A DNA stretch of 64,000 bases from Chiloscyllium plagiosum (lineage: Eukaryota). The first letter of the stretch is position 1, and each line of letters begins with the position of its first letter. The translations under genes and the position numbers were made by a program. Positions 1 through 64,000 of the stretch are shown here, piece by piece. The notes under the pieces were generated by a model. It was given only the letters and a program-made list of their open reading frames with translations, was not told the origin of the DNA and did no database searches. The DNA is taken from NCBI RefSeq assembly GCF_004010195.1, contig NC_057759.1, forward strand, positions 3,126,834-3,190,833. Reading direction: 5' to 3'.

Positions 1-312
1 GTGTGTGTGTTCTCAGTGACAGTGCACTGTTTCAGCAGTTCCTAGTGTGCGTGTTCTCAGTGACAGTGCACTGTTTCAGCAGTTCCTAGTGTGCGTGTTC
101 TCAGTGACAGTGCACTGTTTCAGCAGTTCCTAGTGTGCGTGTTCTCAGTGACAGTGCACTGTTTCAGCAGTTCCTAGTGTGCGTGTTCTCAGTGACAGTG
201 CACTGTTTCAGCAGTTCCTAGTGTGCGTGTTCTCAGTGACAGTGCACTGTTTCAGCAGTTCCGAGTTGTGTGAGTGTGTTCTCAGTAACAGTGCACTATT
301 TCAGCAGTTCCG
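1..312. repeat. 44-bp tandem minisatellite (about 7 copies, runs off the window start)
   Basis: Unit GTGTGCGTGTTCTCAGTGACAGTGCACTGTTTCAGCAGTTCCTA starts at 1, 45, 89, 133, 177 and 221, with a degenerate copy near 268. Each full unit contains the 12-bp palindrome ACAGTGCACTGT. Confidence 0.95.
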
Positions 313-327
313 AGATATGTGTGTGTG

Positions 328-880
328 TGTTGCAGTTGTATAAGACTCTGGTGCGGCCGCATCTGGAATATTGTGTGCAGTTTTGGTCGCCATACTATCG
401 GAAGGATGTGGAGGCACTGGAACGGGTGCAGAGGAGGTTTACCAGGATGTTGCCTGGTATGGAAGGAAGATCGTATGAGGAAAGACTGAGGCACTTGGGG
501 CTGTTTTCATTAGAGAAAAGAAGGTTTAGGGGTGACTTGATTGAGGTGTACAAGATGATTAGGGGGTTAGATAGGGTTGACAGTGTGACTTTTTTCCCGC
601 GTATGGAGTCGGGTATTACAAGGGGGCATAGCTTTAAAATCAGGGGGGGTAGATATAGGACTGAAGTTAGGGGTAGGTTCTTCACTCAGCGAGTCGTAAG
701 TTCATGGAATGCCCTGCCAGCAGGAGTGGTGGACTCTCCCTCTTTATGGGCATTTAAGCGGGCATTGGATAGGTATATGGAGGATAGTGGGTTAGTATAG
801 GTTAGGTGGGCTTGGATCGGCGCAACATCGAGGGCCAAAGGGCCTGTACTGCGCTGTATTCTTCTTCTATGTTCTTCTAT
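328..880 (+). mobile_element. CR1 LINE 3' end (ORF2 C-terminus and 3' UTR), 5'-truncated
   Basis: Translation LYKTLVRPHLEYCVQFWSP...LERVQRRFTRMLPG...RGDLIEVYK...FFTQRVV..WNALP, followed by the CR1 tail GGGCCAAAGGGCCTGTACTGCGCTGT and a short TTCTATG-type terminal repeat. Confidence 0.95.
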
Positions 881-1625
881 GAATAGGTTTTGCTAATATA
901 GCAGATGCAACAGCGCGAATATTATTTTGTTGCGGTTGTTCCTGGACTACAGAATTAGCGAAAGCAGTAAAATTATTGTGACTACTACATTCAGTAAAAC
1001 GGGCATATTTAGAGCGGGTAAGCACTGGCTGAAGTAGGGCCCAAAGGTCATTGGCATTACTATCATAAGTTTTAATTGTGGTGTTTAAAAAGTCAACGAA
1101 CTGCTGATGAGTCTTGTGGCGGTCTGGTGCGTTACTGAGGATGGACATACTTTTGTGGGGCTTCCGTGGGCAATAAAAACAGATAGTGGCGTTAGGGGCA
1201 GCAGCTTGTATGTTCGGTAGTTGCAGGCGAGGGAGCGGTCCGAATGTGGGGGCTTCGCTTTCCACATTATAAGAACAAGAATTTAAAGTGGTTTATAATT
1301 GCTGCATGAGTTGTTTATTAGAAGATCTGTACTGTTTCAATCTTTGCTGACTGCAAGTGTTGAAAGCAACAGCGTCAGTGAACTGGGGAGGGGATGGGGA
1401 AACGGGAGTTTGATTAGTGACTTCTCATTTTGTTTGTTTTGGCGAGATTTTGTTCGATCATATTCATGGTTTAGGACGCCAATAGAGTTCATAGCTCAAT
1501 CAGCAGTTAGTTAAATTCCCAATTTAGTGGCATTATTCTGCTATGAACACAAAACAGACTCTTTCTGAGTTTTATCGCAATATTGTCTCCACAGTCTAAT
1601 TAGTTCCTTTGTCTTGGAATTCTTG

Positions 1626-2099
1626 AAAAGCACAGCATTTCAACTCCCCCTCCCACTCCACCGAGGATATGCAGGTCATTGGACTCATCCACCGCCAAAC
1701 CACAACAACGCGACGGTCGGAGGAGGAGCGTCTTATCTTCCAACTGGGAACCCTCCAACCACAGGGGATGAACTTGGACTTCACCAGTTTCTTCATCCCC
1801 CCTCCCCCCACCTTGTCTCAGCCGAATCCCTCCAGCCCGGCACCGCCTTCCTGACCTGCAGTCTTCTTCTTGACCTCTCCGCCTCCATCCTACTCCGACC
1901 TATCACCCTCACCTTGACCTCTTTCCACCTATCACATTTCCAACGCCCCTCCTCCAAGTCCCTCCTCCCTACCTTTTATCTTCTCCTGCTGAACACTCTC
2001 TGCTCATTCCTGAAGAAGGGCCTGTGCCCGAAATGTCGAATCTCCTGTTCCCTGGATGCTGCCTGACCTGCTGTGCTGTTCCAGCAATAAAGTTTCAAC
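1626..2099 (+). mobile_element. Penelope-like element 3' fragment inserted in ERV gag
   Basis: Encodes HFNSPSHS..DMQVIGL...RRSEEERLIFQLGTLQPQGMN (end of the GIY-YIG domain) and the pLTR tail. Flanked by the 8-bp TSD AATTCTTG at 1618-1625 and 2100-2107. Confidence 0.9.
2006..2041 (+). ncRNA. Minimal hammerhead ribozyme motif in Penelope pLTR
   Basis: ATTC-CTGAAGA-A-GGGC(CTGT)GCCC-GAAA-TG-TC-GAAT: CUGANGA core, stem II, GAAA, and stem I ATTC/GAAT. The helix III CG has decayed to TG. Confidence 0.75.
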
Positions 2100-2604
2100 A
2101 ATTCTTGTTCCTTTGCCAAATCATTTGCTGGGCTGACTTGATCAATTGAATACTTTTAGGTCCACTAAGTGGCCACTGCTCATCACCCAATGCTTTATTT
2201 AGGGAGGCAGAAAATTTTCGAAAGGCTTTCGATTTTTCCAGCAACTTCCCACATATTTTTACTAACGATGAAAACAGGTCTGCCATCTCATCTATGTGAT
2301 TACCCATATTTAAACAAAATTCCTTATCTCACAATACAACTTCAGTGCCAATTTAAATAATGCCAATCCAACCGAATCAGAGTTTCTCAGCTCTGGGAGG
2401 TTCACGACTCTCTCTCTCTCTCTTTGTCTTCAGATCCGTTTCTCAAGTCTGCAATTAGATGTCACTCTCCCCCTTTTCTAATATAGAGTTCTCTTAACCC
2501 TTCCCTTGACAAGACCAATCCTTTCGGGATGGAATAGAAAATAGACAGTGAGCGGTCAGGTGAGACACAAATTGAATGAGGAGGAAAACAAAACATATAT
2601 AAAA

Positions 2605-2614
2605 TACTCACATC
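2605..2614 (-). promoter_or_regulatory. Candidate retroviral major splice donor in ERV leader
   Basis: Minus strand reads GAT|GTGAGTA, between the PBS and the gag ATG. Confidence 0.45.
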
Positions 2615-2698
2615 TGGCCGTCTATATTCCTCAACCCTCAACAGTGAAAGACTCAAGTCTTTTACACCGCTGTCTACAATCTGTCCATGCCGAACAAA

Positions 2699-2712
2699 GA
2701 GTCCCGGAACCA
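2699..2712 (-). promoter_or_regulatory. Primer binding site, tRNA-His-like
   Basis: Minus strand TGGTTCCGGGACTC starts 2 nt after the LTR terminal CA. It matches 12 of the first 14 nt of the tRNA-His PBS TGGTGCCGTGACTC(GGAT); the last 4 nt do not match. Confidence 0.65.
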
Positions 2713-2714
2713 AA

Positions 2715-3392
2715 TGAAGATCTAGACCCCTTTTGCAGGGCCTCTCGGTTTACGATCGGTCAAAAGAATCACGGTCTGTTTAAAGTACGGTCTGTTTAAA
2801 GTAAGGTTACCAGTTTAATAAATTAAGGCAGCCTGGCGCAGATTTTTTACAGAAACACGGAGGTTAAAAGTTTCTCTGTTTCGTGGAAAAATGGCGCAAT
2901 TATATTCGAAAATTATGTTTTATTTAAGAGACTGTACAGCCTTAATTACAAGAAAAGACCAGTCACATATAATAAGGTGACATGATTTGCAGCAGGTTAA
3001 TCCAATGATATTTCCTGGGAAAGGGTTCTTAATTACAAGAAAAGTCCGATCAATTGTAATATGGTGACATGATTGACAACAGGCTAATCCAATGATATTC
3101 CCTGGGAAAGGGTTCTTACTTTACGTAGATCAACATCTCATGCCGGCAGTTTAAGGTTAGTTGGAATACCAAATCGCTACTTTATGATTCATAATATGAT
3201 AAATCCGTTGTTCTCTCTTATCTCTAAATACAACCAACTTAGCAAAGCATCAGTTCAGGTTCACAGAGTCAAATCGTTACTTGCAGCCCTTTTGTTGCGT
3301 TATTTAAAATTGAAAAGCCATTTGTGGTGAATAAAAATCTACATATACTTGTTGATTCTGACAACAGCCTAAATTCAAATTTTAGATCCTCA
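2715..3392 (-). mobile_element. ERV 5' LTR (~678 bp)
   Basis: TG...CA ends with an imperfect terminal inverted repeat (TGAAGATCTAGA at 2715; TTTAGATCCTCA ending 3392, 10/12). Two ~87-bp direct repeats at ~2942-3028 and ~3029-3118 (U3 enhancer-like). TATA-like TAAATAAA near 2918-2925 and ATTAAA near 2814-2819 on the minus strand. Confidence 0.75.
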
Positions 3393-4060
3393 AGTGCATT
3401 CACCGTAACCATGCCTCTCATGATCTTATACTTTTCGATAGCATCCTTCCTCAGTCTCCTAAGCTTGCAAGGGAAAAAGGCCTCATTTGTCCAACCTCTC
3501 CCTCTAACTCAGTTCATTGAGTCATGGCAAGATTCTTGTAAATTTCTTCTGCACTCTTTCCAGTTTAACAACATCCTTCCTATCGTAAGGTGATCAAAAC
3601 TAAACACAGTGCTCCAAGAGCAGCCTCACCAACGTCCTGTACAACTGCAATGTAACTTTGCAGCTTCTATACTCAATGCCCTGATCGAGGAAGTCCAGTG
3701 ATTCAAAAGCGTTCTTTACTGCCCTGTCTACCAGTCTCTCCATTTTCATTGAACCGTGGACCTGAATTCCAAGGTCCCTCTGAACCACTAAACTTCTTCT
3801 GGCTCTACAGATCACCTTGGAACTCCTAACTTGATTTGATTATCCAAAATGCAAGATCTCAAACTTAATCTATATTAAACTTCATTTGCCATTTCTCAGA
3901 CCATTATCCCAAGGTGGGATCAAAGTCCTACTACAATTTCTGATAAACTTTCCCACTGTAAACAACACCTCCTATTTTAGTGTCACCTGCAAAATTACTC
4001 ATCATGCCTTGTGCATTCTCTTCTAATGATATGGATAACAAACAGAGATCCAGAAATACT
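3393..4060 (-). mobile_element. Old CR1 LINE ORF2 fragment
   Basis: Minus translation QRDLGIQVHGSMK...LQLYRTLVRLLLEHCV. Confidence 0.85.
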
Positions 4061-4939
4061 AAGAAGTCTTTCTCGCTCATCTATCCCAGTAGTTTGCATT
4101 ACATATCACAAGCCTCCATTTTCTGTACATCTGGAATACAACCCTGGGTCTGTGTCACACCACTCCCTCACCATTGATTCCTTGCTGCACAGCTACCATT
4201 CTGGTGTATCTATGCTGCACTCAAATTCACACGGACTCCACAAGTCTATATTCTTTCTTGTCTTTCTATGTTTAAGTAGTGAATATCACTGCTGTGCTAA
4301 CATGAAATGGCTGCCGTGAACAGACGTAAAATAGCTAAATTGCAGATAGCTAGCTTTGCAGATTAAAATACAATTTACACTTTGTGCATTATCACTTCTC
4401 AGCCTTCTACAGATGAAACATGGTGTGATATGAACCGAATTTGTTTGGTTGTCAGACTGAGGAGTGACAATATAAACTAAATGTTACACTTTAAACAGCG
4501 TCAAGAAACAGCGAACGCATCAGTCTGGTGCATGTGTATTTTTTTGGCATCGCTGCATTGTAGGAATATCAGCAGAAGCAGAATACTGAGAACTCTATCA
4601 GAAAAGATGAGCACTTTTCAATTCATTAAGTTGCAAATTCCACAATCTGTTTGAAGCAAACGCCCTGAGATAATTAAATGTGACTGACCAACTTCTGAAA
4701 CTACAAGAAGGCAGCGCGATCGGAATATACAAAATCAAACTTCTCAGTTCAGCTACTGAATTCTAGCAATAAGGCCTTGTGTGGACAAAAGTATCAGAGT
4801 TCTTAGTGAGAGTCAGGCTCGTTCATTCATGGAAACAGAATTTACCACACACCACACAGACATACAATGGCTTCTAACAGTCCGCTGTTTAAAATAAAAA
4901 TAAAACATTGGCTCTGCAAATAAACAAAGTCCTTGGACC

Positions 4940-6060
4940 AATAGGTCTATGTGAGGAATTGAGTGCGACAATGGGTCAGAGTGAGGGATTGAGTGGGAGG
5001 AAGTGAGTGCAACAATGAGAGATAGAGTGTTACAGTGAGAGAGTGAGAGTGACAGTGGGGAATGAACCTGACAGTGGAGAAGGAGTAAGCCAGCGTAGGA
5101 AAACATGTGACAGTGGGGGAGTGAGAACATCAGTGAGGGAGTGAGTGTGACAGTAAGGGTGTGAGAATAGTTGTGAAGGAGTGGCAGTGGGTGAAAGAGA
5201 GTGAGGCTGAGTGACAAATGGTGAGAGTAAGAGAGATGGATGTCTAGTTGGAGTGAGGTAGTGACAGTGACTGAACGAGTGAGAGCGAGAGTCAGGGAGT
5301 GAGTGTGCGTGTGATGGATTGAGAATGTGGGATAAGACTGAGAGTGAAAAAATGTGTGAGGGAGTAAGCGTGAGAGCATGCGAGTGAGAAAGTGGAAGGA
5401 AGTGTGTCTATGAGGGAGTGAGTATGACTGTGAGCGAGTGTGTGCTACCATAATAGAGTATGTGCGTGAGGGAATGAGTAAGATGACTGTAAAGGAATGA
5501 GAGAGAGTGTGATGCAATGAGACAGAATGTGATGAGTAAAAGAGAGTGTGATGGACTGAGGGAGAACGACGGTTAGGGAGTGAGATTCACGGCGAGGGAG
5601 TTGCAGAGACAGGAAATGAGTGACAGTGTCAGTGCCGGACTGAAAGTGACAGTGAAGAAGTGTGAGGGAATAAGATTGTGAGGGAGCGAGAGTGAGATGA
5701 TAAGAGTGACAGAGTGAGTACAACTTTGAGGAACTGAGTGCGACTCTGAGGTAGTGAATGTGACTGTGAGAAAGTGAAAGAGTTTTACACAGTGAGAGTG
5801 AGTGTGATGGAGTGAGAGTGACGGTCAGGCAGTGAGAGTGGTAGTGAGCGAGTAAGATTGGAAATGAAGGAGAGTGAGGTAGTGAGCGTCAGGAGGTGGG
5901 GTGACTGTGAAGGTGTGAGAGTGACATTGAGGAAAAGAGAGTGTGAGAGAAAAAGGGAGGGATTGACAGTGAGGTTGTGATAGTGAGAATGAGGGTATGA
6001 GAATGAGAGAGTGACCGTGAGATTGTAGAAATTACAGTGAGTGTGATAAGAAAACTTTGA
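4940..6060. repeat. Degenerate GA/GT-rich low-complexity tract (GTGA/GAGT motifs)
   Basis: About 1.1 kb of purine-rich GTGAGA/GAGTGA/GTGACA words, with spurious His/Ser/Thr/Leu ORFs on the minus strand. Confidence 0.85.
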
Positions 6061-6254
6061 TGCAGAGTACATGGGGACACTTGAATTTTGAAATATTAAA
6101 CAAATTCCATCAAACGCTATTACATGATTTTCTTATAACACGGGATTGCATGAAATCTGAACTATTGTGTTATAGCAGAACCGACAGTTTGCATAAATGA
6201 GACTTTTTGTCATATTGGCAGGATATGCCAAATGGGTTCGAACAGAGCTCAAGC

Positions 6255-7406
6255 TGTGCCCTCAAATTATTACAACTTAACTGGGACTGCCATAGTGTTA
6301 AAGGTTTAGATGGAGAGGAATTTCTAATGTGTGTACAAAACAATTTTCTGATTCACTATGTGGATGTACCTACTAGAGAAGGTGCAAAACTTGACCTAGT
6401 CTTGGGAATAAGACAGGGCAGGTGACTGAGGTGTCAGTGGGGGAGCACTTTGGGGCCACCGACCATAAAATTCTATCTGTTCTAAAATAGTGATGGAAAA
6501 GGATAGGCCAGATCTAAAAGTTGAAGTTCTAAATTGAAGAAAGGCCAATTTTGACGGTATTAGAAAAAAAACTTTTGAAAGTTGATTGGAGGCAGATGTT
6601 CGCAGGTAAAGGGCCGGCTGAAAAATGGGAAGCCTTCAAAAATGAGATAACAAGAATCCAGAGAAAGTATATTCCTGTCAGGGTGTAAGGGAAAGCTGGT
6701 AAGTATAGGGAATGCTGGATGACTAAAGAAGTGTAGGGTTTAGTTAAGAAAAAGAAGGAAGCATATGGCAGGTATAGACAGGATAGATTGAGTGAATCCT
6801 TAGAGTATAAAGAAAGTAGGAGTATACTTAAGAGGGAAATCAGAAGGGCAAAACGGGGACATGAGATAGCTTTGGCAAATAGAATTAAGGAGAATCCAGA
6901 GGGTTTTTACAAATATATTAAGGACAAAAAGGTAACTAGGGAGAGAATATGACTCTTCAATATTCAGCAAGACGGCCTTTGTGTGGAGCCACACAAAATG
7001 GGGGAGATACTAAATGAATATTTTGCATCATTCTTTGCTGTGGAAAAGGATATGGAAGATATAGACTGTAGGAAAATATATGGTGACATCTTTCAAAATG
7101 TCCAGATCACAGAGGAGGAAGTGCTGAATGCCTTGAAACGGTAAAAAGTGGATAAATCCCCAGGACCTGATCAGGTGTACTGGAGAACTCTGTGGGAAGC
7201 TAGAGAAGTGATTGCTGGGCCTCTTGCTGAGATATTTGTATCATCGATAGTCACAGGTGAGGTGCGGAAGACTGGAGGTTGGCAAACGTGGTGCCATTGT
7301 TTAAGAAGGGTGGTAAAGACAAGCCAGGGAACTATAGAGCAGTGAGCCTGACCTCGTTGTTGGGCAAGCTGTTGGAAGGATTTCTGAGGGACAGGATGCA
7401 CATGTA
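6255..7406 (+). mobile_element. CR1 LINE ORF2 fragment (endonuclease end to RT start), left part
   Basis: PTREGAKLDLVLG, DKSPGPD, ANVVPLFKKG..DKPGNYRAVSLTS. Breaks at CATGTA (7401-7406) and resumes at 11472. Confidence 0.92.
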
Positions 7407-8893
7407 CATCCTCAGGAGAATTCATACTCTCAACAAACAGTATTTCAACTCCATCTCAAACATCAAAAACTGTAAGTACAACAAAGTTTTATCAACCCAC
7501 CTCCCTAACCAGCGCTCCTCAAACATTCCAGTAGATTCCCCCGGCCTCTGGAACTGTTCGGACGTCATTAGCCATGCGCTGGTGCAGCCACCATCCCCAC
7601 GCAGATTGATGCTGTCACTTCTGCCCCAATCATGGCCGCTTCCACAGCCACTTCCGCCCCTCACAATTCCTCATGCACCACCCGTGACATCACTTCCGCC
7701 CCTCACATCATCGCTGATGTCACACGCTCAGTGACTTCCGCCCCCCCACTGCCATGTTTGCCACCACTTCCACCAACACCACACACCTGCATTCTGCTGA
7801 CACCCCCCCCACCCCACAGATCCCACTGCCACCATCCCCGCCTGCCAGAACCCTGAGGGGAAGAACACCCCTGCTCATAACTCCACCCCAATTCCCCCCA
7901 CCACCACATCCACTCTAGTTATTGGCTCCGCCCCCAGTCCCAGCTCCACACCCACACCAGATCTCAGCTCCCAGCCCTGCTGAGTTTTCACCATTCCCCC
8001 TGACCTCCCCATCATTGAGGACGAATGATCACTCCTCAGCAAAGGCCTCACCTTTATCCCCCTCCGCCCACGCATCAATGAATTTAATACATGCCGTGAC
8101 GTCGAACACTTCATCCGCCGCCTCTGCCTCCGAGCTTACTTTCACAATCAGAACTCCTTCCCACCTTCCAAGAACCCCTTCGCCCACCTCCAACACACTG
8201 CATCCACCTGGACACCGCGTGCTGGCCTATTACCCGCCCTCGACCTCTTCATTTCCAACTGCTGCCGGGACATTAACTGTCTCAACCTGTCTACCTCCCT
8301 CCCCCACTCCAAACTCTCACCCTCACAACGTGCAGCCCTCCAATCCCTCTGCACCAATCCCGACCTCACCATCAAGCCAGCAGATAAAGGGGGTGCAGTG
8401 GTAGTCTGGCGCACTGTCCACTACACCAATGAAGACAAACTCCAACACGAGGACACCTCTTCCTGCCACCCCCATCACCAAACCATCATCTCCCAGACCA
8501 TACAAAACCTCATCACCTCAGGAGATCTCCCACCCACAACTTCCAACCTCATAGTTCAGGAACCCCACACTGCCCGGTTCTACCTCCTTCCCAAGATCCA
8601 CAAGCCTGACCACCCTGGCCGACCCATTGTCTCAACATGCTCCTGCCTCACTGAACTCATTTTTACCTACCTCGACACTGTCCTATCCCCCCAGTCCAGG
8701 TATCCCCCACATACGTTCGAGACACCACCCACGCCCTACACCTCCTCCAAGACTTCTGTTTCCCCGATCGCCAATGCCTCATCTTCACCATGGATATCCA
8801 GATCCTCTACACCTCCATCCGCCATGACTAGGGCCTCCAAGCCCTCCGTTTCTTCCTCTCCCGACGTCCTCAGCAGTACCCTTCCACCGACAC

Positions 8894-9420
8894 NNNNNNN
8901 NNNNNNNNNNNNNNNNNNNNNNNNNNNNNNNNNNNNNNNNNNNNNNNNNNNNNNNNNNNNNNNNNNNNNNNNNNNNNNNNNNNNNNNNNNNNNNNNNNNN
9001 NNNNNNNNNNNNNNNNNNNNNNNNNNNNNNNNNNNNNNNNNNNNNNNNNNNNNNNNNNNNNNNNNNNNNNNNNNNNNNNNNNNNNNNNNNNNNNNNNNNN
9101 NNNNNNNNNNNNNNNNNNNNNNNNNNNNNNNNNNNNNNNNNNNNNNNNNNNNNNNNNNNNNNNNNNNNNNNNNNNNNNNNNNNNNNNNNNNNNNNNNNNN
9201 NNNNNNNNNNNNNNNNNNNNNNNNNNNNNNNNNNNNNNNNNNNNNNNNNNNNNNNNNNNNNNNNNNNNNNNNNNNNNNNNNNNNNNNNNNNNNNNNNNNN
9301 NNNNNNNNNNNNNNNNNNNNNNNNNNNNNNNNNNNNNNNNNNNNNNNNNNNNNNNNNNNNNNNNNNNNNNNNNNNNNNNNNNNNNNNNNNNNNNNNNNNN
9401 NNNNNNNNNNNNNNNNNNNN
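8894..9420. other. Assembly gap (527 N)
   Basis: Run of N. Confidence 1.
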
Positions 9421-9592
9421 GGTACAATTACAGCATTTAAGAGGCATCTGGATGGGTATATGAATAGGAAGGGTTTGGAGGGATATGGGCCGGGTGCTGG
9501 CAGGTGGGACTAGATTGGCTTGGGATATCTGGGTCGGCATGGACGGGTCGGGCCGAAGGGCCTGTTTCCCTGCTGGACATCTCTATGACTCT
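9421..9592 (+). mobile_element. CR1 LINE 3' tail
   Basis: FKRHLDGYMNRKGLEGYG, then GGGCCGAAGGGCCTGTTTCC...CTCTATGACTCT. Confidence 0.9.
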
Positions 9593-10197
9593 GTGCAGCT
9601 AATAGACATTATGGCCACATTTAGAGACATGAAAGCTCCACGCTTGGTCATCTCTCGGCTTAAGTGTTGAATCCGGCCGTGAGTAGGGTTTTGTTTGTAT
9701 CCCAGTGAGAATCATCGCCGCGTTCCTTCGGAGAAATCCTCAGAGCCTCTGACCCTGTGTCACGGTCAGTGACTGGCACTGATCGGAGTTGCGGGAGGGG
9801 TGTGGGGGGGGTGCGTCAGCCAGAGTTATGAGCAGTCTCGATTCCATCCCACAGTGAGCGACGGGCATGCAGGAGATTTCGAGCGAGCTGTAGCTGGGTG
9901 GCCGCGTGACGTCGCCTCGGGGGGGTGGGGATTATACCCCCCAGGACTTGGCGCAAGTTTCGATCTGAGGAGACGACAAAAGAGCGTGCCCACTCTGGGG
10001 ATTTCCGTCTCGCTTGTACGTGGCAGGCTCCGAGTGGAAAGGGCTGAGGTGCCAACACATGTCTCTGCCCCTTCATACTATCCCCGAACTGTGCGCAAAC
10101 AGGCCATTTGGCCCTTCTACCCCCACCCTCCAAAGGGCATCTTACACCTCTATGCTATCCCTGTAACCCAGCAATTCCCATGGCTAACTCATCCTCA

Positions 10198-10450
10198 CCT
10201 GAACACTGTGGGACAGTTTAGCACGGTCAATCCACCCTAACCTACATATCCCTGAACACTATGGGACAATTTAGCACGGTCAATCCACCCTGACCTACAC
10301 ATCCCTGAACACTATGGGACAATTTAGCACGGCCAATCCACCCTGACCTACACATCCCTGAACACTATGGGACAATTTAGCACGGCCAAACCACCCTAAA
10401 CTACACATTCCTGAACACTATGGGACAATTTAGCAAGGCCAATCCACCCT
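10198..10450 (-). repeat. 53-bp tandem repeat (~5 copies) derived from an HE1/V-SINE body segment
   Basis: CCTGAACACTATGGGACAATTTAGCACGGCCAATCCACCCTGACCTACACATC starts at 10198, 10251, 10304, 10357 and 10410. The unit resembles SINE sequence at 57200-57250. Confidence 0.9.
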
Positions 10451-11339
10451 ATGCCCTCCAACACATCTCGTTCACATCCCGCACCACCGCCCTCAGACCT
10501 CACCCCTCCAACCGTAACAAGGACAGAACGCCCCCGGTGCTCACCTTCCTCCCTACCAACCTTCGCATAAACCAAATCACCCACCACCATTTCTGCCACC
10601 TCCCAACAGACCCCACCACCAGGAACATATTTCCACCAAGTACCGCTCCCTCCGTGACCAACTGGTCAGGTCCACGCACCCCTATAACCCACCCTCCCAT
10701 TCTGGCACCTTCCCCTGCCACCGCAGCGATTGCAAAACCTGCGCCCACACCTCCTCCCTCACCTCCATCCAACGCCCTAAAGCAGCCTTTCACATCCATC
10801 AACGTTTTACCTGCACATCCACCAATATCATTCATTGTATACGTTGCTCCCGATGCGGTCTCCTCTACATTGGAGAGACTGGACGCCTCCGAGCAGAGCG
10901 CTTTAGGGAACATCTCTGGGACACCTACACCAATAAACCACACCACCCTGTGGCTCAACATTTGAACTCCCCCTCCCACTCTGCCGAGGACATGGAGGTC
11001 CTGGGCCTCCTTCACCGCTGCTACCTCACCACTAGACGCCTGCAGAAAGAACGCCCCATCTTCTGCCTCGGAACACTTCAACCCCAGGGCATCAATGTGG
11101 ACTTCAACAGTTTCCTTATTTCCCCTTCCGCCACCTCACCCCAGTTCCAAACTTCCAGCTCAGCACGGTCCCCATGACTTGTCCTACCTGTCTATCTTCT
11201 TTTCCACCTATCCACTCCCCCCTCCCCCAACCTATCAACTTCATCCGCTCCCCCACTCACCTATTGTACTCTATGCTACTTTCTCCCCACCCCCACAATC
11301 CTCTCACTTATCTCTCCAACCTTCAGGCTCTCTGCCTGT

Positions 11340-11375
11340 ACTCCTGATGAATGGCTTTTGCCCGAAATGTCGATT
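11340..11375 (+). ncRNA. Minimal hammerhead ribozyme motif (degenerate) in Penelope tail
   Basis: CTGATGA-ATGGC(TTTT)GCCC-GAAA-TG-TC-GATT. Confidence 0.6.
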
Positions 11376-11471
11376 TTACTGCTCCTCGGATGCTGCCTGA
11401 AGTGCTGTGCTTTTCCAGCACCACTCTAATCTATACTCTGGTTTCCAGCATCTGCAGTCATTGTTTTTACC

Positions 11472-11752
11472 CATGTATTTGGAAAGGCAAGGACTGGTCG
11501 GGATAGTCAACATGGCTTTGTGCGTGGGAAATGATGTCTCACAAACTTGATTGAGTTTTTTGAAGAAGTAAGAAAGAAGATTGATGAGAGCAGAGTGGTA
11601 GATGTGATCTATATGGACTTCAGTAAGACGTTCGACAAGGTTCCCCATGGGAGACTGATTAGCAAGGTTAGATCTCATGGAATACAGGGAGAACTAGCCA
11701 TTTGGAGACAGAACTGGCTCAAAGGTGGATGACAGAGGTGGTGGTGGAGGGT
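11472..11752 (+). mobile_element. CR1 LINE ORF2 fragment, right part of the element split at 7406
   Basis: SQHGFVRG, LIEFFEEV...VDVIYMDFSKTFDKVPHGRL. Confidence 0.92.
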
Positions 11753-12310
11753 TAACTGTTGGGGATTGTTTAATTACCTGTTCTTTCCATCTGCCTGCTT
11801 CAGTTCTGTTGTCTCGTTCCCATCATATTCTGAGTGAAATAAAATGCACTGATTCATGGGGAGGCGATGGCTTGGTGGTATGATTGCTCCATGGTTAATC
11901 TAGAAACCCAGCATACAGTTCCGGAGATTTGGGTTCGAGTCCTGCCATGGCAGTTGGTGGAATTTAAATCCAAAGATTTTAAATACAACTGAAATTAAGA
12001 GTCGACTGATGACCATGAAAACATTGTCTAAAAACGCATTTGGATCATCAATGCACTTTAGGGAAGGAAATCTACCATCCCTACCTGGTCTGGCTGACAT
12101 GTGACCCCAAGCCACAGCAATGTGGTTGACTCTCAACCGCTCTCTGAAATGGCTTAGCAAGCCCCTCCATTGTCTCAATCACTGGAATGTCACAACAAAG
12201 AAATGAAACCAGACGGATCATCTGGCATCCGCCTTGAAACCGGAAAAGACATTGGCATAAACACAAACGGTCCTGCCGACCGTGCAAAGTCATCCTTACC
12301 AACATCCTTA

Positions 12311-12635
12311 TGGGTGGCACGGTGTGGCACAGTGGTCAGGACTCCTGCCCCAGAGCGCCAGAGACCCGGGTTCACTTCCCGCCTCAGGCGACTGACTGTG
12401 TGCAGTTTGCACCTTCTCCCCGTGTCTGTGTGGATTTCCTCCGGGTGCTCCGGTTTCCTCCCACAGTCCAAAGATGTGCAGGTAAGGCGAATTGGCCATG
12501 CAAAATTGCCCGTAGTGTTAGGTAAGGGGTAAATGTAGGGGTATGGGTGGGTTGCGCTTCGACGGGTCGGTGTGGACTTGTTGGGCCGAAGGGCCTGTTT
12601 CCACACTGTAATGTACTCTAAATCTAATCTAATCT
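12311..12635 (+). mobile_element. HE1/V-SINE-type tRNA-derived SINE with CR1 tail
   Basis: tRNA-like head GGCACAGTGGTCAGGACT...CCGGGTTCACTTCC, V-domain GGGTGCTCCGGTTTCCTCCCACAGTCCAAAGATGTGCAGG, CR1 tail GGGCCGAAGGGCCTGTTTCC and (TCTAA)n end. Confidence 0.92.
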
Positions 12636-12639
12636 GCAG

Positions 12640-12755
12640 GCTTTTGCCCGAAACGTCGATTTTGCCTGTCCTCGGATGCTGCCTGAATTGCTGTGCTCTT
12701 CCAGCACCACTGATCCAGAATCTGGTTTCCAGCATCTGCAGTCATTGTTTTTACC
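12640..12755 (+). mobile_element. 116-bp Penelope pLTR tail insertion
   Basis: GCTTTTGCCCGAAACGTCG...GCAGTCATTGTTTTTACC, flanked by the 17-bp direct repeat TCTAATCTAATCTGCAG (12623-12639, 12756-12772). Confidence 0.9.
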
Positions 12756-15667
12756 TCTAATCTAATCTGCAGACGAGTAGCCAAAAGTGGGAGAGCTGTC
12801 TCACAGATGAGTCAAGCAACAGCCTGACATCGTCATTCTTACGGAATCGTACTTTACAGATAACACCCCAGACACAACCATTACCATCCATCGATATGTC
12901 CTATCCAACCAGCAGGACAGACCTAGCAGAGTTGCATACCATTGGGAGGGTGTTGCCCTGGGCGTCTCTGACACCGACTCTGGACACCATGGAGCCTCAT
13001 GACTTCAAGTTAAACATGAGCAAGGAATCCTCTTACTGGTTATGACATACCATCCTTCTTTGGATGATGAATCAGTACGCCTCCATGTAGAACAGCACTT
13101 GAAGAAAGCACTGAGGATGGCAAGTGCGCAAAATGTACTCTGGGTGGTGCATTTCAATGTCCACCACATAGAGTTGCTCGGCAGCTGCATTACTGATCGA
13201 GCTAGTCGGGTCCAAATGGATAGAACTGCTAGACTGGGTCTGCAGGAGGTGGTTAAGGAAGCAGGAGGTGGTTAAGGAAGCAACAAGCGGGAAAGAGAAA
13301 ACAAACTTGACCTCATCCATACTTATCTGACAGCTGCAGAAGCATCTGTCCATGACACTATAGGTAAAATTTACCACTGCCCGTCTTGTGGAGACATAGT
13401 CCCCTCTTCACATCGTTTTGCGTGGTACTATCACAATGCTAAATGGGACAGACTTCGAACTGGTCTAGCAACTCAAGACTGGGCATCCATGAGGTAATGT
13501 GAGCCATCAATAGCAGCAGAACAGTACTCCAGCACAATCTGCAAACTCACGGCCTGGCATATTCCACACTCAACATTTACCATCCAGCCAAAGGATCAAC
13601 TCTGGTTAAATGGAGAGTGTATGAAGGCATGCCAGGAGCAGAATCAGGCATATCTAAAAATGAGGCGTCAACATGGTGAAGCTCACAAACAGGACCTCTT
13701 GCGTGCCAAACAGCATAAATAGCAAGTGATTCGCAGAGCTAAATGGTCGAACAAACAACAGATGGGATCTGAGCTCTGCAGTCCTTTCTCATCCAGCCAT
13801 GGATGGTGGTGGACTATTAAACAACTCACTGGAAGTCGAAGGACCACAGATAACCCCATCCACAATGATGGAGGAGCCGAGAACTGCATTGCAAAAGATA
13901 AGACTGATACATTCGCAACAATCTTCAGCCGGACTGTCGACTCGAATATCTAGCTCGGGATTCTTCAGTTGACCCCAGCATCACAGATACTATTCTACAT
14001 CCAATTCGGTTCACTCCATGTGAGAGGCTCCAATCAATCAAGTGGAGGAGTAATCGGTCTACTCTCTAACATTAATAAAGTGATGGACGGTGTCATCAAC
14101 AGTGCTATCAAGCAGCACTGCTCAGCAACAAACTCCTCAGTGTCACCCATTTTGGTTTCGCCAGGGTCATTCAGTTCCTAATCTCATTACAGCTTGGGTT
14201 CAAACATGGACAAAACAGCTGAATCCAGAGATGAGATGAGAATGACAGCCCTCGACATCAAGATCGCAGTTGACTGAGTATGGCATCAAGGAGCCCTGGC
14301 AAAAACTGGATTCAATGCGTATCGGGGGCAAACACTCCGCTGGTAAGAGGAATATGGCTGTGGTTGTGGAGGGTCAGTGATCTCAGATCCAGGGCATCTC
14401 TGCAGAAGTCCTTCAGGCTAATGTCATAGGCCGAACAATCTTCAGCGACCTTCACGACATCATAAAGTCGGACGTGAGGGTGTTTGCTGATGATTGCAGT
14501 GTTCAGCACCATTCGCAACTCCTCAGACTCAAAAGTGCTCCGTGCTCAATTTCAACAAGATCTGAACACTATCCAGACTTGGTCAGACAAGTGGCAAGTA
14601 ACATTCGTGACACACAAATGCCACACAATGACCTTCATCAGTAAGAGACACTTTAACCACCACACCTTGACATTCTACGGTATTGCCACCACCAATACAT
14701 CCACTGTCAACATCCTTGAGGTAACAATTGACCAGAAACTCAACTGGACTCATCACATAAGCACAGTGACTACACGAGCCGATCAGAATCTCGGGATATT
14801 GCAGCAAGTAACTGTCCTCCTGACACCCCAAAATCTATCAACAATCTATACGGCACAAGTCAGCAGTGTGATGGAATACTCCCCACTTGCCTGGATTGGT
14901 GCACTCCAACAACACTCAAGAAGCTTAACACCATCCAGAACAAATCAACCCGCTTGATTGGCCTCATATTCACAAACATTCGATCCCTCGACCCCCAGCG
15001 CTCAGTAGCAGCTGTGTGCGTTATCTACAAGAAGCACTGAGAAATTCGACAAAGTTCCTTAGCGCTTTCCAATCCCATGACAACTTCCATCTTGTTGGAC
15101 AAGGACAGCAGGTCCTTGGGAACACCAACAACTGCAAGTTCCACTCCACTTCACTCACCAGCCTGACTTGGAAATATAACTCCATTCCTTCACAGTCGTT
15201 GTGTCAGACTCCTGTAATTCCCTCCCTATCAGCCTTGTGGGTGACCCACAGCAAGTGGACTTCAGCGAATTAAGAGGTCAGCTCACCAACACCTTCTCAA
15301 GGGCAAATAGGGATGGGCCATCAATGCTCATAGACAGCGAGCCCAAGACTCAAAAATGAATTTAAAATATAACAATGGCATTCAACACTGTTTACAGACT
15401 TAATAATTGGACAGAGATAGACGTACCAGGGACATCAACAATAGCGAGGAGTGGACAATAACCTGCCTGAATTATCAGCAGTACAACTTCTATCTGTAAT
15501 ATTAACTACAAACTGTCATGAGAATGCCAGGAAAAGCCCAAAAATAATTTCCTTTCTATTGTACCATTCCAGTTTACTGTTCTTAAATTCTGATTCATTG
15601 TTGGATAATTCAAACTATTCTCACTCTTATCTCTTCTCTCCCTTTTTTTGGGAACTGCCTATTCCAG

Positions 15668-16110
15668 TGGTATGGATAATTATGTATTTGATACAATTGG
15701 ATAAGACATTTGAGGAGACCCTTTATTAAGAGAAGAGGGAAACGCTCCCGTAACACGATTAGGATCTTTGGAGATTGAACTCAATTGCAGACCTGAACAA
15801 ACTTCTACCTTTCCATACAAACATATTTGGTATGACAACAATACCTGGTCTTTTGGGGATATTGATATCACTAGCTATTGGCCCTGTCCTCCACCTCCAA
15901 AAACTCTGCTAAAGTTAGAGATGTTATTGAAAGGTGATGCTTTCTCTTTCTCTGGAGACTTTGTTGTGTTGTCCACATACAATGTTCAATGTAACTAACT
16001 TTCCAAGAACTGATTAAAAGCTTGTTACGATATTAAAGTCTCATCCACCACAACAACTATCGATGTAAAGACTGTTTCTGGGTACAAATGCCCTGAAGAG
16101 AAGGGGCGGA
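15668..16110 (+). pseudogene. Possible decayed exon encoding a perforin-type C2-like domain
   Basis: After an acceptor-like CTATTCCAG, one frame reads MDNYVFDTIG*DI*GDPLL...KHIWYDNNTWSFGDIDIT...LKLEMLLKGD...STYNVQCN*LSKN*LKACYDIK. By eye this recalls perforin GLWGD / VWDNNNP..DFGDV / LRLQVWD / HEVRCNLNHGHLKFRY. Four stops. Confidence 0.3.
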
Positions 16111-17819
16111 GTGAGTGGTAGGGAGAATGAGGACGCTGGGCGAGATAGATAAAGAGCACAGGATTTATAGAGTTTAGAATAGTTCAGAATGCTATGTAGT
16201 GGGCATCTCCATAGGAAATGTAATCAATGAGAGATTTCAGGGCCAAATAAATGCGTTGCGTCTCTCCTTGGCATTTATCCTGACCTTTCTACACTTCTGA
16301 CTTCGTGGCAATTTCTCTCTCTTTCTTTCCCTGTCTCCGCTTTCATTTCTCTCCTGAGTTATCACTATCACTCTTCGCTCCTACTTAGTTGATGAGAGAC
16401 AGCGTTTGTGCAATAACGTTAGAGACATGTTTCTAGTAAGTATTGAGGGTTGGTGTGCAACGTGGACAGGGCAGGTTTCCATCGCTTCGCTGGATCATTC
16501 TACTTGCATTGCATCATCATTCTCGCTCTGTCTACAACAGTACCTCACTGTTTAAAATCTCTATATCTCTTCTTCCATGTCTGCCATATTCTTATCGCCT
16601 TGTGTTCACTCTCTCTCCCACTCTCTCTATTGGGCTGTCCTGTTGATCTTTGCTGGCACTCACTGTGACTTCCACATTAGAGTGTGGAACCTATAGAGGG
16701 AAGGCATTGTATTGAATGGAGATACTGATTGCTTTTCATTTATGGTGGTTGGGTAATGAGGAACAATGCAGGAGAGGCAGTTCGGGAGGATGGGGAGGGG
16801 GATGAAGTTTTAATGTGGAGGGCAAATACACAGAGGAAATTTTCCTACTTAATTTCTGAGGACAAGATGAGACAGTGTTTGACTGAGAGTTGGCAGTGAC
16901 AGAATGAGAGAGATTGACAAGGCCGTTGCAGGAGAAGCTGACTAAGATTGACATTGAAGGTATTACAGAGATTAGAGAGATAGACAGGAAGGATATGAGG
17001 GAGGTTGAGAGAGATTGTCGGGGAGGGTATGAGACAGACTAAGCGAGAATGACAGGGAAGGAATGAGAGATGCTCTGAGAGATTGAGAGGAATAATATGA
17101 GACGCACAGAAGACATGGAGACAGCGCGAGGATGGCAGGTGTGGGGCCGGGGAGGGTATCATGGATTGTGCAGCCCCATAGGAAGGATAATCGATAAGAC
17201 TGTTCAGGGACATCTGACAGGTGGAAAATCAGATACCAGCTCTTTCACAGCTTGGGATTTGCACCTCTACCTTTCTCCCCTATAAATGACAGACTGGGAA
17301 ATTCCATCCCTCCCACGGATTGTACACAAACGGAATTGTACATGGATGGAGATTGAGAGGGCATTTAAATACGGTAGGTAGGAAATGGGGAAGTGGAGGC
17401 AGTCCTGTTAGTGGAGGCAGTCCGGTGAAATGAAGCAACATATGTGATGGCAATCGAACAGTGAGTCATATTCAAGAGGAAGCAAGGTCTGATACAGATT
17501 TGACCATGAAGGTATGAGAGTGGTTGGGACAGAGAGAGGGAGAGTTTGACAGGAAGGAGACAGAGAAAAATAGATTAACATGACACAAGAACAAGGAGTG
17601 TAGCACGGGGCAAGGTAACATGGAGTTAGCTTGCCACGTAGGAACTGTATTAAATGAGACTTTTGAGGAGCTGTTTCTCTGGGATTTTTCTTTCTACATT
17701 TCTTTCTTTTCTCTGTAGGCTCTCACTTACAATTTATCTGCCTTTCTGTCGCACCTTCCCTGTGGATCGTTGGTTTCCTGGTGTTTCCTTCCCTCTCTCC
17801 GACCACGTTTAGAAAATTG

Positions 17820-19095
17820 AACATAGAACAGTACAGCAGAGGAGAGGCCCCTCAAAACTTGATGATTTGCTGACTTTTTATCCCACTCTTTCTGACTCTA
17901 CTACCGCTGCTGTCAATGCGTTCCATGTACTCACCACTCTCTGTATAAAGAACTTATCTCTAACATCTCTCTTGAACCTTTCCCCAATCACCTTAAAAAT
18001 ATTCCCCCTTGTGATGGCCATTTCATTCCTTGGAAAAGTCTCAGACTATTCACTCTATCTATGCCCCTCATCAGCTTCTTCGCTCCAAAGAGAAAGGTCT
18101 TAGCTCCCTTAATCTTTCTTCATAAGACATGCCCACCAGTCCAGGCAGCATCCTGGTAAATCTTCTCTGTATCCTCTCTAAAGATTCCACATGCTACAAA
18201 ATGAGGCGAGCACAACTGAACACAATGTTCCAAGAGTGGTCTTACCAGGGCTATATAGAATTGCAACATAACCTCACGGCTCTTAAGCTCAATCGTCGTT
18301 AATGAGAGCTAACACATCATTCACCTTCTTAACAACCATATTAAGTTGAGTAGCAAGCTTGTGGGGTCTGTACAGTGAAGAATCCTACCTTTATCCCTAT
18401 ATTCTACATTCAACTTTCCAAAATGAATTACATCACACTTTTCCATTTTGAACTCCATCTGCCACTTATCAACCAAGCTCTGCTCGTGCCAATGTCCCTT
18501 TGCACCCTACAACAGCCCTTCACTCTATCCACTAGTCCACCAACCTTTGTGCCTCCGGCAAATTTACTAAAACCCGCTTCCATTTTCTCATGCAAGCAAT
18601 TTCTAAACACTTACAAGAGCAGAGGTTCCAGAACAAATCCCTATGAAAAAGCACTCATCACTGAACATCTACTACCACCCTCTGCTTTCTGTGGGCCAGC
18701 CAATCCTGTAGCCAGACAGCCAGATTCCCCTGTATCGCATGCCTCATTGCTTTCTGAATGAGCATACAATGAGGAAACTTATCAAACTCCTTGCTTAAAT
18801 TCAATTACACCACATGCTTTACCTTCATGGATGGATTTTGTTGCATCTCCAAATATTTTAATAAGGCCCCTCTCAAAGCCATGCTGACTATTTCTAATCA
18901 AACTACGTTTTTCCAAGTAATCATACCTCCTGTCTTTCAGATCCCTCTCTAATAATTTGCCCACCAAAGACTGAATACTCTGTAATTCCCAGGATTGTTC
19001 ATATTCACTTCCTTGGAAAAAGACTCACTAACACTCTCCATCCTCTAATCATCTGGCACCACTCCAGTGGGCAGTGAAGATGTAAAAATATTGGC
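17820..19095 (-). mobile_element. Old CR1 LINE ORF2 3' half
   Basis: VVGKLLE...IRNSQHGF, SKFAGGTKVGG (FADD decayed); 3' tail with AACATAGAACAGTACAGC. Confidence 0.88.
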
Positions 19096-19099
19096 CAAA

Positions 19100-22000
19100 A
19101 GGAAAAAATGCCTTACTCTTTCAGACAAATACACCTGCCAGTATCCTCTGACCAAGTCCAACTTATAAATGCAAGTTGCATGTCTCATCTGTTCGATACA
19201 GTCTTCCAAACGGGGAACAGGATAGGATACATTGACTTTGCGATCGCCCACACATAACTGTTATGTACTATCTGACTTTGGCACCATTACTATTGGTGAG
19301 CGCCAGTCACTGCAACTCACTTCAAATATGTCATCTTGGAGCATGCTTTCAATCTCCTTTTGAACCTGTGCCAACTTTAGGAGGTTAGGCATACAAGGAT
19401 GTTTCTCAATCAGAACACCATTTCCTATGTATATATCATGTATAACTAGGTTAGCATTTCTTAGTTTATTTCCACATACCTCCCCATGTGATAGCAATAA
19501 CTCTTACAGGTCATTTCGATTTTCCTCTGAAAGGTAATTCAATCATTTATCTTAATTTTTGACAAACTCATCATTATTCAATTAATTTGAGAAATGTCCA
19601 ATTTCGATTCCTCTAAAGTTCATTCATCACTCTGTGTTGTAATTGATAAAATATTCTCCTTTTGCTTTGTTCCCCGTCAAAATGCCTTTTGGTCATCTTC
19701 ACGTGACACACGCTGTGAGATTTCTTTCTGCCTGCAGTCGTTTTCAAGTAGTCACCTCCATTAATCTCGTTTCGAGTTGATAGGGTCCACTACACATTAT
19801 TTTAAAGGTTCATTTGCTACAGGAAGTAACACTAACACCTTATCTCCGAGAGCAAAATTGCAAGTTGTTGATTTCTTGCCTCCTTCCGATTTCATTGCGT
19901 GCCGTGGTACTTTTAAATGTTGTGTCAACAACTCTCCCGCTCTATTCCACCATTCCCTAAAATTTGACATTGAGTCCTAATATGCGGTCTCTGAATTTTG
20001 ATTTACCAATTTCTCCTTAATCAATTTTAGCAGTCCTCACACTTCATGCCGAAAACTAATTCAACTGGACTGAATTCCATCTATTCATATGGTCCATTTC
20101 TAATGGCAAAAAGGTCAAACGGACTTCCTGCATACCAATCACGTGGTTAGTTTAATGCTAAGCGCTCAACAAATTATTTTATGTCTGATTCAAACTTTCT
20201 CACGCTCTCTGTGATTCTGGAAAGTGCGCAATGGATTTGAATTGTTTCATTCCCAAGCTGGCTATATTTTCATTGAAGTACGTTGATTGAATATTGACTC
20301 TTCATCTGATTGTATCTCTGTGGATAATCCATATTTGGTGAAACATTCGAGTAACCCCTCTATAAAGATTTTAGTTTTGATATTACGTAATGGAATTACT
20401 CTGGAAATCATTCTTGTGAACAAATACTCTTTCCCACTTTTTCTTTGTTTTAGATAAGTGTCCTACTCAATTAGTTCGATTTCTTGTAAGAGGTTACTCA
20501 ACTACAAGAATGGGTATTAAAGATACACGTTTTATTACTGTCTGTGGCTTCCCAATTATCTGACAGGTACGACATGTCTGGCAAAATTGAAGTACATCCT
20601 TGTACAGTTTAGGCCAATAAATATTTTTGTATTTTAGCTTCTGCATTTAGCTTTCTTACGCTAATCTGTTATTGGAAGTTCACGTGCTACCCGCAAAACA
20701 TGCTTTCTATAACATGACTTGATGAATTTCCGTTCATTTCTCATCTGCTTGAATATGTGGTGGTCTCCAAATCCTCATTCAGACTTAATTATTTGGAAAT
20801 TAGCACTCAGGGATTTATTCAGATTTTGTCCTGTGTATGCCCTTTGTTATAATTGTTTTATTTCTCATCAGTCTTCTGTAACTCAGTAACTTTCTCTGAG
20901 CTAAAAGTGTCTGCTTTGTCAGACATCTGCTCTTACTTTGTCTGGACCATTTGACCAAATAGGATCTCTTATCATTCCAAATCAACTTTCTTATTTGTAC
21001 TATTTGATCTCTCCTGTTCCAACTGGTCAGTTTGTGACCTCGTTATCACACATTCAGGAAAAATCCCAGGATATGTTTCCAGTTGCCTGATGTTCCACTG
21101 CGTTTTCAAACACAGTAGGCAGCACTCCTACCGTTAGCAAGGACAAATTGTATTCCTGGAGCTAAGAGTTGGTTCAGTACTCTTACGACGACGTCTCCAC
21201 CCTTCAAAGAACTCCCCAACTTCACTCTGAGCACTTGTCTCGTCCTGAAAAGTTCTCACTGGAACATTTTCTGGCAATAGTCCTTCAGAGGTGTATACAT
21301 CAATATTTGAGAGGACGGTGTATCTCTTATAGTTGCAACCATTTCCTTTTTAGTCATGGCCTATGTGACTAAACATTTCCTTCGTAAGAATACGGTTTAT
21401 GAAGATCTGGCACTTCGTCCTTGACCAACTTCAGACTAGATTGTACATTCTGGTGCAGACTGTTAGCCTCCAGTGTGCTTGCCATTACAACAATAACAAA
21501 ATTCACTGGCTTATCCTTTTTTTTTCTTAGTGGCTTCCTGGTACTTTTTGAAACCCATCCACACTGTCATTTCACGTGGCCTACTTTATTGCATTGAAAT
21601 CACCGGCAATTTTAAACTCCTCTTTCCAATTCAAGAGTTTCCTTTTTATACTGTAAGTTATCTTTATGATCTTCAACGTGATCTATCTTTCCTTTAATTT
21701 GTGAGGATTTCTCTTTTTCAGAATTTCTATCCCTCAATTAATGAAGCTGATGTTTGAAGCCAAACCTTAATTAATGAACCAATTAATAATCATCAGCCAT
21801 TGCAGCTACTAATCTGTCCATTTTAAATCTCTGGTCTTCAACATGAGTTCTGACTATCTCAGGAAGAGAATTTTTGAACCCCAAACTTATTGCTTCTCCA
21901 AGACCTTCATAGGTTAACTCTATTTTTAAAAACCATATCCAAATTACGTTGTTTGATCCTTTCAAACGCAATGTAGGTTTGACCAGCGTCCCACCTTAGT

Positions 22001-22426
22001 TTCCTGAAACGTTTTCTGTTGACTTCTGGCACAAGCTCATGTGCACTTCAAATAGCTTTCTTCATCTCCTCATATGCACACCAGATACCACATCTGATCA
22101 TGACCCGAATACCTCACTAGCATTACGTTCAAGTTCTGTTTGGATCAACAAAACCAACATAATCAGTGGCCACTTCATTCTATTAGCCACATATTGAAAA
22201 TGTATGAAAAAGGCTTCCACATGCTTTTTATCAACTTTTTGCAATGCTTGAAAATGTTGAAAGTGATCCCCACCAGAACGGTGGATTTTCTCATCGTCAC
22301 TCTCTTCCTCACTAACCTTACCTTCAGCCTTCATCTTCATTCTTTTAAGCCGACTTTCCTGTCAAAGTGGCAATTTCTGAAGTTCAAATTCACTCTTTTT
22401 TTTTCCTTTCTCTCTCATTCATTCTC

Positions 22427-22467
<41 letters not shown>

Positions 22468-22600
22468 TCTTTCACGCTGTATCTTTTTGTTCTGCTAGGG
22501 CCTTTTGTTCTTTTGCTCTTCTGCCAATTCCAGTAGCTTTTCGTTGTTCACCATTGATAAAGCCTTTAAAGTCACTTCTTCCACCCCTTCTGGACTGAAA
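19100..22600 (-). mobile_element. Gmr1-type Ty3/Gypsy LTR retrotransposon internal region (gag-PR-IN-RT), decayed
   Basis: Minus-strand order: gag (VEAFFIHF..VANRMKWP; FKNSLPEIVRTHVED..AAMADDY, ~22300-21780), integrase (YWPKLYKDVLQFCQTCRTCQ ~20620-20560; IPLRNIKTK..FTKYGLSTEIQSD ~20400-20305), then RT (EIESMLQDDIFE..SDWRSPIVMVPK; YPVPRLEDCIE..KLDLVRGYWQV). Confidence 0.88.
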
Positions 22601-22739
22601 AAGCAATTACTTCAAGATAGAGTTAGCTTTAATTTTATATTGAAAGAGTAAGGGCAGTTTTACTTACAGTTTGAAATTTTTGATTTAGATTTGCTTTCAT
22701 TGTGAAGGAAAATAGAGTGATTTGAAGAATATCTAACAT

Positions 22740-23170
22740 TACGCTGAACACAGTTTGTGTGTTTGAAGAGGGCTGTCGGAGGGAAAGTTTTATTCTGCAT
22801 CTAACCCAAGCTATACCTGTCTTGGGAGTGTTTGATGGGGTCAGTATGGTTTAAGCATTGTTCTGTATATAATTCCGTTACTGTCCTGCAATTATTCTAC
22901 ATCTATTCCATATCGCAATTCTGTATTTAAACGCATGTTGCACCTTTTTGACTATGCTTGTACCTCTCCTGGACGCCTTTGATTTACAGCATAATAGATT
23001 GGAGCTTAATTCTCCTTCAAACTCTTGCCTAGCCCGCCTTTCATCCTTAAATGTGGGGCAGCGCAGATGCAGCTTTATTCTGTATAGATCCCCGTACTGT
23101 ACCTGTCCTGGGAGTTATTTGGTGTGGAGTAATGTCGCTTGAGTTTTATTTTGTGTTTGATTTAATGTTT
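22740..23170. repeat. Degenerate minisatellite (TATTCTGTATCTAACCC...TACCTGTCCTGGGAGTGTTTGATGGGG-type units)
   Basis: Recurring ATTCTG(C/T)AT..AA(C/T)CC..TACCTGTC(C/T)TGGGAGT motifs at ~22790, ~22860 and ~23075. Confidence 0.6.
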
Positions 23171-23199
23171 GATTGTCTGAACGTGAATTCCAGTTACGA

Positions 23200-24859
23200 G
23201 CATCTATTCTAGCAACAGTCCTTCAGAAGTACACATCTCCTCACTTTGCAATAGATTGAGAGGAAACTGTATGTCGTAATATTGTAACTTCTTTATCTGC
23301 TGCTCCTTGTCTATGCGAATAAACATTATCTTCGCAGGTATATGGTTTAAGAAGGTCTGACACTTCCTCCTTAACCTACCTCCTAACTGGTTGTACATTC
23401 TGGTGCAGCTTTCTAGTCTCCATTGTACTTTCGTACCACTCCAATAAAATACACTGACTTACCCTGTTTTCCTACATCTAGTTTCCCAATGTTTTTCCTA
23501 ACTCACTAAGACTGTGATTTCATGTTGCCTACTTTATTGCAGTGAAAATACTGGAGCTATTCAACTTCTCTTTGCCTTTCAAGTGTGTCCTTTTTACACT
23601 GTGGTAAGTTATCATTATGATTTTCTCAGAGATCTACATATTCCTTTCCAAGTGAGAATATTTTCTTTTCCCAAATTTCTATCCCTCACTTGTTGAAATT
23701 GATTTTCGAAGCCACTTTTTGCTTTATGGACCAAATCATAATCATCAGCCATTTCCGCTGCTCATCTTGCCATTTGAACCCTCTGATTGTCCGCATGAGT
23801 TCTCAGTACTTCAGGAAGTGAAATTTTGAACTTTTAAAATAATTGTCTCTCTTAGAATGTAATACATTTGATCTATTTTAATGCCCTTATCCACCTGTCT
23901 AAACTACTTTGTTTGATTCTTTCAATCTGAATGCATGTTTAACCAAGCTTCCTGAAACGATGTCTGTAGGATTCTGGCACAAGGTCATATGCACTTTCGA
24001 TGGCTTTCTTCACTTGCTCATGCATCGAGGTTACCTCCTTTAATAGTGATGCGGATATGTCACTGGCTCTACCTAGAACATTTGTCTGGATTAACAAAAC
24101 CCACTTGCTTCCTGGCTACCGCATTTGTTTAGCCACCTTTTCACATCAGATGCAAAAGTCTGTCGCATCCTTCCCATTACATTTAGACAATGCTTGAATA
24201 TATTTAAACTGTTTATCACCAGGCCATTGGCTGCGATAGGTTTGGTCATTCTTATTCTCTTCCTCAGTAAGTTATTTTCAGCCTTCATTTCTACCTGTTT
24301 AAGATGACTTTCCTGTCTAAATGTTAATTTCTGAATTTCAAACTCTTTCTTCCTTTCCTCTTTCTCCAGGTCTTTCCCTTCTCTTTCTCTCCGTTTCTCA
24401 TTTCTCTCTCTCTCTTTCTTTTAGTTCGTCTAAAGCGATTCATTTTCTTTTCTTTCCCCTTTTCTTTTAACCATAATTTCTTGTCTTTTGCCTCTAACGC
24501 AAGCTGCTTCATTTTGAATTTAATTTGAGCCATTCCTGAAGATTCTGATGGCGTTTCCCGCAAATTTAAATGCCAAGCTATTCATGTAATTATCTCTGCT
24601 TTCCTCACTGAAGCAGACAGTTCCAATGCCAGCTTGTCTACCAATTTCAGCATCTTTAACTTAGTCACCTTTTTCAAAATCACTTCCTCCACCCTCAGTA
24701 AACTCTTGGTGACGGAAAGAGCCGTTACTGTCACAAGCACTGTTTAAATTCAACACCTCGAACAAAAGACACTAACCCCTACTACTCATTGCCCTCGAGT
24801 CCAACAACTCTAATCCTAAAACATAACTATAGGACCAATCCCGTAAAGATTCGCCAATC
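23200..24859 (-). mobile_element. Second Gmr1-type Gypsy copy: leader, gag and protease start
   Basis: Collinear with 21250-22600 (ATCATCAGCCATT, CATGAGTTCT, TCTGGCACAAG.TCAT.TGCACTT). Degenerate PBS TGGCGAATCTTTACGGGAT at ~24838-24856. Confidence 0.8.
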
Positions 24860-25503
24860 TGTCATGGGTCATGTCATACCTTTCCAAATATTTCAAGGGC
24901 GTAGCCCATTCCCTGACTTAGATAAATAGTTTAAGAAGGTGCAATGTGGAATTTCCAGGAGAGATGCAACTCGTCAAACCCTTTATTTTAAAGATAATTG
25001 AATTTACTTACAAGATTACCAAATGAAACACATACGAAAGAGAACAGAATACCGACTAAATTAACCTAAGTGAAAACTCAACAGGTTTTATCAAACTAAT
25101 GGTGCAGTTCCAAGTATTTGGAAAAATCCCCAGAAACACTCCTTGGATTAAAAAAAAAGAAAACAAACACAGGTCCTTACAGCAGAGATGTCAGAGAGAG
25201 AGAGAGAAGTATCAGCCTGGACCTGCGTTTATGTGTCCAGCAGCTTTTTCAACCGCCTGACCGCCTACAGTAAATAGCCAGACCAGACTCACGAAAAGGT
25301 GAACTGGTAGAACTGGCCGTCCCCCTTTCATTATAATAGTGTTTTTTTTTAGAACTTGAAAACATTTGGCCGGAGGAAATATGCGTTAGCTATAATCAAA
25401 TTCTATCTAAAACCCATCTAAGTCTGGACTTTCCAGAGCCTGCCTTTTTATGAACTCCTTAAAAAAAACAACATAACAGTTTCAGAGGAGCATCATCATC
25501 ACA
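24860..25503 (-). mobile_element. Gypsy 5' LTR (~644 bp)
   Basis: TGTCATG...CATCACA termini, adjacent to the PBS-like sequence; non-coding. Confidence 0.6.
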
Positions 25504-26345
25504 CTCTTAGCCAGCTTTATTGCCAAGTCCACCTCCTGGTGTCAAACGAACAACTCTGATAGATTTTGCAAATGTGCCATATGTGTGTGACTAAAAATCG
25601 CCACGTCATTGATGTACGCCACACAGATGGGTAATCCAAAAATTACTTTATTGGGCAGATTTTGAGATGTGTCTGGCACATTTTTTATACTAAATAGCAT
25701 GTCTTTAAACTGGTTCAGTCCATTTGCTATCAGGTAAGATGAGATTGGCTTCAAGGTTTCAGATAAATCTGCCCGCCAGTATCCTCTGAGTACGTCCAAA
25801 TCCGAAATATGTGTTGCTTGTCCCACTTCTTAAATCTAAAATGATGTTGTTTAATTGGAACAGCATTTCCCATATCTACATAGTGCATAATTACGTTAGT
25901 ATTTCCCAGCTTAATCCTACTTTTGATTGAAATGTCTCTTTAAGATCATTTTGATTTTCCTCTGGAAGGCAACTCAGTAACATATTAATTTTTGAGAACT
26001 TCCTCATTGTCTCTGTGGGTAGTCTGCATCGACCAAAACAATTGAGTAATTCTTGCACGATCCTTTTAGCGTGATATTGTGTAGTGGAAGGTGTCTAGAA
26101 ATCTAGTGGCAACATCTTTTCTGGTCAACAAGTACAATTTTTGTTTTAGATAGGGGTTCTACAAAACCATATGAAACTCTAAATCGAAAAGCTTGTCCCA
26201 TTGTTCCAACTTAAAAAAAGAGGGCCGAAGGCATCACAAGCCTTATTCTTCTGGTTTTCCTAGTGAACTCCACAATCTGTCTTACAACCTCTCTTCATTA
26301 AAAAGAAACAGGAAAAAAACTCTTAAAGCCACATCATTGTCACAA
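25504..26345 (-). mobile_element. Third, heavily deleted Gmr1-type Gypsy fragment (IN and RT pieces)
   Basis: LDVLRGYW...VAYINDVAIFS (RT, 25542-25826); integrase-like piece ~26050-26165 upstream on the same strand. Confidence 0.7.
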
Positions 26346-26656
26346 TAGGAAACTCCACTATAAACATCTTCCAGTCCTCCAGCTCCCAAAGTACCAAGAA
26401 AACATTTATTTCTTTTCTATAATTCAGTCAATTTGGCATCGGCATCACGGCTGTCCATTTTGTTCCACCTCTGACTTTACTCACAGGTCTGATGTGTGGC
26501 TTCTTTTTTGAAAGCCCCCTTGCACAATGTCGATTGCGTTCCTCTCATCAAAGCTCTATGGTATCGATTCAAAACACTTCACCAAGTTAGTTTATCTAGA
26601 TTTTGAATTATAAATCTATACTGCATCTTCAGAATCAAATCGAATCTTCTCCATTG

Positions 26657-29200
26657 AACATAGAACATTACAGCACAATACAGGCGCTATCCAATGACCA
26701 TTTAAATGTCCTTAAAGTTGGCGAGTCAAATACTGTTGCAGGCAGTGAGTTCTACGACCATACTACGCTCTGAGTAAAGGAAGTACCTCTGATAGCTGCC
26801 CTTTATCTATCACCCCTCAATTTAAAGTTATGCTTCTGCTTGCTATCACTATTGGCGAGAAGGGCTCTCACTGTCCAACGTATCTAACTCTCTGATTATC
26901 TTATATGTCTCAATTAAGTCACCTTTCAAACTTCTTCTCTCTAACGAAAACAGCCTCAAGTCCCTCAGCCATTCCTCATAAGACCTTCCCTCTATACCAG
27001 GCAACATCCTAGTAATCTGCTCTGAATCCTTTCCAAAGCTTCGATACCTTTCCTATAACGCAGTGAGTAGGAATGGACAAAATACTCAAAGTGCGATCAG
27101 ACCAGAGTTTTCTACAGCTGCAACATTGCCTCGTGGCTCCGAAACTCAATCCCTCTACCAGTAACAGATAACACACTGTATGCCTGCTTAACAACCCCAT
27201 CCACCTAGGTGGCAACTTTGTGGAATCTGTATACACGAACACCGAGATCTCTCTGCTCTTATACACTATCAAGAATTTTACCGTTAACTCAGTACTCTAT
27301 TCCTGTTACTTCTTCCCAAGTGAATCACCTCACACGTTTAGGCATTAATTTCCATGTGCCACCTATCAGCCCAGCTCTGCATCTTGTCTATGACCCTCTG
27401 TAACCTGCAAAATGCTTTAGCTCTATTCACAACTCCACCGACCTTAGTGCCGTCCGCAAATTTACTAACCCATCCTTCTAATCATCTCGATCATTTATAA
27501 AAATGACAAACAGCAGTCTCCCAAAATGGCTCTTTGCCATATCAATAGTAACCGACCTCCAGAATGAACATTTCCCCTCAACCACCACCTTCTTTAAGCG
27601 AGCCAATTTCTGATCCAAGCTGCTAGATCACCCTCAATCCCATGCCTACGTATTTTGTACAATAGCCTACCGTGGAGGAACCTTAGCTATCGCCTTACTG
27701 AAAACCATATACACCACATAAACTTCTTTACCCTCATCCACCTGTTTGTCACCCACTCAAATAACTCAATAATGTTTGTGGGGCAGGACCTACCCTTTAC
27801 AAAACTGTGTTGACTATTTCTAATCCACTTATTCCTCTCGAGATGATTTTAAGTCCTATTTCTTATAACCTTTTCCAACACATTGCCCACCACCGAAGTA
27901 AGGCTCACTGGTCTATAATTACCAGCGTTGTCTCTCTTCCCCTTCTAGAACAAGGGTGGAGGGGCATATTTGGTATCCTCCAGTGCTTTGACAGTATTCC
28001 TGGAGACAATGACGACATAAAGATCAAATATATAGGCTCTGCAATCTCCTCCCTGGTTTCCCACCGAATCACAAGATAAATCCCATCTGGCCCACGGGAC
28101 TTATCTATTTCCACACTGTTAAGAATTGCTAACACGGCCTCTTTGTGAATTTGAATCCCGTTTCGTCTAATAGCTTGTGTCTCAGTATTCTTCTCGACAA
28201 CATTTTCTTTTTTTCCAATGTGAACACTGAGGAAACATATTCATTTAGCACTTTCCCTATCTTTTAGCCCTAATCTCTCTCTCGTCTTTTTTTAAATTCC
28301 TGATATAGCTGTAGAAAGTTTCAGGGATTTACTTGATCCTTTCTGCCAACGACTTCGTATGTCCCCTCCTGAGTCTTCATAGCTCACTCTTTCGGTCTTT
28401 TGTAGCTAATTTGTAACACAAACGCCGTAAGTGAGCCTTCACGTCTCATCCTGACATAAGCCTTCTTCCTCTTGACAAGAAATTCAACTTCTCTGGTAAA
28501 CCATGGTTCCCTCGGTCTACTACTCTCTCTCTGCCTGAGGGGTACAATACGTATCAAGAACACTCAGTTGCTGTTCCTTGAATTAGCTCCACATTTAAGT
28601 TGTGCTGATTCCCTACAATTTCCTTCCCTATCTTATACAACCTAAATTTGCCTAATCGCATCCCAATTGGCGTTCCACTAGCTGTACCTCTTGCCCTGCG
28701 TTATTTACCTATTCATTTCCATCGCTAATGTGAACATGATCGATTTGTGGTCATTATCACTAAAGAGCTCACGTATCTTCAAATCTATAACCTGGCCAGT
28801 TTCAATACTCAATTCCAAATCCAATGTGGCGTCGCCCTTGATGGTCTGCCTACAAACTGTGTCAGGAAACCATCCTGCACACATTGAACAAAAACAGATC
28901 AACTAAATACTCGAGCTATAGTATTTCCAGTCAATATTTGGAAAGTTAAAGAGCCCCATAACAACTACCCAGTTACTGTCACGCCTATCCAAAATGATCC
29001 CTGCTATCTTTTCCTCTACATCGTTGGAACTTTTTGGAAGCCATTAGAAAACCCCCATCAGAGTCATGGCTCCTTTCCTGTTTCTAACCTCAGCCCACAC
29101 TACCTCATTAGACGAGTTCTCAAAAATATTTTCTGCCACCGCAATACTGTCCTTGAATAACAATAACAACTTCTCCTTTTACCATCTTCCCTATGTGATG
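26657..29200 (-). mobile_element. CR1 LINE, most of ORF2 plus 3' UTR
   Basis: GDATLDLELS...SDNDHKSI (EN end), IDKSRGPDGIY, RT and C-terminal region; tail GAACATAGAACATTACAGCAC. Confidence 0.9.
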
Positions 29201-30067
29201 AACAAATCTATCTTTAATCCTGCTTACTTCGTTCCTCAACAGGTCAGAGTTTCCCGAAGTGCCTGTTAACAACATTATCTAACAAAGGGAAGAAGAACAC
29301 GTTCAAACAATTTCACGTACATAATTTCCTTTAATTTCACCGCATTCAGAGCAATCACAGTGAGGAATGTAAAAGTAAGTCGCTGAGTGTTGAGCTCCAT
29401 GCATTTTGGGTGCTCAATTTTCCTGAGTCCTAAGTCACTCTGAGGATTTTTTTTTTTTTGCTTTCCGTATTTTGTCTGCAACCGTCAATGAGTTTCTGTT
29501 CCCGAAGACGTTAGGAAAGCAGTTTTGCATCTCAAAGTGTTTCCATAATCGTTCTCTGGCATCATAGTGAAATGCTACAGCGAAAAAGAAATCAGGATGA
29601 AAAAAAATACATGACAGGACTTTTATTCTCTTTCAGAGGACAGGTTCCATCTATCTTACGTTTTTGACTGATGGGACATCCCATGTGGGAAGAGAGTACA
29701 AAGATGCAAAGTCACAAATTTATAGATACCAATGTAAGCATCAAACGAAGAGGAGTCTTTACTCTCAGAGGATTGTGAATATTATCATTTGCTTGTCACA
29801 GAGTTGTTGGGGAAGAGGGCTGAATCCTTGTCTATATTTAAGTTTGACATTGATTCTTCATCAGTCAAGGAATAAAAGGGGTACAGAGAAAGGGCAGAAA
29901 AGTGAGTGCGCTGAATATTGTAACAGCACTGATCCTGTTAAATACCAGAGCAGGTTTGTTGGGCAAAATGGCCGATTTCTTGTCTCATCACTTACGATTT
30001 TTCCCAGAGTTGACGTCACTCTGTATTACAAACCAGCCATCCTGCCAACTTGGGCGGTGAGTTGGAG

Positions 30068-30345
30068 TTATAGAGTCATAGAGATGCACAGCATGGAAAC
30101 AGACCCTTCGGTCCAACCCGTCCATGCTGACCAGATATCCCAACCCAATCTAGTCCCACCTGCCAGCACCCGGCCCATATCACTCCAAACCCTTCCTATT
30201 CATATACCCATCCAAATGCCTCTTAAATGTTGCAATTGTACCAGCCTCCACCACATCCTCTGGCAGCTCATTCCATACACGTACCATCCTCTGCGTGAAA
30301 AAGTTGTCCCTTAGGTCTCCTTTATATCTTTCCCCTCTCACCCTA
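30068..30345 (-). mobile_element. CR1 LINE 3' end
   Basis: RGERYKGDLRDNFFTQRMVRVWNELPEDVVEAGTIATFKRHLDGYMNRKGLE. Confidence 0.92.
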
Positions 30346-30449
30346 AGACAAGCAGGAAGACAGAGAGAACAGATCAGGGTAAGTAGCTGGGAAGTGGTCA
30401 AAACAGGAAAAGTAAAGAATTAAAATAAATAACTGGCACCTTCCAGGAT

Positions 30450-31767
30450 CATAGAGTCACACAGTCATACCAATGTAGAGCACACAAACAGATCTTTGTT
30501 CCAACTCATCCATGCCGACCAGATATCCCAATCCAATCGAGTCCCACCTGTCAGTACCTGGCCCATATCCCTCCCAACCCTTCCTATTCACAGACCCATC
30601 CAGATGCATTTTAAATGCTGCAATCGTACTGGCCTCCATCACTTCCTCTGGCAACTCATTCCATGTATATACCATCCTCTGCGTGAAGAAGTTGTCCCTT
30701 ATATCTCTGTTATATCTTTGCTCTCGCACCCTAAACCTTTGCCCTCTAGTTCTGACTTCCCCCACCCCAGGGAAAAGACTTTGCCTATTTATCCTATCCA
30801 TGCCATCATGATTTTATAAATCTCTACAAGGTCACCCCTCAGTCTCTGACACTGGGGAAAAAAAGCCCCAGCCTATTCAACTCTCCCTAGAGCTCAAATC
30901 CTCCTACCCTGGAATGCTAACCACTGTGCCACCGTGCCGCCCAGAAAAGACTTTGCCTATTTATCCTATCCATGCCATCATGATTTTAATAATCTCTACA
31001 AGGTCACCCCTCAGTCTCTGACACTGGGGAAAAAAAGCCCCAGCCTATTCAACTCTCCCTAGAGCTCAAATCCTCCTACCCTGGAAACATTATAGCAAAT
31101 TTTTCTGAACCCTTTCAAGTTTCACACCATCTTTCTGATAGGAAGGAGAATATAACTGCACGCAGTATTCCAACAGCGGCCAAACCAATGACCTGTACAA
31201 CTGCAACATGACTTCCCAACTCTTGTATTCAATACACTGACCATAAAAAGAAAACATACCAAACGCTTTCTTCATGATCACATCTACCTGGGACTCCATT
31301 TTCAAGGAGCTATGGACCTGTACTGCAAGGTCTCTTTGTTCAGCGGCACTTCCTAGGACCTTAGCATTTAGTGTATAAGTCCTGCAAATATTTGCTTCCT
31401 AAAAATGCGACAGGTAGCATTTATCTAAATTAAACCCCATCTGCCACTTGTCAGCCCATTTGCCAATCTGATCAAGATGCCGTTATAATCTAAGGTAACC
31501 TTCTTTTCTGTCCACTGCACCACCAATTTTGGTATCATCTGAAAACTTACAAACAATTAACTATAACTTGTATACTCACACCCAAGTCATTCATATAAAT
31601 GACGAATTGTAGTGTACCCAGCACCGATCCTTGTGGTACTCCAGTGGTCACAGCCCTCCAGTCTGAATATCAACCATCCATCACAACGCTCTGTCTTCCA
31701 CCTTTGAGCCAATTCTGTATCCAAATGGCCAGTTCTCCCTGTATTCCATAAGATCTAACCTTGCTAG
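30450..31767 (-). mobile_element. CR1 LINE 3' half with internal 143-bp duplication
   Basis: KVRSYGIQGELAIWIQNWL, VMLQLYRSLVWPLLEYCVQ, FFTQRMVYTWNELPEEV. Positions 30772-30914 are repeated at 30944-31086. Confidence 0.92.
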
Positions 31768-33441
31768 GATGCCAGGAATTCTCAGAATATTCGAAAGACC
31801 TGAAATGACTAACGGATGCGCTCACTGCTTTAATTGGAGACAGAAGGTAGCCAATATATGCACAGTCAAATCCTAAAGTGAGCAACAGGTTATAGTCGAA
31901 AGTATTTATTGGTGCCAGAGCACTGGGAGTAAATCTCAAGATATGTTTCCAAGAAATGTTTGAGGTTGGTGGAGGTTCGTCAACAGTTTAGATAAAGTGA
32001 TGGAAACTGGGAGGCGGCTGAGCTTGAGAATGAGGAAAATTGCTTTCAAGACTGTTTAACTGTATTCTGCTGCATGAAGGGAAGCTGGCAACTCACTTCG
32101 TCATGCAATGCAAAGTTAGAAGTACATATGTCACCGGTAAGAAAAGACACCGCGGAACATTTGTAGAAAGGCATAAACTCACAATCTCTTTCAAAAATCT
32201 AAACAGATCATTCCCTGCAGAATTGCAGTGGATTAAAACAAAGAATATTGCTGCTTTCCCTAATGCTAATAGTGGCCTGGAGAAACAGCAACAATTCGTA
32301 ATTCTGATCAAAATATTGCTGCTATTTTGAAGTTGGTTTTGTGCTTTCCAAATCTGAATAGGAGAAGTTGCATATGAAGCCAGACCTTCTAGATGAGACA
32401 TAGGAACTTTTGCACAACACCACAAGAGCGCTCAGTAACTTTCCTGTTGTTGTTAGCTCTTTGTAGGTGAGAATCAGCTAAAGACCAATTTCTCCTTAGG
32501 GAAAGAAGAGTGGGCTAAACTCCGGGAGTGTATACAATTTACGGAAGTACTTCCATTTCAGCGAAGTGAGGGGAAACAATGTCTGATCATTGTGGACAGT
32601 GGATTACTCCGATAAATGTTTGCCTCTAACGCGGATCTCGCCGGTGATAATGCTCCATTCAGTCTCTCAGACATCACCAAAGGCTGTGTTGTCTCACCGC
32701 AAAGACTGGAAAATATCGAATATCTCATTGTGTTTGAATGTTCCATTCACAGGCTGCACACAGCCGAACGTCCAAATCTCAGTTATTCCACAATACAGAT
32801 ATGTATTACTGTGGACAGAACACTTTTCACACTGCTGAGTTTTCATATATTGGTTATTTCACAGTACTGTCATTATTGTTTAACCTTAGACAACACCACT
32901 ATGCATCCAATTATCAGCCATCCCACACAGTAACCATTGCATTGTTACAGGCAACCCAGCAGCTTCATGCTGCTGAAAACCCAAATATGAGTTATCCAAC
33001 ATTGTCTCCATTGTGTCAGACCGTCTCTTTGTGTGTGAGTTTAGGTGAGTTTCAGCATGTGTTTGTGTCTTACTCCTGTGTGTTTATTTATGGTGCCTGT
33101 ATGAGAATGCGTCAGAGTGTTTGTGTGTGCCTATGCAGATATGTCTGCGATTCTGGGTGTGTGGAAGTCTGCATTTGCCTGGGTGGCGTGTATTCGACTG
33201 TTTGTGTAACAATGAGTGTTTATATGTTTCTTTCTGGTCGTTTAACTGATATTTATGTGCCTGTGTATCTTGTCTGTGTATTTTGCTGTTTGTGTAACAC
33301 TGAGTCTGTGTGCCTTTGTGTGTGTGAGTATAAAATTCTGTGAGTGTCTGTGTCTGTGTGTGTTTGAGCACATGTGTATGACTGGCTGCGTGAGTCTGCG
33401 TGTGTTACTGCACATGCGAGATTTCGTGTATGTAAATGTAT

Positions 33442-34660
33442 GCAGGTCATGTCTCATCAACTTCATAGAATTATTTGAGGAAGTGACAGAATTAATTGAT
33501 GACAGAAGGGCTGTAGTTGTCATATTCATGGACTTTAGTCGGGTATTTGATAACGTTTCCCATGGTACGCTGATGGAGAAGGTGAAGTCACATCGGGTCC
33601 AGGGTGTACTCTCCCTGATAAAGAACTGGCTGGGCAATAGGGGTTAGTGAGTAATAGTAGGAGAGAGTTTCTCAAAATGGATACAGTGATCATTGGTGTT
33701 CCACAGGGATCCCTGATGGGAACACTGTTGTTTGTGATATACATAAATGACCTGGAGGAGTGTATAGGTGGTCTGATTAGCAAGTCTGCAGATGACACTA
33801 AGATTAGTGGAGTAGAAGATAGTGAAGAACATCGTCAGATTATAGAGTTAGGCGGAGACATGGCAGGTGGAGATCAGTCCAGGCAAATGCGAGGTGATGC
33901 ATTTTGGCAGATCCAATTCAAGGGTGAACTGTACAGTAAATGGAAAAGCCCCGGAGAAGATTGATGTGCAGAGAGATCTGGGTGTTCAGTTCCATTCTTC
34001 CCTGACTGTGGCAACGCAGGCCAATAGAGTGGTCAAGAAGGCATACGGCATGCTTTCCTTCATTGGACGTTGTATTGAGTACAAGAGTTGGCAAGTCATG
34101 TTACAGTTGTATCAAACTTTGGTTTGGGCATATTTGGAATACTGCGCACAGTTCTGGTCGCCACATTCCCAGAAGGATGTAGATGCTTTATAGATGTGGT
34201 TCACTGGAATGTTGCCTGGTATGGACGATGCTAGCTATGGAGAGAGGTTGAATAGATTACGATTATCTTCATTAGAAAGATCAAGGTTGAGAGGGGATCG
34301 GATTGAGGTCTAGTACGTCATGAGAAATATTGGCAGGGTGGATAGCAAGAAGCTTTTTTCCCACAGTGGGGCATTCAATTACGAGGGGTCACGAGTTCAA
34401 AGTATGTGGGGAAATAGTTACGGAAGATATCGATGGAATTTTTTAGCACAGAGAGCGGTGAGTGCCTGGAACATGCTGTCAGTGGAGGTGGTAGAGGCGG
34501 GCACGATAGCGTCATTTAAGATGTATCTAGACAGATACTTGAAAGGCAGTGAGGGGAGGGATACATACCCTTAGAAAATAGGTGACAGGTTTAAATAGAA
34601 GATCTGAATCGGAGAAGGCTTGGAGGGCCGAAAGACTGTAATTTTCTTTGTTCTTTGTTC
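33442..34660 (+). mobile_element. CR1 LINE 3' half inserted in a TG-rich tract of the left arm only
   Basis: RSCLINFIELFEEVT...FMDFSRVFDNVSHG, GVPQGSLMGTLLFVIYINDL...SADDTKI. TG-rich sequence lies on both sides, and the matching CA-rich tract at 48220-48630 is uninterrupted. Confidence 0.9.
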
Positions 34661-35219
34661 TTGTCATTGCACATTAGTGTGTGTGCATATTTGTGCATGT
34701 GATTGTGTGTAGTCATGTGTTTTTGTGTGTGAATTTCTCTATGTATGTGCATGTCAATGTGCCTTTGAGTGTTTGTTTGTGGGTGGGTGGGTGCAACACT
34801 GCATCTGTGAGAGTCTAAGTGTGTTACTGCTTGAATCATAAGCGAAATGGCCCCTTCACATACGCATTATGGATTCTGTCCATGTTGTGGATTTTGCAAT
34901 TATTAATCACAGGATCGATTGCGTTATCTTGTCAGGAGCTTTCATCCTCTAGATAGCTTCGAGTGTAGCAGAAAATCAGGGAAGCATGAGAACCGCCCTG
35001 TTCTTAGTTCTTGAGCTCTTGATGATGATGCAGCCCGGCACTGTCGATGAAGGAGTAACATTAATTCTTGCCTCTCCAAGTGATTCCATATTTCCTCAAG
35101 TAACCGTTGTAAACTTTCAGAAGGGCAGGTTGACATCATTCATTCTTCTGAAGACCAAATTCCATTCTGTTAGCTTTCGGCTGACAAGTACCTCAAATCA
35201 TCATTTGAAATGAATAGTA

Positions 35220-35525
35220 ATCATTCTTGGGACGCAGCTGTCGCTGGCAAAGTCAACTTTTATTGCCATTCCATTTTGCCGGTTGGCATTTAGGAATGAA
35301 ACACATTGCTTGGAGTCTGGAGTCAGACATAAATCAGACCAGGTAAGGACAGAGGTAAACCCTCGCTAATGGACATTAGTCAAGTATATATTCCTTTCCT
35401 TCATTAGACTATTTGAATATGTTTCAAATTTCACCATTTACAAAGGTGGAATTCAATGGAATCTCCTCAGAACATGAGCTGGGTCCTCCTGGATAGCGAG
35501 TCCATTGATAGTTCTAAAAGTCCAT
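35220..35525 (-). mobile_element. SINE sharing head/body and tail with the LINE at 11858-15365
   Basis: Reverse complement contains CCTTACCTGGTCTGATTTATGTCTGACTCCAGACTCCAAGCAATGTG followed directly by the LINE-type tail GGCAATAAAAG...CCAGCGAC. Confidence 0.75.
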
Positions 35526-37229
35526 ATCGTGTCACTATGTATTTGGTGAAGAGTTGCAGACATTTCCCATGAGTGAACGACCCCACTTCAGTTCTCAAAT
35601 GTTCTGTGACAAATTTTCCCTGTATAACTAACCAGCATATTGTGTCCATTAAAACACCCCATGTCAAAGGATATCCACCACATGTTCGCATCATAGCTAC
35701 AATCGATAGATTTACCCGCCTGGGGATGTCCTCTGTTCATTATATGCAGTTTACTCATCAGTAGCTGAGACAACATTTGAATCCACAGTTCATGGATAAA
35801 TCTTCTGAGATTATGTGAAAGTTGCAGCCAATGACTGTCGCGGTCCATGAACCCCTTGCCTTTGTTTTCCAGTTATATCCAATGGCTGCCAAAAGAGTCG
35901 GAGGGATGTGCAGAATTATAGGATGTCACGCTGGTGAATTGGAGTTCTAGAAGAGGTGCTTATTTCTTTTCTATTGCTGCATACGTTACACCCATTGAAC
36001 TGTGAAAGAGTAAATGTGTGCCATAGCTAGGAGCAACTCAGGCCATGCATGAAGTTAACTGCAGTTTCTGTAGTCTGGGTCTCTACTGATATTGCACATC
36101 TTCATGAGCCCTCACCCACTGGTTTTGAATTGTGAATAGATCTGTTCACTACATTGTTCATATTCCGTATTTTCCTTAAATAGTTAATTGATTTCAGATG
36201 GCAAATGTTGTGCAACATATTGCAATCAGGCTGCAATTGCCAGAAATGGCACAGACCCAATCACCTGACTAGCTTCTTAGAGTCGCAGTTTCGAGTCAAT
36301 GCCCCTCTACTATGTCTCGGAAGTAGGAACCAGGGGTTAACAGGTAACACCTACCAATACCATAATGACTTCCATCCAGAAGGACATGGGTGGAAGATAT
36401 ATGACAATTGAATTGAATTAGATATATTGTCGCATGGACGTGCATGAGTTAAAAACTTAAACATTATATTCCTTCTTTCTAAAACGTACAAAAAGAAAGA
36501 AACACAAAGTACTTCCTTGGAAATCCCTCTCCAAGAGCCACTCATCACCTTGACTTGGAAGTGTATCGACTATTCTTCACTGTAGTGGAGTCAAAATCGT
36601 GGAATTTCGTCGATGAGAGTTTATAGTGTGCCTCTTCACAATACACAGACCGCAGCGGCTCAAGAAGGAGTTCAAATCCCCTCCTTCACCCGAATTTCTG
36701 TAGAGCAAAAACGAGTAATGGGTGACAAATGCTATCCTAGCCACAGCCGCCCATGAAGCATGTATGATAACAATGAAAGGTTGTTGAAGAGAGCGGAGCT
36801 CTGGTTTCAGAGAAGCTGATCTGTGAGATGCCCTTGTGTCAACACCACTACCTTGCCCTCTGACTGCCTCCCAGTCTTATTGCCCCCGTCCACCCCTTCA
36901 CTGAAGGATTTCCCATCTTTGTGCCCTTCTCCCCTCTCGAGACCGGACTGTAAAACTATTTGTTGTTACCAGTGTTCGAACATGAATGGAAGAATTAAGT
37001 GTCCTGACGATGACTGAGGAACGTACAATTGTCGAGCTGATGCTTATTGAACCACGTCCACGGATATTAGCAAGGAAGCACAAGACAGTAAGTCTCTCTC
37101 CTTCTCTCTATATCTCTCTCTGCTGTCTTCAAACTTATTTGCCTCGACGTTTTATCATTTTCTTTCTGTCTGTCTCACTCTGTCATAAATTCCTAATGCC
37201 CACGTGCCACGAAGTCTTTTTAGGATTTT

Positions 37230-38945
37230 TGTTGGATTGAGTGGCGCAGCATTTATTGCCCATCCCTGTTGGTCCTTGAGATGAGGGCAATGAACTGCCA
37301 TCTTGAAGAGTTGCTGTCCACCTCCTGTGAGTTCACCCACAATGATCTTATGGAGTGAAATCCAGGATATTGACTCAGTGACAGTGAAGCAACAGTGATA
37401 TATTCCCAAGTTTGTATTGTGAACGTTTGGACGGGTACTTGCAGGAAGTGGTGTTCCCATTTATCTGCTACTCTTGTCGTTTAGGATCATGGATTTGGAA
37501 ACTACTGTATGAGCATCTTTTTGTGAATTTCGGTTCTGCATCTTTTAGATAATACACATCTTGTTGATGTGGTGTTCATCAAGCGGGTGGCTTTGTCCTG
37601 AATGGTCCTGAGTGGCGTTGGAGTGCACCGATTCAGGCAAGTGGGGACTCCAAACAGCAAAGAACTTTCCTTCTGATACCCTTTGATTCCAGTTTTCTTA
37701 GAGCATCTTGACTCATCCAATTGCAGTCTTGATTTCAAGGCCTGTAGGTCTCACATCACCTCTGAAATTTAACGCTTTCCACGACGTTTGAACCAAGGTT
37801 GTAATGAAGTCGTAAACTGAACGATTCTGTTGGAATCCAAACTGGGCGTTACTGAGCAGGTTATTGTTGAGTATGTGCTGCTTGATGGCACTGTTGATAA
37901 CAATTTACATCACTTTACTCATGATCGAGAAGTTGACATACTGGACAAAAATTGGCTAGATTGCATTTGTTGGTTTTTGTGAGTTTAAAAATTCATTTGT
38001 GAGACTTCGGATTCGCTGACTGGCGAGCATTGACAGCCCATCTGTAATTGCCCTTGATAAGGTGTTGGGGAGCTGTTTTTATGAATCACTGCAATCGACT
38101 TGCTGTGGTTTGACCCATAATACCATTAGGAAGGGAATTTCAGGATTTTGATCCAACGACTTTGAAAGAATGACAACATATTTGCAAATCAGGGTGGCGA
38201 GTGGCTTGGAGGAGAACTTGCAGGTGGTAGTGTTCCTAAGTATCTGCTGGTCTTGTCCTTCTAGATGGAAGAGCTCGCGGGATTGGAAGGTGCTGTCTAA
38301 GGATCTTTGGTGCATTTCTGCACTGCATCTTGTAGATAATAGGCACTGCTGCTACTGATCGATGGTGGTGAATGGATTGAATATAGACGTGGTGCCAGTT
38401 AAGCAGGTTGCTTTGTCCTGGATGGTGTCAAGCTTCCTGAGATTTGTTGGTGCTGCACCCATCCAGGCGAGTGGGGCTATTCCATCACACTGCTGACTTA
38501 CACCGTGCAAATAGTGGATGGACGTAGGCGTGTCAGGAGGCGAGTTAGTTGCTGCAGTCTCCCTGGTCTCTGACCTGTTCATGTAGCCACTGTTTTTATG
38601 TGGTAAGTCCAGTTGAGTTTCTGGTCAATAATATCTCCAAGGATGTTGACAATGGGGGATTTCGTGATGGTAACACCGTTGAAAGTCGCGGAGCGATGGT
38701 TAGAGTGTCTCTTATTGGTGATGGTCATTGTCTGGAATTTGTGTGGTGTGAATGTTACTCGCCACTTGCCGGTCCAAGCTTGGATCTTGTTGTATTTGAG
38801 CACGGACTGCTTCAGTATCTGAGGAGTTGCGTAGCATGCTGAGCATCGTGCAATCATTGGCGAACATACCCACTTCTGACCTCATGACAGGGAGGGTCAT
38901 TGATGAAGCAGCTGAAAATTGTTGAGCCTTGGACATTACCCTGAA
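37230..38945 (-). mobile_element. Fragments of the same CR1/L2-group LINE family as 11858-15365
   Basis: RSEVGMFAND, IQAWTGKWRVTF, DQKLNWTYHIKTVAT, PLAWMGAAPTNLRKLDTIQDKA; two 3' tails (near 37240 and 38000). Confidence 0.85.
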
Positions 38946-39537
38946 TGAGGAAAATTCAGAATAGACTTTCTTGAGTTGGTGAAGGGGAAGACAATGGGCC
39001 TCAGCGTGTTATTGATAGATTATTAATTAATAAACTATTGTTATTTTCATTTTTATCCAATTGTTATTCATCCATAAAGTCAACAAAACACTCTCAAGTG
39101 ATCGAATCTCACAATTCAGATGGTGACATTTGAATTCAATAATTAAACTGAGATTGAGAGTCTGCTGTTTCTAAATTCCTTCCTCTGATTTCTCAGTTTC
39201 TTTCAATCCATTCACTTTATACCAGGAAATAAATACATAAATATTCTCGGCTCCTGGCTCCTGTAGACAAGCAGGACGCTGGAAAAACACAGTGAGTCAG
39301 ACATCACCACTAGGTGGGAGAAGTCAACGTTTCGGATATAACCCCTCTTTGAACAGCTCATCTTTGTTTAATTAATGGAGATAAATGTCTCAGAATCAGA
39401 ACATGCCACTATTTTGCACAAACAGAAACTGTACAAAGGAGCACGGCAACATAGGACTTCCCTGAATAACAAATATGGAAGAAGTTCATCTACTTCTGCA
39501 TATCATCTCTTTTCCTCCACTTTTGCATCTCCTCATT

Positions 39538-41055
39538 GATATCGGGGCAATGGCTGCCAATTCACCATCTGCTGCGAAACCCTGCAATTATACATCGAAA
39601 TAGTCACAAATATTGAGCTGTGAGACGTTAATGTTATAAAATTAAACATCACCCGTGAAGTATATCGAAGTCCATTAATTTATTGTGCTTTTTCATCACT
39701 TGCATATCCCTCTGTCATTATTAGAAGTCGTTGAGTGACACAGATTTACCTACAGACTGTCAAATACAGTGCCGTGACCCATTGCATACCCAGTGAGACC
39801 GTGACTTTCAGCAATCTTTTGGATTGTTTGGTATGCCTCACACATGCAGTCTCTCCTTTATCTCGCTCTGCTGGGCACTGCTATAATGACACACATACAA
39901 AAAAAAACCCAGAAAAATCACAATCATGCATCCACATAAACATACAGTCTCATCTTCATCTCCTGTTGTGGAACAGAATAAATATCACATATTCACAGCC
40001 TCACCTTTATACTGAGAACTCGACACTGCAGAAATCTAAGGATCTGTCTCTGTTACTTGTTCTTTTCCTGCACTACTCACAATGATTGTCAGATTTCGGA
40101 CTCACAAAACCTCGTATCTCTCCACCCTCTCCAACTCCTGCAGCCCATGCCATCTTATACCATCCTCAATCGAGAATTTTTTGCTACACCTGTAATATTC
40201 TTCATACATTACAATTACAGCTGCGTCTTCAATATGCCATAATGTTTACATCCTTACGTGTCTTTTTTGGCCTTCTCCAATTCTAACTTCACGTACATCG
40301 TTTGCTATTCTGGCATTGGCAAAGATAAGAGATATTGAAAGATGGAATGAATGGGCAATATAAATCGACAAAGGTGCTTCCATTTACTCCAGCCTGAGTT
40401 AATCCATCGTGGCATGCTGCTGCTCTCCTGCATCTGTTTCCTGGTACTCCAGGTGGATAGATCATACCCCGAACTCATTGATGAGACAGTCCTCCAGAGG
40501 GAATGGATCAACATCCGAACATGTTGATCACCCTGTTCCTCAAGGTGTGGGATTATAGACTTCTGCAGTGTCGAGTTATCAGTATAGAGGTGAGGCTGTG
40601 AATATGTGATATTCACTCTGTTCCACAACAGGAGATGAAGGTGAGACTGTATGTTTATGTGGATGCATGATTGTGATTTTTCTGGGGGGTTTTGTATGTG
40701 TGTCATTATGACAGTGCCCAGCAGAGTGAGATAAAGGAGAGACTGCATGTGTGAGGCATACCAAACAATCCAGCAGATTGCTGAAAGTCACGGTCTCACT
40801 GGGTATGCAATGGGTCATACAGCATGTGTTTGACAGTCTGTAGGTAAATCTGTGTCACTCAACGACTTCTAATAATGACAGAGGGATATGCAAGTGATGA
40901 AGAAACACAATCATTTAATGGACTTCGATATACTTCACGGGTGATGTTTAATTTTATAACATTAACGTCTCACTGCTCAATGTTTGTGACTATTTCGATG
41001 TTTAATTGCAGGGCTTCGCAGCAGATGGTGAAGTGGCAGTCATTGCCCCGACAAT
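39538..41055. repeat. ~500-bp inverted repeat pair (39538-40038 / 40556-41055) with ~520-bp spacer
   Basis: Long exact reverse-complement runs such as CACTTGCATATCCCTCTGTCATTATTAGAAGTCGTTGAGTGACACAGATTTACCTACAGACTGTCAAA. ORFs 39735..40085(+) and 40579..40818/40305..40748(-) give near-identical peptides. Confidence 0.95.
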
Positions 41056-44000
41056 ACTAGGCGGCAATGCATGTCCTGCATCACAGACGCAAGCCACAAT
41101 GCTCACTGGAAAAGTGACATAAGCAAACGTTGCCGTCCAATCCAATCTTCTTTCATTTGAGGTTATTACTCTCGGTCTACTCATATTGTTCATCCCCTTT
41201 CGCTGCAGAAGTGTCCTTTCCTCATTTTGGCAATCCAGAGTTTTGAGGAAAGTATAAAATGATGGAGACGTCACTCCATCATGGCATCCATTGTGATGGG
41301 CCGAAGGCAACGGACAGACAAAGGGGGAATAGGTAAACGAAAGTTGACACCAGAAGGACCTGAAATCGGTTCAGACGGCACCAGGCGGCCAGTAGGGCCT
41401 ACAATCGCCAGACCCTTCCTGTGAACGAAGGTCAGCTGAGTCCAACAAAGCCTCTTTCTCCCTAAGTTTGAACTTTCAAGACTTAAACCAGAATACTTTT
41501 TCTCCCACATCATTGTCTCATTTCTGATCTTGTTCTGATCATTCTGATCATTCTGATCATTTCTCCCACATTATTCTAATCATTTCTGATCCCTTTCACC
41601 TTGATTTCCTGCTCGATCTAAGTTTCAGAAATGATTACCTCCTCTACATCATTCAGACACATCTGTGAATAGTCCAAACAATAGGCATTGTTGGACACCA
41701 TAAGTTCCGTTCATTAAAAAAAGCCACATGAGAAAAACGAACCTCATCACCTTAACAAGTCTGCTTCTCAATAATTGACATTCTGTTTTTTCTAACAATC
41801 CTTAATTGCACTTTACTGCTTTTTATTCTTGACGTTTAAATTCCTCATTACCCAAAAGGAAATTATTACATTTCTTGAACTTACCGAATGACGAAGCTTT
41901 AACAGCCTCTGCACTGTAGAATTTCATGGATTTAGAACCCTTTGAAATACAATACTCGCACCTCTGTCTTATATGTGCAACCACATATTCTGCCAATTGC
42001 CCCTACACTCCTAATAATCTGACAAGGGGAAACAATCTTTCTGCATCTACCCGTTATATTTTTGAGCAACTTTGCATTTTAAAACAAGTAACTTCCCTTT
42101 CTTTCACATTTCAATGGCTCAGACCCTGTGCTCAACTTCCCTCCATACCAACCACCAGCCAAGTGGATCTTCTTTCACTTAGGTTCAATGGCAGACTATT
42201 TTTCCTGAGTTAAATATATTTACAGTATTCGACAGATAGCCTGACTAGAGAGGCTTCATTCCCTGGATGTCACAGCCAGTTTAAAAGGTGTGCACAGTGT
42301 GGTGAATAGTTTCGTTCTAAACAGGATACCAGCAAAGCAGACAGTAATTATAGAGAGACCATTGACAACAGGTAGTTGGAACAATTTGAACACAGCGTCC
42401 AGAGAGGAGCAACAAGTTTAACTACAGCGTGAAGAGAGGGGATTTCATTCAATCTAAGCACAGTACCTAGATTTAAGCTCCAAACGTGATCAAAGCTGCA
42501 ATTGTTTGTAACACTATGCACATTATGTATTAGGCAATCACTAGAAAAGTACTGATGACAATAATATGCTCTGGCATCGTACATAAAACTCCTTTCATAA
42601 CCACCAACGTTGCCACATCACACACGGGGAAATACCACAAGCTCACCCTGTCCAAATGCAATGTGCGGATTGGTTTATGAGAATAGGTTGGAGAGGTTAG
42701 GCCTGTATTCCTCAGAGTTTAGGAGGATCAGAGGTGACATAACTGAAACATATAAAATCCTGAGGGGTGGTTTTGGAAAATATGACAGTGGAGTAGGGCT
42801 TCTCAGCCGAGGCTTATCCACTCCAATAGTTTTTCTTTTCTTTCTTTCTCTCTTGTTTTTCTTCTGCTCTTTTCCTTTACTTATCTACTGTCTTGAGCAT
42901 GGACGTTATCAGCGAGGGATTCCAGCTTCGACTTGAGTGAGCCCAGAATGGAACTCGTGGTGGCCTTCTTTACATTCCCAGCTAAGCACGACACGTTGCA
43001 TCAAAATCAGCGGTGGATACAGGGGCAGCGGCGACATCTTCAAGGTAGATACAGTGATGAATGCTAATTGCGACTAATTGTGGGTCCAGTGCTAATGGTA
43101 GCAAACGGGAGTACAATGAGCATCACAGTGACATTGATGAGGTGGGCCAAATGGCATTGGCGTGTCTAGCATGAGTGACGCTCAGGTGGTGGCACAGAAG
43201 AATCGACCTAGCAGAAAAAGATGGCACCACAAAAGTGACAACTTCGATGTTGATTGGGTCCAGTATAGATCGCTGTTTGGCACTATGTGAAGGAGGGACA
43301 GCAGCAGAGATGTTATTGATAATAAGCTGGCTAAAGACTGATTGATTCTTTTTATAATAGAGAATAAGATCATACAAACAAGATGTCATTTTCCAAAGAC
43401 TTATCCATAGTTTGATATTTATTTATCCGTTGACTTATCCATGATGGTTAAATACTTTCAAACGTTCATTATCATTGAAGTTAGGTGGCTCAACTGTGTA
43501 AGTTTAAATCTTGCCTTCATGTTTGCTAAACAGGTAAAATGTGCAGCCCTTTTATCCGATGCAATTACCTCTGTAAAATTATTTTAAAATCTTAACTTCT
43601 ATTGAATAATTCCCTCCATACTTGTTTGCAAAAATCTCTACAACATTCACGTCAAAGTTCTAATGTATGGTGGTATAAAAACTTGTTTGTTTCAAAGGAT
43701 TTAATATCAATTGCAATTCATTGACTGGAATTATTGCCTGACAATTCCAGGGGGAGGTGTGAGCTGATTCACTGGCTACTTATTAACGGATTCCCTTCAA
43801 TTGTATGGCACAGAATCAGAACTTTTACAACAATCAGAAATCAGAGCATTAATAGAATTGGGCGAGTATTGAAAGTAGTACAGTAGAAAATCACTGCAAT
43901 TAATGAAAGTGAGAGTGAAAGTAATCCAATGATGGGAAGGAGCGTCTCTGGCTGCCTTCACTTTCTTTACAGTGTTTATGACTGGATAAAGTTAACATCT

Positions 44001-44929
44001 CGATTCAAGGTCGCACTTCGGGTTTGTTTACTATCCCATGCTTGGCATTTGTGGTGTCCCCGGTGAGTCTGTGCCTCACAAAGCGTTCTGTAAGCCATGT
44101 TGAAGAGATGAACTGAAGTTACCATTTATGGTACCATCCTTTTTGATGACCTGTTCTTTGCATTTCTCTCTACTTGCGGGTTCGCTGTTTAAGTATTACT
44201 TCATGGATCTCTTCAGTTTTTATGTACCTGTTTAATATTGAAATCAAGGTACTAGATCTGCTAAACATGATACATTGATATCTGCTTACCTTCTTGATCC
44301 TTTCTTATACCTAGTTCAGCTTAATTTTAGCTCCATACCTCCCCTTCGACTTCCTGTATTGCTGCTCTTTACCTTAATAGTTTACATACTTACTTGTTCT
44401 CGCACTTGTGTCGATCTGTTATCTGTTTTATGCTTTTGTTTACCCCTGGGGCAGACTGTTAAAATGGTGACAGCAGTTCGACTGCTCTTTATTCCTCTGC
44501 CAATAGCAACTAACTCTTTCTTCCCTTGCTAATGCCTGTTGCCTGTAAACACATATCACGGAACATTAAATGTCTCTGTCTGATGTGGATCGTTTTGTAC
44601 AGAGCAAATTTCTTAGCAATATTATTCTATCACAATTCAACTTTATCCACCGAATGAATTTTGGACATGACGTGATGTTGAACTCTTCTTCCATCACATT
44701 CCCCTCTGTGCCCACACCTTTAGACCACAATCCTCTTCCCACCCTCCAGAACCCTTTACCTGTTTCCAGTACTCTCAGTCTACCTGTTGTCTTCCACTTG
44801 GTCCTTTTTGCAACACTTAACGTTTTTTTTCTTTTGACAATTAACTGTGTGGTGTTGTTCATCATAATTTGTATATGCCCTGCCTTGGCCATTTGTCCAT
44901 TTGTTCCTCTGAACTGACTCAACTCTGTG

Positions 44930-45572
44930 CTGACAGAGTTGAGAGTGTGTTGCTGGAAACACACAGCATGTCAGGCAGCATCGCAGGAGCACGACAATCT
45001 ATGTTTCTGGCCAGAGTCCTTTAACTCAGGAAACCCGCTCCAATCAACTCCACCACACTGTGGCTGTACGTTTCAACTCTCCTCCACCACCACTCAGCGG
45101 AGGACATGTAGGTCCTGGGCCTCTTCCATCGCCACACCCTCACCACCAGACGCCTGGAGGAAGAGCGCCTTATCTTCCACCTCAGGATCCTTCAACCCCA
45201 GGGCATCTATGTGGACTTCATCACTTTCCTAATTTCCTCTCCCCCCACTGTTCACCAGTTCCAAACTTCAAACTCAGCACCGCCCACATGACCAGTCCAC
45301 CTGTTAATCTTCCTTCTCACCTATACACTCACTCTCCTCTCTGAACTATCACCTTTACCCCCACCTCCGTCGACCTATTGCACTCTCAGCTACCTTCGCT
45401 GCAGCCCCACACACTCCCATTTATCTCTCCACCCCCGAAGCTCCCAGCCTCATTCCTGATGAAGGGTTTTGCCCGAAACGTCGAATTTCCTGCTCCTTGG
45501 ATGCTGCCTGACCTGCTGTGCTTTTCCAACAAGATTCTAATCTTGACTCTGATCTTCAGTATCTGCAGTCCT
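44930..45572 (+). mobile_element. Penelope-like element 3' fragment with inverted partial pLTR at its 5' end
   Basis: RRLEEERLIFHLRILQPQG region and pLTR tail at 45450-45572. Positions 44945-45030 are a diverged reverse complement of that tail (GCTGGAAACACACAGCATGTCAGGCAGCATC). Confidence 0.85.
45452..45486 (+). ncRNA. Minimal hammerhead ribozyme, best-preserved copy
   Basis: ATTC-CTGATGA-A-GGGT(TTT)GCCC-GAAA-CG-TC-GAAT: intact core, ACGT palindromic helix III, GUC triplet at 45480-45482, stem I ATTC/GAAT. Confidence 0.8.
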
Positions 45573-45579
45573 CATGTTC

Positions 45580-48500
45580 GCCATTTCAATTCCACGACGA
45601 CTTCCATCGAGAAGGCCAAGGGCAACAGATATATGGCAACGTCACCTCCTGAATATACCGTACAAACGTATCATTAAATATGCCACCATTCCTTCACTGT
45701 CACATTGTTAGAATCCTGGAATTCCCTTACTAATGACATTGTGGTCCATGCACAGCAAGTAAATTGCAGCGGTTCAAGAAGACAGATGATTGCCACCATC
45801 TCAAGCGCAACTAGGAGAGTGTGATAAACTTTAGCCACACAGCAATGCTCACATCCGAAAAAAGTGAATTTAAAAAACAACTTGTGTGATGTCAGCATTA
45901 GGAAAAAAAGACATAAAGTGAAAGAGAAGTGAAAAGAGAGAAAAATCAATAAAGTTTGGAGGGAAGTTAGGTCATGGGACTGCAGAGAGAGACACAGAGA
46001 GATAGTGTGAGCATTAATGCCACTGTTTTCTTCCTAAAACCCTTGGACGTGGTTCAGTAAACGTCAGCTGGAGAATGGTACATCACACACACACACACAC
46101 CCCACCCCCATTATCAGGATTCTTGTTTTTTCCATTTATGCCTGAACAGTTGTAACAACCAAAGATTTTAATAGTCAGGTTTCGAGAGTGAATCAGAGCA
46201 CAAGGATGGAAAATCCTTCAGTGGTGAGGGCATGGGGGAGGAAACAACACAGGGAGGAGATCAGAGGCAGGGGAGGGGGAGACACAAGGACATCCCACAG
46301 ATCACCTTCTCTGAAATTGCTGCACCACTATCTTCACTAAGCCGTTCGTTGCTTTTCATTCAAACGACGTGGATGGCCCATTGTTTCCCAGCCCTACTTA
46401 TTGTCCTTGAAAAGGTGGAAAAGTTGCTGCATTCTGTACGTTGCAGAGCGACCCTCAATAAACTATCAGGGAGGGAATTCCAGGACCTTGACCAGGCTTC
46501 AGTGACGGAACTGGCAAATCAGGATGGTGAGCAGCTTGGAGCGGGTGTGCAAGGAACTGCTGGAAATCTCTGTGATTGTGTACATTTTATTGAGGAGAAA
46601 TATAATGTTTAACTTTTGAACTCGTGAGTAAATGTGACAATAAACCTAATTCAATTTATCTTAATTCACTTCTTATATATCTGTACCTTTGTCATTCCAG
46701 ATGGAAGTGACCATGGTTCTTGGAAGGGCTGCCAGTTATCTCCATGTTTATATTTCAGAAAGATGGTAGACGGACATGAAGTGCTGGCTGCAAACTGTGA
46801 TTCTGTACAGCTTGCTAGTTTGAAACCGATTGGGATGACAGTGTATCTACTATTTCTGACCGTTGTCCTCTGATAACGAAACGGTACATACTGGTTGCAA
46901 TCTGAAAACGGATTATGTAAGACGGGATGTGAGCAATGTCGTGAAAAGCTTTATTCACAATTTAAAAGCAATCAGTTCGGGCTCATTGGGATACACGAAA
47001 CCAAGACAGGCCCAGAGTACAGAAACTGCCGTTAGCTTCAGAAATGGCCTGAGGTGTTCCTTGCCGTGGTGCACATTTATTCTTTCACAATTCATTGCGT
47101 GTAATGTATGCAGCAATGGAAAAGAAATAAGCAGCTCTCAGCCAACACCACTTCACCAGCATTATATCCTCCAATTCGGCACACTGCACCGGATGTTTGG
47201 CAGCCTAAAGCTACAACTGGAAAACAAAGAAAAGCAGACCATTGATGTCCACACTTTGGTGCTGCAACTTTCACCTAATCTCATGAGATTTATCCAAGAC
47301 TTGTAAAGGCAAATGATACCTCATGTACTGATGACCAAACTATATTTATAAAATGACCACAAGACATTCTCACTTGAGTAACTACGTCCACTGTGATCAA
47401 GGATTGGCCATTTGTGGATATCAGTTGACGTAGGATAATTTTAAAGGACGGTCTTTAAAATAAAGTATTTATATTATTGCAAAGGTAGAAAAAGCAGGGT
47501 TTGCTTAGCTGTGGGTAATGTCTGCAACTGTTCGTCAAATGCTTCGTGACTGGATCGTGGGGATATCACTGGACTCGCCATCCAGTATCACCAAGCTTAG
47601 TTTCAGAACAGCCCCCAACAATTTGCACTATGGCAGATGATGCAATTTGAATCATATTCAAATGGTCTAATGAAGGGAACGAATATCTGCTTCATTAATT
47701 CCTTTATGGACAGATTTCTGCTGTCCTTACCTAGTCTGATTTACATGTGACTCTCGGCTCAAAAATAATGTAGTTACCATCTCAATGCCCTCTGGGATGA
47801 CAAGAAAAGATGTCTTTGCTAGTGACGCCTGTGTCCCATGAACAATTATTGTACATATCAATTGATAAGCTTAAGCACTTGCCAGCCTAAAACTAATAGA
47901 ATGTTAGTTCGTCTTCAGAGGGAAGAATGACCTCAATCTGCCCTTCTGCAAGTTTTTAAAGGCTGTTTGAGGAGAGATGAACTCACCTTGAGATGCAACA
48001 ATCAGTGTTACTTTTTTATCCGCAGTGCCTGGCTGCACCATCACCAACAGTCCAAGAAATAAGAACAGGACAGTTCTCATCCTCTACTGATTTCCTGTCG
48101 CACTAGTAGCTGCCTGGAGGATGAAACCTCCTTATACGATATCACAGACTATACTGCGGTTAATCATTGAATCCGTCCAGAACATGGACATAATCAATTT
48201 ATCTTATGAGTCAATCAGTAACACACCGAGACACATGCAGACACAGAGTCACACATACTCCCATAAACACACACTCAACCACACTGATATGTACACACAT
48301 ACCGGCACCCACACAGATAAAAACACACTGACACACACACACAGACATGCAATGGCACACACCTTCACGCGCAAAGTCACACATGCACAGTAACGCATGA
48401 AGAATAATACAGCCAGTCATGCACATACACGCGTACGCACAGACCCACAACACACCCAGTTATCAAACATAGACATACACACTCCCTCTCTCACACATAG

Positions 48501-49000
48501 TAGCATATGACTAACACAGACACACAAGTATGCACATCGACAACCACAGGTGCGCGCACACACGCGCGCACACACACACACACCATCACACAGCCATATG
48601 CACATCTATTCACACAATCAAAGGTATATATATATGAGCATTTCGCAGAGCATAAAGTGTGCCCAGTCTGCAATAATACAATATCTACAGTGTGGGACAA
48701 CTCAGACTTGGGCACTCGGCCTTGGGCAACCTCTGTATTGAACACTTGAAAGCATAACGAGATGAAAGATCCTTTTCATCTTTATTGTGGGACAATGCTG
48801 CCTTTGTTGAACTCTGGGAGACTCAATGGAGTCTTATGGCCAATGAGATCCGTGTTAGAGGCAAATATTTAACAGACCAATCCACTGACCAAAATGATCA
48901 GAGATTGTTTCTCCTCACATCCCTGAAATGAAAATATTTCTGTTAATTGTCATCTTGCATCCCTGAGGAGAGATTCGTCTCCAGCTGATTCTCAGCTACT
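45580..49000 (+). repeat. Right arm of the inverted segmental duplication (partner 32460-37500)
   Basis: Same block order in opposite orientation: LINE tail, unique block, LINE tail, unique block, SINE (47550-47845), unique block, CA-rich tract, unique block ending CAGCTGATTCTCAGCTAC (~48999). Confidence 0.88.
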
Positions 49001-49179
49001 GGGTTGCTCTTAAAGCCATATCAATCACAGGCCTGACCTTGCCATATTATTATGTATCACCATCTGTGAACAGTCTTTCAACTGCTTCACATCTTCACCT
49101 CACTGCTGTGTTGCGACTGTTGGCGTTGGGTAGCTCAGTTGGTTGGATGACTGGCTTGTATTACAGACTGACGTCACAA

Positions 49180-50140
49180 TAAAGGCCATAAGCGGCTGGA
49201 TGACGAGTCGGCTATTTGGCACCACATGTCTGCCCCTCTGGTATTCAGTAGGTTCAAGGCTGTTCTGACAACTTTCACCTCCACATTATTGCACTTTGCC
49301 TGTCACCATCGATTCCTGTACCGATCAAGGATTAATCACTTTCAACCTTAAGTATATAGAAGGATTTTGCATCCCTACTCCCCTCTCCAACAGCTCTCTG
49401 TGACAAGGAGTTCCAAATATTTGCAAACACCTGAAAAAAAAAAACTTCTTTCTCATCTTTCTCTTAAATTGATGCTTCATTATTCTGTGATATTGGTCAT
49501 GGTCTGTCCTATGAGGGGAATACCCTGTCAGCATGTACGATGTTAAGCCCGTTAAGAATCCCATGTGTTTCATGTGATATCATCTCTCATTCTTCTAAAC
49601 TCCAGTTAGAAGAGTTCCAACTGCTTTAGCCTTTTCTTAGAAGAGAATCCGTCCAGAACAGCATCATCCCAGTCAAACTTTTATGAACAGCCTCCAATTA
49701 AACAATATCCTTCCTTTAATAATGGGATGAGGAGTACTCACAAATGTGGTCTTACCAGAACCTTGTACAGTTGCAGACCCACTTCACTACTCTTATACTC
49801 CAACCCCTTTTAAATAACGATCAATGTTCTACTAGCCCTTCCTGATTGACTGCTTCCCCTGTATGCTATCTTTCTGTGTTTCGTGCAGAAATTCGTGCAA
49901 ATCCCTTGTGTTGCAGCTTTCTCCATTTAAATAATACTCTGTTCTTCTGTTCCCCCTTCTGAGATGAACGTCTTCGCACATCATACACCATTTACAACTT
50001 TTATTTCTCCACTGACTTAAACCATCAACATTTCTCTATAAAATGTTTGCACCCCTTTCACAATCTGCTTTTCTACCTATTGTTACATCAGTTTTGGCGA
50101 CAGAACAGTAACTTCCTTGCTCCAAGCCATTAATACCATG
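49180..50140 (-). mobile_element. Old CR1 LINE 3' portion, apparently splitting a tRNA-derived SINE (49125-49180 and 50140-50220)
   Basis: CR1 C-terminal sequence on the minus strand. SINE head GGGTAGCTCAGTTGGTTGGATGACTGG lies before it and SINE-body-like GAGGTGTGGCGACCGTCAGGTTAGACCAC after it. Confidence 0.7.
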
Positions 50141-50699
50141 CAGGTTCCACCTTCCCAAGTTCTCCCCTCATGTAGAGGTGTGGCGACCGTCAGGTTAGAC
50201 CACAAGCAGTTGTCTCCCAATAGTTACACATTTTTTAAGAGCTTCAATATTTTCTTCAATATTTACTTCTGAAGCGGAACCAGTCACTATCCTGTCTAAT
50301 GATCTTATTCAAGCTGTTGTGAATTTCTGTACTTATTGTGAGTCAGCCATTTATTCACAGCCTAACCTGCAGCATACCATGAGGAAGTCAAATAGTATGT
50401 TGGCCTTCATTGCAAGAAGATAGGAGTTCAGAAGTCGTGAAATTTCATTAAATTTCATGGGGCCTTAGTGAGACTCACGCTGGAGAATTGTGTGTTGGTT
50501 TGGTCTCCTTTCCTCACACAGGACATTCTCGCTAAAGAGGGAATGCTCATCGAGATAGCTCAATAATTCAATGACATCATGGCTGATTTGATCATGCTCG
50601 ACTTGGTATGCACTTATGATGCCGAGGTATGCAAGCCAATGAGCCAGCTGCTGAAAATTCGTATTGGAACGTGATTACATTATTGGAGAGGTAATTACC

Positions 50700-50947
50700 C
50701 ATTGGTAGTATTCATAGATTGTTCATCTAGAGAAAAGTTTGGAATGATGAGTCTAATGGTGACCTAGCAACTGTTGTTGCTTCGTGAAGATATCCATCTG
50801 GTTCACTGCTCCCCTTTACTGAAATCTTCAATTCATGTACTCCATACACTCGGTGATGTGGTTGACTTTCACCTGCCATCTGCGCAGTTAGGGAAGGTGA
50901 TAAATGCTGGCCCATCATTGATGTCTCAACCTATAGCTGAATAAAAC
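50700..50947 (+). mobile_element. SINE of the same family as 35220-35525 and 47550-47845
   Basis: CATCTGGTTCACT...GATGTGGTTGACT...GCAGTTAGGGAAGGTGATAAATGCTGGCCC tail. Confidence 0.7.
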
Positions 50948-51439
50948 AATAGAAATGTTCTTGTTTTCAACTGGCACACATTAGAAGGCCTAAGGGCCTA
51001 GTTTTCTGTGCTGTGGGCCAGTATGAATGTGTTGTTGATGCACTGTCAATTGACATTATGGTGTCTCAGCGCACCTGTTCCCACTGATAGGTGACAGGGA
51101 CGGATTACAGTGGACTAGAATCTCTGCCAAATGTTCCCGTTTTCCGTGCTTGAGCTGAAACATTGAGGTAGAGGTTGGAATAACATCATAACTTGCCCAG
51201 GCTCAGCAGTTAAAAGCGTGCTGTCGCCCTCTAGTGAATCTGTTCTAACAGTGTGACACGATCATCCCCAGGAAAGGAGACATATCAATCTAGGCTATAC
51301 ATTTTGCATATCATGACCATCCAAGAATAACTGTATTAGATCTTCAACGCATCAGCTGTAGTCTTGCCATTTTCTGACGTCCCTTCTCTCCCTGTTAGTA
51401 AGCCAAATCACCATACCAAAGAAGTATTAGTGGCTGATA

Positions 51440-52070
51440 GAATTTAACTATGATAAATACGAGCTGACACAATTCGGAAGAAGAGAAACAAGAGAGTGCT
51501 CAATAAATGGCAGGAGACCAGAAATCCCAGAGAAACAGAAGCATTTTGAGGTGTTCGTCCACAGATCAGTGAAGGCAGCATGAAAGGTTAATTAGTTAAG
51601 GTGGCAAATGGAAAACTTAACTTTATCAATCATGGTGTATAGATTAAAAAAGCAGGGAGGTGATGATGGAGCTGTACAGGACTGTAGTGAGGCTACAGCT
51701 GGAGTACTGTGTACAGTTCCAGTCTCCACACTGTATGAAGGATATGATTACGTTAGACGGTTTCCAGAAAAGATACACCAGGATGTTGCTGGGATGGAGC
51801 AGTTAATTTATGTTGAGAGGTTGGATAAGCTCTGGTTGCTATCTTTGTAGGAGAGAAGTTTGAGGGGGCATCTAATACACATATAAGAGATTCTGTGGAA
51901 TATGAACACGAGGGAATAGGAAGAGGATGTTCCCATTTGTCGAAAGATCAATAACAGAGACCCAATTTTAAAATGCTAGAACTAAGCTTCAGAGTGGATT
52001 TGAGGAAACTTTGCATCAGCCAGAGGGTAGGGTGTGATCGACAGGGATGATTAGAATGCATTGCCTGGGA
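51440..52070 (+). mobile_element. Old CR1 LINE ORF2 C-terminal fragment
   Basis: MELYRTVVRLQLEYCVQF, TRMLLG, YVERLDKLWLLSL. Confidence 0.8.
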
Positions 52071-52074
52071 TGTG

Positions 52075-52935
52075 GGTGTGGGCTGGTTGGCCACCACTTT
52101 TGCCCGTCTCTAAATTGCCCTTGAGAATGAGATGGTAATATGCTTTCTTGGATCTCTGCAGTCCATGTGCTGCAGGTTTACCCACAACGTCATTGTAAAG
52201 AATTCCAATATATTTACCCAGTATCAGTGAAGAACCGATTATGTACTTCCAAGTTAAATGGTGAGTGGCTTGGAGTGGAACTTGCAACGTGGGATGTTTC
52301 TAGGTATCTGTTACATTTGTCCTTTGAGATGGAAGTGTTCATGGGTTTGGACAGTGTTGTCTGAGGATCATTGATGAATTTTTAAAGTTCATTTTGCAGA
52401 TAGCATACTGTTTTAACTTGGTGTTGGTGGTGCAGAGAGTGGATGTTTGTAGATGTGGAACTAATCGTGTTTGTTCCTGGATGGTGTCGAACTTGAAGTG
52501 TTGTTGGAGCTGCACTCATCCAGGAAAGTGAGGAGTATTCCATCACACTACTGCCTTCTGCTTTATTAATGGTAGACAGGCCTTAGGTAGTCAGATGAGT
52601 TACTCACCTCAGTATTCCTTGCTTGTGGCCTGCTCTTATAGCGATTCTGTTTAGATGGTGAGTTTCTGGTCAAGCTCAAGAATGTTGATAGTGAGGGATT
52701 CATTACGGTAACATTGAATGTCAAAGGACAGTGGTTGGAATGTATTTTATTGGTGATAGTCAATGATGGACACTTGTGTGTCAGGAATGTTATTTGCCAC
52801 TCGCCAGCTCAAGCCTGGGTATTACACAGATCTTGCTGCACATGAACATGGACTGCTTTAGTATTTGAGGAGTCACAAATGGCGCTGATCATTATACAAT
52901 CATTGACGATCGAATCTACTTCTGAAATGATGTTG
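52075..52935 (-). mobile_element. CR1/L2-group LINE 3' fragment (family of 11858-15365)
   Basis: SAICDSSNTKAVHVHVQQDLCNTQA, VMEYSSLSWMSAAPT, and the family tail. Confidence 0.8.
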
Positions 52936-53029
52936 GACACCAGGCTGATCTCTGGGACTACGGTAAGAGGAGAGGGTGAGAAGTGTTCGGCCTGCATGCA
53001 TTAACGTTTGGAAGAATGAATTGAGCAAA

Positions 53030-55000
53030 GAACAAAGTAGATTAAACACAGGAACTGGCCCTCCAAGCCTATGCCGATCCTGATCATCTATCTCAACCTG
53101 TCACCTGACTTCTAAAGATCGATATCAATCTACTTCCTACCCAATCATGCATATGTCTAGGCACACTTGAAATGATGCTAAAGTGCCTGCGACTACAATC
53201 TCCACTAGCTATATATTCTAGGCACCCATTATTCTATGTTTTAAGAGGTTTCCACGCATACTTTCCTTAATCTTTTCCTCTTTCACCTTGAACTGGTGAC
53301 CACCAGCAATTAAGTCCCATAATTTGTGAAAAAAAAAATATTGTATTACCCACCACGTCTGTGCCTCTCATGATTTTGAGATATTATCAGGCTCCACCTC
53401 AGCATCTATCTTTCTAAAAAAAAAACTTCATCCACTCAACCTCTTTTCATAGCTAGCACCCTCTATACCAAACAGCATCCTGCCGAACCTCCTCTGTGTC
53501 CTCTACAAAGCATCCATATCCTTTTGGTAATGTGGCAACCGGATATGCACAAAGTATTCCAAATGTGTCCGAAACAATAGTTGGCAGGTCACGTTACGCA
53601 ATACACTGTGCGATGAAGGAAAACATGTCATATGCCTTCTTGAACACTCCACCGACCTGCATTGCCAACTTCATGGTACAATTGACCGGAACACCCAGAT
53701 CTCTTTGCACATCAATATTACCCAGCGCTTTTTCATTTACTGTATAGTTTGCTCTTGAATTGGATCTTCCAAAATGCATCACCTCGCATTTGCCTGGATT
53801 GCCTCCATCTGCCAATTCTCTGTCTAACCCTCCAATCAACTTGTGCACTGCTGCATTCTCTGACAGAACTTTCACTATCTGCTACTCCACCAATCTTCTT
53901 ATGTGTTATTTGGACCACCTAAACTTTCTTCCAGATCATTTATGATTATCACAAACAACAGTGGTCCCAACACGGATCCCTGTGGAATACCTTTGGTCAT
54001 GGTTCTACATTTTGAGAAACTCCCTTCCACAACTACTCTCTGTGTCCTGTTGCCCAGCCAGTTGTCGAACCATTGAGCTGGTACGCTGGACCTTATGCAA
54101 CATCACTTTCTCCACCAGTCTACCATGGAGAACCTTATCAAGGCCTTATTGAAGTCCATGTATATGACATCTACAGCCCTTCCCTCATCAATCAACTTTG
54201 CCACTTCCCCAAGGAATTCTAACGAATTGATAAATCATAACTTTCTCTGCGCAAAATCATATCGCCTATCACTGATAAGCCAATTTTCTTCCAAATATAA
54301 ATAGATCCTATCTCTCAGTATCTTCACAGCAGCTTCACTAACACTGACGTCACCAATCTATAATTGCCTGGAATACGTGGTGCCCTTGTGAAGCAATTGG
54401 ACAGCATTGGCAATTCTCCATCTCAGCTATATTCAATGATGCTGCAAAGATATCTGTTAAGGCTCCAGCTATTTCCCCTCTCACTCCCCTCAGCAACCTC
54501 TGATAGATCCCATCCAGACCTAGAAACTTGTCGACCTTAATGCCTTTTAGAATACAACACTTCCTCTATCCTTATGCCAACTTGACCTAGAGTGATCAAA
54601 CATCTATCCCGAACATCAATATCCTTCATGTCCCTCTCCTCATTGAATACAGATGCAAAGAACTCATTAAATATCGCCCTTTTTCTCTAAGTCCATGCAT
54701 GAGTTTTCTCCTTTGTCCTTGAATGGGCCGACCCTTTCTCTAGTTACTCTCTTGCTGCTTACATGCAAATAAAGGGCTTTGGGATTTTTTTTTTCCGTGA
54801 CCCTGTTTGCTAAAGATATTTCATGACCCCTTTCAGATTGGTCCAACAGTCCCGATGTTGCTCCAAAGCGTCATCTGTTTCAGCCGCCTAGACCTTCTGT
54901 ACGTTTCTTTTTCCTCTTAGCTAGTGTCACAATTTCACCTGTCATCTATGACTCCCTAATCTTGCCGTTGCTATCCCTCATTTTTTACAGGAGCATGTCA
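53030..55000 (-). mobile_element. CR1 LINE ORF2 3' two-thirds
   Basis: KCEVMHFGRSNSR...DVQRDLGVPV; AVDVIYMDFNKALIR; tail AAAGAACAAAG. Confidence 0.88.
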
Positions 55001-55049
55001 CCTTAATGAAACATAGGATTCTTAGGGGACTTGATAGGACGGTATTTCT

Positions 55050-55260
55050 TGGAGTGTCACAGTGGTTAGCACTGCTGCCTCACAGCGTCAGGGACCTGGA
55101 TTCGATTCCAGCTCGGGTGACTGCATGCAGTTTGTAAATTCTCCCCATGTCTACGTGGGTGTGCTCCTGTTTCCGATCACAATCCAAGAATTTGCAGGTT
55201 AAGTGAAATAGCCAGTGTGGACATGTTGGGCTGAATAGCCTGCTTGCACAATGTAGGGGT
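55050..55260 (+). mobile_element. HE1/V-SINE-type SINE (older copy)
   Basis: CACAGTGGTTAGCACTGCTGCCTCACAGCGTCAGGGACCTGGATTCGATTCCAG head and V-domain remnant. Confidence 0.85.
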
Positions 55261-55329
55261 TCTAAGATTCTAAGAGGATAGATATAAATAGGTCTTTTAC
55301 CCTTGTAGGCGAGTCTAGGGTACGGCTGC

Positions 55330-56190
55330 AATAATTATAACAAATTAGAAATTATGCGGAAGACAACCCTGAGCCATAGATGGGCCTGTTCCAGTGTTTA
55401 TTCCAGATACTTGGAGACTGCCATACCTTGCTTGATTCTTCTGCATGAGCATTGATCTGTTTCTCACGTGTGGACTATTTATGAATAACTTCCTTGGCTT
55501 TTCATTCATCTCCGTCCAGTTTGCAATGAAGAGTGGAATAGGTGGAAGTTTCGTTGTTTCAAAATTGTCATAAATAAATTCATTTGTGTTGTTTTGGCAG
55601 ATAGATGATGTCACATACAAATTTCCATTATGTTTAATGAAAATGGTTAAATAAGAAGCAACATTACCAATCGGTACATTATATCCGTTCAAACACATCA
55701 CTTCTGTCTGTATGGTATCTGAAGCTCCGATGAGACCATGCTGAGAAAAAAGGTTGGCTGTTCACTGGGAAAATAGATAATCAACAGTTTGTATAAAAAA
55801 GCAAATTCACATTGTGTAAGGCTTTCTCTCATCATTCCTTTAGGAATGCCCATTCCTTCCATCTTTATTGCGCTGGGTTAAGCCTACCATAACTAAGTTG
55901 TCTCCGAAGTAAGCAATTTAAGAGCTGCTGTACGATGACACCAAGATGATATTAGTACATCCGTCAGATTTAACACTACCTGTACGGGTCTCTATGCAGG
56001 CAGCAAAGGTGCAGTTTCTTCCAACACTAATCTAATACCCCCTGCATTTCTAACTTGCTACATTGTGAATCTGAGCAGGATTGGGTTTCATGGTGGTGTG
56101 AGTCGAAATGTAGGTGTGAGTGAGTCGTCCTTACAAAGCATGAAAACTGATCTTGTTGCTGGACACATAACTGAATTTTCTGAAATCTCT
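55330..56190 (-). pseudogene. env: Putative env C-terminal fragment of the spuma/loki-like ERV
   Basis: Immediately 3' of pol on the same strand. Cys-spaced segment MCPATRSVFMLC (56168-56133); ORF 55345..55701 with NxT/S sequons (NNT, NWT); Trp-rich SKVWQSPSIWNKHW in an adjacent frame, then hydrophobic FVIIIAAV. No CX6CC or ISD motif seen. Confidence 0.5.
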
Positions 56191-56199
56191 AAACTCTGC

Positions 56200-58100
56200 A
56201 AACTATTCCACTCCATTAAGCTTCTCTACATACATTCCACATCCTGTCCTCTGTTGCCAATTTTGCAGAGATGAGCAGCTGTCAACAAAAAAGCTAAGTG
56301 TAATATTTCATTTTCTGAATTCTCTTCGCCAGCACGGCCTCCATTTTATTTGAATGCGAAAGGCCCTTTGGGATCGTTTGCTATCAGCACGTGACATTCA
56401 TGAGGTGTACCCTGTTTAACTGAACTGTCTGCTAACATGATGGTATTTTCAACGCTTTTTACGTCGAAGTCCCTTCTTTGTGACAGCAATATCCATCTGG
56501 CAATCCTATTCTGACTCATTGTACCATCATTAATATGTCCATCCGGCAGCATCTGAATGGATGCATATTCTGTAAGAATTGTCAATGTGTTAACACTACA
56601 ATGTAAGTAAAACATTGTACAGCCCAGAACACAGACAATAAAAGCCTTTCACATGTTGTATCCCCCTGTTCTACTGGCGTGAATATGGGTGAAGCATAGA
56701 ATACTCACCTCAAATGACTATGTACCTCTTACCAATATTGTGGGGTCTGTTACAGCCACTTCCAAAGAAGGTGGTTCCCCTGGGTTTGAGTGTTTCAGAG
56801 CAGGAGAGCTCACCACGCCGTATTTCAAAACTATCATTGCAAGTGTTCTGGCTTCCATTCCCGTGGAACACTTTTCTTAAATGTCATTACTGGTGCTGCC
56901 TTTGTCGTGATAATTTGTTCTATCCAATATTCAATCAAGCCCAAAAACGATCTTATAGCCTTCACATCTGTGGGGAAGGATAGTCGTAATTGTTGTTCCA
57001 ATCTGTGGTTTATCTATCTCCCTCTTGCCTGGTATTAACACCATTCCTAAATAACAGACTTCCTCCATCATTATCTGAACCTTTAGATTTAGATTAGATT
57101 AGATTAGATTACAGTGTGGAAACAGGCCCTTCGGCCCACCAAGTCCACACCGACCCGCCGAAGCGAAACCCACCCATACCCCTACATTTACTCCTTACCT
57201 AACACTAAGGACAATTTAGCATGGCCAATTCACCTGACCCTGCACATCTTTGGACTGTGAGAGGAAACCGGAGCACCCGGAGAACGTGCAAACTCCACAC
57301 AGTCAGTCGCCTGAGGCGGGAATTGAACCCGGGTCTCTGGCGCTGTGAGGCAGCAGTGCTAACCACTGTGCCACCATGCCGCCCACAAATTTATCAGATT
57401 AACTTTGAAGCAAAATATCTTTAATATTTACGACAATCTATTCAGGAACTGGTAATGGTCCATTCAGTTCCCGTTTGTAAAAGCAAATCACCAACATACT
57501 TTATCAGAGAGCCTGACCTAGAAACATCCAGTCACCCATTGATGAAACATTGATGTGGAATTGGGAAATTCCTGTGGTAAAGTCGTCCACTGTGTTTGCT
57601 ATTCTTTAAAGGGTAACGCAAATTTATACTGACCCTCCTTCGTGAATGGGATTGACTAAAATCAATTGTTGATGTCTAATCGTGTAAAACATTGTGTTAA
57701 CTCGCTTCGATTAATTATTGTTTCAAGGCTCGTATTCTCTGTAGGAGCTGCCTTATGTCTCACGTTGTTTGGTTCTTTGTAGTGAACGGTTAACCACTGG
57801 CTCCAATCTGGATTTCTAACTGGCCAAATTGGAGAATTCTCAGCGGAGGTGACAGGTCATAGTACTCCTTGAGTTAATGGACTCTGAAATCCTTTCTCGA
57901 TGTTTCTTTCTGCCTGTTTGGGAAACCAATATTGATTGTGTGGCTTCAGGTCTGGTCCTTCCATACAAGCTTCTGCTTGCATCCTTCCACGATCATGTTT
58001 GCTATTGGCAAAATAATTTTAGTTCGCTGTTAATGTAGCGTGGTCCATTGGATCCCAGTTCACGTCTGTTGAGATAGTCTTTTTCTGAACCATGCTGAGA
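56200..58100 (-). pseudogene. pol: Endogenous retrovirus pol (RT, tether/connection, RNase H start), spuma/lokiretrovirus-like, decayed
   Basis: Minus translation: FANSKHDRGRM..GPDLKPHNQYWFP..TQGVL*PVTSAENSPIWPV (58013-57818); LDINN*F*SIP..QYKFALPF..WTTLPQEFPNS (57680-57555); IKYVGDLLL (decayed YVDD, ~57490); KVQI..EVCYLG..PTDVKAIRSFLGLI; YASPIFTPVEQGDTTCERLLLSVFWAVQCF..NRIARWILL; then a second RNase H start FFVDSCSS..RTGCGMYV (~56290-56225). Confidence 0.85.
57086..57386 (-). mobile_element. HE1/V-SINE-type SINE inserted in ERV RT
   Basis: Reverse complement of the SINE at 12311-12635, with a (TCTAA)n tail. The RT frame reads KVNLI|KVQI across it. Confidence 0.93.
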
Positions 58101-58129
58101 CCAGAGTCCTCGTGAATCGCACATCTAGG

Positions 58130-60870
58130 GCTGTAGACAGGGTTCTAAATAAAATTAGGAGGGGAGTGTTCAGTTATAGAGAAATTTAGAAAACCCGAAT
58201 CAAAAAGGAGTTAAGAGTGCAGAATTCAAGGGAGGTTATTAAAATCTAAACACCGACACAAAGAGAAAAGTGTATCTGGAGAGGTTGAGCAATCAAGCTT
58301 CAAGCACGTTGGGCAAACGAATGACAATGGGAAGAGGAATGGGTACTCCAGGACTGAAGGTGTTATATCTGAAAGTAGGCAGTGTAAGGAATAAGGAAAA
58401 CGAAGTTGTGACGCAGATCGAAAATGGCAGGTATGGCCTGGTGGTCATCACTGAGACGTGACTGCAAGAGGATCAGAATTGGGAGCTGAATATTCAAATA
58501 TATACATCCTAAAGAAAAGATAGGCAGGTGGATATGGTGGGGGTGGGGTTTCCCTATTAGTAAGAAATGAAATTAAATCAATCATTAGTAATCAAGTAAT
58601 GTCAGATGGTCTAGACTCTGTGTGGGTAGAATTGAGGAACCGCATATGTTAAAAAAAAAAATCACAGTTGGAGTCATGTATAGGTCTCCAAACAGTAGTC
58701 AGGAGCTGAGGCGCAAAATATATCAAGAGTTAGAAAAGATGTGTAGAAAACACAAAGCTACAGTGATCATGGGGACCTCAATATATTGGTGTACTGGGAA
58801 ATTCGTGGAGTTAGTGGATTGAAAGAAAAGGAATTTGTGGAATATCGAAGCGATTACTTTTTGGAGCAGCTTGTGGTGGAGCGCTGGAGAGAACAGGCAA
58901 CAGTAGTTTAGAGTTTTGCAATGAGGCTGTCTTGATAAGACAGATTAAAGTGAAGAAACACTTAGGAGGCAGTGATCATAATATGATCGAATTTGCTCTG
59001 CAATTTGAGAGAGATAAAATAGAATTAGAGGTAATTACAGCCGAACAAAAGTAATTACAGCGGCATGAGGGAGGAGCTGTGTAGAATTGGCTGGAAGAGG
59101 AGCTTAGCAGTAAAAACAGTGAAACAGCAATGGCAGGATTTTCTGCGAGTAATACAGGAGATACAGCAGAGATTCATCCCAAGGAAAAGGAAGAGTGGCT
59201 CAGGGAAGATGAGGCTAGTCAGGGATAGCATAAAAGCAAAAGAGAAAGCATATAATGTTGCAAAGTGCAGTGGGAAACCAAAGATTGGAAATCTTACAAA
59301 GACCAACAGAGGGCACAAAAGAACGATATAAGGAGGGAGACGATTAAATATGAGGGTTAAATATAAAAGAAGACTGTAAGTGATTCTTTAGATATATAAA
59401 GGGCAATAGAGATGCAAAAGTGGACATTGGGGCGCTGTAAAATGACACTGTAGAGATCGTCGTGGGGAAAAGGAAATGGCGAAGGAACTGAACAAAAACT
59501 TCACATCAGTCTTCACGGTGGAAGAAACGATTAAGACTCCCAAAAAAATCAAGAACGTGACGGGGCGAGCTGAGTATCGTGGCCATTAACAAGGAGAGGG
59601 TGTTAGAAGAACTGAATAGCTTGAAGGCAGATAAATCATCTGGATCAGATATACCACAGCCAAAGAGTTCTCAGGGAGACTGTTGAAGAGGTAGTGGAGG
59701 CAGTAGTGGTTATTTTTCACGAATTGCTAGAATCTGGGAAGGTCCCAGACGGCTGTAAAATTGCAAATGTGACATCCCTGTTTAAGAAGGGAGTAAGGGG
59801 CAAGACAGAAAATTAATGACTGATGAACCTCAACTCAGTTGTGGGTAGCATTTTGGAATCCATTGTTAAGGGTGAGAGTTCTGAATATGTGGAAGCTTAA
59901 GTTAAAATAGGACAAAATAAACATGGTTTCATCAAGGGGAGGTTTTTACTGACCTTCGAGAATTCATTGAGGAAGTAATGACCAGATTAGACTAAGGAAG
60001 CCAATGGGTATCATTTAATGGCATTCAAGAAAAACTTTGACATGATGTCACACAGGAAACTATTGAGTAACATAGGGCCAATGGTATTTGAGGCAAGATG
60101 CTAGCATGGATAGAAGCTTGGCTGTCTGAAAGAAAGCAGAAATTGGACATGAATGGTTTTTTCTCAGAATGTCTGATAGTGATAAGTGGTGTTGCGCAAT
60201 TTTCAGTTTCAGACTACGATTTTGCATTCAATATACTAACTATATAGATGAAGGAACTGGAGGTATTCTGGCTACGTTTGCAGACGATGTAAACACAGGT
60301 AAAGTGAACAGTAACATTGAATCAGAAGGATTTGTGCAAGTTAAGAGAGTGGACAAAGGAGTGGCAGATGCAGTACAAGGTGGGAAAATGTGAAGTCGTG
60401 CACTTTGGTGGGAAGAATAGATGCATGTTCTATTTTTAACATGGCAAGATTATTCAGAAATCTGAATTTCAAAAAGACTTGGCAGTTCTATTCCAGGATT
60501 CTCTCAACATAATCGTGCAGGTTGAGTCAGCAGTCAGAAAAGCAAATGCAACGATGGCATTTCTTTTGTGAGGACCTGAATAGAAAAGCAGAGATCAATT
60601 TCTGAAACTCTATAATGCTCTGGTAGGACGACATTTGAGATATTGTGCGCAGTGTATTGGAGCGAGTTCAGATGAGAATGGCCCCAGGAATGAAAAGTTT
60701 AACGGAAAAAGAATGTTTGAGGACTCTGAATCTATACTCGATGGAGTTTAGAAAAATGTCGGGAAAACAAATTAAATTATAAAGTACACTGAATGTCTGT
60801 ACAGAGTGAATGTTTTGAAGATGTTTCTCTTGATAGCAGAGGCTATGACTGAGGACAAAGCCTTATAGTA
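58130..60870 (+). mobile_element. Long old CR1 LINE (ORF1 end, nearly whole ORF2)
   Basis: GLKVLYLKVGSVRNKENE..YGLVVITET, VGVMYRSPNS, LGGSDHNMIEF, IANVTSLFKKG, HGFIKG, TFADD. The 3' remainder lies at ~61660-61890. Confidence 0.88.
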
Positions 60871-61660
60871 GAGTCATAGAAATGTACAGCGTGGAAACAG
60901 GCCCTTCGGTCCAACCCGTCCATGACGACCAGATATCCCAACCCAATCTAGTCCCACCTGCCAGCACCCGACCCATATCGCTCTAAACCTTTTCTATTCA
61001 TGTTCTCATCGAAATGCCTCTGAAATGTTGCAATTGTACCAGGCGCTACCACTTCCTCTGGCAGCTCATTCCATACCTGCAAGACCCTCTGTGTGAAAAA
61101 GTTGCCCCTTAGGTCTCTTTTATGTCTTTCCCCTCTCATCCTAAAGCTATGCCCTCTAGTTCTGGACTCCCAGACCCCAGGGAAAATACTTTGTCTATTT
61201 ATCCTATCCATGCCCCTCATAATTTTGTAAACCGCTGTAAAGTCACCCCTCAGCCTCTGACCCTCCAGGGAAAACAGCCCTAGCCTGTTCCACCTCTCCC
61301 TGTACCTCACATTCTCCAACCCTGGCAACATCCTTGTAAATCTTTTCTGAACACTTTCAAGTTTCACAACATCTTTCCGATAGGAAGGAGACCAGAATTG
61401 CACGCAATAGTCGAACAGTGGCCTAACCAATTTCCTATATAGCCGCAACATGACCTCCCAACTCCTCTACCCAATACTCTGGCCAATGAAGGAAAGCATA
61501 CCAAACGCCTTCTTCACTATCCTATCTACCTGCGATTCCACTTTCAAGGAGTTATGAACATGCACTCCAAGGTCTCTTTGTTCAGCAACACTCCCGAGGA
61601 CCTTACCATTAAGTGCATAAGTCCTGCTAAGATTTGCTTTCTCAAAATGCAGCACCTCGA
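60871..61660 (-). mobile_element. Younger CR1 LINE 3' portion inserted into the older CR1
   Basis: ORFs 60948..61451 and 61467..61655 are canonical CR1 ORF2 C-terminus; same subfamily tail as 30068 and 9421. Confidence 0.93.
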
Positions 61661-61889
61661 ATGGGGATAAGGTGAAAATGCTTCAGACGGAGAATGGCCT
61701 CAGTAGGTTTTGGAGGCCAGGAGATTGAGTACTTTTGAGACTGAGATAGATCTTGGATATGAAGGGTTATGGGGAGAAAGCAAGAGAATGGGATTGAGAA
61801 ACGTATCAGCTATGGCTGAAAGGTGGAGAAGAGTTGATGGGCTGAATGGCCTAATTTCTGCCCAAATGTCTTATGGCCTAATGGTCTTA

Positions 61890-62210
61890 ACAGACAAGGT
61901 CTTTTCCCCGGGTAGAGGAGCCCAAGGCTATTGGGAATCAATTTAAGAAAAGAGGTGAAAGATTCAAAATGGATGGAAGGGGCAAAATCTTCATGCAAAG
62001 TGTATTCCGTGTATGGAATGAGCTGGCAAAGGAAGTGGTAGAGGCGAGTGCAATTGCAAAACTTAGAAGGTATCTGGACGAATATATGAATAGGAAGGAT
62101 TTCGAGCATTATGCTTGTAAATGGACCTAGATTTTTATAGGCTACCTGATCGGCATAATTAAGTTGGATGGAATGGTCTATTTCCGTGCTTTACATCTTT
62201 ATGACTGCAT
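61890..62210 (+). mobile_element. CR1 LINE 3' end
   Basis: VFRVWNELAKEVVEASAIAKLRRYLDEYMNRK. Confidence 0.8.
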
Positions 62211-62429
62211 GATTCCATTACATCCATTCGTCAACGGTAATTGATTCTTTAAACTTCTCCATTTTCGTCTCCCACTCTGTTATGACAGAAAACTCTATAT
62301 TCAGGAATATTGAGCTGTCAATTTTGCCTCTCATTTTGCTAGAGTTATAGCAAGCGTATAATGTAACCAAACGTCTATCAGTGTCCTTAATGAGTCTGGC
62401 ATGTATACAATATTCAGTTAGTAACAATA

Positions 62430-62575
62430 ATACTGCAGATGCTAGAATTCAAAGTAGACAGGCAGAAGGACAGAATAACACAGCAAGCCAGCACCATCAG
62501 GAAATGGAGAAGTCGATGTTTCTTGTGTAACAGTTCTTCAGGATTCAAGTGTTCTTCCAGCCTCCTGCCTGTCAT
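62430..62575 (-). mobile_element. Penelope pLTR tail remnant with short inverted copy
   Basis: CTGCAGATGCTAGAAT...GGAGAAGTCGATGTTTC...CTTCAGG is the reverse complement of the pLTR/hammerhead tail. GACAGGCAGAAGG vs CCTCCTGCCTGTC form an inverted pair. Confidence 0.6.
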
Positions 62576-63189
62576 CTTGTTTACAATAATCATTCCATTG
62601 AATTATAAACCGTTCAACCATGTCAATTTCCTTTCTTGGACGCTTTCTAAACCCGTTTTGTTTGACTTTCTATATCACTGAACACATCACTATTAGGGCT
62701 GGGAAGAAATGGGGAGCACAAAATTCCTGACAGCTTCTCACAGTTAATGCAGCAGAATATGATTGAAAGTGATTAGAAAGCTTGGGTAAATATTTGATTT
62801 CTGCTGTCTTCACAAGTTGCAACAACAGTAGCTCTGTAGTTCCATAGTAATTGCACTGCAGCTGCAGTTATTTTTGCGTACGACATATAAAAGAACATTT
62901 CATATTACTTTCAATTAGTGAATTTCTCTTGAATTATTTATTCCATCTGTTACAATACTAATATGACATGTTAGTTATGATCCTTCAAATAATCATTGAT
63001 ATAGATTGTGAAGCGATCATAGATTCACCTATGTAAAAAAAACACACTAAAAGCATTAGAGGAAATGATTCAATTAAAGTTATGAGAGTCTCAAGCTGTA
63101 AAGGCAGTCCTCATCACATTACAGGGAGAATTGGATGACAGGTACAGAAACTAGCAGATATTGGAATGTGGGTTGAATAAGCACATTGT

Positions 63190-63935
63190 AAGACCGTAAG
63201 ACCATAGATCCATTAGACGTAGGAATAGAAATTAGATCTTTCAGCCCATCGAGTCTGCTCTGCCATTCTATTACGGCTGAAAATTTCTCAATTCTGTTCG
63301 CCTGCTTTCTCCCCAAGCCCTTGATTTCTTTGACAATCAATAACTTATCTGTTACAGTCTTGTTTATATTCCATAGATTCGTTACTCTCTGGCTGAAGAT
63401 GTTTCTCCTAAACCGTCTTCCTTTTACTCGAAGGCTGTGCCCTCGGGTCCTAGTCTTTAATATCAATGGAACTATCTTCTCAACATTCACTCTATCCAGG
63501 CCTTTCAGTATTCTGGAAGTTTCAATTGGACCACGCCTCCCACCTGAACCTTCTAAACTCCATCCAGTATTGACCCAGAGTCCTAAACTTTCTTCATATG
63601 TTCAGTTTTTCATTCTTAGGACCATCATCGTGAACTTCCTCTGAACATGCTTCAGGGCTAGGACATTCTTCCTGTTATATGGGGTACAAAACTGCACACA
63701 ATACTCCCAATGTGGTCTGACCATAGCCTTTTTGAGGCTCAAAAGTAAATCACTGCTTTTATATTTAAGTCTGTTCAAAATAAATGACGGTATTGCATTT
63801 GCCTCCCGAACTACTGACACAACTTGGAAGTTGACCTTGAGAGAATCCTACACTAGAACTCCCAAGTCTCTTTGCACTTCAGATTTCGGAATTCTCTCCT
63901 CGTTTAGAAAATAGTCAATGCATCTATTCTTCTTA
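63190..63935 (-). mobile_element. CR1 LINE 3' portion
   Basis: KAMVRPHWEYCVQF..VQRKFT; TRTRGHSLRVKGRRF..FSQRVTNLWN. Confidence 0.88.
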
Positions 63936-64000
63936 CACCTAAGGATAAAGACAAACTTGTCCAATAAATGCAGTGAGAAAGAAACTGCTCTCAACTCATT

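Follow-up and report, generated by a model that had tools for sequence, protein, structure and literature searches.

The region 55,330-58,100 of the window (the whole stretch of 64,000 nucleotides of Chiloscyllium plagiosum DNA that was analysed) is a dead, heavily and twice deleted remnant of an old LTR-bounded endogenous retrovirus (ERV) on the minus strand. Its features are collected in Table 1. In six-frame translation, a decayed pol can be followed on the minus strand from about 58070 to 56205. The motifs LDI-N-F-SIP, QYKFA and LPQ-F-NS all lie in one frame at about 57680-57555 on that strand, as the sequence-only reading had described them, while the catalytic motif that it gave as YV(D)D reads YVGD in the window and YIDD in the copy on contig C29. 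The RT frame of the window matches RVT_1 of Pfam with E=2e-5, and in PDB it scores 56.6 bits on foamy RT, 37.8 on MLV and 33 on Ty3. With an intact frog pol as guide, the alignment covered 435 residues (38% identical) and ran through 6 stops, 6 frameshifts and a single gap of about 300 nt. The gap is the SINE of Table 1. The SINE is missing from the duplicate L002, so it entered the RT after the locus was duplicated. Thus the decayed pol with its RT motifs, SINE and tether is confirmed by the RVT_1 match, the frog pol alignment and the comparison with the duplicate. The tether itself is recognised in the C29 copy as RT_RNaseH with E=9e-5. The second RNase H start, also pointed out before, is there but short: the FVD motif and the two following strands at about 56290-56205 could be aligned to 4 independent copies and 2 duplicates.

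Table 1. Features of the retroviral remnant, in coordinates of the window
Feature	Position	Strand	Evidence
RT N-terminal part (fingers/palm), decayed	57391..58070	-	Pfam and PDB matches; frameshift-aware alignment; DNA matches to other copies
SINE inside RT	57085..57390	-	absent from duplicate L002; alignment gap of about 300 nt; repeats elsewhere in window
RT C-terminal part (palm/thumb), decayed	56850..57084	-	frameshift-aware alignment; DNA matches to other copies
Tether (degenerate first RNase H)	56390..56849	-	frameshift-aware alignment; RT_RNaseH match in C29 copy
Linker and first ~28 codons of second RNase H	56205..56389	-	DNA alignment
Env remnant 1: end of N-terminal (surface) subunit, stops before cleavage site	55886..56190	-	match to C29 copy
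Env remnant 2: C-terminal ectodomain of fusion subunit, to about the membrane anchor	55340..55855	-	env matches to other copies
SINE fragment, 3' edge of remnant	55055..55275	-	

Two deletions shaped the downstream part. A large one after about 28 RNase H codons removed the remaining RNase H, the integrase and the 5' part of env, and joined pol to env. The second, at about 55885-55855, took the cleavage site, the fusion peptide and the first heptad region. Env remnant 1 matches the C29 copy at 68% over 311 nt (E=7e-21). Env remnant 2 contains a stop-free frame of 138 codons at 55345-55761, and it matches the env frame of an independent copy with E=3e-5. No LTR remains in the window, and the copy is inert, encoding nothing functional today.

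Is the downstream segment, which the sequence-only reading had counted as part of the element, found with other copies of this pol? DNA searches of the 3.56-Gb genome of the same species gave 17 matches each for the RT and for the downstream segment, the window counted. Note that five matches are continuous with the downstream part of the window (C50 twice, C8, C61995 and C85067) and have matching flanks too. They are segmental duplicates, and were therefore not counted as evidence for linkage of pol and env; they show only that the deletions are old. The whole neighbourhood at 48000-64000 is duplicated on C50 (twice), C8 and short contigs with 67-90% identity. The window also has a large near-perfect inverted repeat at 39542-41051, whose arms are complementary at 92-96%, and in an older duplication 34897-36171 is repeated in inverted orientation at 46919-48169. 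Among 18 other loci, several of which were chosen through an env search, downstream env pieces are present in 14, and in 10 they follow the tether of this pol, at a distance 2-4 kb or more greater than in the window.

In the C29 copy, the tether is followed by the second RNase H, the integrase (rve, E=0.002) and env, and LTR-like repeats flank the whole. A TGG-starting stretch like a primer-binding site stands directly after its 5' LTR (L070, about 1960-1985), and it may be of the tRNA-Asn type. The independent copies give the layout of the family as LTR-pol(RT-tether-RNase H-integrase)-env-LTR. The LTR pairs of 3 copies are 0.21-0.24 apart in K2P distance, which at a mammalian rate would put the germline entry at least about 50 million years ago; a repeat pair on C17 was left out of this dating because it has no match to the family LTR. 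The shark substitution rate assumed in PMC4422223 is slower, and would make the family LTRs far older than about 50 million years. Another fragment, of a gamma-type env that by eye is like that of CmiERV lineage I, lies at L028:4417-4911 on the plus strand. It is opposite in orientation, between the LTR-like repeats of a family copy, and is probably a nested insertion.

What kind of envelope did the family have? Its env is composed of a signal peptide, a Thr/Pro-rich stretch, a furin site, an apolar Gly/Ala segment, a long helix, a C-subunit of about 400 residues and an anchor. The basic (furin) cleavage site, the apolar segment, which is like a fusion peptide, and the long amphipathic helix are found in the middle of env in many copies, and in the old copies a hydrophobic anchor follows about 1.0-1.1 kb after the cleavage and helix region. 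No immunosuppressive-domain (ISD) motif was found in 24 env loci or in the window, and the CX6CC matches there either lie in a frame other than that of env or coincide with the anchor. The scan missed a decayed gamma control as well and is weak when taken alone.

An env homologous to this one is carried by a second ERV family, which is younger, GC-rich and high in copy number and sits on another branch of the RT tree (RT loci L083, L087, L088, L095, L099, L102 and L105; env loci L196 and L202-L218). In this young family, env lies about 3.5-4 kb downstream of the RT and can be read without stops over 400-500 codons; its C-subunit is 461 aa long with the anchor at 404. The env of the old family matches the young env in sequence search with E=5e-9 and in HHalign with 96.8% and E=2.6e-10, and against each of the two young references the nine independent old copies that were compared all score above every one of 8 shuffles. 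Compared directly with the young env, the env pieces in the window reach E=0.01 (misaligned) and E=6.3, barely above shuffles, and the window env is thus tied to the young env only via the old independent copies. Against the Pfam and PDB sequence libraries the env gave no match; PF00523 searched over the genome gave nothing above the cut-off, with one match at E=8, and a word-index homologue search with the env alignment returned none. As a side observation, a 0.7-2 kb piece of a single decayed env is repeated at eight other sites with 98-99.7% identity (together L127-L135, on nine contigs, L129 being at C4:18.97 Mb). The left ends of these copies vary, and the right ends all lie in or at the end of a repeat tail of about 215 nt. 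The repeat inserted there, presumably a Penelope-like one, has likely carried the dead env DNA along by recent transduction.

To which retroviruses does the pol belong? A search of 1.84 billion representatives gave 355 matches, the best named of which are pols of turtle, bullfrog, Xenopus and coelacanth. Word-index homologue searches found none for the window RT and only distant Gypsy for the C29 RT, and scans of viral and metagenome contigs gave no match. Reference labels were set by eye against the supplementary RT alignment of PMC7947760: P0024 is the match of snakehead retrovirus (SnRV), P0044, P0088, P0098, P0120 and P0131 are matches of loki rows, and P0035 was named WEHV1. Foamy-like retroviruses are represented in the trees by proxies (P0104, P0154 and P0040, labelled by eye), in a set without mammalian foamy RT. 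IQ-TREE was run with 56 and with 31 of 99 rows, two short RT rows being omitted. In the 56-row tree, the loki clade (100/100) is sister to all other retroviruses, the window's family (100/99) is inside the canonical retroviruses (99/100), and the Gypsy outgroup (100/99) stands apart from it. In the second tree, for which the copies were translated along a loki guide and a site-heterogeneous model was applied, the family still falls in the canonical retroviruses (94/93), outside loki. Grouping the family with class I was rejected by the AU test (p=0.007), in line with the earlier assignment to Retroviridae and to neither Gypsy nor class I. Grouping with the foamy-like proxies was rejected as well (p=0.0135), and the suggested spuma placement fails against these proxies. 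The group of the family with SnRV and the frog and coelacanth sequences is not rejected (p=0.38), and the best tree shows it. The bootstrap of the node that ties the family to SnRV proper is 51-59, and this fork is unsettled in the site-heterogeneous tree.

The alignment scores point in the same direction. In frameshift-aware alignment, the window scores 577 and 548 on frog SnRV-like pols, 268 on the SnRV match, 264 and 281 on loki and 233 on WEHV1. The RNase H and integrase of 4 out of 4 independent copies score best on a frog SnRV-like pol. Judged by its sequence, the window pol is firmly placed as a canonical retrovirus pol, excluded from loki, class I and Gypsy. It most likely sits on the snakehead-retrovirus-like branch (class III, clade Huo), with a weak tie to SnRV. 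One may ask whether the family is instead a separate and unnamed basal lineage of canonical retroviruses, not specifically SnRV-like, that carried an F-type env. The family and its sister (with P0103) do form a clade of 100/99-100 on an unresolved basal polytomy, and the env is unlike that of CmiERV lineage I. However, the best tree recovers the SnRV grouping, the AU test does not reject it, and the RT motifs are nearly those of SnRV. We regard such a basal lineage as unlikely, yet as an explanation to be taken seriously.

The fold of the env was then approached by structure prediction. A model of the env fragment has a helix at 34-101 (pLDDT 71) and no match in BFVD. For the young env, AlphaFold gave a model of poor quality (pLDDT 32), in which helices precede a beta-rich half. 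Foldseek with this model put a torovirus spike at rank 1 of BFVD (E=0.0016), feline foamy Env at rank 2 (0.037) and a paramyxovirus F0 at rank 5 (0.26), and foamy Env at rank 1 of PDB (E=1.5). No Foldseek match reached E<=0.001, the best being 1.6e-3, and VIA-align on the same model found generic helices only. Compared by eye with two published loki Env sequences, the young env has its motifs and cysteines in a parallel order over the stretch between the first strand and the beta-rich domains. The sequence features of env, the sub-threshold fold ranks and this likeness to loki together make an F-type fold likely, short of proof. The family thus probably had a class I fusion protein of F type, comparable to the Env of loki and foamy viruses, as far as models of this quality can tell. 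The earlier suggestion of a non-gamma env stands in so far as no gamma-type motif is in frame, and its F-like side is likely, with Foldseek matches below significance. An SnRV-like ERV whose env is a class I fusogen without relation to F or to foamy or loki Env would agree with the lack of any significant sequence or structure match. It is improbable, for the top of the BFVD list has three members of the F/foamy/spike superfamily, independent of each other, and the subunit sizes and motif order fit loki Env.

The proposal of a lokiretrovirus, which would be the first from cartilaginous fish, has the dual RNase H and a tether and env that by eye resemble loki sequences on its side, but it is very improbable and is refuted for the RT, since grouping with loki was rejected (AU p=0.003), the family stands outside the loki clade (100/99-100) in each of the two IQ-TREE trees, reading along a loki guide making no difference, its RNase H and integrase score lower on loki, and it lacks the PFG motif. 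This motif is found in 24 of 24 loki RT rows of the PMC7947760 alignment, and the family has LPQ(G/E)F in its place, like SnRV by eye. The tether with a second RNase H is common to all retroviruses and Odin, and so is not diagnostic of loki. The motifs KHD-G, GP---P and P-VEQ--CER-LL, which had been taken as loki signs, are also present in the SnRV-like P0013 and P0015 and, by eye, in CmiERV lineage I. The earlier remark that loki are not known to have been reported from cartilaginous fish agrees with Fig. S1 of PMC7947760, where they are found in 0 of 6 genomes. With a likely F-like env on a non-loki pol, an F-like env does not identify a lokiretrovirus.

The remnant is thus best read, with a probability of about 0.7, as an SnRV-like canonical ERV with a likely F-type class I fusion env, not a gamma-type one. 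Its ancestor would have been an ordinary enveloped retrovirus, with reverse transcription and integration indicated by the pol domains. Its Env would have been cleaved by furin and would have fused membranes via the heptad-repeat hairpin of F proteins. After germline entry, at least about 50 million years ago, the window copy may have lost its LTRs, gag, protease, most of RNase H, integrase and fusion peptide; it would have been carried along in segmental duplications and later have taken up the SINE.

What does it mean for the evolution of retroviral envelopes? The copy in the window is no more than a dead fragment, and cartilaginous fish were already known to carry SnRV-like ERVs; the interest of the family lies in the origin of retroviral Env. 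In the literature covered, largely outside subscription journals, we found no paper on an F-type env with an SnRV-like pol, nor on loki in sharks. It is possible, at slightly below even odds, that at least two canonical (non-loki, non-foamy) retrovirus lineages in this genome have an Env that is homologous to that of loki and to the F protein of paramyxoviruses. If this is true, it gives, together with foamy Env, a scenario that the F-type fusogen is the ancestral retroviral envelope and that gamma-type Env is a later replacement. An ancestral F-type Env would contradict the independent gains that the published work prefers. If canonical pols of two lineages indeed carry an F-type env, with natural env frames free of stops still present in the genome, the question of Env origin can be tested directly.

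Compared with known systems, the family is closest to SnRV and SnRV-like ERVs, with which it shares the motifs of RT, tether, RNase H and integrase and gives the best alignment scores. SnRV-like ERVs are known from elephant shark as CmiERV lineage I (PMC4422223), and clade Huo spans all vertebrate groups (PMC6001957). There are two differences. CmiERV lineage I, the pol relative in elephant shark, has by eye a gamma-type env with ISD and CX6CC, which the window's family lacks, and SnRV (P0024) has an insert before the integrase that was not seen in the family.

With the lokiretroviruses (PMC7947760; lokiorterviruses in PMC9040795), the family shares the dual RNase H, the env architecture and, by eye, the order of motifs and cysteines in the fusion subunit. 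It differs in its RT, which is outside the loki clade and without PFG, and in the N-terminal env subunit, about 250 residues against about 110 in loki. In these papers, Wang and Han present the F-like Env as a feature of loki in which no resemblance to the Env of canonical retroviruses can be detected, and they favour the view that the two groups gained their Env independently. The screen in 10.1101/2021.11.23.469661 covers only gamma- and beta-type Env. Gamma-type Env has a short TM subunit with ISD and CX6CC, whereas the C-subunit of the young family is of the length given above. Foamy viruses and the foamy-like ERVs of fish and amphibians have, like the family, a fusion subunit of about 400 aa, and foamy Env is its top PDB and second BFVD match, below significance. 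The RT groups differently from their proxies, and the large receptor-binding domain of foamy Env has no counterpart in the family env. The fold of foamy Env has itself been linked to paramyxo/pneumovirus F in PMC11468914 and PMC12583693.
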